DNA from: Entomortierella parvispora E1425
Lineage: Eukaryota; Fungi; Mortierellomycota
Direction: 5' to 3'
Length of the DNA: 64,000 nucleotides
Assembly: GCA_020891255.1 (NCBI GenBank)
Contig: BQFW01000012.1
Span: 1,302,001 to 1,366,000, forward strand
Positions within the stretch are counted from its first letter, which is position 1. The number at the start of each line of letters is the position of its first letter. The notes under the pieces were generated by a model. The model had not been told where the DNA came from and did no database searches. It saw only the letters and a list, made by a program, of their open reading frames with translations. The translations under genes and the position numbers were made by a program. Below are positions 1-64,000 of this stretch, in pieces.

Positions 1-221
1 AACAATCTACCTCCAACTGTCAAGAGATTGGTTTCCCAAACTGCCTTTTTTTTATTGTGTATTGTCAGGCGTGGGGTATGCATATAGTACAATTTAATAG
101 GTGTGCGTCGTCCCGCCCATGGCACACAAGTGTCCTTGTCAGATATAGGAACGGCGACACGAGCTGTTTTTCCTGCTAACAGCAATGATCCAAATGTGAT
201 GTTGCTTCAGAAAAGGTCCAC

Positions 222-1012
222 TCAATCTCTGGCAGATCCATCCCTAATGGCGACAGTTATGACAAAGAAAAAAAGTCGAAACGTTAGTAATGTTAGAAAT
301 AGCGAGGGGTCTTTCATCGATCTCTTTCATCTCATTTTCCCATTTTCTGATCAGAAAGGCATACCTTGGTCTGTACTTGAAGCCCTTGGACTCTAGTTCT
401 TCTTCAATGTCCTCAGGAAGTCGTCCTTGTACTTGAACGGCATAGATTCCCTTCTCGAATTTATCTATTGGTTTAAAATAGAGAGCTGTTAATTGGAGAT
501 GTCATTTATAAGTAGTTCTTTTGAAATCTCTACGATTTCTCCGCAGTCCTTACCAATGCGCTGCCATTTAGCGACCCAGCTCTCCGAAGGCTGCATCACA
601 GCAACGGCTCTATTATACAGAGGAGAACAGATTTCGCAGCAGGTAAAGGTTAGCACTCTGGAGGTGGATAGCCGATGGTAGAGTTCCGATTGTTGTTTCC
701 TGAAAGGTGGCAATAGATTCCTCCTGCATTACCCATCAAAGTGCTGACTGGTGCAATCCATGACCTTGTCCATTTTGCCTCTCATTCCCAAAAGGGACTC
801 GCAGTTATCACATCCGCTCCTGAGGAACTGTTCCTGCTTCTAGAGACAGAGAAACGACGAAACAGCGATCACGAGTTAGTGTATGGAGATGGAGGTTGTC
901 AAGGAATGGATGGGGTGCGCAGGCCGACTGCGGCAACGGTCCTTGCCTTGATAAGGGAGCAGAGCATGCAGGCGCGAAGCTGCTTCTTGTCGGTGGGGAT
1001 GATGCCAGACAT
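222..1012 (-). CDS. SPT4: Transcription elongation factor Spt4 (DSIF small subunit), 5 exons
   Basis: Manual splicing gives MSGIIPTDKKQLRACMLCSLIK|KQEQFLRSGCDNCESLLGMRGKMDKVMDCTSQHFDG|AVAVMQPSESWVAKWQRI|DKFEKGIYAVQVQGRLPEDIEEELESKGFKYRPR|DGSARD*. The LRACxxC...GCDNC zinc ligands and SWVAKWQRI are Spt4 hallmarks. Intron 1 (840-946) needs a GC donor. Confidence 0.96.
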
Positions 1013-1436
1013 TGTGATGGAGATGAGAGGGATTGAGGAGAAAGACACTGCATGCATGCACAGCACCTTGATATGTACCACAGCGAAGCCAGACACCCCA
1101 ATCCCACAGGCAGCAAAGAGCCAAGCCACCGTGACAGTGTCTTCTTCTTTCCGCCATTCGCTTCTTTCTTTTTCAATTTCATCCATTCCATCCCTCTCCC
1201 CCATTTCAGTCAGTCTCCCCTTCAACATTCATCCATCCACCATCCATTCATCAGTCCTCCCGTGGTTATTTCGCACAGTCCTACTTTATCCTCTCCTGAG
1301 CTAACTCCATTTATACCCAAAGTACATTCACTGCTTTCACCCCCCGCACGTCTATTCTTCAACTCATCACCATCCTCCGTCTTCACCATCCTCCGTCGCT
1401 GAACGCCACCAACTTGACACGTATCACACAAAACAC
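1013..1436. promoter_or_regulatory. Short divergent (bidirectional) promoter shared by SPT4 and ESA1
   Basis: Head-to-head start codons 424 bp apart; CT-rich sequence towards ESA1. Confidence 0.6.
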
Positions 1437-2945
1437 ATGTCCGCCGCATCAAGTCCATTCCCAAGCAACATTGTTACAGGGGGCACCATAGGCTCAATAG
1501 TCCTCGGATGCAAACTACAAGTCCTCCATGGAACCCCTGCAGAGTACCGGAAAGCAGAGATTTTATCCATTCGTCCCACCCCAACGGCTGACGACCCTAC
1601 CCGATGCGAATACTATGTGCATTACTCTGATTACAACAAACGTCTGGATGAATGGGTCGCCCCAGAGAGACTCAACCTCCTCGGAGAGATTGAGTACCCC
1701 AAATTGAAGAAGCCCAAGAGCTTGCTTGCTGGAGTTGGAAAGGAGACCGGCAAGGCCTCGGAACCTGGTACCCCCAGCAGCAGAGTCTCCAAGAATAACC
1801 GGAAAGCCTCTAATCTTAGCAAGGCTGCGTCTACAGGCAAGGCTGGAGAGGCGGCACCGGGAACGCCTGGAGCCGCAAATAACAAACGGAAGGCCGCAGC
1901 GATGGAAGAGGGTAGCGCCAGTCAGGACAAGGACAAAGCAGGGGGTGACGATGACGATGAAGATGGATCAACAAATGGAGATGCCACACCATCAGGGACA
2001 CAGGAAGAAGGAACGTTTTCAAAGGAGCAGGAAATTGAAAAGTTGCGTACATCAGGATCCATGACCCAGAATCCTCATGAGGTCTCTCGTGTCAAGAATC
2101 TGAACTTGATCCAGATTGGCAAGCATGAGGTCGAGACTTGGTACTTTTCACCTTACCCAGTCGAGTACGCACATTTGCCGATTCTTTATATTTGCGAGTT
2201 TTGTCTGTCATTCTTCCCAGGGGTGAAGCAGCTTACTCGCCATCGACACAAGTGCACGCTCCAACATCCTCCAGGCAACGAAATCTATCGCAAGGACGAG
2301 ATCTCATTCTTTGAGATTGATGGGCGGAAACAAAAGGGCTACTGTCGAAACCTCTGTCTGCTGTCCAAGCTGTTTCTGGATCACAAATCGGTTTATTACG
2401 ATGTGGACCCGTTCTTGTTTTACATCATGACCATGCGAGACGAGGACGGAGCACATTTTGTCGGCTATTTCTCCAAGGAAAAGGAATCCGCAGATCAGTT
2501 CAACGTGGCCTGTATTCTGACCATGCCACAGTTTCAGCGAATGGGCTTTGGTCGACTGTTGATTGCGTTCTCGTACGAGCTGTCCAAAGTGGAGAAGCGA
2601 CTGGGATCACCCGAAAAGCCATTGTCAGATCTGGGTCTACTTTCGTACAGAGCATTCTGGGCAGAGACGATCGTGACTTTACTGGTGGAGCAACAAAAGA
2701 CTGGAATCGAGCTGACTATTGACGACATTGCACAGAGGACGGCGTTTCAACAGATGGATGTGCTGCACACGCTTCAGAACTTGAATGCGCTCAAGTATTA
2801 TCATGGACAGTATGCAATTGTGCTGAGTGACACTGTGATCAAGAATGCAGAGAGATCCAGCAAGAAGAAGAGGCGAGAGATTGACCCCAAGGCCCTTGTG
2901 TGGAAGCCGATCCATTTCACAGCAACTCAACTTCGGTTTTTGTAG
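1437..2945 (+). CDS. ESA1: MYST-family histone acetyltransferase Esa1/Tip60 (NuA4 catalytic subunit), intronless, 502 aa
   Basis: N-terminal Tudor-knot chromodomain (YYVHYSDYNKRLDEWV), ETWYFSPYP, C2HC zinc finger (CEFCL...HRHKC), DHKSVYYDVDPF, ACILTMPQFQRMGFG and GSPEKPLSDLG motifs. Confidence 0.97.
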   Translation: MSAASSPFPSNIVTGGTIGSIVLGCKLQVLHGTPAEYRKAEILSIRPTPTADDPTRCEYYVHYSDYNKRLDEWVAPERLNLLGEIEYPKLKKPKSLLAGVGKETGKASEPGTPSSRVSKNNRKASNLSKAASTGKAGEAAPGTPGAANNKRKAAAMEEGSASQDKDKAGGDDDDEDGSTNGDATPSGTQEEGTFSKEQEIEKLRTSGSMTQNPHEVSRVKNLNLIQIGKHEVETWYFSPYPVEYAHLPILYICEFCLSFFPGVKQLTRHRHKCTLQHPPGNEIYRKDEISFFEIDGRKQKGYCRNLCLLSKLFLDHKSVYYDVDPFLFYIMTMRDEDGAHFVGYFSKEKESADQFNVACILTMPQFQRMGFGRLLIAFSYELSKVEKRLGSPEKPLSDLGLLSYRAFWAETIVTLLVEQQKTGIELTIDDIAQRTAFQQMDVLHTLQNLNALKYYHGQYAIVLSDTVIKNAERSSKKKRREIDPKALVWKPIHFTATQLRFL

Positions 2946-3227
2946 TTGACAAAAGCGTTTTCAATTAAAAAAAGAAAAAGCCCACGTGACAGTTTTGATG
3001 CGCTTGACTTCGCCCCCACGGCCATTTTTTTTTTTTTTGTTCCTCCTTTCAGCTCATTGACATCTCGGTGCGACTCCCTTGGGTCGATTCTACTTACAAC
3101 TCTCACTATTGCAAGGAATCACAACAACCCTAGTCGGACTCGTGAGATACGGGTGTATTAACGAACTTTCACGACAACACCCACAACCAATTTCCAAAGG
3201 GCGATTTTTTTTTTTAATATTCATTCC

Positions 3228-4753
3228 ATGGAAAACTACGATTACACCAACAAGACCATGCTGGCCCCCATGGTCCGCATCGGTACTTTGCCCATGCGTC
3301 TGCTTGCCCTCGAATACGGAGCCGACCTCGTCTATACTCCCGAAATTGTCGACAAGGGCATCGTTGGAGCCGAGCGAATTGTCCATCCTGACAACGGTAC
3401 GGTGGACTATCAGGTCCGAGGAGTCTCAGTCTTCAAGACGCACCCCAGCGAGAAATCTCGTCTGGTCTTCCAGATTGGATCTGCCAATGCAGAGCTGGCC
3501 CTTCAGGCGGCCTTGACCGTCAAGCAGGATGTCTCGACCATTGATCTGAACTGTGGCTGCCCTAAGCGCTTCTCGATCCACGGAGGCATGGGTGCGGCTT
3601 TGATGGAGGAACCCGAAAAGTTGTGTGGGATCCTTCGGACGTTGGTCCAAGGAACAGGCTTGCCAGTGACATGCAAGATCCGCATCTTTGAAGACCGTCA
3701 AAAGACGTTGGATCTGGTCAAGATGATTGAGAAGACGGGAGTGAAGGCGTTGGCGGTCCATTGTCGCTACAGAGATGAAAGGCCTCGGGATCCTGGTCAT
3801 TGGGATCGGTTCAAGGAGATTGTCGAGGCTGTCTCGATCCCTGTCATTGCCAACGGAGATGTGACAGAGTATAGCAAGATTGCTCAAGTGAGAGAACTCA
3901 CAGGTAAGAAAGGAAAAACAAACAAACAAAAAAAAAAAAAGAAAAGAAACAGAAAAATTGCGGGCAAAATTTTACAATGTCATATCATTTTTGCTATTGT
4001 AGCTAATGCTGTTGAACTTTTTTCTCCTATTTTCACCAGGCGTCAAGGGAGTGATGATCGCCAGAGGAGCACAGTCTAATGTGTCTGTGTTCAGAAAGGA
4101 GGGTTTGGTGCCTCACTTGGAGATTGTGCGTCAATATATCCGCAAGGTACAGTCATACAGTCACGGAGATTCTAAGCAGGAGGCAGGGTCATTGACGAGG
4201 TTCATTATGATGATACTAACACGTTTTTCGAATTTCTTTTTAGGCCATGGAGACTAGGAACTTGCACTCGAACACAAAGTATGTCTTGATGCAGATCTTT
4301 GCCCCCGACTTTACAAAGGATCCTCATTACCGTCCATTGTGCGACGCAAAGACTTTCCGAGCTATTTGTCAAGTTTTTGGAATGGTTGAGGAACTGGATG
4401 CCTGGGAGGCTAGTCAGAAGGCTCAAGGATTCCCCTATGATGTGGACACCCACCCCAAGAGGACCGTTGCCCCTGTCGCAGCTGCAGAAGAAAAGGTCGC
4501 AGAGTCCGATGCTTCATTTTGTCCGCCCGCATCTATCAGCACCACAACTGCAACTGCAAAGCGGAAGATTGACGACGTGGAGAATGCTCAGGATGAAAAA
4601 GTGGTGGAGACCAAGTCTGCTGAGGTAGTAGAGTCAGAGACCAAGGAGGAAACTGGACCCCCTGCTGCCAAGGTTGCCAAGACGACGACATCTGACGGAT
4701 CCAGCTCTCAACCCACTCCTGCAGACACTCCCCAGCCTGTAGATCTGGAGTGA
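3228..4753 (+). CDS. DUS2: tRNA-dihydrouridine(20) synthase, Dus2/Smm1 type, 3 exons
   Basis: LAPMVRIGTLPMRLLAL, FQIGSA, IDLNCGCPK...GGMGAALM, AVHCR and VIANGDV motifs. GT-AG introns at about 3904-4039 and 4148-4243 restore GVKGVMIARGAQSNVSVF and NTKY. Acidic low-complexity tail. Confidence 0.93.
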
Positions 4754-5071
4754 ATGGACTCTTTCTATTTTTTTTTGTCATAGTGTTGACTTTTCATTTT
4801 TCACTACTTCATCTTTGCCAGCATCTTTTGTTCAGCATTTCGAGTCTTTTTCGCCGCTCCCATTTTGCATAGCTCCATAGCTCCTCTCCCTCCTCTTCAT
4901 CTTGCAGGCCATTGCCGCATATCCAGTTTTCCTCTATAAATCCATGGATGAGATATAAATCGTTTCCCCAGTTTTTGATTGTACAGAGTTGAGCGATCTT
5001 TCATTTAACGTTGTCGCTTTCGTTTCCTGTGGTGGAGGATGTGGAGGATGTGGCGGGGTTTCCTTTTGCGT

Positions 5072-6009
5072 CTAAAATACCACTTCGTGCGGTTCTACTC
5101 GGAATGTCTCTCCATTCTCTCGTACACTCTGCCGGTCTACATCTCGTTTCAGCGGTTTCCGCATATCTACGAGAGGGGAAGCAATACAAAAGAAAAGAAG
5201 ATGAGTTTCAATGACCAGTAGAAATTACTTTCCTGACTGTCCCTTTTTCGTTGCTCGAACGATTTGTTCCTCTCTCTGGTCCTCTGTCCGAGACTTACCA
5301 AAGGCATCCTCTGTAGTATCCCCTGAATAGTATTCAATGACGGTTCGATAGATCGAGTATCCAAAGCGTTTATACATCTCGATGGCCACCTTATTGGATC
5401 GTCTTACGAACAGGTCCACAAAGTACCCATCATAAGGCTCCTCCGAGACCTTCTCCAACAGCGTCATCATGCCCTCGGCCAGTCCCAGACGACGGTATTC
5501 AGGAGCCACAGTGATGGCGGTGACATGTCCATGCCAGTCCAGACCTGTGCCCTCTGCCTTTCCCATCACATACGCCATCAAGGTCTCGGAGGGGGTGCAT
5601 TGGACAGAAAAGAGATCGGGCCAACGAGCCAGATACGAGAGATAGAACGAAATGTTGTACTAGAAAAAAAAAAAAAAAAAAAAAGAAAGAGGCAAGGTTG
5701 CGTGAGAAATAAGTTTTAGCATTTTTGCTTTTTTTTTTGTTCTTGCCAAAAGACAAAGATCCTTACAGTCTCTGTCAACGAGTCCAAGTTACTGTTGGTT
5801 CCATTGAATTGGGACGGTAAGAAAGGAGGGGGTGAAAGGGGTCAACAAAGAAAAATCACGTTAGCTATTGCTCCTCAGTTGACCGCGTTTTTGTTTCTTT
5901 TTTTTCACTCTATATTTGCGCGGACATGATGTACAGAAATGGCATTTGGCATTTACATGGCGTTGAAGTTGAAAAGGTCCGTAGCCTTGAACTGTCGCAA
6001 GCTGCTCAT
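5072..6009 (-). CDS. NAT3: N-terminal acetyltransferase NatB catalytic subunit (Nat3/Naa20), 4 exons
   Basis: Spliced MSSLRQFKATDLFNFNAI|NLDSLTET|YNISFYLSYLARWP...YVMGKAEG...WHGHVTAITVAPEYRRLGLA...FVDLFVRRSNKVAIEMYKRFGY...EDAF|DMRKPLKRD; matches the Naa20 GNAT signature. Confidence 0.95.
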
Positions 6010-6905
6010 GGTGGCAAGATGTAGAGTATGAGAAGAGAGGAATGAGAGACGGAGAGTTGAACGATGAATGAATGAACGCCTCCTGAATGTGGCCCTGGAG
6101 CCTGGACAAGCCACTGGTGCCGTATGGCGAGGACTGTCAATTCTTTCTGAAGAAAGAGACGGAGACGAATTCATAACGAAATTTTCATAAGGAAATTGTG
6201 TTGCTCACGTTCGTGGGCCTGTTTTCCTTCTCTTGCTGGCATCCTCGTTCCATCTTTCGGTCCATCCTTCCGATACTGTCAGCATGCAAAACATCCCTTC
6301 ATTTCATTGGATATACAGATAACATGTTGGATTGTTCGTCTATTCGTTTATTTTATTCGAGAGTATTCGTAGTTGGATTGAGGTTCCCTCTTGTTGCTGC
6401 CAAAGTTCACTGGAGTGCAATACAATAGCCTTTGAGGCCAAGAGAGTCAGACTCTTGATTCTTTGAGGGATCAATTGTATGTATGGGGTGCCTCGCGCAG
6501 GGGAGGGGAGAGGATGCCCTCATCGAGCTACTGGAGATGTCGCTTTTGAAGCGCAAGAATGTGTGCGACTGAAGAGCCATAGAGGGCTATAACGTTTGCC
6601 TTAAAGGACAAGCGGTTTTACACAAAAACGAAAGAGGTTTCAAAAGGACTGTCAAGCTCGTCTTCTGATGATTGGGATGTTTACCTGCTTCCTTTTTTTC
6701 GCGCGTGTAACCATTACCTAAGTCTGTTCTCAATACCATTTGACCCCTCATTTCGCAATGCTATACCTTTGCATGTCGATCTCCTTTGATAGATTTGTTG
6801 TTGTAAGGAATGAAAGGAGGGAGGAGATACGAGATAAAATTTATTTTGTTCCTCTCTGTGATTATGGGCAGAATGGTTGCGCAAAAAGAGGACAAGATAA
6901 CTCAC

Positions 6906-9589
6906 TCAGTCGTAGTTGGAGACATCGTGCAGTCTCATCACTTCGTTCCAGTCCTTTCTTCTTCTTCTCTTGATCGAGAAGTAGCTTCCAGAAAGCTTGC
7001 CCATCCACCCACTGTCTGCCTTCTTGGTCTTGTTCTCTTTGATCAGCTCCTCGGGATCCTCGGGCAAGTTCAAAACTTCGACCGCCAACTTGTTCACGCG
7101 CTCCGCCAAAACTGCCCGTGTCTCCTGAAGGGAGTACATGGTATCCTCCGTCATGAACATCAGGCGCAAGAGGCTGAGCATCGATTTCGCGTTATGGATC
7201 AAATCCTCGAGCCAACGAATCGTGCTATTTGAAAGTGTGAACGATGAGAAGGAAGCGTCGGAACATCACAGGAGCCTCTTTCAAATAAGAATCTCTTTCT
7301 CACAATCGTAGGATAAACTTACAGCCACATGAGAATCACGATTCCTGGTGCAGTGAAAATGGCAATTGGCAGAGTCATCAAAACCCAGAAGCCCCAGATC
7401 AGTGGTAAAAAGAAGGTTGCAATCATCAACTTGTACTGTGCAATCTCATCCAGGTTATCCTCAAGGGGTCCCTTCTGACGGATCTTTCTCTCCTGGTACT
7501 TGACGGCGATAAATACTGGAGCCCACAAAAACAGACCAGGAATACAGATCGATGCCAAAAGACAAGCCAACAGGAAGCGCTGGCCCAGTCGAGACAGAAT
7601 CACGCGTACAGGCGGCTTTCCTTGCTTGATTCGATAATCCTTGAGGCAATAAAAGTCCAAGTGGTCTTGATATTCCTACGGTTCCCAAAGCAGTCCAAGT
7701 GTTCAATGTCAGTCTCTTTCTTTCATGTACTTTACTGTTTTATACCTGCATTGAGTGAAAAAAAAACTTCACTTACTGCAAGATCACTTCCGAGCTCCTC
7801 AATGAACTTGGCCATCTCTGGAGAACGCTTGTCTAGCTGTCTCTCCAACAAAGTTGGCTTCACTTCTCCGTTTTGCTCACCCAATGCTGGGGGGTGCTTG
7901 CTATCACTGAAGGCTGCAACAAACTTTCGGGTCAGGCGCACATACTGTCCCAGCGAAATCCTTGTGCCCAAGTCGCCCCCGTAAAGTTTACGTGCTACAT
8001 GTCCCAATCGAACAGTTTGCCAATCCTGAGCATCCAAAAGATTCGATCGAACAGTGTTTTCCAACAGCTCTGTAAGTTTACTAATCGCTTCGGCCCTCTC
8101 CTCCTTGTTGGTCGAAAACAGCTTTGGATCCTGTTGAGGCGTGAGAACGATGGGGTCGTGGAAAGTAACCAAGACGTCCGATCGGAACTTTTCACGGTGA
8201 AGATAGTTAATGGATGCCGTCATCAATGTCAGAGAAAAGTCGGGCCGATCCTGGAATTTGCTCAGTGTCTATCATTTTTGGTATCGGGATAACTGTTAGA
8301 TCTTGCCATTGGGATTGACAGGTCGATGTTCGTGAGGGATACATACGTCACTGGCAATCATGGCCACACCGGCCTTGAAAGGCGCCAACTGTGGATGGTA
8401 TCTTGAAATGCCTTCAGGGAACATGCTACGAGCCAGTTCAAACAGTGTTAGAAAATAGGACTCTGTAGTCGTCATGACCGCGCACGGTGCTTCTGTGTGA
8501 GCTTGGCTGGTACTACCATCCGCTTTCACGAGCCGATCCATTTCCACAAGGTCCCCCCCTCGCTCTCTCTCCCCCACAGGATAAACAAGAAAGCCAAACA
8601 AAAAACAAAAAAAAAAAAAGTGTCGTGTCTTTGCATTACCACACGCAGCTTCCGGTTCCCAGGCTGTCGATCAATGCACTCATGGTCTCGGCATTGTCAA
8701 CTTTTTTGTTGTCATAGTCCTTTCGTCTCTTGATCGGAATAGTTCCTGCGCTCTTGATCACGTAGCTAAAGGAGAGTCAAGATAACGCGCGTGAGAATGC
8801 AGGAGTCGAAGAAAGACTTAAAATACGAAGCATGTTTCGTGAATAAAAAGGGTGTCCATACTTGAAAACGCCTGGCTTGTGCCAGAACGTGTCTTTGGCA
8901 GTCATACGGATCATGCTTCGGCTCTTGGATGGGACAGTCGACAGGATGGCAATAGCGTCTGTTAAACTGTTGGAGTGGTTTGCCACTATTGAAGAGACGG
9001 ACCAGGGAAGAAGAAGAAGGGAATCCGTTAGACCGTTGATGGTGTCATGTTGCTCTTCAGAGTCCTTTCCTTCCTTGTATAAATAGACTAGAGCTCATTT
9101 GGAAGGATGCAATAGTCGAGGCAATAATCACCGCTGGATAAGTAGCCCCACATGCCGTCTGCTTCCTCGATCTGATCCATGACATAACCCGAGGATCATT
9201 GGGTTGGAAGACTCAATGCTTGGTTCCCAGTACCAAAAACACGAGCCTGTCACGAAAAGAAGTCTTGAAGAGACCAAGAAAAAACTTTTTTTTTTCACCT
9301 TACCAAGGATGGCTGGGTAGTTGTCGGGAGCAATATTCTCGGTGCACTCCACCTCGACATTGCCATAGAAGGAATGGAGACAAATCTTGAAAAAGAATCG
9401 AATGGCTTTGTACATTGCCGGAGGACGCTGATTCTCCAAGGACGTGGACAAGGGTTTGTGGCCGTTGGAATGAGCAGGCGCGTGTGCGTCGGTGGCACCC
9501 ATGCCCGAAGAAAAGTTCTCATGATGACCATTGCGGGCAGCGGCAGCCTTGAGCTGGCTCTGAGAAGAGCGCTTGCGTAGGTTTGGCAT
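6906..9589 (-). CDS. Glycerol-3-phosphate/DHAP O-acyltransferase, fungal GPT2/SCT1-like, about 7 exons
   Basis: Exons encode ANHSNSLTD (HX5D-spaced motif I as in yeast Sct1/Gpt2), AKDTFW, AGTIPIKRR, FPEGISRYHPQLAPFKAG (motif III), SINYLHREKFRSDV and C-terminal hydrophobic helices. All junctions I reconstructed are GT-AG. Confidence 0.9.
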
Positions 9590-10000
9590 ATGAAAGTGCG
9601 AGTAGGGAAAAAGAACAAGGAAGGCGAAGGGAAAGGAAAGGGAAGAGCGGGAAAGTGCAAAGGAGTGCAGTGAATGTCTTAGGTTAATGCATAGGTCATG
9701 TGACCTGTGTTTCCGCACTGCAGGGATGAAGGATCTTGCAGCTGCTTCCTTGCTGGTGGCAGCAATTGTGGATAAACAAAGTCTCTGTTGGCCCCATTCT
9801 TTGGTAAACGTGTTTGTTCATAGTGAGCTGCCATCACCCTCGCTCATTCCTTTTATTCATTGACTCCAGAGAACTCGTATTCATAAAAAGAAACAAAAAA
9901 GTGACGACTTTTTATCCTTCATGTTGCCATGCTATCAAACCACTCCCTTTTGAATTCCTTGTATTTTTTTTGTTCTTTCTTATTACAAAGAAGAAAAAAT

Positions 10001-10366
10001 TTAAAGGGCAAGGGTAACCTCGCACTCGACACCAGACTCGAGGTTGATGGAGGTCAACTGCTTGACGATCTCGGCGGGGGAGTGCAAGTCGATGAGACGC
10101 TTGTGGATCTTCATCTCGTAACGGTCCCAGGTCTTGGAACCCTCACCGCAAGGGGACTTGCGGGTGGTGATGCGGAGAACCTTGGTGGGGAGACGGACGG
10201 GTCCCTTGACACGGAGGTTCTTGTCCTTGGCACGCTGGATCAAGTCCGAGCAGACCTTCTCGAGGTTCTTGACGTTGCGGGAGGTCAAGGTGATACGGAT
10301 GCGGTGAACGGCAGACTCGACGTTCTCCTCGACACCGGGCTTGGCAGACTTCTGGATGGCAGACAT
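10001..10366 (-). CDS. RPS20: 40S ribosomal protein uS10 (eukaryotic S20)
   Basis: [19 protein letters not shown]...[42 protein letters not shown] is the canonical RPS20 sequence; strongly C/G-ending codons. Confidence 0.98.
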
Positions 10367-10533
10367 GATGATTAGATTTCGAAAGGAGGAAACAGATGCA
10401 CTCGCCCAGGCACATCGCTCTTATCCTTCCTTCCTGCCGGTCTATGTTTTTTTTCTTGACTGCTTTTTCTGGTGTGATGTGACTTACATTTATTTCTCAT
10501 CTTTACTACCTTTGATATTAGGGTGTCGGGGGT

Positions 10534-11748
10534 TCATGGCTTCAGCACCGTCATGTCAAAGGGTCCCGCGTGGGTCTTGGCCCACTGAACCGCCTCCTCA
10601 ACCTGCTCCAGCTTGAATTCCTTGCATGTCAACAGCGTAGGATCCAAGAGGCCAGCATCAATCATGCCCAAGATTTCAACGTTCGCCACCAATGGGTTCA
10701 TGAACACTCCCTTCACCGTCAAGTTCTTTCCTGTCATCTGGCGGTAAGGCAGCTCGACGGAGTCATGTTCCCCACCCATCAAAATCGCCGTGCCTCCAAA
10801 TTTCAATGCACTGATCGCCGCACGCGCGGTCGAGAAGGGAGCTGTCTCTGGCAACATGTCAAAGGTCACATCCAAATGGAACCCTTCCCCGACCGCCTTT
10901 TGAAAGTTGGCAGTATCCTTGGCCTCGTCCCCTGTCGCCACCACAGGATAGACGCGAGGCCCAAACTTGGCCACATAACTCTCCAACACTTGCAGATTGC
11001 GGCCCGAGGCGATGACTCGGCGGGCACCCATGGCAAGGGCGATGGCGACCGCAGAGCCGCCAAAGGGACCGGTCGAACCGGTGATGGCAATAGTGTGTCC
11101 AGCTCGAAGACCCGAATCGCGGAGTCCTCCATAGACGATGGCGTAACCGGCAATGTTGCTCAAAGCACTAATGCCAACCTTTGCTTCGACACTGGGAGGA
11201 ACAGGAATCTAGAAAAATGGTCCCCAACGATGAAAGAGAGGGGCTGTTAGGTTTCCAAGTTCAAATCTTTCTCCCTCTCGCCCGTTCTACTGGCGCATCC
11301 GAGCCTAATCATCACTTACAAGGTTCTCAACAGGCGCCACCATCTTTTCAGCCCACGAGCCATTCAGCCAGACTGACTGCAAGCTCTCACCTGCGGGGCC
11401 GGGCGCCAAAAGACCCGAGATGATCGCCGCTGGTGCCACGGCATCATCGCGAGCGCGGATGGTAGGATCAAAGATAACCAACTGGCCAGGCCTCAAGACA
11501 GTGCTTCCCGGTCCGATAGATCGAATTCGACCCACGGCCCCGGTGCCGGGCACGGAGGGAAAGATCTTCGGGAACACGCGGGTCCCGTCCAAAATCTCGG
11601 ACGCGTAGCTTCGAATATGGGTCGCCAAGATATCGATCACGGCCTCGCCCGCTGTAGGTTCTCGGATGGGGATCTCGGACAAGGTCACGAAGGGCGGATT
11701 CTGCTTGGGTGCCTGAGAGATGGCGGCTTTGGCAGTGGTAGCGGTCAT
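10534..11748 (-). CDS. Medium-chain dehydrogenase/reductase (GroES-like alcohol dehydrogenase/quinone oxidoreductase family), 2 exons
   Basis: GroES-like N-domain (PSVPGTGAVGRI...GQLVIFDPTIRARDD...NGSWAEKMVAPVENL), GT-AG intron 11209-11319, Rossmann ITGSTGPFGGSAV...ASGRN, GGTAILMGG and NLTVKGVFM. Confidence 0.88.
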
Positions 11749-12610
11749 GTTGAAGAGAGGTTGAAAGGGAGTAGAGTTCTGTGTTGCCGGAGAGAGGGGA
11801 ATGTTGAGGAAAGGAGGAGTGGTTGGATGGTATGGCCTTAAGAAAAATACATTTAAATATGAAAAAAGGCCAGCTTTTGTGTCCATGACAAATCGAGCTG
11901 CAACAGGGGACTTAAGAGAACAAAAGACGTGCGTGATTAGAAATCGAGATCTTCGTTACGGGGATGATCTCTTTTGACGCGTCTGGTAGTAATTGACCAA
12001 TGCGAGGTGGGCTGAGGCGTGATTTTTATTTTTTTTAAAAACTGCAAAGTTGATCATGCTCTGAAAAAAACAGCAAAGTTGTTGGCGTTTCCAGAGATCT
12101 CTGGCCAATCGTTCATGTTCAGTATTCGACGAGAGAAAAGTGGATTCTGAGAGTCTTTTTATTCACAGTCTGTCAAGTCTAAACCGTGAGCAACTCAGCA
12201 AAGAAGGCGTAAGCATGAGAAGGGGGAGAGGGAGAGAGGGAGAGAGGGAGAGAGGGCGGGAAAAAAACAGGCTAATGTGTGAATGAAAAGAGTTGTTATG
12301 TCTGCATGATGAAGAGAGCTCGCCTCCAATATGTACATGAGGTGTGGGCGAGTATGAGTGAATGCGTAGTTCGAAAGAAGAGAGCGACTCAATTGGGGGT
12401 TGACATGGGTTCCCAACTGAACATGAAATGAAGAGATATCCCGTGGAGGGGGGAGGGGAAAAAGAAGGGGAAAAAATGGTCATCATATAATACAGGATGG
12501 CGCACAAAGTGAAAGAGAGAGACGCTCGGGCGTTTGCTCCCAAGTTTTTCCCTTCTCGGCTTTGCCTTTCCATCTAGGTCGTTAAGGACATTTGACTGTG
12601 CTTTGTGTTT

Positions 12611-15600
12611 TTAAAAAAAGGTAAACTTGCTGAGGCTTCTTGAATGGTGGAGTTTGCCTGGCTCAGTGCCCACAGATTTAGTGTAGAGCTCCTCATCATC
12701 GAGGACATGCGTGTCTGTGATGACCCGCGAGATGAACGGATCCGGTTGAATCTCGTAGGGTTTGGATTGGAACTGCATCACGGTAGAGATCACCTCGGTC
12801 AAGAGGCAAAACTTTTGCCAGTGGATCGTTCCATCCTGCCGAAAGTCGCGGTTTCCCTCGCTGATCGACAAAAGATCGCCAAGGTGGACACCCCTAAAGA
12901 CATCAGAATCAAAACAAGGGCCAATAGTCGGGTTAGGAGATGAGGACTGGACATTGGCAAGCCAATGAATAGTCAGAGGAGCAGCGTGTACTTACAGATA
13001 AGGAATGCATGGCAGTGGCTGTGCCTTCAAGGCGGCGCGGTATTCGAAAAAGCTTCTTTCGGAACTCATAAGATGTTCCAATTCTTTGAATGTGGCCCAG
13101 ATCTCCTTTCCTTGGAGAAGTTCGCGAGTCTGGACCAAGCGATGGATCGACGAGGTGTTCATGGCCCCGATGATGGCCATCGTTGTGTTGAAGTTGCCCA
13201 TATCTCGAAGCAACTAAAGATAACGAAGGAAAAAAGTCAGATATCGTCGGTGTGTAGACGATCATGTGCTGGAGACCGTTCAGACTTCTTACCTTGGCAA
13301 TGTTGATGAATTTCTCCATCATCTTGGCGCGGTTCTTTACCTTGGCAGGCGACAAGATCATGGTGCCGACCCACGAAGAGATGAAATTGAAATGGGAAAT
13401 ACATGCCTGAAAGGCGGCAGAGCCCTTCTTGGTCTTCCAAACTTGGCGCAACATGTCTCTTGGCTAGAAATGAGGACAAAGAGAAAACGACCTGATCAGT
13501 TTTGCTGGTCAACGGTAATGAATGTGGCCAGCAACATCTGTTACCCAGCGCCACTCTCCTACCTTTAGCTTCTTGAACAGCAAAAACTCAACACTGGTCA
13601 ATTGGGCAGCGATAGCACCGTCCTTGATGTCCATGAAGGGCGTGTTCATGGACAGATAATCAATGGGTGGTGGTGGGTGGTGGATAGAGTTGGCACCAGA
13701 TCCCTGGAGAGGATGAACAGGGGTCTCATCCGTAGTTTCCCGAAAGATAAGAGTAGCATTCGAGCCTGTGTTGGAAACCCCTTGCGAGGCGGCAGAAGAG
13801 CCGTTAGGCATGGGTCCAGGCAAGGGAGCGCCTTGTTGCCCAAAGGATCGCTTCCGGTAGGCTTGGCTGCTGCTGCGTTTGCTAATGAACGGAATCGGGG
13901 TCATGGGCTGCAGCTGATGAGGAGTGGCATCACCCTCCGTGAACGCGGAGGGAGCAGGAGTCGCAGTGACGGCCGCCGGGCCTGAGGAGACGGACGAGGC
14001 TGAGCCACGTCGATTGGAAACAAAGGCTTCCATGGCACAAGGGGAGGCATGTACCAAGGAACCGGTGCTTGATCGTCGGTCACGAGGCAACGGTTGGAGG
14101 GATGTTCGAGTCTGTGGCCGCAAAGGCGAGGTGGAGGACGATGTCGACAAGGCACCGCTGTTGAGTTGTGGGCTCCGAGCGAGGCTGTCAAAACTCATCT
14201 GCGTGGCCTTGACTTCAGGCATGGCGTCATCTTCGTCAAATGAACCCCACTCTCGGTCCTCATCCATATCAGCCTCAGTGGCGAAAGCAAGCGTATCATG
14301 GAAGCCAGAGTCGGTGTCCTCGTCCCAGATGGCCCCCACGCCTGGTGGGCAAGAGATGGAAGAGTTTCTTGAATCAGAGTTGGAGTCACCAAGGGGCCAA
14401 CGCCAGTTGTTGAAGTGATGGATGGAAGACAGAGGCACAAGCTGCACGTAGATCTCGTGCAAGCAAGGAAAGAGAGCCACACGATCTCTGAGGAATCTTG
14501 CCAAGTGCTGCCTTGTCTGACGGTGGATCAGATCATTGGGATGGTGCTTGAGCCAAGCCATCAGAATGGCGCAGATGCTAGCCACCATGTCATTAAAAGA
14601 AACACGACAACGTTAGCGCGTGTGCTACATGATTCTGATGGACGCGTCGTATTGTTTGTAAAAGGAAGATGACAAACAGACTTACCGGAAGCGGGTGTTC
14701 TTGGCCTCCTCGTCGTCATCGTCTACAAACTCTCCCAACTCCTCAAAGCGCTCAATGAGCATGTCCAAAAGTTCACGGGGTCGAAGGAATTTTCGGTAAA
14801 TCATCAAGAAGACCTTGGTTTTTGCGATTTGCTCTATAAATAAACAATCGACGCCCAGTCAGACCGCCATGCGGAGAGCAGGAAAAGAGATAGAGAAGGT
14901 GGTGGAGGGAAATGAAAAAAAAAGAAAACAGAGAAATGAAAACAAAAGGGGCAGGAGCCGCAGGAGAGGGGGTGAGCAGCCGGGATTCAGGAGGAGGGAG
15001 GTAGGAGCCAAGATGGAGACAAATGAAAATAGAGAGGCATAAAATGAACGAACGGACAGGACCAGTTAGATCAGGACGATACAGGACATGACAGGGACGA
15101 CAAGAGAGATGTAGATGGATGTGATGCAAAAGGGCAGCAAGGGGATTTGGAAGGGGGGGCAACGAAAACGAGTTTGCTTGCTGCGAGGGTTTTCTGCAAC
15201 TGCCACATGCGAGGGTGTGTGCGTGGGACATGGGGTCATGGGAAGCGATGAGATAAAGAGAGGGTGAGGCACATACCAATTGAATTAACATAGTCTGGGA
15301 TCGTGAGTTGGTTGACCAGATTGTCGAGGGTCACCCCTGGGGCCGATTCACTATGAGGTAAGAAAAAAACATTGCCCTGCATTAGCACCCACTCCATTGG
15401 CAAGGAACATTGCTGATATTGTGGCTGTGGGGGCTGTGGGTATCCACATCCATCCCTTCTCCATTATCACCGCACCCCTTACCAAGAATCTTTGGAGCTT
15501 CTTCGAGATCCTCCCAGGAATCCGGAATCAGACACAGACGAGGAACTCAGCGGCGAGGTGGGCTGCATTGGTGTTCGACCAAGAGCGGCTTGCTGCTGCC

Positions 15601-17029
15601 AACCATTGAATGTTGGTCCTGCAGAGACCATTCCCCCAGTGCCATTTCTTTCTTTGTGAGGAGCAGCGATAGATAGGGGGCCCAGAGGAGGCATATCGAC
15701 AGAAAAGGGTTGGTAATCCTCTGTGGAGAAGTTTGCTGTCAGTGGAAGGGGCGCAAACTGAGGAAGCGGTGGAAGCGTCGTTGCTGAAGATGTAGGAGAG
15801 GGAAGGGTCATAGCAGCGTTGGCAGTGACAGTGGATGCACTCGACACGGAATGCGATCGTTGACTGACATGTCCATTCGCAAGTGATGAATTTGAACGAT
15901 GGTCGACAGGTGAAGCTGACAAGGACTCGGTATCAGATACACGCCAAGAACTTGAGCCGCTGTTCAATGTCAGTGCAGACATCGAGAACGAAGGTGTGCA
16001 CGAGGCTGATCGCGACTGTCGCGTCATTCCCATGGCCGAGACTGTGTTATTGTTGAAAGTGCTTGCTGAAGGGGTGGAAGTGTTGGACGTTGAGAATGCT
16101 GGAGATATGGTATGTACAGTGGCGGTGGGACTAATGGAAGAGTGAGGTTGGGAGAATGGAGCTGAGAGGTAGTCCGTGGAGGAGGAATTGGAGTGGCCAA
16201 AGAGTGAGCTGTAGAAAGTGGTTGGGGAGAAGAAGGCGGAGGATGAGGATGAAGTAGAGGACGATAGCGAGGGTGAGGACGAGGTCGATGAGGATGCAGA
16301 GCAGGACGAGGCGCAAGACGCACGCGGATCCTCTGTGGTGACGGTCGAAACGGTGTGGTGGCGCAAATGGTCCTTGGCGCAAGAGCCGGGGCTGGGCAAG
16401 GACAAAGAGCGACCACCGCCACTGAGGCTCATACTGGTGTCTGTTCCGGTTCCGGTCCTCGGATTCGATTGTGAGGGCGAGGGAGATCTGACAGCAGCCA
16501 TTGACGTCGTAGAAGCTGATGTCGTTGTTATCGTGGCTGTTGTTTCGAGTAGATAAGGCAGGGGTTGCAGCGTGCTGGAAGAAAATGATCCAGTCGAGGA
16601 CAAGGAGCGAAGCGGTGGGGGAGGAGGGGGAGAAAAACGTTTTGAGAGGGCCGAGATGGCGTTCTTGGCACGACTGGAAGTGCTGTTTTTCCGCTCCCTC
16701 TTTGTCTCTGGAGTGCGAAAGATGTTGTGGACAGTGAGAAGATCCTTCTCCCTGTCCTTGTCTTTGTCCAGAAAAGAACATGAAGTCGAGTCGATGCTGC
16801 TGAGGCTGAGAAGACTATTGCTACTGCGAATGCTGCTATTGCTATTGCTGAGGGACTCGAGAGGGAGGGAGGGACGGCGTGGATGACGTTGCTGCTGTTG
16901 CTGTTCCTGTTCCTGGTCAAGAATGTCGTGGCTCAAAAGATCGCTTGTGGATCTGTGCTTTGACTTTGAGGATGAGGAAGATGGAGTATGGCCCTGTGAC
17001 CCTTGTAAAGAATGTTTGAAGGAGAGCAT
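12611..17029 (-). CDS. RasGEF-domain protein (long Ser-rich N-terminus, REM domain, CDC25-homology domain), about 7 exons
   Basis: REM: VTLDNLVNQLT...KVFLMIYRKFLRPRELLDMLIERF...ICAILMAWLKHHPND. CDC25-HD: IAAQLTSVEFLLFKKLKPRDML, ISHFNFISSWVGTMIL, MMEKFINIAK, GNFNTTMAIIGAMNTSSIHRL, PCIPYLGVHLGDLLSISEGN. The start and the very C-terminus (SRSLSKFTFF*) are less certain. Confidence 0.85.
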
Positions 17030-17289
17030 TTGGGTGTATGAAGTAGAGTGGGCTGACAGATGGACGTTGTGAAATGGAGTGGCCGATATGGAGAGAAGAG
17101 GAAGCGCGTGTGGGGATTGTGGTCTTCTGTGCAACCAGTGAAAAGGCTGTGGAGTAGAGCAGAGCGAAAGAAGATTGTGTGCAGACAAGAGACGGATCTG
17201 AGAGGACAAATGATGGACAATAAATACAAGTCGAAGAGAAGATGAGAAGACAAATACAAGGTGAACGTGAATGACAAATAGAAAGAGTA

Positions 17290-17760
17290 CAGAGAGAAGA
17301 AACAGTGGAGAGAGAGAGAAGAGATAGAACGCGTAGGAGAGGAGGCCCAATCGATCACACAGCCTTGGATCGCGTGCAAGCAAGCAGGGAAGGATGCTAC
17401 TGTACGCACAAGGAATGGGATCCAAAGAGAGGAGAGAGGAGAGAGAAGAAGAGAGAGAGAGACAGAGAGAGAGAGAAGGAGAGAAAAGAGAGAGATAGTA
17501 GAGAGAGTAGAGAGAGAAAGAGAAAGAGGATACAGATTAGAGAGTGTCGTACGAACAAAGGAATTGAAACACGACCCCGAACAAGGGAACAGGAAGCAAG
17601 AAAGGAAGAAGAAAAGAAAAAGAAAAGGAAGAAACAACAACGATTGAAAGGCAGGCAGGCGGGCAGTCAGGCCAAGGAAGTAAGAGAGGAAAGTAAAGGG
17701 TCAAATGCAAAGGAGGGGAAAGGGGGCAGCGAGAGGAGGGACGGAGAGGGGGGAGGATCG
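17290..17760 (-). repeat. Long polypurine/polypyrimidine tract (GA-rich on plus) upstream of the RasGEF
   Basis: About 470 bp dominated by GAGA/GAAA runs, almost free of pyrimidines over long stretches. Confidence 0.8.
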
Positions 17761-18400
17761 TGTTGTCTCCAAGAGGAAAGGAAGGAGGAAGGAGTCGGTC
17801 GAGTCGAGTCGGGTTACGGATAATATTTCAAACAGCCGACTGGGTGCCTCTCGTCAAAGGTCGAATGAAGCGATGGGTGCGATGCAATGCAATGCAGGGA
17901 ATGGACAAAGGACGAATGAGCAAGCAGATGTATGAATGACAGGAGAGATGAGAAGAAAGAGATCTCTTGTTCTTCTGCCGCAGGAAAAGGGGGGAGCAAA
18001 GGCTAGAGTGGTGAGCGAAGGGGCGTCGCCACAGTCTCGACGCGTAGAAGACACACGCGCATGGCCAATGGCAGGCGTGGGTGCAATGCGGGGACTCTTG
18101 GGGATTCTTGGAGTTGGCGACTGTGGCAGTGGGAAGGATGCTCTGCCCCTCTCTCCCTCTTCCCTTCCTTCCTGCCGATACCGTCGGTCCCATCCGCATC
18201 CAACCTTCTCGCCAGTCACCAGGACTCATCCCATCCCAGTCGGGACGAGACGCGACATGGTGAGCTGAAGGCAAGGACTGTCTGGCAAGCCCGACGATGC
18301 ATGACACAACCCGAAGCATGGAAGGGAAGGCAAGGAGCGAGCGGATCGGGGGGGGGAGGTCTCTGGAGAGAGATTGACGACATGAATGACATGAATACAA

Positions 18401-18425
18401 ACACACACACACACACACACACACA
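18401..18425. repeat. (AC)n microsatellite
   Basis: Perfect AC repeat of about 12 units. Confidence 0.9.
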
Positions 18426-21017
18426 GCACTCTGCACACAGCACGCGGCCAGACCATGGCCAGCCCTTTCGTCGTCGTCGTCCTGGTAGTAGTGGCAGCGA
18501 AGAGCAGTAGTTGCTGTCGTCACCCCCGCCCTCCAATCCATCCTTGGTCTTGGACGCGTATGGATGACCGACCTGTTCTGCCATTGGCAACATCCTTACT
18601 CATCCTCAAGTCTATTTTTTCCTCCCCTTTTCACTGGCCCTTTCTCCCTTCCGTTTGCCGCCAGCTGGGACCTCCCCCCGTTAAATCCCAACCGGCGTCA
18701 ACTGACTTGCCGCGAGAGACAGGATAGGATGGATCAGCATTTTTGGTCCAGTGTCTTTTCGGTGCTCATGCGAGGAGCCGACGCGCTGTGTGGCTGTCCC
18801 ACGCTCCGTCTGGAGATGAGACCTCTGGTCCTTTTTAAATGGCCACGAGCACAGTCCTCACAGCCCGTGGCACAGATCGGTGCAACAGCATGCCTCATAT
18901 CACCCAAAACAACACACAAGGGAAGCATGAAAGAAGGGGGTGGTGAGTGCGTCGCCCAAGTAGGAAACAGGGAGCTGGGGGGTTCAGGGTGAACAAAAAA
19001 AAAGAGAAAAAAATAAACCAGAGACAAATTTCAAAAAGGATCCCCATGTCATCCGCATGGGCAACCACCACCGTGTTCTCCTGGCACAACCACCACCACC
19101 AGCAGCGTTGCACCATTCCACAATGGCAAACCCCAAACATTCGCATCGAGATGAGGAGACGGCGTAGCCCATCCGATAGAGATAATGCAATTTCCCCCCC
19201 CAATCGCCAGTGCACATTGCATCTCAAACTCCAGATTTTTGTTCTGCTTCTATCCATGTATCCTGTCTTGGAATCAAACTTCAAGCAAGGGATGTAAGAA
19301 TGAATGGAGGGAGAGTTGGAAAGTGGATCGGGTCACTGGGCTCGTCCGCAGTCGTTGCAAGTGCAGCTTATTGCCCTAACTGAAAAGAACAGTTGGTTGC
19401 TACAGACGGATGGCACCTTCGTTGCTATCGGGTCTCCCGGCACCTACCAAACGTTGGGCACAGCCGATTTAAAAAAAAACGTCCTGACCGGTTCCTTTTC
19501 TCTCGTCCCCTTCTTCCGTTTTTCTACTCCTTGTGTCCTCTCCTCCCCTTCGGCTCCTCTGTCTCCTCGACTGTCTTCGGTACATTGGAATATTGGGTTG
19601 ATCTTCTTTGGTAGGGCGAAAACGGGGCTCGTGCGAGAGAAGTATATGTAAGTCGTTCGTGTTTCTGATCCACTGCGAGAACTATTCTGATACACTGCCA
19701 ACTCTACCCTTCTGCCAATCTTTGGCTTGCCACATTGCATCCTCCTTTTCCTTTTGAGGGCAATAGAAGAAAGAAAAAAAGAAGAAAAGAAAAACAACAA
19801 ACGAGGTCACAGCTTCCCTCGGAAAGAAAAACAAAGCAGGGATGAAAAAAAAAGTGAGGAATGGATCTCAGTATCTCTTCCTGCTTTTTTTCTTTTTTCT
19901 ATCGTTTTCTGACACAACGACTCCACTAAGGAGTGACGGATCGGCATCTCTGCATGCACACACAAAAAAAAAAACACATCTTTTCTGTCCTTTTTTCACT
20001 AGTCCCTTTCCCTTTTCAGAATTCTTCTAGCGACAAAAAAGAAGGAATCAAGTGATGCAGGAAGATCTTGGATTAGACATTGATAAGGAAGGGGGGAGAA
20101 TAAAGGACCGCGCTTTTTGTAGGAAGTAGACATTTTTTGAAGGACATTGTAGAGGTGGTTTCCAAAACCACACACACAGATACACAGGCAATGGTCGATC
20201 CAGCCCACTGCGCCCACACACTAAGAGGGAGAGAGCGGCAGAGGAAGTGATGGAGAAGAGAACAAGAGTGGTCGAATGGTGTAAAGGTCAATGCAGCCAG
20301 CCGATCTGGGTCTGGTGTCAAAAGGTTCAAAGCTGGGTCTCTTTCCCCATTGAAGGAGCTTGACCAGACACAACTCTTGCAGTCTCTTTGTGTTTACTAT
20401 CGCACACACCAACTCCAGAGTGGCCGGGGACTTGTCGCTGTTGCACATTGCTTTTGTCGTTTTTGTTTTGCAGTTCAGATACTCCTCTTGCTTGGCTTGG
20501 TAGGTGAGGTGTTCCTCTGTAATAACAACATAACAAAAACAATCATGCAAAATTGCAATCACGACGACAACAACAACAGCAGCAGCAGCATTGTAAACAA
20601 CGACAACAACAACGTTCACAACAGCCAGGCACTGCGAGCACGGTCAACGCATGAAATAACGCGGGACCGTTAGTGCGACAATGAAAAAATCAGGGGTGTG
20701 GTTCCTTTTCTCAGCGTGTCCTTTTCCCCCCTCCACACAAGCGGTAACTGTCAGCGACAGGGCCGCCACCGCAACCGTAACAACATGTATGACAAAGGGA
20801 ACGTCCAAGAATTCTTGACTGGGCAAACGAAACGTGGCACTTGTGTGACCACACCATATCCCACTCAACCACCACCCAAGTATACCGACCTGCAGTTTGG
20901 TAACGTGCAAAAAAGTCAAAGAGAATGGTGTAAGTTGTCTACGTTTATGGTTATGGTTATATTGGGTAAGATGGCAATGGGTGAAGACAAAATAATAAAG
21001 CTATGGTCTTCTATCTC

Positions 21018-22268
21018 TTAGGCGAAAATAGCTCCAATGACAGCCAGAGCAGCGACAGCAGAGAACAATCCCTTGCTGACGGCAGTCGACTCGGCGCCGC
21101 TGGACTTTCCAGCAATGGTGGGCTGGCTGACGTTGCCAGAAGTAGAGCCGGTGGCCTTGGCTCCGGCAGGTGCGGAAGGCGAAGGCGTGAGACCGCTCAC
21201 GGCGGGCATGGGGGCGGTGCCGCCAGCCTGGTAAGGAGTGGCATCGCTTTGGCAGACAGCGACGTTGGCAATGTTGATCTTGCGGGCGAGACCCAAGGGA
21301 ATGAGCTTCTGGGCGGCACTGACAGTGTTGTTGTTCAGATCGTGCTCCAAGCAGTAGAAACCCTGGGTCTTGTTTCCGGCAACATAGGTGTCCAAGGACT
21401 TTGTGAAGGTGGCAATCACGGCAGCCTCGGTAATGGAGGGCATCTTCCAGTCGTTGGTATCGAACTGATCACCGGTCCAGTCGACGGGGATGTAACCCAT
21501 CTTCTTGAGAACAAAGCGGACACGGTTGTTGATATCACCATATGGAGGACGCATGTACTTAAGCTTCAAGCCAGTAGCAGCCAAGACAGCCTTCTCAGTC
21601 CACTTCATCTCGGCCACAATCTGCTCGTTGGTCAAGGTGGTCAAGGCATGGTGAGACCAAGTGTGGGAAGCCAAGTGATGGCCCTCGGCCAACTCGCGCT
21701 TGACGGTATCGGGGTACTGGATAACGTTGGAACCAATCAAGAAGAAAGTCGCCGACAACTTCTCGGTCTTGAGGAAGTTCAAGAGGGTGGGGGTGGCAGT
21801 CGAGGGACCATCATCAAAGGTCAGGCCCCAGGTGTTGGCAGCGGCGCAGGCCGTGATATCGTCGGCAGCACATCCATCGCAAGTCCAGTAGCACCTTTGA
21901 AAGACAAAAAAGAGCGAGAGAAAAACGGATCGTACAATAATAGCAAAGGACAACGGGGTCGTTTCGGTTAGAAAAAGATTATTGAGGTTGCGAGAAGGGG
22001 AAGAGAAATGCTGTTTGCCAGTGCAGACTTACTCGTCCTTGATGGGGGGGTTAGGGCAAGAAGGAGGGTTGCCAGTGTGGAGAGGGATGTTGGGTGCACC
22101 ACTGAGGTCACCAATCTCCTTGAGCCATTCCAGGACTTGGGGAGTGTTGGTGGGTGGGATCTCATTGGGAGTGGGGTAGTCGCTAACGACAATTGGTGTG
22201 TTCTGGGCAGTGACCGCAGACAGGGAGAGGACGACCAGCGTCAGAGAAGAGATAAGCATCTTGACCAT
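21018..22268 (-). CDS. Chitin deacetylase (CE4/NodB), secreted and probably GPI-anchored, 2 exons
   Basis: Signal peptide, intron 21895-22032, CYWTCDGC, and all five CE4 motifs (TFDDGP, HTWSH, MRPPYG, DTNDW, LEHD). Ser/Thr/Pro linker and hydrophobic C-terminus (SKGLFSAVAALAVIGAIFA). Confidence 0.95.
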
Positions 22269-22931
22269 TGTGGCTAGGGAAGAATGAATGGGGAAAGAAG
22301 AAACGAGGACAGGAGGGAGGTTTATATAGGGAAGCAGGGTCGTTAAGTGAGTGGAAGGGCCAACGAGGCAATGTCGTTGTAAGGGTGAAGTGTGGAAGTA
22401 GGGAGGCGTAAAGAAAGGGAGAAGAGAAAGAGAGAAAGAGAAGAGATTGGAGGACAGAAAAGGCGAACTGATATCAACAACCCTCGGCTCTTCTGTGGCG
22501 GCTGGACAGAGTGTTCATGAATGGCGATGGTAAAAATAGGGCCTTGAGAGAGATAGAAGAGTCGATGGAAGGCTTCCTTCCTCGCTCCCTCGGTTGATCG
22601 CTCGTTATGGTGCTCGAAGCCCTGCTGCCGTGCCCGGTCCTGCCCTTTTGCCCGACCTTCACTGCTCCTCATTCTCTGCGCCAGCCAAGGCGGAGGGAGG
22701 CGCATGCATCTTATTAATACCGATGATGATGGTCCAAGACAACAATGAAGACCCATGAAGAAGAAGAGATACCCGGGCTGTTCTGTTGCGCGAGTTGAAC
22801 CCGGGGGATACACAAAAATAAAATTGAAATTGATTACCAAGGTACGACCGCTCTCGATCATTCATCTTTGACCAGAGCAACAAAGGGCCAATCACCCCTG
22901 TCGGTATTCTCCTTCATCCTCTCCTCCCTCC

Positions 22932-23008
22932 CTGCTGTGTCTGTTGTGTCTGTTGTGTCTGTTATATCTGTTGAATCTGTTGAATCTGTTGAATCTGTTG
23001 TACCTGTG
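22932..23008. repeat. 9-bp tandem repeat (TCTGTTGTG grading into TCTGTTGAA), about 8 units
   Basis: ctgttgtgt ctgttgtgt ctgttatat ctgttgaat ctgttgaat ctgttgaat ctgttgtac, read directly from the sequence. Confidence 0.85.
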
Positions 23009-24489
23009 GGCCTTTTATCGAGGAGGCACAGCCATTTTGTCCAGTTCAGAGAAGGGCTGGGGTTGCACCGCTTGCCCTCCCCTGCGCTTTACAACAAAGA
23101 GCTGCAGCCAGCGCTCAAAGTCCTATCCCGTTACTGCTTAATCGCCTAAGTAAAGTTTCACAGAAAGGGAATCGAGGGTTCCCTTGAGAGTGGATAGCCA
23201 TTGCCATGTTTAACAAGTCATTTAGACATGGCGTTGCCAACCCACAACTCTCGCTCCAGCCGTGAACAAAGACTTTTCTTTTTCTTCTTTTTTTTTCTTC
23301 CTCTTACCAGGGCTCTCGCTCTTTTGTTCAATCCGAGCAAATTCGTTCGTCCAACCGCCCACTGAGGCTCTCAACAAACAAGACGAGGAAATCCTGTTGG
23401 ACTGTCCAAACAGTGGATGACCTTTGGAGCTGGACAAAAATGAACGAAATCCCTCGGAGTGTCTCCACTCCGCTCTAAATTTGGTCAATTACAATCCAGA
23501 TGGACCCGCCATATTGCATTTCAGCAGCAGCAGCCCGATGGGCCAGACTCACTACCGCTCTAAGTTGAAAGGAGCAACGGCGAGAAAGGCAACAAGAGAG
23601 AATAATGTAGGTGCAACGGCATCGGTGGCCAACAGACAATAATGGAGAGTATGAGAGTGAGCGCCCTAGTGAGGATGGGGTCTCGGATACGGCCCTTCTT
23701 TGCAGCTATTGGAATTATCAACTACTGCACTGTCAAAGTTCAATTGGCTCTCTCCACTGCACCATGAACCACAACTGGAAACGCGGATTATTTTCCGTTT
23801 CAACCTGTTATCGATCATCCTCAAGATGCGCAGGTGATAGCAGGCACATTGTCTCCGCGGTGGTCACTTTGAAGCAACAGAACAAGGGCAAGGAGCCGTT
23901 TTGCAGGATGATGGATGGTTTCAATTGTTAGCTCCAAATTGCGAACCCAGGAGAAGGGGAACACCCCTCATTCCCGAGGATTGCGCATGCCCATCATCCC
24001 ATGGCAGCTCAAGGTGAGAGCGGAAGAAGGTAATCTGGAGAGCTTGGGAGTTTACCCAGATCGCAAGAATAAAAAAGCGCACAGCATGCAAGTCTTCGAG
24101 AGATTGATTTCCAGGGCAATGGCGCGGATAAACCGCCCAATCCTTTTTTTTTTTTTTTTTTTTTTTTTTCATCTGGGCCTGAACGCAGCACATGCTCATG
24201 AGCAATGAGTGCTGGGGGTTTCTCTTTGTCTCACGCTCGGCAGGTTGTTTGGACCCAAGGTCTTTCTAAAAGACGATAGACTTTTGCAAAAGGATCGTCG
24301 ACGCGTCGCACATCCCTAGAGATTTGCAGTAACAGCCAGAGGACGAACACGGGACAAATTTGAAGGACCACTGGCTGTGTCCCGTGTGGCCTTCGTTATC
24401 TGCATCATCTGTCTCTCTACCATCCGCTCATCTTTCTCATCCTATTCTCTCCATCCTGCGCCATCATCTGCCCTTCCCTCTGATCTGCA

Positions 24490-26486
24490 ATGTTACCATC
24501 AGAGAGTCATGGGAATGCTTCATTACCATCGCCATCCGGCTTGATTGGGATCCCTCGGCGATTCTGGATCCTGTTCATGGGAGGTCTTGGCCTGATGATA
24601 TCATATGCTGGTACGTGAGTCGATTCTATGCATATCCTGTATAGCTATCCACAGCTCAATTGACCCTCTTCTCCCTTTGTTGCATGGACACTATTTTCTG
24701 TTCAGATCGGTCCAATATGGCCGTGGCCATTGTAGCAATAGCACGCGAGTACAACTACAACAAATCAGAACAGGGCCTGATCCTTGCTGCTTTCTTTATC
24801 GGATATATCCTCACGCCTATCCTTGGTGGGTCCCTCGCTGACAAACATGGCGGCAAAATGGTCCTCGCAACAGGTACGGTATTGCACAACATCCATCAAA
24901 ACGATGACGGGTGCCTCTGCCTTGTACAAAATCCAAGTGTTTCAGTTAACATTGTTATCTTTATGCTTCTCACTCGTATTCGGAACAGGCGCCTTGATCT
25001 GGACACTCTTTACTGCACTTACATCACTGGCAGCAGGATGGGGGTTGGTTTGGATGGTTTTAGTCCGAATTGGTCTTGGATTGGGAGAAGGAGTCGCCTA
25101 TCCGTCCGTGCACGCGCTGATCGGAGCTTGGATTCCTCCTTGTGAAAGGTCAAAGGCAGTAGCCATGATCACTGCTTTTTCGTATTTAGGAGCTGTAATT
25201 GCGCTTCCGACTTCCTCAGCCCTTGTGGTATCCTCGTGGGGCTGGAGAAGTATCTTTTGGCTCTTTGGTGCGATGGGACTTTCTTGGAGTGCCATTTGGC
25301 AGGTAAAGAAAAGAAAAAGAACAGAACAAAAAAAAAAAAGGAAGCCTATCCAGAAAGAAGAGTCCATCTTCAGCTTTTAACGATGTCTTTTTTTTTTTTC
25401 CCAAATCAATCGATAGATCTGGGGCTCAAGTAGTCCGAAAACTTGTAAAAGACTTTTGTTGCGGGAACGGAGATGGATCCTTCAACAGCAGCGACTGGAG
25501 CAGGAGGCGAACGGTCATTCCAGAAGGAGTGAGGAGCTTGAAGAAAGAGGCGAGTCTTCCGAGGATGAGGAAGAGGGTGGGACCGCCCCATCGTTTATCC
25601 CAGATTCGAATACAATCGCTTACCAGCCCGTGAGATCCTCAGAGGAACGTTTAACTCAGAATCCTGCACGACTGGATTTGACGATCCTCGCCACTGCTCC
25701 CTCTTCCACATCCTTGGCGGATGTTCACAAGCCAGCGACACCTTGGAAGGCCTTGCTACTTCGACGCGAGGTCTGGGCCATCATCATTTCTCAGTTCTGC
25801 AACTCTCTTGGATTCTTTGTGATGCAGTCCTGGCTACCCACTTTTTATCTGGATTACTATGGAGTCGACGTGGGCAAAATCGGCTATTTTTCTGTTGTAC
25901 CATCCATCGCTCAGGGAACCATGGGCTTTGTAGCAGGATTTTTGGGTGATAAAGCTGTCAAGGATTGGGGCTGGCAAACCTTGACGGTCCGACGGGTGAG
26001 TCAAGCCCTTGGCAGCGTAGGTCTCGGTGTCTTCTTGCTCTTGGCTGTTAAACTGGCCAAGGACGCGACGACGGCAATGATCATTATTACGGTTGGAATG
26101 GCGATAAATGGATTCACAATGATTGGCGCATCTGCTTACCAGGTAAAAAAGAAACCAGAAAAACAATGGTGAACAAGGCCTACAAGCTCAAGTCTCACAC
26201 TAACTCTTTTGTTGATATTCAACAGCACGACTTTTGTCCGCAGCACGCAGGGTTCATTTTTTCACTTGGAAACACTGCAGGAACAATCCCTGGCTTGGTC
26301 GGTGTCTTTTTGGTGGGCTTCTTGTTGGACAAGAATAGAAACGAGAAGGGTGGCGACACTGTTGGTGGCATGGACGACAAGGCTCGGTGGAATCTGATTT
26401 GGACCTTCGTCTGTTTCTTTTACTTGTTTGGATCATCCGTGTTTGTAATCTTATCGACCAACAAGAAGTTCCCTCGCACAATATAA
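24490..26486 (+). CDS. MFS anion:cation symporter of the SLC17/PHT4 type, 5 exons
   Basis: Spliced MLPSE...RRFWILFMGGLGLMISYA|DRSNMAVAI...GLILAAFFIGYILTPILGGSLADKHGGK, GLGEGVAYPSVHALIGAWIPPCERS, WLPTFY, DFCPQHAGFIFSLGNTAGTIPG and WNLIW. All four introns are GT-AG. Confidence 0.9.
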
Positions 26487-26575
26487 TATGACCACTGATA
26501 GACTGGTAGACATAGGGAAATAGACAGATACATCGCCATTGCTCTAGCAGAATCGGAATGTATTGTACTTTTTGA

Positions 26576-28993
26576 CTATTTTTTGCGATCCGGATTCCGC
26601 CACTCAAAATAATCGCAGCGAAATTCAGGTTTTTGGCCGATGGCGTCGCCTTCTGCTCCAACAGGTCTATTTCAAATAGGCGGGATCATCAAGGGTTAGA
26701 GTCAACATGTCAAAGGTTCAGTCATAGCAACACACAGGATAATAGACGCAAAACATACAAGGAACACAAAAAGAATCGACGACCCTTATTGGGACCCTTC
26801 TTGTTGACCGTATACTCTGTACAAGCAACATTGTGGAACCGGCATTTTGGGATTTGTCGAGGTTGGAAAAGGTTCTGCCATGTGCTTGTCGTTTCTTCTG
26901 CATTGCTTTGGAATGGCATTATCTCGTTCGAACCTGGGATCCAGTCTGCAAAGTCACTCGGTCGAAATGTCGAGGGTGTCGAGGTTTGGGAATCTTCCTC
27001 GGACTGAGATAATGGTTGAGACTGTTGAGATGCGCTTGCCACTGAGGATTGAGACAACATATCCGCAGCCGATTGAGAGAGGCTGTTTCCTGGTGTAGAC
27101 GCTGAGGATTTTGACCCAAATTCCTCCTTTGCGGTTGAGGTGGATTCTTTTGCTGTCTTGGGGGATGGGCTTGAAAAAAAGGAAAGCATAGACTGTTGGC
27201 CCCCAGAACTTTTACTACCAGCTCCAGCAGTGACTTTCTTGGTTGCTTTCCCTCCCGTCGATCGAATTGTTGCGCCACCATTTTTTTTGGGAGCCTGCTG
27301 GACGTTGCTGGGTATAGGGGAGGGTGGCGTCACTGACGGTGGACTTGTGCTGGTGGAGACATGAGTTGGCGGAGGAACATGATCCTTGCTAGGGCTTTGG
27401 TCAGGAGAAAAGAAAAGTTTCTTTTTGGGTTGGGGGCTGGTATCAGGAAGCTGAGCTGGTCGCTTTTCAGCTGGCGGTGGAGGTGGAGAGTGAGGGTTTG
27501 TCGCGGGAGCCAATGACGCTGCTGGTTTTTTGAAGAACATGGAAAGCTTTTGCTGTTTTCCTGAAAATTCGTCAAAGTATTTGGCCGCCAGAGTATGATC
27601 GTTTGAACCCCCATAGCTGTCCAATATGTCCCGGAGTCTCCTTTTACTGTCCAGCGCGACATCCGACATTCCTGTATCGAGATCTCCTTTCGAATCCGTG
27701 GCGAATGCAGCCGCTTGTAGACCCTGGTCCCGTTCCACAGGGCTCTTTTCCAGAGCTAGCTCGGCATACATCTCTGCAACGACGGGGCAATGATCAGACC
27801 CTACCACTTGAGGTCGTCGGTCGCAAGACTTGAACCATGGAACTAGTCCAGATGTTACGAGGATGAAGTCTAGTCGTGTTCCATAATTCGAAGGTCTGTC
27901 ATACATTATAAGAAATCCGTCAATAAAACAAATAAAAAAATATAAAATGGATTACGGTCGAATAGACGGTCGGGGCTGTTCATAATACTTACCTCGCGTT
28001 AATTTTGGTGTTCCAGCAGGTGAACGCGCCCTTCTCTCCTTCATGAAAGACTCTATAGAGATCCGTCAGGGGTCCTTTTGGAGCCAAGAATGAATTGAAC
28101 CACCTTCTTGGCTGCGTATTTCCAAAATCGTCACACCCAGTTTCTTTCTTCCACTTTTCAGGATCGCAGTGGTCCAATTCGGTAGGGACGACGTTCATAT
28201 CTCCCAATACCATGACTTCCCGTCCTTCCTGGATGAGTTCCCGAACACGAGCCTCCAAGACGTGATAATAATCCATCTTGAACGGAAGTCGAGTCTCGTC
28301 TGTTTCGTTCGGGCAATACAGGTTGAACAATACAAAGAACCCAAAGTCCAGGATCAGACCTCTTCCTTCCGAGTCCAGCTCTTGGAAACGAGCAAAGGTT
28401 GCAGCCGGCGAGAGTAGCTTTGGTGGTGGTGGCGTCCAAGAATCATTTTCCTCCTCCAGAATATCTTCAAGCGGCCCGTACATCTCTGTCTGTAGTCGAG
28501 GATATCCGCCTACTTTCCTTACCGGACCATTGGTTGGCGTTAACAACGATCCGGGCGATGCAGAGATAGAGTCGCTACCAGGCATAGCGACATTTCCGGA
28601 AAGAATGCCCGAGATGCCTTCCTCGGCCGCCAGCAGCTTCAAATGTTCCTTGACATAGATCACGACGCCTGAATATCCAGATTTTGTTCGATGAAAGGAC
28701 CAGTACGAGTCATATCCAGGGACGAGAGCCAAGTCTGATTCCAGTTTTGATCGGGTGATCTTGGTCTCCTGCAAACAAATGATATCGGCATCCAAGTAAT
28801 CAAGAATTTCCTATGAAGAACACCAAAGTCCGGAGTTGTTGAAAGCATGAATGGGCATGTCGCAGCATTGACAATCCAGTCTTGTAAAAATCAGTCTTGA
28901 GTTTACCCTGTAATTCTTGTGGAGATCATCACAGTAGGGATGGTATTGGGTCAGTGCGCGGATCCCATTCACATTCCATGTCATGAACTTCAT
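26576..28993 (-). CDS. APN2: AP endonuclease 2 (ExoIII/APE2 family with C-terminal zf-GRF), 4 exons
   Basis: MKFMTWNVNGIR, DADIICLQETK, GYSGVV, LDSEGR, NLYCP, GDMNV, FTCWNTKINAR|PSNYGTRLDFIL, GSDHCPV, PIP-box-like QQSMLSFF and zf-GRF (PKCRFHNVAC...NKGRRFFLCSL|PVG...RCDYFEW). Confidence 0.95.
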
Positions 28994-29936
28994 GGTGAGC
29001 GGGAGAGACGACATTGACTGTTGGCCAGGAAAATACCCCCCTTTCTTTGACAGGGAGCGCCACCATCGTCATCCACCCCTATGAGTCACGTGCGCGCATC
29101 TCGTCGTTGTCAACACGCGTGTCTTTTCACTTTGCCGCCTCCTTTCCTTTCCCTTCCGTCCATGGAGAGGCGGAGCAAGCAACCACGCTGACGGAATCAA
29201 GGGTGTCCAAAGAAGGTCTGCACTCCAAGAGTGATGCAGCTGTCGATTTCAAGGGGAGGCACGCTGACATCAAGTCGTTTTTTTACCTGCATCCCTCAGT
29301 CCGACAATAGGATAGCAGTTACTACTAGGGATATCATCCTTGAGCAGTAAAGGCGGTCAGGACCAGAAAAAAAAGGGTGGGTGCAAAACGACGAGGAAAA
29401 GAGATGTTATTGTTGTTGTTGATGTTGTTGCCGATGATGATGATGATGGTGGGATGTTATCGATTGCACGCAGGTGGTCGGTGTGGTTGCACCGTCCCCC
29501 CTCCTCGTTCTCGTCCTGAGAGCAAACTGAAAGAGAGATGAAAGTGGATGATGGAGAGGAAGGCCGGAAGAACGCATCTCTCCCTCAAAAAAGATGAAGA
29601 GTGAAAGGAAGGGGTGCTCTTCAAGCGATGGGAATATCTCCAATGTCCATCGCACATAGCGTGGCCACAGAACGCAAACCCTGTGCCCAAGTTTTGGCTG
29701 CACGTCGACTACCTCCTCCATCTCCAAAGAATGAAAGGAGGACCCACCTGTTCACGTTCATTCTTTTCTTTTGTTGCCGATCCGCCACTTTTTTGTGTTT
29801 TTTTTTGCTCTTCTTTCCTGTCTTTTCCCTCAATTGTCCTTGTCTTTCCCGCCACTCAATCCCTCATCCGCTCTACTCTTATCACCTCCAGCCCACCTGT
29901 TATTATCTCTCTAGAAAAGAAAATATACCCGTCCTA

Positions 29937-30410
29937 ATGATCTTCAATCACCCTTCAGCTTACACGATCGCCAATGCGCGGCCAGTAACGCCACATGAAG
30001 CTTCCGCACAACGGCCTCATTGTCATCGCAACCACATCGACCACTGCAACTATACACGTGCTAGCACACCAGCGTCCATGATCGGCGGTTCTGAGGGTCC
30101 ATCCTGGTCACCGTTTCCGACATCACAAAATTCACGGATCCCCGTGGCCTCACAGGCGCGCTATAGCTCATCTCACTCATCAAGAACCGTCTGGGGATTG
30201 GAAGAGGCAGAGGAGCCGATGCCGACCCATACACATGCGCAGGTGCAGGCCCAGCTGCAAGCCCAGCTGCAAGCCCAAGCCCAGCTGCCCATGCGGACGC
30301 TGCCGACGACACGGAGTCGGACAGAGTCATCGCATGTGGACATGTCCCTCCTTGTCAAGGAGTGGTTGCTGAAGGCGGAGCTGGAGATCGAGGGCAAAGC
30401 TGGCATCTGA
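29937..30410 (+). CDS. Hypothetical 157-aa protein with (AQLQ)n repeat and a helical C-terminus
   Basis: Open frame after a CT-rich leader; protein-like composition, with QAQLQ repeats and DMSLLVKEWLLKAELEIEGK. No family recognised. Confidence 0.45.
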   Translation: MIFNHPSAYTIANARPVTPHEASAQRPHCHRNHIDHCNYTRASTPASMIGGSEGPSWSPFPTSQNSRIPVASQARYSSSHSSRTVWGLEEAEEPMPTHTHAQVQAQLQAQLQAQAQLPMRTLPTTRSRTESSHVDMSLLVKEWLLKAELEIEGKAGI

Positions 30411-30583
30411 CCGAGTCTGTCAGTCAGTAACGGTACTGTACAGCACTGTACTGTACTGTACCTGATAGTAACGGCTGTTCATCCACTAATAAAAAACAAG
30501 ACTGGCCGATATGACCCAAAAGAAGAGGCATGCAGCTCACAAGAGACTTGATCTGACCAAAAGCTCATGTAGAGAGAAAGATG

Positions 30584-30626
30584 AAAAAAAAAAAAAAAAA
30601 AAAAAAAAAAGGAAAAAAAAAAAAAA
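30584..30626. repeat. Poly(dA) tract (A27-GG-A14) upstream of the exonuclease gene
   Basis: Read directly; longest homopolymer seen in the window. Confidence 0.85.
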
Positions 30627-30861
30627 GAGGCGATGCGATGCGATCCGAGCGCAAATCACTTTTTTTTCTTTATCTCTCGCGTCCTGCGTGTTTATTCCTC
30701 TGTTCAGTGCTTTTGTCCTATCGCCCTTTGCACCCGTCTGTCTGCTCGTCTGTCTACTCGTCCCTCCACGGTCCACTCTTCCTTCTATTCTGTATCAACA
30801 ACAACACACCGACAGACCACCCACACCACAATAACAACACAGAAGACAACACGGCCAAACA

Positions 30862-33210
30862 ATGCTGACAATCACTAATCAGCTGGTGCATCACAGGTCG
30901 AGACTGCATCAGTGCCTGGGAAGGGGCCATCCCTCCTCGGGTCCATCATGGCCATTCAATGAGACCATCATTCGAACCCTCAAGACACGACCTGTCCTGT
31001 CCACAGCCACAGAATCAGGGACAGGGGTTGCCTCCGTGAAGACCGGGACATCGACAAAAGTAGACACTGTCAAGGCAAAGCCAAGGGTGTCTGCAACCAA
31101 AGCCGCGCCGACCCCCCTAGAAACTGCTGCCGCCGCCAAGAGTTCAGGATCCAGAGTCCGTTCTGCTCCAAAAAAGAGCCTTGAGCCGCCCACACCCACC
31201 ACCGCTCTTTCAGGCGCATCTCGAAAGACAGTCTCGACCACTCGGGAGAAAAAGACGGCCAAGAGAACTGCTGTGTCTGCCGTTCGACGGGTCGCAACCC
31301 TCTCCCCTGCTCGACCTGCAGACCCCTCTGTGGTGATGTCACCCATCCTATCGTCGTCATTGCAGGATCAGGGGCGCGTTGTCACCTCAACAGTCAGGAT
31401 CAACACATCTAGCAGATCTGGAGGATCAAGTCAGTCCAGAGTCATCAACGCAGGAGCAATGCGCGTCAGCAGCAGCAGCACTACCAGAACAGCCCCCCTC
31501 GAGAAGGCACAGCCCACAATATCGTCAGCCGTGACCACATCCCGTGCCACACCTGTGCCCAGCGAAAACAATCCCGAGGCACCTTTGCCATTCTTGAACT
31601 TTCGAACGAATAGCTCCAGAGATCTCATGTATACCAAAAACGAGGAAGAGGCCAATCAATGGCTGGCTTCCAACACGTAAGGATGATCCATCACTCTTTG
31701 TGTGCCACTTTGATTCCTTTGGGACACTCACACCTCAACGACGATAGCATGAGACTAAATCATCTCGGGTGTCTTCTAAATAGAACAAGGATGTGGGCCA
31801 TGGACGCTGAATGGAAACCCTTTGGTGGCCACAAAAGGCAGGGCAAGATGGCAATGGTGCAGCTTGGGGACGACAAGACGGTGTTCTTGTTCCATATTAT
31901 CCACATGCGATCATTCCCCAAGGAGCTAGCGCGTATCCTACAGGACAGGCGAATCCTAAAGGTCGGGATCAACATCAGGTAATACCTTGCACAGTTTTTT
32001 TTTTTTTTTTTTTTTTTTTTGGCTTCACGACTGACCTGTTATTATTTTCTTCATCGCAGGAATGATGGATACAAATTATTCAAGGATTGGGGCGTGGCTT
32101 GTTCGAGCATAGTAGAGCTAGGAGCTGTCAGCAACCAGCTCCAAGACGATCTATCTGACCAGAGAAATGTCCGTAGTATGGACACACTGACTCGTGAGCA
32201 CGTAAGACTTGAGAACATACATGAGCGTACTTTAGCAAAGCGGCAAAAGCGATTCGTGATGTTCTCCGTAACTCATTTGCATCATTTGCCTATCACCATA
32301 GCTTGGACATGCAGTCGAAAAAGTGACAATGACACGTATGGGTAACTGGGAAACTCGATATCTGACCGCAAGTCAAATTGACTATGCGGCTAATGATGCC
32401 TTTGTGACATACGAGATTGCAAACCAGCTCAAGAAATTACAAAGTCTTCGACCCGATCATGAATTCACCCTGCCCCTGGCAACTGTTCACAAAAATGGTT
32501 CCACAACCTTAATAGTGCGAGGCACTCTTCAGGAACGAGAGGATCGAGCAGCCACCTCAAGCGACGTGCTAAAAAGCACGGAAAACTCCAACCCGATGAC
32601 ACCAGGGAAACTCTTGAACGACTATCCTTATGCAGAGGCAAACGCAAAGACGAAAAAAACAAAACCAGCATGGGCCTCAAGTCCGACTCCAGTAGGGGCG
32701 ATCAAAGCATTCAAATATGGCAACTGGATGTCAAAGTCTTCAACACCACCCTCTAGAAAGACAGCGCCGGAGCGAACAAGCCCCTCGGATAAAAGTGATG
32801 GAGACTTTCTTGGATTGGAATTGGGCGGCAGAAGCGAAACGGTCATTATAAAGGCCACGCCTTACAATAATCGCGCTGTTGCGTCCGGAGGTCTGTTTCG
32901 CATAACGGATTACAACTTTCAGAAGGTCGACACGCCATCTATGCCAGAGAATGGAGGAAATGCAGGAGACTGCAAAGGCGACATATACTTTCCTAGCCAG
33001 CTTTTACCAGAGTCTTTAGAAGGCAAGGATATCCTAGAGCGCAATCAAGTCGTTTGGTCGGGTGCTGGAGGAGGACGAGACCTATCAGAGGATGCCATAG
33101 TGGACGAAGAAGAAACCAGTGTATGGTATTTGAATCAGAACCAAGCCCTATATGCCTCTCTCGTATCCTCAGCTCTGGAGGATGGTAAAGATGATTCAAA
33201 GAAGAAATAA
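30862..33210 (+). CDS. DEDDy 3'-5' exonuclease (WRN-exo/EXD2-like) with long basic low-complexity N-terminus, 4 exons
   Basis: ExoI WAMDAEWKP, MAMVQLG, ILKVGINIR|NDGYKLF (ExoII), NWETRYLTASQIDYAANDA (ExoIII YxxxD). GT-AG introns near 31677, 31980 and 32201. Confidence 0.88.
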
Positions 33211-36200
33211 AATAACGAGACAAGCTTTATGACTTTATATGAGATGCCGAAACTAGATCATTTGAAGACCATGACTAGGCAGGCGGATGAGAGCATGCAG
33301 GAAGGATATGGAGGTTGCCTCCACCCTGAGCCAAAGTTTATTCCTAATGCGAAATGCACCGACGTCGGCAAGGCGTATTTGCGCGCCTAATAGATTCGGT
33401 CTCCGGTTCCCGAGGAACTTTCTGTCAGAGGGATAGGGAGAAAGAGAGAGAGAAGAACAGTAGTTGTGGGACGGGATCCTCCACAAGAGAGGCGGATAAT
33501 TGCTCGCAAATCCGGATTGTTTCCATTCAATGGCTTCCTGCCCTCTATTCATTCCTGGTTCTCCTGTCCATTGCCTCGAGGTTTTTTTAATCCCCCCAAG
33601 TCTGAAGGGAGAGAGGAAGCCTCAAGGACCACACATGTGGGGCGACAACGAACGATAGACAGGTGATGTTGCCTTCTATTTTTGCCGAGCCCACGACCTG
33701 TCTATCGCTCGCGCCTTTGCTCTCCTCGTTCCTTGTTCTTGGATTCCTTGGTAACACACGAGAGATGCTCGCTTTTCCAAAGAGCCGTCGACTGTACCAG
33801 TCTGGACGTACTTGGCACCCGCCCGTTGAACTGCGGACTCGAATTGAATAGAGCACCAGAGGCAAGGTGCGCGGTCCTCTTGTTTTAGCACTTTTCCCGT
33901 CTCTGTCGATTGTTGATCTTCTCGCTTGAACGCGCTCCCCTCCCCCCTTGAGAGCATGGCCCTCCTTCTCTCATGCATCATCCTGCCTTTGATTTTTGTT
34001 TGACTGTGAGCCACCTCTGCAATTGAATGAGCCATTACGTAGTCTACAGTCCGAACCATCGACCTCAAACGTGGATGTTCTTGCAGACTGGAAAGCAAGG
34101 CTCATCTGCGTCAAACGTGCGCGGTTCTTTTTTTTTTTTGCTCCTGCGAGGTGGGGGGTTATTTGTTGCCTTTTTCTTTGCTGGGTCGTTGTTTGACAAC
34201 TGGGTTGATGGGCAATGCATGTCTGTTCTTTTTTTGACCAGCAAGTGGTTTGCGCGGGGAGGGGACCACTTGACCTATCCTCCCGAGGACTGTTTCCGTT
34301 TGTCTGTCCCGAAGAGTACATTTTCCGCTGTGCACTTTTTTTTTTCCTCCGGTCCCATGCATGTCAACACACCACACACACACGCAAGTCCCTCGCCCCC
34401 GCCCGCTCTTACCCCCCCTCTTTTCGACTTTTTCCTCTCGTCTTTTTTCTACACATCCGGACCTGCGTGAATAGTTTTTTCCACATGGACAGGTGAGGCC
34501 CAAGTTGATTCCCTCTTTTGGCTATAGCTCCAAACACTAACTCACTTTGTCAAGAGATACTCAGAGCTTGGGATCTTTTGTGTTGAACCATTATCCGATG
34601 GTTGTTCCACGAACATCCCACCATCTCCTTTGCGACGGGTTGAGAGGGAGAAAGAGGAACAAATGAACAAAGAAAGTGCAGACAAAGGGCCCGCGGAACA
34701 AAGAGGACACTAACCTTCCTCTCTCCACGCGCCTAGCTCTCCGGCAGACTTGCTTTTTTCTAAGATCCTTTTTTATTTATTTAGGCCAGTTTTATTTTTA
34801 TTCTCACTCCCCTCTCTGTTTATGATTTGGAAATCCTCGGTAAAAAAACATGCAATGTCGATCTATTTTCTTATCGCGGGAAGATCTATTTTTTTGAGCG
34901 GATCGCGTTCAAACTATTTTCCTGCACTAAGTACTGTAAAACCTCCAAAAAAAAAAAAAAAAAAAAAATCGGAAGTGAACAAAAGAGCTTCCGGCATTCG
35001 AGCACGTTCATGGTTCCCCCCACCAACCACAACAGTCATTCGATGAGACCTTCTTGGTGGGCTAGCGCTTGTTATCAAGATAGAAGGGTCACGTCAACGA
35101 CTTGTTGCCAGTCCTTATTCGCGTCACGTTACAAAACCTCCCAAAACCGGTCTGTTTGTGGGACACCCTTGCTGCCAACAATCAACAAACAAGGAGTTTT
35201 CTCCAGTCGCGTGTCCTACCCCTCACTTTCATTTTACAGATTATTTTTAGACCCCAACGCGACCATGCAAGGGCGCGCGTGGATTGCAAATATCGATGGA
35301 TCCTCGGAGCCAACATTGCAGAAAGAAAAAAAGGCCTGGGTACCGACTTTGGCATCAAGAACCGGGCCCCTTATGGCGGCGCCCTTCATTTCAAAAAAAC
35401 ACTACGCCCAACTTCGATTGAAGTCAAAGGTAAGAGTGAAGGGAGTGAAGGGTGGCAAAAAAGAGAACGAAAGAATGGGGCTGAAGAGCCCAAGTTATTC
35501 CTGGCCTTGAGTTGATCAGTTTCTATTTCCTGTGTTCACGTTTTCTTTCAGTCTCGACCTCCAGCTCTATTATTCTGCATCTCTTCAATGGGCTTTTTTT
35601 TCTTTACAACGTTTCCGGTTTTCTTGTTGTTGCTCATGCTCAGGGGGGAGGCAAGGGGGGGGAAGGACTTTTTTTGGAGTTTTGGACCCTGATTGAATTA
35701 TTTTTTTTATGGTTCCCTCCTTGGTGGACCGCTTGTTCTCCTTGAGCCTGATCCGTGTCACGTCCCGGCCACAAGCCAACAGCCCACTTTTGTAAATGAC
35801 ATTTTGATATTTATTGTAGTCGGCACACTGTTTTGATCGGGGGGAGAAGGCCGATGGAGGGCAAATCGGACCCAAGTAGGGCTATTTACAGACAAGCAAC
35901 GCAACAAGAAATAGAAAACAAAAGGGACTAGACTCTTCTCGGTAGTTGTTGAATAGTTGTTCAACTAACGCTGGGACCACAACCCTTGTAGTCTACCCTT
36001 CGTGTCAAGAACTTTTTTTAGGACTTGCTAATTAATAATGTAGGAGAGAAAGAGAAAGAGACACACTGGATCTTGAACCTCTTGACTCCAAACAGGAGGG
36101 GACGAGGTTTTTCTTGGTCGACGCCACAGCCATTGGGTTTAATTGAAGTGCTCTCCACACGCTGAAGGGGAGCCAATGTTTTTCTAACAAAAGCTGCGGT

Positions 36201-39200
36201 TCTGTCGTCCTTGATCATTTTATGATTTTTTATGAGCACGCACGAGCATACCTCTTTGCAACTGTAATCAATTGCTTCATCAACTCATTGAGAGATCTTC
36301 CGAGGAGAAGAGAAAAAATCTACAGAAATGACCTCTCTTCGTCCTTGAACAATTGAAACGCCCCTCCCCCCTAGAGATGCCACTGGACACCTTGAGCCAA
36401 GAGTTAGTTAGGGTGGCAAAGCCACCCCTCCTGCCGATAATAAAGAAAAAAGAGCTGTCAAAGTTCATGAAGATTCTCATGAGACCTGCAGAGTTAAGCA
36501 TTTTATTTTTACAAAGCACTGGAGCTGAGATTGCTACAAGACAGAAATCATTTTTTGCGCATCTCTCGGGCATCTGCACGGCAGTACCTCCATCCAGCAA
36601 GGAGATATGGGAACGTGGTCAATGTACGTAGAGCTGAGTTGCTAGTCGTGTGCTAACGATTTTGGGCACGCCATACCTGGGCCTTGTCCCATTCCTGGAG
36701 ATGGGATGCAAGGAGGTAGTCCCGAATCGGTACCTTCATTCTTTTTTTGCTCTGGTATGTCCGTCCCCCGTTTTTATTTTGGCCACCATGTGCCAGGGAA
36801 TGTGCTCCGATCGTTCCTGTTTTCAGAGATCTCGCCGACAAGAGAGAGGTGGGTGTAATCTTGGTCAGCGTAAATGGACGTACTGTACTGTATTGAAATG
36901 CAGAGCCTCCTTTTCCTTTCTCTTTGATTACAGACAAGTGGAGAGGAAGGAAAGTCTACACACTCATCACCTATTTTTACTTAACACAGGAAACCAGCAT
37001 CCTCCGATCATGATCTGACCTTTACCGTTCTTTCATGTGGAGAGGAGCATGTCAACTTCAGCAGCAGAAACACGCACACTCTTACACATACATACATACA
37101 CACAGGTGGCAGATAAATTGCAATTACATATTACGGTGGTACCAGTCCTGGTTCTTTGTTCATCAATGACAGAGACTCCCCTCTCCCTTTCTCTTTGTGG
37201 AGGGCTCTCTTTTTTTCATATCTTTTTGGTCGACGCCCAAAAAAAAAAAAAAAATTCTTGACCTGAGTGGACGCGTGCTGGGAACTAGAATTGCAATGAG
37301 CTTTTTCATGGACCGAGGGAAAAGAGGAAAGGATTACCCACAGAGAGGCTGGGCTGCAGCAGAGGAATGGGTTAAAGTACGTCTTGTCCATAAATGAACC
37401 TGTGCGGCCGGTCAATTTGTCCCTGTGCCCGCCTATGAGCTCATTGAGCAAGGGCCGGAGGAGCCATTGGTGCAAGAGCAACGTGAACCCCAAGGCTGCA
37501 ACTGAACCCTTTGCCCGAGAAGCTCTAGCATAATAGGGTAGGACAGCACCCGAGATGACTCAAAACAACGACAGCCCCAGGAGGTTGTCCCCCTATCCGA
37601 GACATAAACGTCTGAAGGTTCATTTCTCTCTGTGTGATTGATCGCCCAGACTTGAACCTCCGCCCGGTGTTTCGCTCGTCTCCATTTGGGCTACCCCAGA
37701 CTGCACTTGGGTTTGAATGATAACACAGAGGGTGCCACCTGGAAGGAACAGAACAGAGAGAGGTGGAGGGAACGAGATGAGAAACGTTGTTGAAGAAGGA
37801 GTTCTTTCTTTTCACCGAGTTGATTTTTTTTTTTTTTTTTTTTTTTAGCAATATGTAAAAGCAATCATCGTCATAGTTCGAGACATTTTGAGTAGTCTCG
37901 GGCTGATATCCCTTTCAGCGTCATGGACCGTGTGGGATCTTTTTTTATCTTGATTATCCACGGTTATTTTATGACTACAGAACCAGCCCGCTCCAGCAGC
38001 CAGACCCTGGAGGGAGATCAAGAAGGACCAGCCAGGTCCAGGTCGGTACGAAGATGTGAATATGTAACCGGTTTCATTGTTCTCATGAACGAGTTGTGCT
38101 CGGACGATTCAAGAGTGGTTTCAACTCGCCTCCCTCTCTTGCCCCATAGCCGCACGCTAAAAAAAGATGTCTCTTGTTCTCCTTTTCCTCCGCGTCTTCT
38201 CCGGCAGGAACTTCGCAGCATCTTGGATATTGATAGCGTCGTTGTACGACAAGGCTATCCCCCCTTTGGAGGAGGAGGAGGAGCAGCAGAGAGAAAAATG
38301 GAGGCAGCGGATTATTAATACCGAGCTGTTTGCTGGATGATATCCTATCCGATCCATTGGTCTACTTGGTCCGGGATAGAAGAAACTAGTGGAAGGCATG
38401 TACCTTCCTGTGAATACTCACAAACAACATGGAGAAAAATGTCTAATTACCAAAAACGAGTCTCGTGGATCTGGACAGATTCATTTGTTGTCAAAATCGG
38501 TTGGGTCAGGTTGGGTCGAGCCTTTGACACTTTGACCTATTCTTTTTGTGCTCGAGGTCGTTGTAAAAAATAAAGGGCGGATGGTCCTGTCAAGGGCTTG
38601 TTTGTTACTGCGGTGAGCGGAAAGGAAGTTAATTGCGTTGTTCCAAAAACACACACATACACTCTCTCTCTGACACATATACACACACAATCGTAGTCGA
38701 TGCGTCGCTGCATGTGTTCCTGCACAAAAGAGTTTTTTTGGGTCGTGCTTGCAGAGCATCGAGAGCCAAGGAAGTCGGTTAAAAAAAAACTTGGACCTGA
38801 TCACATCCGCTGCATAGTTCAATCATTCCTCTCAGTTTCTTCATCTCTGCATTCAACCACACGGACAAATGCAAAGAAAGCACAAGGTCCTAAACAACAA
38901 CAAAACACTGACAAATACAAATAAACAATCCCTTATTTCGCTCCATCTCCCTGTGATGCCTTCCCTCCTTCTGTCTTCTTGTTCTCTTCATCGATGCAAG
39001 CAAGGAGCCTCCCATCTCTACTCCCGGACCTCAGCTGCAGCGAAAAATAAAGAAACAAAACGAAAAAACGGAGATCGCTTCCTCATCGTACCCAAACGTG
39101 GACCTGCTGCTCTCAAACCTTGACTGGCCAGTGGGGGAAGAGTCAGAGGTCTTGTCTCCCTATCAGAATAAGCCAGAGTAAACCAAAAACAGAAAAATAG

Positions 39201-40954
39201 TCAGATCGTCCGTCCCCTCTCATCATCCTTCAACTCTGTTTTTCTGTGGTCATTCTCCAAGATTGGGATTATCTACATCTCTGGCCTCGACCTTTTTTCA
39301 TTCTTTCAAAAAGATACCAAACTATCGTAAAGGTAAACCGTTAGAGTAGATTCATCTTCTGCACCTTTGGCCGCTGACGACTTTTTGCCACCTCCACCCC
39401 CCCCCTTGTTACTGCCTCCATGGGCACAGTCAGCAGTTGCAGTGATAAACAAGAGCAGGAGCAAAAAAAAAAAAAAGTGAGGGTAAAAATAAAGAAACAG
39501 CAATGCAGTGTGTGTGTTTGTTTCTCCCTTCCACCTCCTCAGCTGCAACTCTGGACACCAACAAAGCAAACAACCAGCGGTTCAAAAAGGTTCATTTGGG
39601 TTGCATATCAGATATTGGGGTAGCACAAGCACCCACACGGCCGACAAAAATAACACGACAAAAAAGAATAAAGAAAACAAAAAAAAAAATAACGATCCCT
39701 CCTCTTTTTCACCCCTGCCCTCACTTTCACTCGCTCACTTCAACCCAGAGTCTCATGGTCACACACTGGTTTTATTTATATCTTTTTGGTTCTGAAGGTG
39801 GAAAAGGACACAGTCGATCGAGGTGAATGTCCCCAGTCAAGGGGAGTTGTTGCTGAGGGGAGCAAGGTAGTGGTGGTAGTAGTGGGCAGTAGGAGACGGA
39901 TTGTGTAAAAAAAAAAATATAAAAAAAAGGAGAGAGATTATTGAACTGACACAACAAAGGAATTGGAAGCGTGGATTGTGGACGATCCCCAGGGCAAACA
40001 TGGTCTTCCGTCCGCTGTAGTAAACCTGAAATGGTGGGAACAACAACGCTGTGAAGGAAGGACACGAACATAGGGTCCGTTCATGTAGTCTCTTGAGGAT
40101 AATGAATGACCAACGAGGGAAACAGGGTCAAGCACAGGGTCAGAATAGCAGCAGTGACGAAGGGGACAGATTGCTTCCCGGATATGTATCGCATCCCTGT
40201 CCTTTCCGTACGTGTGGTAGGATGACTTTTTTTGGCTGGTGGCCTGCAGTTGAGAGAGAAACAGGCCGACAGAGCGAGGGTTGACAGCGAGTAAACAACA
40301 TTGCTGCAGCAAGCAAAAGCAAAGCAAAGCAAAAAAATATAATCGAGAGCAGCAAAAGAGTAAACGCTCCTTCCTTGGCCACCCTCCTTCGATCCTCTTT
40401 CCCTCGTTCGTTTTGTATTCAATTGCAGTTCTATTCTCGTGCAGAGCAACAGCCAGCCAGCTTGTTGAGAGGAGGGATTGAACATCAACCCTAAATTGCA
40501 TTCTCGTCCTCCGCATCATCGCAATGGAAATGGTTCTTATTCGATATCAAACAAACGCGCCACTCACAGGCACAACCACCACATTCAATTTCAGCTCCAC
40601 CGAGTTCATTCAATCGACTGAAAGGGAAAGATCGTCTTTTCTTTACTCCCGTCAATTTCAATTGACCAGACTCTGCGGTCAATAGTAAAATTATAAAGGA
40701 ATGGTCCGCTGCTCTTTCCCCTTCTCCCTCTCTCTTCCAGGCCGCCTCTTTTTTCCCTCTTCTTTTCTCTTTTTCTCTTTTTTCTCTTCACTTGCAACTC
40801 TTTCCTTGTCCATATCCCCCATTGATTGCATGTAGCATCCACTCTCATTCTTCTCTTCTTCTTCTTCCCTCTCTCTCTGTCGTCTCCCTCCCTCCTTCGC
40901 AGCCTTCCCTCCCCTCCCCTGCGCAGCAGCACAACACGGTGCCTCAGACTCATC

Positions 40955-43615
40955 ATGGACACCCCTTCACTCCCCTCCCAGTTCGAGTACTTGGCTGTCT
41001 CGACCCCGCTTCTTGCATCCCAGAACCAGCCCCTCTACGAATATGACCTCTCAGGCACAGCTACAGCTACGCCCCCCATTCCCTCGACCTCGTCTCTTGA
41101 CAACCCCTCGCCCTATGGTTACCCTCCCTTCTCGTCCACACAGAACCCACTCTTCTCCTCTCCTCCTGCTGCACCTGTACCACATCTCCCATCCTCGGGA
41201 ACAGGAGACAGTGGCAACAACCAAGGTAGCGCGTTCTCCCCCACAAACAACTCCATGCCCAACTACTTTACACAACAACAACACTATCCCAATCACAATC
41301 GGCACGCCCAATACTTTGACAGCAACCTGATCATCACCCCTGGATCTCTGTCGTCCCCAGAGGAAAACTCGGGTATGATGGCTGAGGACCAAGGCGGTAT
41401 GTTTATGGACGCGACAATGCAGGGGCAGGAGGACAACACCAACACTGGCATCAACGGCAACAAGGCCTGGCTGTGGGATTCGTACCCGACCACCAACCCC
41501 ACACCCTCCCTCGAGGCCCTGATCGAGCAGCAACTCCACATGGACACCCTCTCGCCTGGGCCACAGCAAAACCATGTCTCGGCGGACCAACAGCAATTCT
41601 ACCAGCTTCAGTCCCAGGAGCTCCAACAGCAACAGCAACAACAACAACAACAGCTGCTCCAATCTCCACCCATGATCGGATCGATGACCCCGCCCATGAC
41701 GCCTCACCCCCCACACCGACTTTTCCACTCACAGTCGCAGCCAGGCTTGAGAGCCCTGCAGCAGCAGCAACAGAAGCAGCAGCTCCAGCAACAGCAGAGT
41801 CAGCAGCAGCAGCAGAACCTCCGTCGCCGACAACACTCTGTGCACTTTCCCAGCGAGTTCCTCTCGGGCGATCTTGGCAACATGCGTCCCAATCGCCACG
41901 TCAGTCTTCCAGTCGGATCGTATTCCGCGCCTGTACCGTCGCTTGCCAGCTTGTCCGAGATGATGCGGGATTCTCCCTCAGGCGGTAGTACAGACCTCCT
42001 GGCGGCCGGGAACGGTCCCACGACCATGGCTGAAACAGCTACTCTTTTGTCCATGTCCCTGCCAGCAGCTGGATTCTCGTTCTTGGATAGCCCTCCTCCA
42101 CCGATGCTTCATCACCATCACCACCATATGCACTTTCAGCCTACAGGGATGCACCAGCACTTCTTGCCCACGAGCCCGCCTTTGACTTCGTCCACTGATA
42201 TCTCGGGAGCATCGACGCCCAAGTCACGGTCTAGAGCCGGATCCAAGTCGCGCTCTCGTCCCACCTCGGCCTCTTCAATTGCAACCGTCAGGAATGCGAG
42301 CGCTCCTTATTCACCTTCAACCACGCCGGGAGCCATGGCAGCGGCTTCCCGATCGCCCTCGTTGATTCCTCTATCTCCGATCCCGCCATTCAAACTCGGA
42401 TCAGCCACCGCGGACTCGGATTTGGGACCTCCTCCTAAACCTGCTTACGAGACGGGTTTGATCGTGCTACCTGGATCTCTGGGCGCAGCAACGGCGACGG
42501 GGGCAGCCTCGCCAGGATCAGGGGCGGGGGCAGCAACAGTAGGCACAGGCGGAAAGGCAAAGCGCATCTCTCGGACGAAGCTTCCCACCTCAAAATCTCG
42601 GTCTCGGTCCAGCACCATCTCGAATATCACCTCTCCCGTCAACAGCTCAGCCATTGGAACCCCCTCGGAATCGACGGCGGCCATGATGAACTCTCCGTTT
42701 TCGTTGGTGTTGTCGGAGCAGGATGAGAAGACGCTCCAGGGCTTGGCCGATCAGGCCGCGGCCAACAACCACTCGGCCATGAACTCTTCCGAGCTGCACT
42801 TTGTACCGCCCCCGCCAGCCCTTCAACACCACTCAGCGCCCATCATCCTCGGCAGTCATCCACACCAGCACTCGAACGGAGACGTGGACCCGTTCCAACT
42901 GGAGGCTTCGGTGCAACTTCAATCACACTCACATCATCAGCATCAACAACAACACCATTCTCACCACCAGCAACATCCCTTGGACCCCAACATGTTTGAA
43001 CTCTCGCTCATGTCGGATCTGGAGGAAGGCAGCGATCTGGACGAGGAAGGTGTCGATGGCGAGGAGGATGACGATACCCTAACGACCCCTAATGCCCATT
43101 TAATGAATACCAACGTAACGACCCCTTCTGACTCGTCCTCGAGCTCCTCTCCTGCGCCGACCCCAGCCACGACCGAAAAGGCCTCTAGTGGCAAGCCCAT
43201 CCCCTGCCCATTCCCAAGCTGTCCAAAGTCCTTTACGCGTCATTTCAACTTGACGGCGCACGTTAAGTCCCACGAGACCTTGAAGCCTTACTCGTGCCAT
43301 GTGTGCCCTCGTGTGTTCTCTCGCAAACATGACTTGCAACGCCACATTCGAGTTCACACGGGCTCCAAGCCCTATGTCTGTGTGAACTGTCAAAAGGCCT
43401 TTGCTCGGACGGATGCTCTCTGTCGCCATTACAAGACTGAGGAAGCCTGCCGCAATGTCATGTCTCAAGATGATGATATCAAGAAGCAGGCCCAACAGCA
43501 GATCCAACAGCAATTGCATCAGGAGCAGATTGAACTCCAACAGGCACAGCAGGCACATGCTCAGGCGCAAGCGGCACTTCAGCAGCAACAGCAACAACAA
43601 GCTGTGGAGCCTTAG
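40955..43615 (+). CDS. C2H2 zinc-finger transcription factor, Crz1/CrzA-like finger array, intronless
   Basis: Fingers CPFPSCPKSFTRHFNLTAHVKSH and CHVCPRVFSRKHDLQRHIRVH, TGSKPY linker, and an atypical third finger CVNCQKAFARTDALCRHYKTEEAC. PolyQ and Ser/Pro-rich regions upstream. Start taken at MDTPSL after the CT-rich leader. Confidence 0.88.
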   Translation: MDTPSLPSQFEYLAVSTPLLASQNQPLYEYDLSGTATATPPIPSTSSLDNPSPYGYPPFSSTQNPLFSSPPAAPVPHLPSSGTGDSGNNQGSAFSPTNNSMPNYFTQQQHYPNHNRHAQYFDSNLIITPGSLSSPEENSGMMAEDQGGMFMDATMQGQEDNTNTGINGNKAWLWDSYPTTNPTPSLEALIEQQLHMDTLSPGPQQNHVSADQQQFYQLQSQELQQQQQQQQQQLLQSPPMIGSMTPPMTPHPPHRLFHSQSQPGLRALQQQQQKQQLQQQQSQQQQQNLRRRQHSVHFPSEFLSGDLGNMRPNRHVSLPVGSYSAPVPSLASLSEMMRDSPSGGSTDLLAAGNGPTTMAETATLLSMSLPAAGFSFLDSPPPPMLHHHHHHMHFQPTGMHQHFLPTSPPLTSSTDISGASTPKSRSRAGSKSRSRPTSASSIATVRNASAPYSPSTTPGAMAAASRSPSLIPLSPIPPFKLGSATADSDLGPPPKPAYETGLIVLPGSLGAATATGAASPGSGAGAATVGTGGKAKRISRTKLPTSKSRSRSSTISNITSPVNSSAIGTPSESTAAMMNSPFSLVLSEQDEKTLQGLADQAAANNHSAMNSSELHFVPPPPALQHHSAPIILGSHPHQHSNGDVDPFQLEASVQLQSHSHHQHQQQHHSHHQQHPLDPNMFELSLMSDLEEGSDLDEEGVDGEEDDDTLTTPNAHLMNTNVTTPSDSSSSSSPAPTPATTEKASSGKPIPCPFPSCPKSFTRHFNLTAHVKSHETLKPYSCHVCPRVFSRKHDLQRHIRVHTGSKPYVCVNCQKAFARTDALCRHYKTEEACRNVMSQDDDIKKQAQQQIQQQLHQEQIELQQAQQAHAQAQAALQQQQQQQAVEP

Positions 43616-44006
43616 AAGGAAACAACAACAAAAAAAAAAAACAAAAAAAAAATGCAAAAGTAGTCTTCCTTCCTTCCTTCCTTCCTTCCTTCCCCTTTTT
43701 CCTTACATAGCGCAGTTCTCTTTTTTTATCTTCTTGTAACTTCTTTTCTTTGCACAAATCCCCGTTCTTTGCCACTCCTTTCACCCCTCCCCTCATTGTA
43801 GATTCATGACTTTTTTCCTTCTTTTTCTTTTTCACCCACCTCTTCCCCACCTTGTAACATACTCATAAATAACGAAACAATTTTGATGACGATTTTGGTC
43901 CTCCCTTTTTTTTTTTTTTTTTTTTTGGGTTTGCTTTGCGGAATGAATATTAGATGCGTGTAAAAAAAAATATAGCAAGAGGGAAAGAGGAGAAAAAGTT
44001 GGAGTC

Positions 44007-46460
44007 TTAATTGGGATCGGTGGTCCCAATGGGGGCGGCAGGAGGAGGGGGAGCGATAAGGACGGTAGGGCCGCTGGTCGATTTCCTTCTCGCGAGAACT
44101 GGGGCATCAGCAGGGGCGGATGGCGCAGGGCCTGTTCCTCCGTCTTGTCCTCCTTCTCCTGTCGACTGGCTGACGTCGCCTGCAGCAGCGTCACCCTTGA
44201 TGCCTTGTTCTTGTTGTTGTTGTTGTTGTTGATTTTGGGTCGATGGAGCAGAGGAGGACGGCGTCGACAACACAGAGGTGGTCGACAGCGAGAAGGAGGA
44301 ACCCGTCGGTCCAAATTCAGTGACCGACTCTTGAGGGTTGGGAGAATATGCGTTGTCGGTATAATATGAAGGTTGGGAGCTGCTTTGTTGCTGTTGTAGT
44401 TGTTGGTGAGGGTACACCTGCGGGCGTTGTTGTGGGTAATACGCCTGTGATGTCTGATACGGTGAGGGATAGCGGGGCTGTTGCTGCTGCTGAGGATTTG
44501 AATACATGTTCGTCATGTTGTTGTCGGATCGCCTTCGCGTCGTGATCGACGGTGGGATGATCAAGATCGAGGAAGAGGCTGGCCGTGGGTTCTTTGTTGT
44601 CGTCATGCTCGGAGGTCGTCCCACTCCAGCTCCATGGGCATCCCCTCCCTCATAAGCAGAGGATCTTGATACAGCCGATGCTCGTACGGGCTGCTGTTGG
44701 TTCTGCTGGGACGAGGGGCGACCTTCTAGCTCCTCACCATCGTCAAACCTGTCTTTTGGTGCAGGCATAAACGGAGAGCCCAAGTCAAGAGCATCAATCT
44801 CCTCAGCCCAAGCTTCTTTGCCACCACCGGCTGCATTGAGTCCATCGTTTGTGTTGGTGATCTCCTCTTTGTCTGAGGCGGGCGCATCGTGCGAGGACTG
44901 TGCAGGTGGCATTGGATACATTGGACGTCCATTCGAAGAAGCTCCTTGGAAAGACTGTGGATGATAGGGGTGTTGATGTTGAGGCGTGTATGGATACGGC
45001 TGTGGATGATAGTTTTGGTTATATTGCTGTTGTCCAATGCCATTGCCGACGCTAACTGTTTTCGCCCGGAACAGAGGACTTGACTGCTTAGAATTGGAAT
45101 GGGATTGATGATGAGGATAGATATCAGGAGAAAGACTGGAGCGACGACTCAGGTTCACACTTGCTCCTCCACTGCCCCCGCCTTGGTTATAATGAGAGGA
45201 TCCTCCTCCGAGGCCAGGGTACAGGTAGTGCGCATGATGTGAACCCGCTGTTCCACCATAATAATCATCAAAGGAACTGGTCCTAAACTCGCCCGTAGAT
45301 TCCTGAGGTCCAGCCACATAGTCGCCGCTGCCAATGATAAGACTGTTGGAGCGCGTCATCCCTTGGCTCTGCGGCGTATGCACCAGCAATCCAGAGCTGT
45401 TTGCACTTGCCAACAAGCCACTGCTACTTCCGGCACCGCCGCCCGCAACACTTCCAGCCCCATAGACACCTCCTGTCAGGGGCGTTGCCGATCCAGACGT
45501 GCTCCAGTAACCGGATCCACCTCCCCTTGCCCCCAAGGTTGGACTCATAGAGTTGCTTCTCCTTGACAATAGCGCGTTCTGGTGGTGTTCAGACATTTCC
45601 TGCAGCGCGCGACTGATATCCGAGCCATCTCCTGGAGCACCACCAAAGTAACCACCCCCTCTACCAAGGCTTTGGAAGCTCTCCCTTCGAAGAGCGGCCG
45701 CGGCCGCAGCCCCTGCACCTCCTGCTCCGTTGTCCTTTACAAAAAGATCGCCCAATCCGTTGGTCAACGTAGCAGAGGAGGAACTCTTGGAGAAGAGATG
45801 CATTCGTCTCTTGGCGCTTCTTCGCCTGAAAAGACAAAAGACCACTAGTCCCATGCAGGCCAAGACAAGAAAGATCACCACTAAGGAGACCGTCAGCATG
45901 ATCCCTGCATTCGCGTCCGGCTCATTGTCCGGATTCTCGGGCCAATAGTACGGTGTCTCCGAGGGCTCTGCGAGCCCCGTAGTGCTCGGCCTCGAATGGT
46001 GCTTTCTGGTAAATGACTGGACTGTCGTCGTGACGGGGGCGATAGGGTTCGTTTGAGGGATGAGGGGCTGTTGTTGTTGTAGAGGGGGCGGAGGAGGGAG
46101 AGATGCTGGCGCTGAGGAAGGTACGGAGGGGAACAAAGGGATAGTATTATCGGAAGTGGGTGATGCAGGTTGAGGTGCTCTGGGTGCACCCACAATGGGC
46201 AAGGTAGACAACAGGGGAATATTGTTACCATTATTGTTATTGCTCTCAGGAGGTGATGTTGCTGCCAGTGGTGGCGATTGTGGTAGAGGCAGTGCTGGAG
46301 CTGAACCTGGAACAGGAGCAGGAGCTGCTGCTGGTGGTGCGTCATTGTTATTGCCATTGCCCTTGCCACCGTGATTGTTATGGTTGTTGTTATTATCAGG
46401 CTGAGAAGGTGCTGGCGCGTTTTCAGCTCCAGGTGGAGGAGGAGGTTGTGTACCCGCCAT
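44007..46460 (-). CDS. Single-pass membrane protein with Pro/Asn-rich N-terminus and long disordered C-terminal tail, 817 aa
   Basis: Long intronless ORF with one strong hydrophobic segment (GIMLTVSLVVIFLVLACMGLVVFCLF) followed by RRRSAKRR. No catalytic domain recognised. Confidence 0.75.
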   Translation of the reverse strand: MAGTQPPPPPGAENAPAPSQPDNNNNHNNHGGKGNGNNNDAPPAAAPAPVPGSAPALPLPQSPPLAATSPPESNNNNGNNIPLLSTLPIVGAPRAPQPASPTSDNTIPLFPSVPSSAPASLPPPPPLQQQQPLIPQTNPIAPVTTTVQSFTRKHHSRPSTTGLAEPSETPYYWPENPDNEPDANAGIMLTVSLVVIFLVLACMGLVVFCLFRRRSAKRRMHLFSKSSSSATLTNGLGDLFVKDNGAGGAGAAAAAALRRESFQSLGRGGGYFGGAPGDGSDISRALQEMSEHHQNALLSRRSNSMSPTLGARGGGSGYWSTSGSATPLTGGVYGAGSVAGGGAGSSSGLLASANSSGLLVHTPQSQGMTRSNSLIIGSGDYVAGPQESTGEFRTSSFDDYYGGTAGSHHAHYLYPGLGGGSSHYNQGGGSGGASVNLSRRSSLSPDIYPHHQSHSNSKQSSPLFRAKTVSVGNGIGQQQYNQNYHPQPYPYTPQHQHPYHPQSFQGASSNGRPMYPMPPAQSSHDAPASDKEEITNTNDGLNAAGGGKEAWAEEIDALDLGSPFMPAPKDRFDDGEELEGRPSSQQNQQQPVRASAVSRSSAYEGGDAHGAGVGRPPSMTTTKNPRPASSSILIIPPSITTRRRSDNNMTNMYSNPQQQQQPRYPSPYQTSQAYYPQQRPQVYPHQQLQQQQSSSQPSYYTDNAYSPNPQESVTEFGPTGSSFSLSTTSVLSTPSSSAPSTQNQQQQQQQEQGIKGDAAAGDVSQSTGEGGQDGGTGPAPSAPADAPVLARRKSTSGPTVLIAPPPPAAPIGTTDPN

Positions 46461-47842
46461 GAGAAGGAAGGTCAGGCAAGGAGCACAACTAACAACGACT
46501 CAAATACACAGCTACAGGTCTCTATGGCAAAGTGAGAGGGGCTAGTGTTGCTCAGGAAGCTTGAGATGTTGGTTATAAGGAGGAAAGCCCTGGAGCATGG
46601 AGAGTTGAATGAGCCAAAGAGAAACAGTGTCGAGAGGAGAGTTGCGAAGAAGGGGATGGAAAAAGTAACATAAAAAAATAAAAAAAAATAAAAAACTGGG
46701 GAGGCAGAGGCAGAGAGAGAAAGCAATAGAGAATATGTGCAAGATAAGGTCGATTGCAACGACGGCGGATTAGAAATGAGAGGTTTTTTCTTCTTCTTCT
46801 TTGCTATTGATGAAAATGGGGAGATTGAAAAAGGAGGTAACCAAGGGAAGAGAATTACATGCGAGGAGGTGGAACCAAGCAGCCCGTAAAAACAACCAAG
46901 GTGGACACACTGGAGACACCATGTTTTGTTTTCTGCGAGGTTTAAGGGGGCTCCGTGATCTGACGTTGGCTATATATATTAGCGTGCTAGCTTTACAGGT
47001 CGCCAATCGGCCAGAGTAAGCACCAAGGAAAACGCGGAGTCGATGGCGGAAAAACGGGAGCGGTCGCAGCTCCTACGATGTCATGCAGGTTCCAACACGC
47101 GTGAAAGTCTAGGGATAAACGCGTCGACTTGATCCAAGTTGAGAGCAAAGCAAGAAAATGTTGCTTCTCCGAGGTCGCGCACAGCCGTGGAATCAACGAC
47201 CTGCGTTACTGCGCTCAACCATCAATGTTCTTTTATGCGCGATTGGGCTTTGCCCTGTCGTTGTTATTTTTGGGATTGCTACACACCCAGGGCGCACGCG
47301 AAAGTATCCCCGGGCAACGCCAAATATTTTTTTAAATACTTTGACCCTTTTTTTTGGTAGGCTGTATGTGGAGAAGGGCGCGTCTGACTTGCGGGCTGGC
47401 AGGAACAGGACAGCAATGTCTAAAGATAGCCATTTTTGTACCAGTTGATCCTCCTAACGAAGAGAAGAAAGGGATGAAGGACATTCCCTGCCGAAAATGG
47501 CACGCGTTGCCTTTATTCTTTATGGTCTTTCCACATCCCTTGACCTTACGCCCAGTTGGCTGATGGAGGACTGATGGTCCTCCACGCGCGCACAGCGCTA
47601 GGGTGTGTCAGTGCCTCACCCTAGTCAACCTTCCATTCCATCCCCTGCTGGTTATCCCCTTGATAACTTCCTTCCCCCCTCACCGCCACATTGCCGACTA
47701 TAAAATGGCACCATTCTTCATCATCTCGGCCTCTCTCTTTTCTTCATCCTCACAGCTCTCGAACACCTCTCTCTTCTCGACACTCCAAAGCAACCACTCA
47801 AGCAACCACTCAAGAAGCCACTCAAGCAACTACATTCCCATC

Positions 47843-48472
47843 ATGGTCAAGTCCGCCATCGCATTCTTCGCCGCTTCCGTGGCCTTACTTCTCTCTGCTA
47901 CGATTGAATCAGCGCCAGTTTCCCTGGCCAAGTCAGGACAGACAGGCGCCTTGATTTCCGCGTCCAGCTTCTGCATCTTTTTGCCACCTCAATATGGAGG
48001 AAACGTGAGTTTTTCTTTTGTCGGTCGCCTTTATTCTCTTCTTTTTCCATTGACTTTTGCTGCCTTGTGACTAACGAGCCCTTTCATTTTTATTCTCTTC
48101 CAGATCGCCGACAATGAAGACCGAGCCATCGCATTCTGCACAGAGAGCATCTCATCGGCCCCTGGCGCAAAGATCCTCCCCGACGGATTCATTCAGTCGG
48201 CCAACTGGGTCAGCAACACGGACAACAACTGGGTCCAGGTGACGGGCCGCATCGATCGCACAAAGTACGGTCTTGACAAGAACGACGGTGGTGGACAGTA
48301 CGACATGCGCGCTCCCGTCGGAGCCATTTGCGCCGGTTACAATGCGTTTGTGCAGATCACGGAGCCCGATGACAACATTTACTGCATTCGCTGCTGCAAG
48401 AACAAGTCGGACTGCCCCGTCAACAAGTCCACAGACGGTTGCAAGGACGTCTTGAAAGGAAATTACTCGTAA
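47843..48472 (+). CDS. Small secreted 8-cysteine protein (176 aa), resembling the FCxFxPP...DxGGQ/EYD domain seen in Cryptococcus MP88-type and Mucoromycota secreted proteins, 2 exons
   Basis: Signal peptide MVKSAIAFFAASVALLLSATIESA; intron 48005-48103 (GTGAGT...CTAAC...CAG); FCIFLPP, AFCT, PDGFI, VQVTGRIDRTKY, DGGGQYD, YCIRCC...DCP...GC. The family resemblance is from memory, not a search. Confidence 0.85.
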
Positions 48473-49115
48473 AAAAAAAATCTCGTTGTACATAAAATGT
48501 TATCTTTTCGCCTAGACACCCAATTAAGAGATAGTTACATAGTCCATGGCTTTTCTACAGACTTCAAAAAAAGAATCGATTCCTTTCACTTGTATCTGGG
48601 GCTCAAGTACGGGTGGTTGAGGCAGCTGACAGTAATGGTTGCCAAGATCAGCAGGCTCCTCTTTCGTGATTTGGTAATTGCAGACAAAAGGGAAAATGAG
48701 AAAGGGAAAGGAAGGAGCCGCCGTCCCATCTGCCCGACAGGGGCCAGAAGGCCAATGGCTGTGGCACAGCAGGATTGGAGACGCCACCAAAATCAAATCG
48801 TCTCTGCCCTCATGGAAGATTACTTTACCATGCGTTTGCATTGCATCCACCTGTCATCCCATGGCCCTTTTGCTAAATCTCCATTTCTTCCATGTCCATT
48901 CACCCCTCTCACTGATGACAATGGACTATTATCACGAGCTGTACAGGTCACGCCTGCTGACAAACTAGATCAAACACCCCCTTGTAGGGTCTTCCGTCGT
49001 GCTGATATTCGTATCCTTTGATCCTGCGTCTTCTCCTATTGCTTTTGGCCATATATCCCCACATTTCAACTCAAGAAAGCATCTAAAAGGTCAAAGTGCC
49101 TCCAATGGCCGTATT

Positions 49116-50410
49116 TTATGGGTTGTTGACAAAGTTGAAAGAATAGCCTCCAGAAGTGGGGTCTTGTTTCATCTGAAAGTTGTTGGTCGACAGTCCAAAC
49201 TTGCCCAAGATTGTATTTCCCATGGACTTGAGTTTGGCTAGAAGATCATATCATCATTGAGCATTAATAAAAAACAAAAAACAAAATCTCAATGCAAAAT
49301 GAAATGAAAGAAGGCATACATAGTCAAAGAACTTACCCATCATCTCTTCCTTTTCCTTTTCCAACAGCTGTTTCAAAATCGGTTCCATCCTCTTTAACGC
49401 TTGTTCACTTGTTTGAATCATGGCCCGGTGTTTCTTTTTCGAAGCTTCATCCAGGTCCAGTCTTTGGGGTCTGTAAATCTCTTTTGTATCTTTTGCCTTC
49501 CGTTTGTCCTGCGCAGGGGACCGTCGTTGGTTGACAAATGTCCGTGAAGAGGACGCTGACGAGGGATCGGCTTCAGAGTCTTTGCCTGTTCCTTCCACCT
49601 TTGTCTTTTCGTCGCTGTCCTGTTTCCCCTTCTCATCGCCTTCTTCTTCCTCCTCCTTCTCGGGCTCGGGTGGTTGGATTAGTCCCAGTTCGATCTTCAA
49701 GGTCTCAATCACCTTCAAGTGATCCTCCTTGGCCAGAGTCATGGACGCGAACGTGCCCTGAAGCTCCTCGGCCTGAGCCTTTCTCTGAAGTGCTTTTGTG
49801 TATGACGGATCCAGTTCAAGAGAGGTACTGCAGGCTTCTACAGCGAGGTCATACTCCATGAGTTTGATGTGACAGGCTGCCATGTTGGAGTGATAAACTG
49901 CCCGCTCGGATTTGTATTTTTGTACGTGTTGAGGCGTAGGCAGGTTCTCTGTTGATAGTGATGACTCTGATGATGGTTCTGATGATGATGATGCTGAAGG
50001 CTGTGCTTCTGACTGAGAATGCGATCTTTCCGTCTCTTCCTTTTCGTCGCCGTCTTCAATTTTTGATCCAGCTCCTGTCGCATCAGATCGAGGGACTGGA
50101 CAAGTGGTGAGGGCCAGCTGATAGTATTCCAAGGCTTCCTTGTATTTCCCAGAACCAAAAGCCTGATTTCCAGTGACTTTGTACCGAGTCGCCTCTTGAA
50201 AGAGTTCCTATGAATGGGCATGAAATATATGAGTTTTTAATGGGGCCTAAAAATGCAGAAGAAGAAAGAGTATAGGAAGGATCATGGTACCTCGTCCTCG
50301 GAGAGCTCTAGACCCTCGAGCTGCGAGGTGATATCAGAAGGATTGGCGGCCTCGCTTGTCTGGGGTGGTTGAACAACCTCCTCCTCAATGATTTCTTCAA
50401 TAACGGCCAT
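49116..50410 (-). CDS. TPR co-chaperone, TTC1-like, 3 exons
   Basis: TPRs (YKVTGNQAFGSGKYKEALEYYQLAL; YHSNMAACHIKL; YTKALQRKAQAEE) and the TTC1-type tail EMM|AKLKSMGNTILGKFGLSTNNFQMKQDPTSGGYSFNF. Confidence 0.9.
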
Positions 50411-51814
50411 TGTCTGGAGTGAAATGCGGAGTTGTCCTCGAGTTGATGATGAATTAGGGGTGCTGTTGCACAAATGGACGAGGTAGTTTCTATCCTGGCT
50501 GTCCTGTCTGTCTATCTTTCTGTCTGACTATCTGTCTGCCTGTCTCTGTCCGTCTATGGTGTGGTTGTAAAAGAGTCGAAAGAAAAGATGGGGTGTACCG
50601 TTTGAATGTAAGTGTGCCATTATTTGTGAAGCCAGGCACAAGGCACGTGACGATCTCGAGATCGCCGACGCGTCTTTTTTTTTTTTTTTTGTTTTTTGTT
50701 CTTTCTTCCTTTTCTGTTGTTGCTTCCTCATCTCTTCATCTCCCTCACTAGACCTCGCTAGACTGTTAATCATCAAGAACGCGTCCTCCACTTTATTGTT
50801 AATTGAGATTTGGAATAAATCCTTGTTCTTTACACAGTGGTTGTAGCAGACTTGAAAGACGCCTGGGTTAACTCCGTTGAACCTAGCAAGGACAAAAAAC
50901 AATTGCACATGGGCGGTGCAAGACCCCCGGGATGGTTTCGTATATAACATTCCCAACAAACAACAACAGTTGAGTGTTGAGGGCATGGCTGGTTTTTGTT
51001 GAGAAGGATGAAGCGAGCCATTGTCCCTACTTTCAAAATGTTGCAATGTTGCACAAAGAACTGAGCCAACAAAAGAAGAAAAAAAAAACTCCAGGAGTGC
51101 AAGCTAGATGAGGGCGGGGTAGCAAGCGCACGTTCTCGCGCACGTTTTTCTGTCCTTTGAAATGAAGGTAAGCGACAGGTCTTGAGCGGCATTCTCAGTG
51201 GATTCAAAGGCGATACAAGGGTTGTGCAATCAACAGAAATTAGAGCTGTGACACCGACTGCTGCTTACACCGACTGCTGCTTTTGTTTTTTTTTCTGTGT
51301 TTTTTTGTTTTTGTTTTCCACAACAGTCTCCAATCTACTCTTGTTTCTGCCATTTTTTTCGGGGCAAAGAGGAAGAGCATAGAGGAGGGGTTCCTCGGCA
51401 TTTATTCCTCGGAATAGTTTGATCCGCCGCTAAAATCAGCAAGTTGCTTCTTTCGGCATTTCTTCCCCTTCCCCCTCCCCCCTACACTTTGAACGATTGA
51501 ACGACATCCTTCCATCATGACAGAGTACTAGCCTCATCATCCACAACAATACCCCGTACCGTACGATGTTCATCCTCTGCCGATAAACCAACCCAGTCAT
51601 AAACGGAGCCCTCATGCAAATCCCCCCCTCCTCCTCATCACCATCATTTCTACTACTTCAAACCATGGCTTTTGCGTTTTTGTTGTTTGTGAACATCTTT
51701 AATATTACAAGGTCACTTTACATCATGAACTATTTAATATAATTTACATTTAAAAAGGAAAAACGAGTCGCTGAACTAAGAAAAAAAAATAAATAATGAA
51801 AAAGAATCTCCATC

Positions 51815-54800
51815 TTACTGACGCTGTTGATGGTATTGTTGTTTTGCGTACAGGCTTGTAAAGTTCCGGAGACACTGCTCCAGTTCCTCCTTCATCAAGG
51901 GCTTGCTGATGTAATCATTCATACCCGCCGCCAAACACTTTTCACGGTCGCCCGGCATCACACACGCCGTCATGGCAATGATGTACGGTCGATCGGTCGT
52001 CGTGCCCGAAAGGTTCTTGCGGATATAGGTCGAAGCATCCAACCCGTTCATCTTGGGCATCCAAATGTCCATAAAGATGAGGTCAAAGGGTACAATCCGG
52101 TGTTCGTGATGGGGGCGTGGGTCGTTTCCAAAGGAAGTCGTCTGTGTAGGTGCCGTAGGAGGGGTCGTGGGAGGGGTCGTAGGCGTCATGGTAGACGGCG
52201 TTGTTGCGGAAGGAGTGGCGCCTTCGAGACTTGCCAGGGATGCGCCCAGTCCCGAATCGGTCATATCCTGGCCCCGGCCTCGGTTATCGGACGGGTATCC
52301 TGAAGAGAGGGCCGTTGCCGTGTTCAAAGTGCCCTGCTGCAACTGCAGGGCCGCAATCTTCTTCTCGATCAATTGCACTGCTTCCTGGCCATTGTTGGCC
52401 GTCTCGGGTTCTACCCCGAGTCGAGCCAGCATCTTGGAAGCCACCAACAAATTCACAGGGTTGTCGTCCACAATCAGGACCTTCATCTTGGCCATCCGCC
52501 GAGCTGTGGAACTCGACGCGGCCGCGACGGCAGCCAACGATGGAGACTCGTACCCCTTCTTGGCCGCATTGGACGCTCCCACACCCCCGGCAAGGAGATC
52601 AGAGCCGGAAGCTGCCGAAGAGGCAGCTCCCTTCTTGCGTCGTGCAGCAGCAGCTGCGGCCATCGCTCCTCCTCCTCCTCGACTGTGTTGGGGAATAGAG
52701 TACCTTCGAGCGGTGGAAGAGTCTACAATATCATCAAAAGGAGATCTCGGTGACTTGGGCTCGACCAACTGCTCTTCTTGTTGCAGCGGCAGCTGTTTTC
52801 CCATTTCGACACCAGGCGCTGATGTGGTCCGAGAGCGACCATTCCTGTTGGGCTCTACCCCAGTCTCTGCAGAAAAAGGCGCCTCCGCAGCTCTCGAAAC
52901 AGAGTCTTCCCCCTGGTTAGAGAGGCTCTTTACTGTGGGGCGATTCACAACATCGGGTGCAAACGTCAGACTGTTGCCCATAGCCTTGGAGGACGCTGAC
53001 GCTTTCACGCGCGCAGGCGGAAGGAGGGTCATTGTAACGTCCTTGAGTGACCTTTGGAACTGCAATGCCGGTCCTGCGACTGACAGGTCCTGCTGGCGGT
53101 CAACCAGTTCTCCTTCGTCTTCCTCGGGCGTTTGCGCCAGGGGAGGTAAGGGCATATAGATCGGATACTGAGCCAAAGTCTGCAGGACCTTTGAGTGTCG
53201 AATCGGCTTTGTGAAATACACTAGCTGAAGGAAGACGTCTCCAGCCTGAGAAACGCGTGGAGTATTGTTGGTCGACGACGCCGACGTTGCACCGACATCG
53301 CCCAAAACGCCACCATTCAAGCTAGGGCGACGAACAGACGCGGTCGTGGAATCTGTATCGCTGCTGCTGAAATAGCTGTTCCGCTTGACAGAGATTGCTG
53401 GCGAGGATGCTCCAGTGGAAAGATGATCGACACTGCTGATACTCTGCTCATAAAACGTAGTGGGCTGTGTGTAGGGCGTCAACAGGTATCCAGAGCCAGT
53501 GACACTCGAGCGACCACTGATACCGACACCATGTCCAGCCTGGCCTGTTCCCAATGGCATCAAATTTCCTGTCGGTGTTCGGTCCAAGGCAAGCGAGGAC
53601 GTCGAAGAGTCGGCATGATGCTGATACATGCTTCCGTAGGTAGGGATCTTGCTTAAGGTACGATCGATGGTAGGTCCGGTTGTAGAATCAGACATGCTTA
53701 CAGGGTTGCTTTGCAGAGGGGGGGATCGGGCTGACAGGGGTGCAATCATTGACATCTCATCACCCGTGTCGCTGCTGGAGATTCTCTCGCCGCTCCATCG
53801 TGAGCCCTCTGGACGAGCATGGCCGTGGAAGGAGGTGGAGGCGGTAGCGGCGCTACAAACATCTCTATAGTTCTTGAATAGAACCACAGGGATAACAGGC
53901 ACCAGCTGCGTTTCCTCCTTGGGAGCTGCAGAAGCCTGAACTGATGCAGCAGCATTGCGAATCACATCCAAAAGACCCTCGGGCGTGCACGCGACGGAGC
54001 CATTCAAATCTGTCTCGACGATCAACGCGTCCATCTTTTCCTGGATACTTTGAATCGTACCATCGGCCCCAGGTTCTTGCAAATAAGGAACGACTTGATC
54101 ACTCTGCAAGATCTTGACCTCGGTCATGTTCCAAGAGTCTGCTCTCATCTTCCATGCTTCCCGACCCATCTTGCAGTCGTCCACAATGACGATATGTTTC
54201 TTGCTCAACTTGGGGAGCTCAAACTGCTCCCCATAGGTGCGACAACCCACTGGGCTGTCAAGGACCAAGTTGACATAGAACGTGGATCCTACATCGGGTG
54301 TACTGTCCAACCAGATGGTTCCACCCATCATCTCGCTCAACCGCTTGCTGATGGCCAATCCCAACCCTGTACCGCCGTACTCGCGAGTCGTGCTCTCATC
54401 TACCTGAGAAAAGCTCGAGAACAACTTGTCGAATCGATCCTCGGGAATACCAACACCTGTATCCTTGACTGAGAAAACTAGCCGCACGGGCCTGGTTGGC
54501 AACACGGCTGCACATACAGAATTGACCCTTGCGAGTCTTTCGGATTTTGGCAAGTTCAAAACGTCCTTTTCGGTCATGACAGCGTCCACCGACTCTTTGA
54601 GAGACTGCGAACCAAAAGCAGGAGGTAACTGAGCCTTAGACTCGGAGCCTACATTCTTCTTGCTAGTAGACCCGACTGTGTCTGCTCCAGTGATCGTTGT
54701 TGGTGAAGAGGCAGATGATGGTGGCATCAGTCGAGTTGGGTCCACAGTTGAATCCAGTTCTGACTCACTCTCGAACCGAACCTCTTGATGAGGTTCGATC

Positions 54801-57800
54801 GACACCGAGACGATGATGGAGCCCTCCTTTGTAAACTTGACTGCGTTGCTCATCAGATTCAACAAGATCTGGCGAATCCTGGTCACGTCGCCCATGATCT
54901 CCACGGGACAGTTGCTGTCAATCTCATAGACAAGACTGAGATTCTTGGCCATGGCTTGAGCACTGATCAGGTTCACGGCCGATTCCATGACAAAGCTTAG
55001 ATCCAAGAGTCGATTCTCCAGTTTCAGATTGCCAGACTCGATTTTTGAAAAGTCCAAGATATCGTCGATGACTGTCAATAGCTGGTTGCCTGAAGACTCG
55101 ATCGTCTCTGCGCACTCGGCCAGTTCCGGATTTAGCTTGGAATCGAGCAAGATACGGGACATGCCAATGACAGCGTTCATAGGCGTTCGGATCTCATGAG
55201 ACATGTTGGCCAAGAAGTTTGACTTTGCAGTCGCTGCAGCCTCGGCTCCCTCTTTGGCCTTTTGGAGGTCGACCAAGAGTCTGTGGGTCCTTGCTCGCTC
55301 TTCTTCAAGCTCAACCGTTCGCATCTGAAGATTTCGGGTCCTGTCTCGGACAAGATCCTCCATGTCATTGCCGTACCTTTCGAGCATGGCAGCCATGCTG
55401 CTGATAAAGTCACTTGATTTGTGGGGGTTGATATCGTTGATGCGGGCCAGCATGGCTGTGAAGTGAGGTCGTGAAAGAGGATCCCGGGAGAGACAAAGCT
55501 GGATGAGATGGTTCATCTGTTCGATGTTCATTCGGTCCTCTGTGGAAAGTGTAGAGTCATCAGTGCTCATGAGTGTTGGTCGGAGATCCTGTTCCTGCAC
55601 CTGCTGAATAATGTTGGGCTGCTCTGGGTAGTCGTGGTATGGCGAACGACGGGTCAGAATCTCGTTAAAAATGATTCCAGCACTATTTTTTTTAAAAAAA
55701 AGCCCTTGGTTAATACCCATCGGCTGCTACAATAAAGCAACACTATTCAGACAAGAGATAAGAGAGGGGAGAAATCTCACTGTACCTGTAGAGATCGCCT
55801 CTCTGAGTTCCCACGGCCTCGTATCCTCCTGTCTTTCTTAAATGCAAACATTCGGGTGCGGTCCAAAGCAGGGGCATGGCTTCAGATCCGTCAAGACTCT
55901 GTTCAAACCCAGAGTAGTCCATTACATCCGACACGCTGCCATACGAGCCAGCGCCTTGGGAGGGTGAGCCAGAACTAAAGCGACTGCTGTTGCTGCTGCG
56001 ATGTTTTCCAGGTGACGAAGGGGAAGATGTACCGGCAAGAATCTCTTCTCCACCTACACTCATAGCCCACTCTGCATCGTCAGCACGAGTAATACCCGAA
56101 GAGCCGGTGGCTTCAAGATCGCCAGTACGGTTTTCATAATCCCACGCCTCCTTGCTCTTCCTGCGGGTATCGCGCCCAAAGCTAAAGATACCCTGAGACG
56201 AGGGCTGGTGCTCCACCTGAGAATGTTCCGGATCCGAGAACCAGGACAAGGGGCCAGTACGTTGAGAGCCATTCTGATCAATCTGTTGTTGGCTGGACGG
56301 TTGCAGGTTGTTGTTTTGCTGTGACTGGTAGAATTCATCCAGTCCATAGCCTGCAATCTTGAGCTCCCATCTGGACGAGATCAAGCAGTTCATACTCGTC
56401 AAGCGCCCATGAAACCCAATCTTGGACATGTGCAAAAACTCCATTCCTCTGCAAAGATCCTGCATGAACGAGAACTTGAAGAGCCAGGTGAATTTGTGAT
56501 CCATGTTTGCCAACACTGAAGAGAGAGTACCCTTGGGAAGATATTCTAAAAGACATAAAAAAAAAGAAGTTATCAGCGGTTGGTCCAGCCATACGCCACG
56601 CAAAAAGCTCGTACGATGATCCATACCTGTAACAACGCAGATGTTGGGCGCAGTTATACAAAGGCCCACAAACTCGACTAGCTTTGGATGACGAAGCTCT
56701 CGCATGTTGTAAATCTCCCTGCGAAGCTCAGATGTGACAGCCACCTTCTTGTATCCAATCTTTTTGATAAAGACAGGCATGCTGCGCCAAGTTCCAACTG
56801 CAGACGATCCACGCTTCATGACCAAGGAGAACTGACTTCCGCTCAGTGCCTGTTGAGCAGACTTTGTGTTGGCACTGAAAGAAAGAAAGAAAAGAAAGGA
56901 GTCACTCCCTTAGTACGATATTCATCCGTGCATTTCTTGCGATTGATCACCAATCTCATCTGCTGTGGATAATCATAATTGGGGACTTACGAAGATCCTG
57001 AGCGCGCGCCAACACTTGAGACTGGATTGCTTCCGGTAGGATTGCTCGTGTGTTTGGACGAATGAGGCGACTCGACATCGCGGTTCTCTGGTGTGGAAGG
57101 GTCTATAAACTCCTTTTCCGCAAAGGGCTGATCCACGTCATCGAGGGTGATGGCAGGAAGAACAAGACCTTGGAGGCCCTTTCCAGCACTCATGCGGGGG
57201 GTACCAAAAGTTCGATCAGGTTCTCCTCCGATACCGCTGTACAGGAGCTTGGCCAGGTCGAGCTGCCACGAATCATCGTTCAACATCTTTTCGGCCAAGG
57301 AACGCTTTCTCTTGAACCAACATCCAAACACCAACAGACAAGCTGCAGTTGCAACAGAGACAGGGATCAAGATGGCCATAAGCAAGGTAGAGGTGCTCAC
57401 TATTAAAAGTAATACAAGAAAATGTGTTAATAGCTGCCATCTCGTTTGGACAGTACTGCGGTGAAATGGTACGTGGTTGCTTACTCTTTGAGGACGAGCG
57501 ACAAGAGTCGTCATCACAAATGGTGCAGATAGTTTGGCCGTCCCCATCCGTGGTATCTCCAGGGCTACAGGCCGTGCATTGCGTGACATCCGTTTGGTTA
57601 CTGAAGGAGCCACGAGCACATCGTGTGCATACTGACATAACCTTGATATGTCCAGCAGCGTCCATGCAGAGCATAGAGTTGGAATTCGACGAGGACGGAG
57701 TATCAGTTAGAGTGCCTGAGGAAATAAGTGAAGAACCGGAAGACATGCCAAGCGTGGATGAATAGTACGAGCCAGCATCACAGGCGTGGTCGACGACCTG

Positions 57801-60227
57801 AGGACCAGTGGCAATAAGGTTGTTGAAGATGTTGGTCCTGTTCGGGAACATGAGACGGATCGACATGCTGATCACGGCATTGAATCCTTGCAGATATTGC
57901 TGAGTATCCAGTATTCCCGTCACTTGGAGATTGTGAGCAAGCGAATAAAGACCCTTGGGAGAAACGCCTAGTACAAATACTCCAGGTGATAGCGAGTCGA
58001 CCGATCGAGAAAAGGCTGGTACGGTCTTGAGAAGGCTTTTGTTGGTACTCTCAGATCCATCCGTATTAGGTGTGGATACCAAACTAGAGTACTGGATCTT
58101 CTTGAGCTGGGGATACAGAGAATCCACGATAGAGTATAACGGCAGAGATGTACACACGATCGAGTCAAAGGCCAACTTTGAGCTAGAGGTAAAAGCGGCC
58201 AGGATAGGATTCATCGTAGAGTTTCCGGACGAGGTGTCATCGCGGACATCTCTACTCCGGGACTGAGTGGACAGGAGCTCACTCGTATTATTGATGTTTG
58301 CCAGATCTGACGAATTGGCGGGGATAGTCAGCATCATGTCGGTCAGATTACCGACTTTGGTGGCGCCAAAAACCTGAGTTAGGAAAGAGTGGAGCTGAGA
58401 GCAGTGTACAGTTTGCCACCATGGTCCGTTTTCTTCCACAAGGCAGAGAGGCACGAAATATCCTGAAGTCAAAATCTGAGAGGCAATTGTGCTTCCGATT
58501 GTGTCATCGCTTGGTCCAAGAAAAACAGCGCGAGAAGGCAGAGAGGTCCAGTTAAAGACGGTACCGAGGCCCATCAAAGGAGTTGTTGGGGATAAAACAG
58601 TATTGCTGAGCAACTCTTCAAATTGAGCCTTGTCGGCCAGGGATACCACAACACTGTTGACTCCGGTGTACGGTCCATAGCCCGTCGTAGAGGTGCTGTT
58701 GGTGAGGGAGGGTGCTTGCAACTGTGTTTGAATCTGATTCAGTTCCGTCATTGAGGTAGCCGACACGGTATCCCATCCAAAGAGCCTTGCTGCTTCAACC
58801 AGTCCACCGAGGGAATCCTTCCATCGAGTGTTTTCAAGTGGGACGTTGCGATTGAGAACGACCGACGTCTTTTGTTGCTTTGCAAATTCAATGAGGCTTG
58901 TTTTCTGATCCAGTGCATACTCCTGGTCAATGTTGGTGTTATCCAAGAGAGATGGTCCTGTCCAAAGCGTGTTCTCGGACAGATGCTGCCTTGTTGACAC
59001 TTGCAGAAACAACTCAAAGACAGGCAACGAGCCTTGAAGGTATTGGGATTGTGAGATCGCAGCCACAACGGCGCCAGTTTTGATGCCCTGTACCACATCT
59101 GCATTCACGTCAAAGGTTCCGATCCACATGGTACCATTTCTGCCAATGACAGCTGGCACGCCCTGTCTGTGGAGAGACACATTCACCGCCATGTTGGTAG
59201 TTCCCGTGGAAAGGGCGACAATGGAGTCGATGCTGGTGTGGTTAGCCAAATAGCCCACAACAGTCTCGTAGTTTTCAGGGGAATCGATGTCGAGGGGCCC
59301 AATATACACCATCTTGCTGCTGACAAGTGTCTGTGTGATGTTCATTCCTCTGGCTTGAAAAGCTCTCATAATACCCGTGCAACGATCCATGTAGGTTTGG
59401 ATATTGGAAGATGCCAAGCAAACAAAGTCCTTTGCACCTAGATGTGTCAAGGAGTCCATTGGTTAGAGTGTGCTATCAGGTGGCCTTCTTTTGTCTGCCT
59501 CAATGGCAAGTATTGGCGCGTGTACCTTTGTCAAGAAGTGTGTTTCCAATCAGTTCACCGGAAGCAACTTCGTCCTGAAGAACAGAGAGGATACCCAGTT
59601 GTTTCGCGGTTTGGATGCCTGCATTCATGACCACAATAGGGAATCCCTGACGACTTCTTCGCGCCTCTATGATAGCACCTGCAATGTCAGAGGTCGGGAT
59701 GGTTACAATCATACCATCGTACTGTCCAGAGTTGACGGCGTTGCGGATCTGCGAGACCATGGTGTCCGAATTAAAAACGTCCCCCTCTGGTGAGATCCAG
59801 TCCACTAGGGTGCCCGTCATGTTGGCAGCATCTACAGCTCCTTGACGGACAACGTCCCAGAATGCAGTGGTGCCTAATCCATCATGAATTGCATTAGCCA
59901 GCTGTTTACCCATGGCCTGTATATAGAGTCATGAATGAAAAGGCAGATCATACCATGGTTAATGGCGACAAGACGAACTGGACCATCTGAAGGCACATAG
60001 GACTGGCGTCCGCTATAGCCGGTCATTGTAGTAGGGTCGCATTGATCGATTGCCGACAGGTTCATAGCCACTGTATTGCTCATGTCCTGCGTATTAAAGC
60101 GAAGACCATCGGACTGTACTGGGAATGATGCAGCGCCGCTCAGCAAAGACAGGGGAGTGAGCAATAGCAACGCAATGTAGATCCATGTCACAAAGAGTGA
60201 CCTTGGGCACGATCCTGAGGAACTCAT
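51815..60227 (-). CDS. Transmembrane hybrid histidine kinase: signal peptide, 2x periplasmic-binding-protein fold, Cys-rich stalk, TM, receptor-guanylyl-cyclase-type pseudokinase, signalling helix, HisKA, HATPase, split pseudo-receiver, receiver; about 2,600 aa, 7 exons
   Basis: Six GT-AG introns (about 59874-59953, 59439-59523, 57403-57490, 56877-56990, 56545-56626, 55684-55787) join the ORFs in frame. H-box [18 protein letters not shown]; N-box [14 protein letters not shown]; G1 VKDTGVGI; G2 [10 protein letters not shown]; receiver [10 protein letters not shown]...[13 protein letters not shown]...YISKP. Confidence 0.92.
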
Positions 60228-62137
60228 CCGCGGGATTATGCAACTATTTTGAGGCTCTCGTAGTTTCCGAGAGAAGGATTGGGTGGTGGCCATTGAGGGT
60301 ATTAGATGTAATATGTTTTTGTTGCGGCTTTTTCTTGTGCAATACACCTCTGGGGAACAGGGTGTTGAACCCTGCAAGGCTCTAGTGCACTGAGAATGGC
60401 GGCGTCGAATCCCAGATCGCGTGTCGGCAATGAGTGACAGTGAGGATGAAGTTTGGTGTCGATGCTGAGGGCGCTGTTTTTGAGGAGAGAAGTTGCTTAG
60501 AGATGAAGACAAGAGAGAGCGCAGTGAGGCGAGGAGGGAAGGTACACGATGTCGTTGGGTCGGCACTGGTCGTCTATGAGTAGATGTAGGGGATGGTATC
60601 AGCGGCCAAGGGTGGTCGTATTGGTGATTCCTATGACGGTGGTGCTCCTGTCTGTGATGGATAGGGGCAGGAACCATTGGTGGAGAAAGCGTGAGGAGAG
60701 TTGTCTATGCAAATGGGAGCCTGTGTTCAAGCAAGAGTCAAAGAGAACAAAGGCAGATGGCGTGTTAGCAGCAGACAGAGAAGGGGTGGCCGGGCCGGAC
60801 GGGGGAAAGAAAGGTCCAAGTCGCATGCACGCAAATCGGGCGAGCAGATCGAGCCATGGTCACACAATGAACCCAATAATGATGATCAAATGAACAGGGA
60901 AGGGTGGAGGAGCCGTTGTTTGTTTGTCAACTACAACCAACGGCCCTGAACCAAGATTGGAATCTACGGGCAGAGCGTGGGTAAGGAAGAAGGACGGAGA
61001 GGATTCCTTTCCGTTGTTGCCCCTCGTCCCTGCATCCTTGGCTCGTTGTCTCTCACTCTCATTCCCTTTTAACAAGTCATGAAATGAACGACCAAGTGCT
61101 CAGAAAGGAAGAGGCACAATGGTAGGAAGCCATCACCCGGATTCTACACCTAATGGGATGGTGCATGCCATATTTCAAACTCCAGGAAGACAAGGCCTTC
61201 TTTTTGAGAGCAGTAATCAACCAACGTGAGCACATTCCATCCCGAGGACCACGAACAGGAACACGGTTGCGGGTCCAAACGACAGTAATTAGAGTCAGCA
61301 AAAGATCACGGACATGAACTAGCCGAGAGACTAACTGTCGGAAGAGGATAAAGGGTGGAAGGTATCGCCAGCATATACGGCTTTGAAGAAGCATGTCTCG
61401 TGAATGAAGAGACACCGAGTGAAATATAAGGGAGCTGCAGAGCCATTGAGATGAGTCTGCTGCAGAGAATTGAGCCGAGGGTGGGGAGCCAGTTTGTGTC
61501 TGTCGGAGACACCTCGGCGTTTGTGTGTGTGATGGGGGTGTATTTGCGTGCATATGCATGCAGTGGAAAGAAAGAAGACTGGTGAAGAAAAGAAAAACAG
61601 GAAGAGGTGACCGAGGGTCATTCGATAGTTTGCAGGCAGGGCACGAGCGAACGGTCTGCTGCGGTGTGTGGTTGTTGGAGGGCGAGGGAGAGGGGCAGAA
61701 AGGGGGGAAGGAAGAGGGGAGGAGGGAATGGTAAAAGTGCAATGCCAGAACACCATGCACCACTGGGTTTCCAAATTGGTTCTAGTGTGATCAGATTCGG
61801 CCCAATGTTGGCTGGTGCCAGGGAGGTTGGATCCGCAGGTTGGGATGAGGAGGAGAATGGAGTGAAGGACAGGGAGGCAAAGGCGAGGGAGGCAAGGGGG
61901 GAGGGGGAGGGGGGGTCGGAATGAAAAAAAGTGAAAAAGTGAAAAAGTGAATTGCATGCATGGACGAAAGGATGGCAGAGTGGCGCAAGACAATAGCGAG
62001 ACATACGTTCTGACGGAAGGTATGAAGGTTGAGAGGGACAAGAGGGGAAGCGGTGAATGAGAGAAAGAGGGTTCAGCGTGTTGTAGGCAATGAATGAACA
62101 AGAGCGAGTCGAGAGCGTCCAGGGAGTCAAGAGGAGG

Positions 62138-62310
62138 GAGGAGGAGGAGGAGGAGGAGGAGGAAGGAGAAAGAAAGAGAGTGATCAAGAAAGTGAAGACT
62201 AGGGGCGGAAAAAGAAACTTGAGAAAGCAAAGCAGAGAGAGAGAGAGAGAGAGAGAGAGAAGGGAAAAGGGGCGGACGAATGAATGAATGAACGAATGAA
62301 ATGAAAATGA

Positions 62311-62356
<46 letters not shown>

Positions 62357-62500
62357 CCGACAGCCTGGGATGGAGAGAGAGACACACTGATAAAAATATG
62401 GTTCGTTCATTTGTCAGGATGTGGGATGTGTGCTGTCTGGTGTGTTTGTGTGCCTGTGTGTCGGTGTGTGTCTGTGTGTCTGAATGAATGAATGAATGAA
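62138..62500. repeat. Compound microsatellite cluster: (GAG)n, (GA)n, (AATG)n, (AGAC)11, TG-rich repeats, (TGAA)n
   Basis: (GAG) run about 62138-62164, (GA) about 62234-62258, (AGAC)11 at 62313-62356, (GAAT)4 near 62481-62497. Confidence 0.85.
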
Positions 62501-62840
62501 AGAATAGAGCGATGCTCCTTCCTCCCTTCCTCCTCCCCTCCCTCCGTGATGTTGAGGGCTATTCTTATTGTTCTACCTCTCATTCCTGTCCTTGGCTCCC
62601 ATCAGGCCATCACCACATCCACTTTCCACATCCTGTCCACCTGTCCACCTGTCCGCCTGTCCACCTCCCCTGGCAGCAAAAGGAGATCAAAGCAGAAGCA
62701 AAGCAATTTACACCACCAAAAACAGACTCTCGTGAACTGATGTCATGGTGCTCTTTTCCTTCTGTTCTTGAAAAAGAAAAAGAACACAAAGACGCCCTCT
62801 CTCCCAATGAGTGAGGCGCCCTTCTCTCTCCCCTTTGTGC

Positions 62841-62846
62841 TCTCTT

Positions 62847-62898
<52 letters not shown>
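62841..62898. repeat. (CT)n microsatellite
   Basis: Near-perfect CT repeat interrupted by TT. Confidence 0.88.
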
Positions 62899-63599
62899 AG
62901 CAACGAAATCTTCCCTCCGCCTCGTGCCCCCTGATTGGCCACGATCCCATCCAGTCGCGACGACGCGATCGCCCCTCCTTCGATCCCAGCAAGCACCCGT
63001 TCGATTTCGTCGATTCCGACCGCCCGTCCCTGCCCTATAGCGCTGCAGCAGATCCCAAAAAATAGACGGATCCGAAACCTGCTCCACCCACGCCTGTGAT
63101 CTTGCTGAGACATGGAACCACCACATCCGGCCAGCCTGCGGTGCACTGCCCAGGGTCCTGTTTGCTGTTTGGTGTGGGGGCTCCCTCCCTCCCTCTGCAT
63201 CTCTGCAACTTCAAGTGGCCGGGATGACCACGCGCACCGACCGGTCCGAAAATGGATGCTCAGTCAAGCAAGTCAACATGATTATGAACCTACCAGAAAC
63301 CCTTTGAGAAAAGAAACTCTGTGTACTACCTGATAAGACGAGTCAAAGTCAAAGGACGACACCGTCTCCTCCTTGAAGCAGTTGTTAGGCGATCGTCTAT
63401 TTTCAATAGAGCCAGAGAGCCAGGGTGACTCTCTTACGCGGCTTTACCACAGAGAATGATTTATTTGGCAAGGCTCCAAAGGGGGGGGGGGGTAAAAAAA
63501 ATACTCTCTTGGTGCTCTGGGGCTTTGTATTGTTTTTGACATGCAGGTATTGAATAAATGAGTGGAGTGGTTTGGATTGTCCTTTTAGTTTCCAAGGAC

Positions 63600-63851
63600 C
63601 TAGAGTTTCGACCGTGCAGCCGGCTTGTGGCCTGAGCGGTATTGCAAGTTGGGCTCCATGGATTGGAAGAGATCCTGAGAGTGGGCTTCAGCAGCGTTAT
63701 TCTGTGTGTAGACTTGAAGATCGACAAGCTTTTGGTGAGGGTTTAGCGTCTGTGAAGGCTGCTGATGTTCCTGCTGAGAGGGTTGCGATGTAGTGGTATC
63801 CAGGACGCCATTTGAGGCGAGATCAGAAAGGATAAAGTCAGACTTGGACAT
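63600..63851 (-). CDS. Hypothetical 83-aa protein ending in a canonical PTS1 (SKL)
   Basis: ATG follows a CT-rich leader like those of the other genes here; hydrophilic protein-like sequence; ends ...KPAARSKL then TAG. Confidence 0.45.
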   Translation of the reverse strand: MSKSDFILSDLASNGVLDTTTSQPSQQEHQQPSQTLNPHQKLVDLQVYTQNNAAEAHSQDLFQSMEPNLQYRSGHKPAARSKL

Positions 63852-64000
63852 GGTAAGGCGTGAGTTCGATTCGAGAGGGTGAGAGACGGAGGTCTTGGCA
63901 AGAGTGAAGAGCGAAAGAAAGAAGAAAAGGAAAGGAATAGAAAAGTGGGGGGGAGTATAGCTTTGCTGAAGAGGATGCTTTCCCCAACAATGAACAATGG

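Follow-up and report, generated by a model that had tools for sequence, protein, structure and literature searches.

A minus-strand gene of the Mortierella-type soil fungus Entomortierella parvispora E1425 raises the question of whether a cell-surface receptor can join the chassis of an animal receptor guanylyl cyclase (RGC) to a His-Asp phosphorelay, and whether such a chimera, if real, is new. The gene occupies 51815..60227 of the window, the 64,000-nucleotide stretch of contig BQFW01000012.1 that was analyzed; all coordinates given here refer to the window and all features lie on its minus strand. The first-pass annotation had proposed seven exons forming one gene for a single-pass receptor, with an RGC-like chassis placed ahead of a hybrid histidine kinase (HK).

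Gene model and membrane topology

Independent in-frame assembly of the gene recovered the seven exons (60227-59954, 59873-59526, 59437-57485, 57399-56991, 56874-56627, 56545-55786 and 55682-51815), separated by six introns of 80-116 nt with GT..AG borders throughout. The resulting coding sequence (7,860 nt, 2,619 aa) stays in frame up to its only stop, the terminal one. The predicted protein consists of a signal peptide, two type-I periplasmic-binding-protein (PBP) domains, a Cys-rich stalk, one transmembrane helix (TM), a kinase-homology domain (KHD), a long helix, HisKA/HATPase and a receiver, and every element of the order originally claimed is found at its claimed place. Pfam recognizes Peripla_BP_4 (exons 2/3), a weak Ephrin_rec_like match, PK_Tyr_Ser-Thr (exons 5-7), HisKA, HATPase_c and Response_reg.

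Exon 7 is a single open frame that begins in KHD subdomain IX and covers the KHD C-lobe, the helix, HisKA, HATPase and receiver, and the kinase-like domain is therefore inseparable from the HK. Independently annotated orthologs of 2,416-2,622 aa are collinear with the predicted protein, and the Dissophora ortholog aligns as one collinear HSP with model aa 49-2223. A DNA contig from a related strain, ∼88% identical, aligns within exons 4-7 only; its alignment is interrupted within a few bases of either end of introns 5 and 6 and of the 5' end of intron 4, and among the differences listed, many are spaced by a multiple of three bases. The span of exon 7, the collinear orthologs and this exon-only conservation together indicate a real and intact single gene. 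Erroneous merging of an adjacent PBP-pseudokinase gene with a cytosolic hybrid HK gene, which would fit several split or truncated database homologs (PBP plus kinase only in P0277, P0278 and P0283; HK only in P0002-P0009), is extremely improbable given the joining frame of exon 7, the identical order in more than 40 full-length models from two subphyla, and the truncated models being mostly flagged 'partial' or derived from short contigs.

The signal peptide (aa 1-33, 60129..60227; hydrophobic core 11-29) was recognized by hydropathy from a predicted start codon, upstream of which further in-frame ATGs occur, up to 60677. A similar N-terminal hydrophobic leader is present in the Mucorales and Dissophora homologs. 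Besides this stretch, the hydropathy scan detected exactly one TM (aa 864-882), delimited as a helix at aa 862-885 (57320..57391) with the basic stop-transfer motif KRKR behind it; all full-length homologs possess one TM at the equivalent position. The protein is probably a single-pass, dimeric hybrid HK of the cell surface. The JGI model of MeHHK11, an ortholog from Mortierella elongata, has a long N-terminal extension; if such an extension were right, the 'signal peptide' would be a first TM and the topology that of a classical two-TM HK.

Kinase-homology domain, signalling helix and phosphorelay core

Profile and motif comparison places an RGC-type KHD at aa 1010-1424 (55403..56831, including introns 5 and 6), with a low-complexity insert at aa 1156-1298. 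The KHD core alone matches NPR1 at 8e-14 and GC-C at 5e-10, and the family profile reaches 9e-65 and 7e-42 for these two proteins, the next kinases being CTR1 (2e-28) and B-Raf (4e-27). In database searches with the KHD, the next matches outside Mucoromycota are animal guanylyl cyclases (GCs), at 31-37% identity. The alignment to RGCs extends through the ..YANNLEELVEERT.. helix and thus beyond the KHD into the signalling helix (aa 1425-1482, 55229..55402), whose homology with the RGC dimerisation helix reaches to about aa 1470. The linker motif from which an RGC-like KHD and helix leading into an intact HK had first been proposed is present at aa 1427-1450, and the proposal is borne out: the resemblance goes far beyond chance, indicating that KHD and helix are truly and specifically homologous to those of animal RGCs.

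Animal RGCs (NPR1/GC-A, GC-C and the annelid GCs P0280 and P0281) share with the window protein a single-pass layout, a type-I PBP-fold ectodomain, pseudokinase KHD motifs (HGxL.S.NC, [DG]YGL and LW.APE) and a helix of the form ..LEKYANxxExLVxxRT... Between the window helix and the animal one, BLAST places a gap of 7 residues (one heptad). Within the family, the phospho-His invariably lies 62 aa beyond the LE[KRQ]Y motif.

Loss of the beta3 Lys, the HRD Asp or the DFG Asp marks a pseudokinase; in the window protein the beta3 Lys is kept (Lys1032), HRD reads HGR (Arg1125) and DFG reads GYG (Gly1143). With both catalytic Asp residues replaced, the KHD is predicted to be catalytically dead. An active kinase-like domain, which would make the protein a dual Ser/Thr(Tyr)-plus-His kinase resembling the Dictyostelium DhkG-type proteins, would be consistent with retention of the beta3 Lys, the alphaC Glu, the catalytic-loop Asn and the APE motif, and with the HGD Asp kept by paralogs of a second Mortierellaceae clade (clade B). 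This reading is nevertheless very unlikely, since both Asp are replaced here, clade B itself has Arg at beta3 and GYG, neither the HRD Asp nor the Asn is present in the Mucorales proteins, and the full catalytic set occurs in no clade. The nearest relatives, moreover, are RGC KHDs, which are established pseudokinases.

Following the helix of this predicted pseudokinase are HisKA (aa 1483-1548) and HATPase_c (aa 1590-1806; together 54257..55228, Pfam 5e-22 and 3e-27), the latter with an insert of ∼100 aa and with its N, G1, F and G2 boxes present. The linker to the receiver (aa 1807-2394, 52493..54256), delimited in translation and partly conserved among orthologs, comprises a receiver-like stretch and then a low-complexity region rich in Ser/Thr/Pro/Ala. 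The receiver (aa 2395-2606, 51857..52492; Response_reg 4e-20) contains an 83-aa low-complexity insert, the DD pair at 2403-2404 and the conserved Thr and Lys. The phospho-His (His1493, 55196-55198) and the phospho-Asp (Asp2536, 52067-52069) lie exactly where they had been claimed. With every catalytic box in its core, the protein can be classed from its sequence as a hybrid HK of the HisKA family; its activity could be compromised or altered by the large low-complexity inserts that interrupt KHD, HATPase and receiver.

Tandem binding-protein ectodomain and candidate ligands

The membrane-distal domain, PBP-1 (aa 84-390, 58890..59978, interrupted by introns 1 and 2), is a complete type-I PBP fold of the CUT2 monosaccharide kind, as judged from Pfam (PF13407), AF2 and the family profile. 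The CUT2 fold consists of two alpha/beta lobes with a three-strand hinge; its cleft holds an Arg and an Asp that bind the sugar. An AF2 model of an ortholog ectodomain (pLDDT 80) matches 4ru1, the Acidothermus protein Acel_1806, with a Z of 22.3 over 282 of 288 residues. The PBP-1 family profile finds 4ru1 at 1.8e-41, 26 orders of magnitude ahead of the next solved structure, and PBP-1 is 25-28% identical to 4ru1. PBP-1 keeps Arg226 (59382-59384) and Asp317 (59109-59111), a pair that is invariant or near-invariant across the family.

PBP-2 (aa 391-760, 57780..58889), detected by AF2, structure search and hhalign, is a second, degenerate copy that has the fold and lacks the Arg/Asp pair. In an AF2 model of window protein aa 391-858 (pLDDT 79) it matches 4ru1 with a Z of 21.2 at 14% identity, and hhalign aligns it with PBP-1 at a probability of 98.6% (E 7e-16). 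The Cys-rich stalk (aa 761-858, 57486..57779) is ephrin-receptor-like, TNFR-like or NCD3G-like, on a weak match to PF07699; homolog stalks match PF07699, PF07562 and PF23091, with weak NCD3G matches, and their Cys columns are invariant or near-invariant.

It is in the ectodomain that the RGC-like chassis holds only in part. The KHD and helix are RGC-like, but outside the cell the protein matches PF13407/PF00532 and CUT2 SBP structures instead of the ANF_receptor family (PF01094) of RGCs, and the listed top 50 structural matches include no natriuretic-peptide-receptor ectodomain. Since the ectodomain is a bacterial CUT2-type tandem, the RGC resemblance of the chassis is confined to its intracellular half. 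The fold of both domains is that of the bacterial CUT2 binding proteins (4ru1, RbsB, GanP; Z 22 for PBP-1 and 21 for PBP-2). XylFII partners the LytS histidine kinase, which shows that gating of an HK by a PBP of this kind is possible; in contrast to the CUT2/XylFII systems, the PBP here is duplicated, covalently fused and stalk-tethered to a eukaryotic single-pass receptor, with no ABC transporter. A Venus-flytrap PBP on a Cys-rich or short stalk before the membrane is also found in class C GPCRs and trypanosome receptor adenylate cyclases, but their membrane and output modules differ and the likeness is one of fold class.

We infer the ligand class from the fold and the two conserved residues, which we take to bind sugar hydroxyls in RBP and LacI-type proteins: the ligand of PBP-1 is most likely a small polar molecule, a monosaccharide or polyol. 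The type-I PBP fold serves many ligands, amino acids, autoinducers and peptides among them. LsrB/LuxP (AI-2) and LivK are among the structural neighbours, and PBP-2 has lost the binding pair, so that the ectodomain might instead recognize another small molecule (an amino acid, an autoinducer-like furanosyl compound or a metal chelate) or a protein or cell-wall polymer, or act as a dimerisation scaffold only. We consider this unlikely, if worth keeping in mind, as the top structural neighbours are all monosaccharide or polyol binders, the profile of PBP-1 is far closer to the monosaccharide-binding 4ru1 than to any other structure, and the Arg/Asp pair is conserved throughout the family.

Family, origin and proposed mechanism

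Fungal HKs are grouped by a group-specific H-box signature together with the combination of N-terminal domains (PMC4965123). Text S1 of Herivaux 2017 (PMC5285503) gives the M. elongata ortholog MeHHK11 and its paralog MeHHK12 as class MS-HKII, renamed group XVI in Kabbara 2018 (PMC6324907). The published sequences of both have the H-box string of the family and a near-identical helix, and their ectodomain, TM, KHD and helix succeed one another as in the window protein. MeHHK11/MelonHK11 and MeHHK12/MelonHK12 (Linnemannia elongata AG-77; Defosse 2015, PMC5285503, PMC6324907) also equal the window protein in domain order from signal peptide to receiver, and MeHHK11 is near-identical to it in helix, H-box and KHD motifs; they belong to another species and differ in their low-complexity inserts. 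In the tree, the window gene falls with 99% support in clade A with MeHHK11-type proteins, adjoined by Mortierellaceae clade B and a Mucorales clade. These features identify it, at the level of sequence, as a member of group XVI (MS-HKII), which is specific to Mucoromycota, and as the ortholog of MeHHK11. Identity to the nearest available orthologs is ∼50-55% over the whole protein and 76% in the core.

A kinase-like domain N-terminal to a hybrid HK occurs also in the group X HKs (S/TKr plus GAF; C. albicans Chk1) and in Dictyostelium DhkG (TyrK-like plus HK), but these are cytosolic and without ectodomain or TM. The architecture sets them apart, the window protein having signal peptide, ectodomain and TM and no GAF. 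Its own architecture is common to ∼50 Mortierellaceae and Mucorales proteins, some auto-annotated as 'RGC/RGC protein kinase' or 'receptor-type guanylate cyclase gcy-13'. It is thus not new: the first-pass annotation had mentioned surveys of early-diverging fungi that list Mortierella-specific HK groups, and the receptor class had indeed been catalogued in 2015-2018, though not functionally characterized. In agreement with the earlier statement that no function or ligand had been described, the running text of the catalogue papers (PMC5285503, PMC6324907) records neither for group XVI, nor does it mention a relationship to RGCs.

Where animal RGCs have a class III cyclase and an ANF_receptor, the window protein has HisKA/HATPase/REC as output and a tandem Peripla_BP_4 plus stalk. 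The cyclase domain (PF00211), present in the animal comparators, was absent from the window protein and from the four full-length homologs scanned, and no fungal relative combining a cyclase with a group XVI-type ectodomain or KHD was found. Replacement of a cyclase by an HK, the direction of evolution proposed in the first-pass annotation, may have occurred but goes beyond these results. Tentatively, KHD and signalling helix may represent an older opisthokont transmission cassette, which Mucoromycota keep between a bacterial-type sugar/polyol sensor and a His-Asp phosphorelay. Horizontal transfer of the RGC-like module from animals to Mucoromycota, or the reverse, in place of an ancestral opisthokont module with exchanged output, appears rather unlikely. 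Family members came only from Mortierellomycotina and Mucorales (in a sampling without Holozoa, chytrids and protist RGC-like proteins) and the nearest KHDs outside the family are those of animal RGCs, as transfer would predict; however, an identity of 31-37% is moderate and the family splits deeply into three internal clades, which argues for old residence in the lineage, and introns and ectodomain are unrelated to their animal RGC counterparts. If the module is indeed such an ancestral cassette, group XVI would comprise the first receptor histidine kinases to be ligand-gated, single-pass and pseudokinase-coupled, and would be a natural experiment in which an RGC helix proves able to drive a DHp domain as well as a cyclase.

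Overall, we hold with reasonable confidence that the gene encodes a group XVI single-pass, probably dimeric receptor hybrid HK with the following mechanism. The ligand, a small polar compound and most likely a monosaccharide or polyol, would enter the cleft of PBP-1, where the Arg/Asp pair is found, and the degenerate PBP-2 with the Cys-rich stalk would form a rigid relay to the single TM. The KHD, having lost both catalytic Asp, may serve as an allosteric, possibly ATP-binding coupler; in natriuretic-peptide receptors the KHD plays an allosteric coupling role. The signalling helix, with its constant 62-residue spacing, would continue directly into the DHp helix and set the autokinase/phosphatase state, phosphate presumably being handed on by His1493 to Asp2536 in the fused receiver, then to an Hpt protein and on to Ssk1/Skn7-type regulators.

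To our knowledge, fungal histidine kinases are mostly cytosolic and without known ligand. Group XVI offers a large, well-folded extracellular binding domain, and ligand screening is therefore possible. An RGC-homologous coupler, a fixed helix length and binding residues confined to the distal PBP provide a concrete, testable model of transmembrane signalling, and the group points to how output domains are swapped at signalling helices. Mucorales include agents of mucormycosis; as the family is present in Mucorales and absent from animals, its function may matter for medical mycology.

The gene and its domain organization

Minus-strand open frames in the region join via six short introns into a single coding sequence of seven exons (60227-59954, 59873-59526, 59437-57485, 57399-56991, 56874-56627, 56545-55786 and 55682-51815), the junctions being set by frame continuity and GT..AG borders, independently of the earlier seven-exon model. 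All six introns (80-116 nt) have GT..AG borders, and the coding sequence (7,860 nt) carries its sole stop at the end and encodes 2,619 aa. Exon 7 is one unbroken frame that opens inside subdomain IX of the kinase-homology domain (KHD) and takes in the helix, the HisKA and HATPase domains and the receiver, so the kinase-like domain and the histidine kinase (HK) cannot be separate genes. A two-gene artefact is ruled out by this single exon spanning both. Also, the window protein forms one collinear HSP with an annotated 2,565-aa protein of Dissophora globulifera (aa 49-2223, 54% identity), and proteins of 2,416-2,622 aa from Linnemannia, Lunasporangiospora, Podila and Actinomortierella align similarly across all six junctions.

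Comparative DNA was obtained from four same-species runs, which gave genomic contigs of a divergent strain, free of splice joints and hence of comparative value only. The relative's contig (~88% identical) aligns in five blocks, every one of them inside exons 4-7. Four of the contig breaks coincide, to within a few bases, with borders predicted for the exons (55681/55783 at intron 6, 56547/56620 at intron 5 and 56870 at the 5' border of intron 4). The only other break removes the low-complexity insert of exon 6, and between blocks the gaps hold sequence that is unrelated but similar in length. Many of the listed differences are spaced by a multiple of three bases, as expected at codon third positions; this spacing and the open frame rule out a pseudogene. 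A single gene is thus supported by three independent lines, namely exon 7, the ortholog alignments and the related-strain contig. In runs X4 and X5, which bear the source's species label, the locus is only ~88% identical and its intron sequence unrelated, so the label spans clearly divergent lineages.

The weakest point of the gene model is the start codon. The frame of exon 1 is open upstream (60228-60677, minus strand), with an ATG near 60293 and the furthest ATG at 60677. Most homologs begin directly with the signal-like leader; the published JGI model for the ortholog in M. elongata has a ~190-aa low-complexity N-terminal extension ahead of it. If an upstream start were used, the leader would become a first transmembrane segment (TM), giving the classical two-TM histidine-kinase topology.

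Pfam searches, hydropathy and orthologs bear out the domain order read in the first-pass annotation, that is, leader, ectodomain, one TM, KHD, helix, HK and receiver in one seven-exon gene. The hydropathy scan places an N-terminal hydrophobic leader at aa 11-29 and exactly one TM at aa 864-882. Intron 2 splits Peripla_BP_4 (profile positions 11-116 and 138-247), an Ephrin_rec_like Cys-rich module is weakly matched, and PK_Tyr_Ser-Thr is distributed across exons 5, 6 and 7; HisKA, HATPase_c with an insert, and a receiver domain divided by an insert complete the Pfam matches. The phospho-acceptor His (H1493, 55196-55198) and the receiver Asp (D2536, 52067-52069), both on the minus strand, lie exactly at the coordinates originally assigned to them, and at the level of sequence the HK and receiver are shown to be intact.

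Four long low-complexity inserts rich in Ser/Thr/Pro/Ala/Gln occur in the KHD (55884-56312), the HATPase (54491-54787), the HATPase-receiver linker (52493-54256) and the receiver (52097-52345), all on the minus strand, and are the main reason why the protein is larger than its Mucorales homologs (~1,700-2,000 aa). Neighbouring ORFs are found at 49254-50132 (minus strand, with a TPR repeat, 1.5e-7), 44007-46460 (817 aa) and 61331-62410 (359 aa, no Pfam match); nothing about these ORFs points to a functional link with the receptor.

Distribution and classification of the family

The full Pfam architecture occurs in about 50 proteins from two groups, the Mortierellaceae (Podila, Linnemannia, Mortierella, Entomortierella, Haplosporangium, Dissophora, Lunasporangiospora, Actinomortierella, Gamsiella, Modicella and Benniella) and the Mucorales (Mucor, Parasitella, Thamnidium, Cunninghamella, Lichtheimia, Apophysomyces, Phascolomyces, Zychaea, Radiomyces, Absidia and others), and none was found outside them in protein searches. 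A quick ML tree with SH-aLRT support, for which three animal receptor guanylyl cyclases (RGCs) were available and which is read only for clades inside the family, recovered three strongly supported clades: Mortierellaceae clade A, Mortierellaceae clade B and the Mucorales. The window protein falls in clade A, its nearest relative being a protein of L. exigua (76% identity in the core), and clade B shows further duplications.

The HK class MS-HKII was reportedly defined by Defosse in 2015. Comparison with published HK catalogues, a check proposed in the first-pass annotation, showed that the architecture is already listed. In Text S1 of Herivaux et al. 2017 (PMC5285503), MeHHK11 (Morel2|1153927) is assigned to MS-HKII; it agrees with the window protein in ectodomain, TM, KHD, helix and H-box and is evidently its ortholog. 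MeHHK12, also MS-HKII in that text, is a clade B protein. Kabbara et al. 2018 (PMC6324907) renamed MS-HKII as fungal HK group XVI, which they report solely from 'Mucoromycotina' and without a function. Membership in group X is ruled out, the protein having no GAF domain and not being cytosolic. Automated names of family members include 'RGC/RGC protein kinase' (Podila verticillata, Mucor circinelloides), 'Receptor-type guanylate cyclase gcy-13' (M. alpina) and 'guanylate cyclase' (UniRef). No discussion of RGC homology, of the tandem periplasmic-binding-protein (PBP) domains or of a ligand was found in the article texts searched.

The kinase-homology domain and its helix

The KHD core encoded by exon 6 alone matched human NPR1 (GC-A; 8e-14) and GC-C (5e-10), followed by LIMK1 (2e-8) and BTK (1e-5), and the KHD tail plus linker matched NPR1 residues 738-806 (6e-7). 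A profile built from 16 family KHD-plus-helix segments (A1) retrieved NPR1 at 9e-65 and GC-C at 7e-42 among structures, the next being CTR1 (2e-28) and B-Raf (4e-27), and its alignment extends into the NPR1 helix (..MEQYANNLEELVEERTQA). When a Mucorales KHD was searched against a collection of 5.8 billion proteins, animal receptor GCs with ANF_receptor, PK, HNOBA and cyclase domains ranked directly after the Mucoromycota family (5e-29 to 2e-25), the next kinase scoring 7e-9. By homology the intracellular coupler, KHD plus helix, is a true RGC module; membership of the whole protein among true RGCs is ruled out by the lack of a cyclase domain.

In pairwise BLAST against a Capitella GC, homology extends to within about 18 residues of the cyclase domain. 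A single 7-residue gap, equal to one heptad in the fungal helix, sets window aa 1447-1453 (~nt 55316-55336) against residues 852-853 of the annelid GC P0281, and a difference of one heptad would preserve the helical register. Because homology runs into the helix in both BLAST and the A1 alignment, the seam between RGC-like and HK-like sequence is placed inside the coiled coil, at roughly aa 1450-1480. The signalling helix (S-helix) is an established concept, and the predicted seam is where an exchange at such a helix would be expected. Both the LE[KRQ]Y motif and the phospho-His were located in 24 members; 23 of these, spanning all three clades, place them 62 residues apart, implying rigid helical coupling.

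None of the three clades retains a complete catalytic set in the A1 alignment, and the residues lost differ among them. Clade A, including the window protein, keeps the beta3 Lys and the catalytic-loop Asn and has lost both Asp (HGR for HRD, GYG for DFG). Clade B has replaced the beta3 Lys by Arg and lost the DFG Asp (GYG), with HGD for HRD and the catalytic-loop Asn kept. The Mucorales keep the beta3 Lys, have DYG or NYG for DFG, and have lost the HRD Asp (HG[R/S/C]) and the catalytic-loop Asn. The RGC-type KHD of the window protein is shown by these residues to be a predicted pseudokinase. Such complementary losses argue for an early loss of catalysis with the KHD retained for a structural or allosteric role, and their clade-specific character suggests relaxed selection on catalysis following early inactivation.

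The ectodomain and a proposed signalling route

An AlphaFold2 model of an ortholog ectodomain (pLDDT 80, pTM 0.84) comprises two successive alpha/beta PBP domains and a Cys-rich tail. The first domain superposes on bacterial CUT2 monosaccharide-binding proteins, among them the Acidothermus Acel_1806 binding protein 4ru1 (Z 22.3, 282 of 288 residues aligned, 28% identity); further structural neighbours are RbsB, GanP, glucose/xylose BP, XylFII and LsrB. Separate modelling of window aa 391-858 (pLDDT 79) gave another complete PBP-I domain (Z 21.2 to 4ru1, 14% identity). The two domains, PBP-1 and PBP-2, match each other in hhalign (98.6% probability, E 7e-16), indicating an internal duplication. 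Two residues of PBP-1, R226 (near-invariant) and D317 (invariant), align with an Arg and Asp of 4ru1, and presumably correspond to the sugar-hydroxyl-binding pair of ribose-binding protein and LacI. Both are lost in PBP-2, so that only the distal copy retains the pair.

The family profile of PBP-1 (58890-59978) matched 4ru1 at 1.8e-41 and the next structure at only 1e-15, which places this actinobacterial CUT2 protein 26 orders of magnitude nearer than other solved structures and hints at a particular bacterial donor lineage or ligand class. The ligand of 4ru1 may be an inositol.

No natriuretic-peptide-receptor ectodomain was among the best 50 structural matches listed, and the Pfam assignment is PF13407/PF00532, not PF01094. 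On sequence and models the ectodomain is not of the RGC type, sharing with RGCs only a broad fold class. The first-pass interpretation, an RGC-like chassis driving a two-component HK, is therefore supported in part: it holds for the intracellular KHD and helix, but not for the CUT2-type tandem PBP ectodomain. A profile search with the ectodomain alignment for relatives carrying other outputs yielded nothing beyond incomplete members of this family, and the hits of an Atlas feature search of the ectodomain were all sub-threshold and confined to generic bacterial Peripla_BP_4 clusters.

Ligand binding would close PBP-1, and in a dimer this closure could reach the KHD by way of PBP-2, the stalk and the TM, whereupon the helix of the KHD would fix the DHp/CA state; phosphate would pass from H1493 to D2536, to an Hpt protein and on to response regulators. 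The parts that may underlie this mechanism, the tandem PBP domains, the single TM and the fixed-length helix, are shown in the sequence and predicted models. That the ligand may be a monosaccharide or polyol is the weakest inference.

The window gene is an ortholog in a known, functionally uncharacterised family. To this family the present analysis adds quantitative proof that its KHD and helix are homologous to those of RGCs, a position for the seam within the helix, the clade-complementary decay of the KHD catalytic residues and the duplicated CUT2-type ectodomain.

Follow-up and report, generated by a model that had tools for sequence, protein, structure and literature searches.

The receptor guanylyl cyclases (rGCs) of animals, such as GC-A/NPR1 and GC-C, constitute the RGC group of kinases and share a fixed order of parts in which a transmembrane (TM) helix is followed by a kinase-homology domain (KHD), a helix and an output domain. 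Their KHDs are inactive and act as negative regulators (PMC1435932; for inactivity also PMC1592074). The signalling helix couples sensors to histidine kinases (HKs) as well as to rGCs, and it was stated to come after a Ser/Thr-kinase-like domain in no proteins other than animal rGCs (PMC1592074). In kinome surveys RGC kinases were regarded as metazoan-specific (PMC3019232), and 30 fungal proteomes yielded none (PMC2838846). Fungal group X HKs (S/TKr-AAA-GAF-PAS-HK; Candida albicans Chk1) also carry a kinase-like domain upstream of a hybrid HK. Hybrid-HK groups XV and XVI ('MS-HK I/II', Defosse 2015; Kabbara 2019) are restricted to Mucoromycota. The gene described here, from the soil fungus Entomortierella parvispora (Mortierellaceae, Mortierellomycota), combines elements of these systems: it would encode a dead RGC-group kinase fold placed between a TM helix and an rGC-type helix that enters the DHp domain of a hybrid HK, where the fold likely serves as a relay.

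The gene is a predicted, intron-bearing receptor gene on the minus strand of the window, by which we mean the whole stretch of 64,000 nucleotides that was analysed. Its splice junctions are predicted from the sequence and from annotated orthologs; the exon joins at the two introns within the KHD are exactly those of the annotated Linnemannia, Podila and Mortierella alpina orthologs, and the 27 residues that the in-frame 81-nt intron could encode are missing from these orthologs. Once both GT..AG introns are removed, VFIKK, HGR (in the HRD slot), GYG (in the DFG slot) and LLWTAPE are contiguous in the minus-strand translation, and all motif strings quoted by the first-pass annotation are found there. 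Exons were searched one by one, with annotated orthologs as full-length proxies. From the N-terminus onward, the parts are the following.

From 57486 upward, minus strand: ectodomain exons, with type-1 periplasmic-binding-protein (PBP)-like domain(s) and a Cys-rich ephrin-receptor-like module (Pfam).
57317..57385, minus strand: predicted single TM helix, then basic stop-transfer KRKR (hydrophobic run in the translation of 56993-57397).
After the TM helix and KRKR, minus strand: juxtamembrane stretch of about 100 residues (translation).
56628..56874, minus strand: KHD exon A, with degenerate Gly-loop, beta3, alphaC Glu and the N-lobe to the hinge (GC-A, 1.6e-05).
56760-56774, minus strand: beta3 strand motif VFIKK with its Lys kept (exon A).
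56546..56626, minus strand: intron of 81 nt, GT..AG, in frame and free of stop codons (sequence and orthologs).
55786..56545, minus strand: KHD exon B, with hinge, alphaD-E, catalytic loop, GYG, insert and APE (GC-A, 8e-14).
56403-56411, minus strand: HGR codons of the catalytic loop HGR..N (exon B).
56343-56351, minus strand: GYG at the DFG position (exon B).
55875..56339, minus strand: Ser/Gly/Gln-rich activation-segment insert of 155 residues, predicted disordered (composition, ortholog model).
55851-55859, minus strand: APE motif (exon B).
55683..55785, minus strand: intron, GT..AG (sequence; the ortholog junction reads [13 protein letters not shown]).
55418..55682, minus strand: KHD C-lobe, alphaF to alphaI (GC-A, 3.3e-07).
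55199..55417, minus strand: rGC-type linker or signalling helix, Y-x-N-D-M-E-x-L-V-x-x-R-T (aligned to the GC-A linker).
55196..55198, minus strand: H-box His codon of HisKA, predicted phospho-acceptor (HisKA match).
51815..55228, minus strand: output region from HisKA to the stop codon, with long low-complexity spacers (Pfam domains).
55031-55228, minus strand: HisKA (78 bits).
54263-54490, minus strand: HATPase_c, best stretch (95.5 bits).
51869-52492, minus strand: receiver domain with its Asp in the ..FMD.. motif (Response_reg, 72 bits).

With the HisKA H-box His, HATPase_c and a receiver carrying its acceptor Asp all present, the output is that of a hybrid HK (HisKA-HATPase_c-REC), whereas rGCs end in a class III cyclase; the domain search of the window gene returned no class III guanylyl cyclase domain, and PF00211 occurs in the E. 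parvispora genome at one locus, on another contig. The ectodomain differs as well, being of the sugar-PBP type (Peripla_BP_4 / Peripla_BP_1) in the fungal proteins instead of the ANF_receptor of rGCs. In the window, the Peripla_BP_4 and Ephrin_rec_like matches of the ectodomain piece both fall under Pfam's cut-off, and ortholog P0144 matches Peripla_BP_4 at 2e-16.

The KHD exon pieces score against Pfam PK_Tyr_Ser-Thr (5.5e-07 and 5.6e-12) and each of the three has GC-A as its top PDB match, so the kinase-like match is not a product of chance; for exon B, GC-A is followed by GC-C (5e-10) and LIMK1 (2e-08). A family profile built from 31 sequences and run against the PDB gave 227.6 bits for GC-A and 155.9 bits for GC-C, as opposed to 100 for CTR1, 99 for JAK, 96 for BRAF, 94 for LIMK1 and 93 for ABL. 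More than 55 bits thus separate the rGCs from any other PDB kinase, and the tyrosine kinase-like (TKL) kinases of E. parvispora itself reach only about 50 bits. Using a structure model of the M. alpina ortholog, Foldseek ranked the GC-A KHD first. An exhaustive search returned about 20 fungal representatives, then 79 single-domain matches carrying KHD, linker and cyclase, with per-domain scores of roughly 150-170 plus 100 bits; the N-terminal parts of tandem kinases obtained 30-70 bits per domain, their whole-protein scores being inflated by domain summing and discounted in favour of the per-domain values. A word-based search with a Mucor KHD as query found three rGCs only, and an ESM-Atlas feature search with the ortholog KHD, skipping HK families, found only generic clusters of TKL and other kinases (about 0.92) and so had no discriminating power. 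The same profile gave 2.7 bits, hence no match, to the kinase-like fragment of the group-X-type gene of E. parvispora (contig 1), a comparison that the first-pass annotation had proposed. Group X HKs are cytoplasmic and contain AAA_16, GAF and PAS, unlike the membrane receptor of the window, in which the domain search found no AAA or GAF; judged by sequence, the group X kinase-like domain and the KHD are unrelated beyond the general fold.

Phylogeny leads to the same assignment. In the careful maximum-likelihood tree, where the window KHD is represented by exon B only and the outgroups are sequences found in the analysis, with canonical human TKL/TK rows left out (for which the PDB profile search compensates only partly), 35 cyclase-linked KHDs, 25 fungal HK KHDs and the metagenomic sister sequence P0158 form one clade with support 100/99 on a stem of 0.79; P0282 is another metagenomic sister sequence. 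The TKLs of E. parvispora, plant RLKs and tandem kinases fall outside. Grouping with ordinary TKLs had been named beforehand as the outcome that would overturn an rGC affinity. Another tree supports the clade with an SH-aLRT of 99. One could propose that an ordinary fungal TKL, fused to an HK, came to resemble rGC KHDs through convergent decay, since HG-x and x-YG changes could in principle recur. We find this scarcely credible: it is contradicted by the support and long stem of the clade, by the bit gap, by the low scores of this fungus's own TKLs and by homology that takes in the rGC linker as well as the kinase fold. Sequence, profile, fold and phylogeny therefore all identify the window domain as an rGC-type KHD, which bears out the initial reading.

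The window KHD shares with those of rGCs HG-x in place of HRD and x-YG in place of DFG, together with the beta3 Lys, the alphaC Glu, the catalytic-loop Asn and LLWTAPE. Since the catalytic Asp residues are missing, HRD Asp having become Arg (HGR) and DFG Asp having become Gly (GYG), the domain is predicted to be catalytically inactive. The claim of the same degeneration pattern as in rGCs stands for the replaced HRD Asp and breaks down at the DFG position, where GC-A and the Mucorales members keep the Asp of DYG; Arg also takes the place of the Asn of rGC HGN. Across the family, the full catalytic set (beta3 Lys, alphaC Glu, HRD Asp, loop Asn and DFG Asp) occurs in 0 of 53 members, the alphaC Glu is kept in 52 of them and DYG is present in 17, mostly Mucorales. 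Three subfamilies carry three distinct lesion sets: besides that of the window protein, a sister paralog group has Arg for the beta3 Lys, and also GYG, and has kept the catalytic Asp (HGD), and the Mucorales members keep the beta3 Lys and read LKITDYGL as GC-A does. That no member is complete and that the lesions vary by subfamily indicates no selection for catalysis. An atypical active kinase with displaced catalytic residues, phosphorylating the insert or the HK module, could draw on the kept Lys, Glu and Asn, on the HGD of the paralogs and on the Ser-rich insert as a substrate; it is nevertheless very improbable given the loss of both catalytic Asp in the window protein, the absence of any complete member and the inactivity of the closest relatives, the rGC KHDs (PMC1435932; PMC1592074).

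Whether the domain takes up nucleotide is a separate matter. Because Gly replaces the DYG Asp that rGCs keep, Mg-ATP binding by the window KHD is doubtful, and any nucleotide binding would be weak or metal-independent. The ATP checkpoint proposed by the first-pass annotation is weakened by the same substitution: ATP gating is possible, but rGCs and the Mucorales relatives are likelier to have it than the window protein. It is conceivable, with a probability that we place clearly below one half, that the KHD has given up nucleotide binding altogether and serves purely as a structural spacer and a scaffold for dimerisation, without any ATP checkpoint; it might then be a client of HSP90-CDC37, like the KHD of GC-C. 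Such a role would suit the Gly and Arg at the two Asp positions, the degenerate Gly-rich loop and the sister paralogs that lack the beta3 Lys, which show that ATP-site residues can be lost in this family. The PDB also contains the GC-C KHD in a structure (8fx4) that is the HSP90-CDC37 complex. Against it, the window orthogroup keeps the beta3 Lys, the alphaC Glu and the catalytic-loop Asn, and metal-free ATP binding occurs in some pseudokinases that lack the DFG Asp.

The activation segment is the other point of departure from GC-A, which lacks the insert found in the window protein. The 155 residues from GYGL to PLLWTAPE contain 21% Ser and 11% Gly, and the whole segment measures 161 residues versus about 22 in GC-A, so that an earlier estimate of roughly 130 inserted residues was fair for the excess. 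Insert length is 138-159 aa in the orthogroup, 80-107 in the paralogs and 23-62 in Mucorales, an insert of this size being specific to the orthogroup. The insert is poorly conserved apart from conserved islands and is predicted to be disordered in the ortholog model (pLDDT <50). It is an orthogroup-specific add-on, and a loop for docking or phosphorylation is its most plausible role, though any regulation by phosphorylation of the insert is speculative.

Beyond the KHD, homology to rGCs continues into the linker helix up to the H-box of the HK. The linker signature Y-A-N-x-(L/M)-E-x-L-V-x-x-R-T is common to rGCs and the fungal proteins, its R and T being invariant in 31 sequences. A distance of 49 residues separates the DRT signature from the phospho-His, and the linker runs unbroken into the DHp helix, forming one long helix in the ortholog model. 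By analogy with rGCs, the KHD would be a regulatory relay, probably repressive, rather than an enzyme. The receptor would be a dimer in which a ligand on the PBP-like ectodomain would reorient the TM helices; the KHD pair would pass this change to a parallel coiled-coil signalling helix, which would set the autophosphorylation state of the HK. Phosphate would then move to the built-in receiver and into the fungal HPt/response-regulator relay.

The same KHD and helix occur in the same clade in unicellular holozoan rGC-type proteins (Chromosphaera perkinsii P0228, Pigoraptor chileana P0156) and in environmental teneurin-EGF/KHD/cyclase proteins (P0192, P0200). All these relatives have a cyclase output and none is fungal. 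Their cores lie behind ANF, Bmp-PBP+Kelch or teneurin-EGF ectodomains, and in Mucoromycota the core has a sugar-PBP ectodomain in front and an HK output behind. These varied ectodomains on the same core show that KHD and helix have been reused, and the suggestion of a portable module, with either cyclase or HK as output, has held up.

The origin of the fungal branch is more debatable. As far as named matches show, KHD-HK members are confined to Mortierellomycotina and Mucorales. Horizontal transfer from a holozoan or protist into the ancestor of Mortierellomycotina and Mucoromycotina, with the cyclase swapped for an HK, or a fusion after transfer, has in our estimation not quite an even chance. 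It would account for named representatives in only two fungal subphyla and for the nearest tree neighbours, which are cyclases from an ichthyosporean and from environmental sequences together with a metagenomic fragment; vertical descent, in turn, would require losses across many fungal lineages. However, no crown animal subfamily encloses the fungal clade, and a constrained tree that unites all cyclase-linked KHDs and makes the fungi their sister group is not rejected (delta lnL 2.2, AU p 0.49). The split between Mucorales and Mortierellaceae is moreover deep and accompanied by separate lesion sets, which implies considerable age within fungi. Tentatively, and with a probability clearly below one half, TM helix, RGC-type pseudokinase and helix could have formed an output-agnostic cassette in the opisthokont ancestor, with the cyclase kept in Holozoa, the HK kept in Mucoromycota and the cassette lost from other fungi. 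The rGC KHD would then be no animal invention and a phosphorelay read-out could be used to study the coupling mechanism. With this AU result and named members in two subphyla, the ancient opisthokont origin put forward by the first-pass annotation is as yet unsupported. The KHD and helix module is in any case older and more interchangeable than the older kinome surveys assumed, and the RGC kinases can be traced back to the base of Holozoa or further, possibly to Opisthokonta.

No paper that describes or analyses a KHD of the rGC type in fungal HKs came up in literature searches. The KHD-HK family may correspond to group XV or XVI, for which the accessible portions of the literature contain no description of an rGC-type KHD or of N-terminal domains. 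An RGC-type pseudokinase and helix would drive a two-component HK in a large fungal group that includes the Mucorales responsible for mucormycosis. This natural output swap bears on how a pseudokinase passes a TM signal to a coiled coil, and the three subfamilies with different losses at the ATP site offer a natural series on whether nucleotide binding matters. Some members already carry "RGC/RGC protein kinase" or "guanylate cyclase" as automatic annotation, which makes their resemblance to rGCs visible in databases.

The gene of the window that joins a kinase-homology domain to a histidine kinase (KHD-HK) lies on the minus strand, contains introns and carries all the motifs quoted in the first-pass annotation. 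Its exon borders were drawn from GT..AG sites and continuity of the reading frame.

Features of the KHD-HK gene (window coordinates)
ending at 56991, minus strand: transmembrane and juxtamembrane exon
56628-56874, minus strand: KHD exon A (N-lobe)
56760-56774, minus strand: VFIKK
56546-56626, minus strand: KHD intron 1, 81 nt, in frame and stop-free
55786-56545, minus strand: KHD exon B (hinge to APE)
56403-56411, minus strand: HGR
56343-56351, minus strand: GYG
55875-56339, minus strand: insert between GYGL and PLLWTAPE, 155 residues, 21% Ser, 11% Gly
55851-55859, minus strand: APE
55683-55785, minus strand: KHD intron 2
51815-55682, minus strand: 1288-codon exon with KHD C-lobe, long helix, HisKA, HATPase_c and receiver domain

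The gene models annotated for the orthologs in Linnemannia exigua, Mortierella alpina and Podila species place the exon junctions identically. The reading frame is open straight across intron 1, which is removed in the orthologous gene models and whose retention would add 27 residues at the N-lobe/hinge junction. In the output half (51869-54490), long low-complexity stretches rich in Ser, Thr, Pro and Ala break up the domains, and the Pfam matches to HATPase_c and to the receiver domain fall into two separated pieces each (residues 1064-1111 and 1198-1271 of the output exon for the receiver). Searches with the window's protein were run exon by exon, annotated orthologs serving as full-length proxies.

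The best PDB match of all three KHD exon pieces is the receptor guanylyl cyclase (rGC) GC-A (NPR1; 8e-14, 1.6e-05 and 3.3e-07). For exon B, GC-C ranks second and LIMK1 third, and the match of the third piece leaves the kinase fold and carries on into the linker of GC-A. A family profile built from 31 members and covering KHD and linker (A1) scores 227.6 bits against GC-A and 155.9 bits against GC-C in the PDB, the top non-rGC kinases being CTR1 (100.3 bits), a JAK (99), BRAF (96), LIMK1 (94) and ABL1 (93). Exhaustive profile searching returned 1361 representatives at E<=1e-30; the best 150 of them comprise about 20 fungal KHD-HKs, 79 single-domain proteins with KHD, linker and cyclase (44 with an ANF-type ectodomain) and, for the remainder, tandem-kinase proteins whose totals are summed from weak domains. 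AlphaFold modelled the kinase core of the M. alpina ortholog with confidence (pLDDT above 90) and gave it a long C-terminal helix; Foldseek ranked the GC-A intracellular domain and KHD at the top for this model (8.6e-16). Together with the phylogeny, these matches bear out the main reading of the first-pass annotation, an rGC-type pseudokinase positioned as a relay from receptor to histidine kinase. Diphylleia rotans P0166 and similar 1.4-1.8 kb-class tandem proteins carry two kinase domains each, the first with an unusually high KHD-profile score (about 100+55 bits) yet outside the clade of the corresponding kinome group, RGC.

Cyclase-linked and fungal KHDs grouped together, with an SH-aLRT of 99, in a quick tree built from 184 kinase domains. 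In a careful tree (88 rows, 272 columns, LG+C20+F+G4), the phylogenetic check proposed at first pass placed the KHD apart from ordinary TKL kinases, in a clade of 35 cyclase-linked KHDs, 25 fungal KHDs and the metagenomic P0158 (100/99, stem 0.79). Exon B of the window groups with its orthologs, and the fungal KHDs are monophyletic (94/82). The outgroups, namely three ordinary TKL kinases encoded by the same genome, FERONIA-type RLKs from plants and tandem kinases from protists, all fall outside the RGC clade; this narrow sampling is partly offset by the PDB profile search, which sampled human kinase groups broadly. The branching order within the RGC clade is weak: with support of 86/87, the fungal clade joins a cyclase from Chromosphaera, two environmental cyclases and nematode cyclases on long branches, and a constrained tree uniting all cyclase-linked KHDs is not rejected (delta lnL 2.2, AU p 0.49). 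The ancient origin suggested at first pass is a possibility only: fungi may have inherited the KHD or acquired it. The metagenomic fragments P0158 and P0282 are sister to the fungal KHD clade (99/95 for P0158) and are its closest relatives without a fungal label; both are JGI metagenome contigs (1.6 and 2.3 kb) ending just past the KHD.

The segment between the KHD's end and the H-box is almost invariant across the family, with signature residues E, Y, N, E, V, R and T fully so; it is modelled as a single helix, can be aligned to the GC-A linker and places the DRT signature 49 residues from the phospho-His. The S-helix with its ERT signature was defined upstream of histidine kinases and guanylyl cyclases alike, following a Ser/Thr-kinase-like domain only in animal rGCs (Anantharaman et al., PMC1592074). 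The fungal KHD-HK family is a second context of the S-helix behind a kinase-like domain. The core formed by KHD and helix is older than animals and has been combined with several ectodomains and two outputs, since cyclase-linked relatives occur in the ichthyosporean Chromosphaera perkinsii (P0228, ANF+KHD+cyclase), in Pigoraptor chileana (P0156, top cyclase-type match at 265 bits) and in environmental proteins (P0192 and P0200). The ectodomains of the latter three are unusual for cyclase-linked KHDs: a Bmp/PnrA-type binding protein with a Kelch propeller in P0156, teneurin-type EGF repeats in P0192 and P0200.

The ATP site was surveyed in 53 complete KHDs; every one of them lacks part of the catalytic set, and 52 keep the alphaC Glu.

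Lesions of the ATP site by group
Window's orthogroup: beta3 Lys; HGR; loop Asn kept; GYG; activation segment 138-159 aa
Mortierellaceae paralogs: beta3 Arg; mostly HGD (catalytic Asp kept); loop Asn mostly kept; mostly GYG; 80-107 aa in most
Mucorales: beta3 Lys; mostly HG-(C/S/R/N/L); loop Asn mostly lost; mostly DYG; 23-62 aa

This pattern fits a fold maintained for a non-catalytic role, with ATP-site decay that would be relaxed and lineage-specific. The degeneration had been described as the same as in rGC KHDs; the rGC-type pseudokinase stands, but the pattern is not identical. The string LKITDYGL, frequent in Mucorales KHDs, is that of GC-A, whereas the GYG of the window's protein, lacking the DFG Asp, is a real departure from rGCs. 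Because this residue is missing, Mg-ATP binding by the window's protein is doubtful. The proposed ATP or phosphorylation checkpoint between receptor and histidine kinase is unproven.

Only the window's orthogroup carries the large insert, which is predicted to be disordered (pLDDT below 50 across 123 residues of the M. alpina ortholog model). The insert's few conserved islands are an R-x-W..SD patch, a Ser-rich patch and SG...S...D immediately before LLW-APE. In GC-A, the phosphosites with a regulatory role are located at the KHD's N-terminal edge rather than within the activation loop. At the same edge, the window's orthogroup carries a Ser-rich R-G-S-S-x-V-G-T stretch, at least the equal of the insert as a candidate for phospho-control, both ideas being speculation.

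The Mortierellaceae genome examined (38.9 Mb, 20 contigs) contains at least 11 HisKA loci, two of them with a KHD, and a single cyclase-domain locus that is not close to any KHD. The second KHD-HK, on contig 11 (G000:C11:1538198-1539622), has its KHD within one exon; its subfamily retains the catalytic Asp (HGD), with the beta3 Lys replaced by Arg and DFG by GYG. A group-X-type histidine kinase of the same genome (G000:C1:617500-627499; AAA_16, GAF, PAS, HisKA, HATPase_c) is preceded by a kinase-like C-lobe fragment scoring 2.7 bits against the KHD profile, alike in general fold only and otherwise unrelated. The closest match to the window's protein is 74% identical (Mortierella sp. NVP85), and full-length orthologs measure 2416-2707 aa. 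Named KHD-HK members occur in Mortierellaceae (Mortierella, Podila, Linnemannia, Dissophora, Actinomortierella and others) and Mucorales (Mucor, Phascolomyces, Cunninghamella, Lichtheimia, Absidia and others), some automatically named 'RGC/RGC protein kinase', 'Receptor-type guanylate cyclase gcy-13' or 'guanylate cyclase'. RGC kinases were considered metazoan-specific (PMC3019232), with zero representatives among 30 fungal proteomes (PMC2838846). Histidine kinase surveys recognize Mucoromycota-specific groups XV and XVI, and their accessible portions do not describe an rGC-type KHD (PMC6324907, PMC4965123, PMC5285503); in the searchable literature, which may be incomplete, we found no paper describing the KHD-HK architecture.

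Elsewhere in the window, positions 12001-18000 display a strand asymmetry far exceeding that of the remainder, with GC skew reaching 0.43 and AT skew 0.25 at 16001-18000, which suggests a purine-rich repeat or a low-complexity coding stretch.
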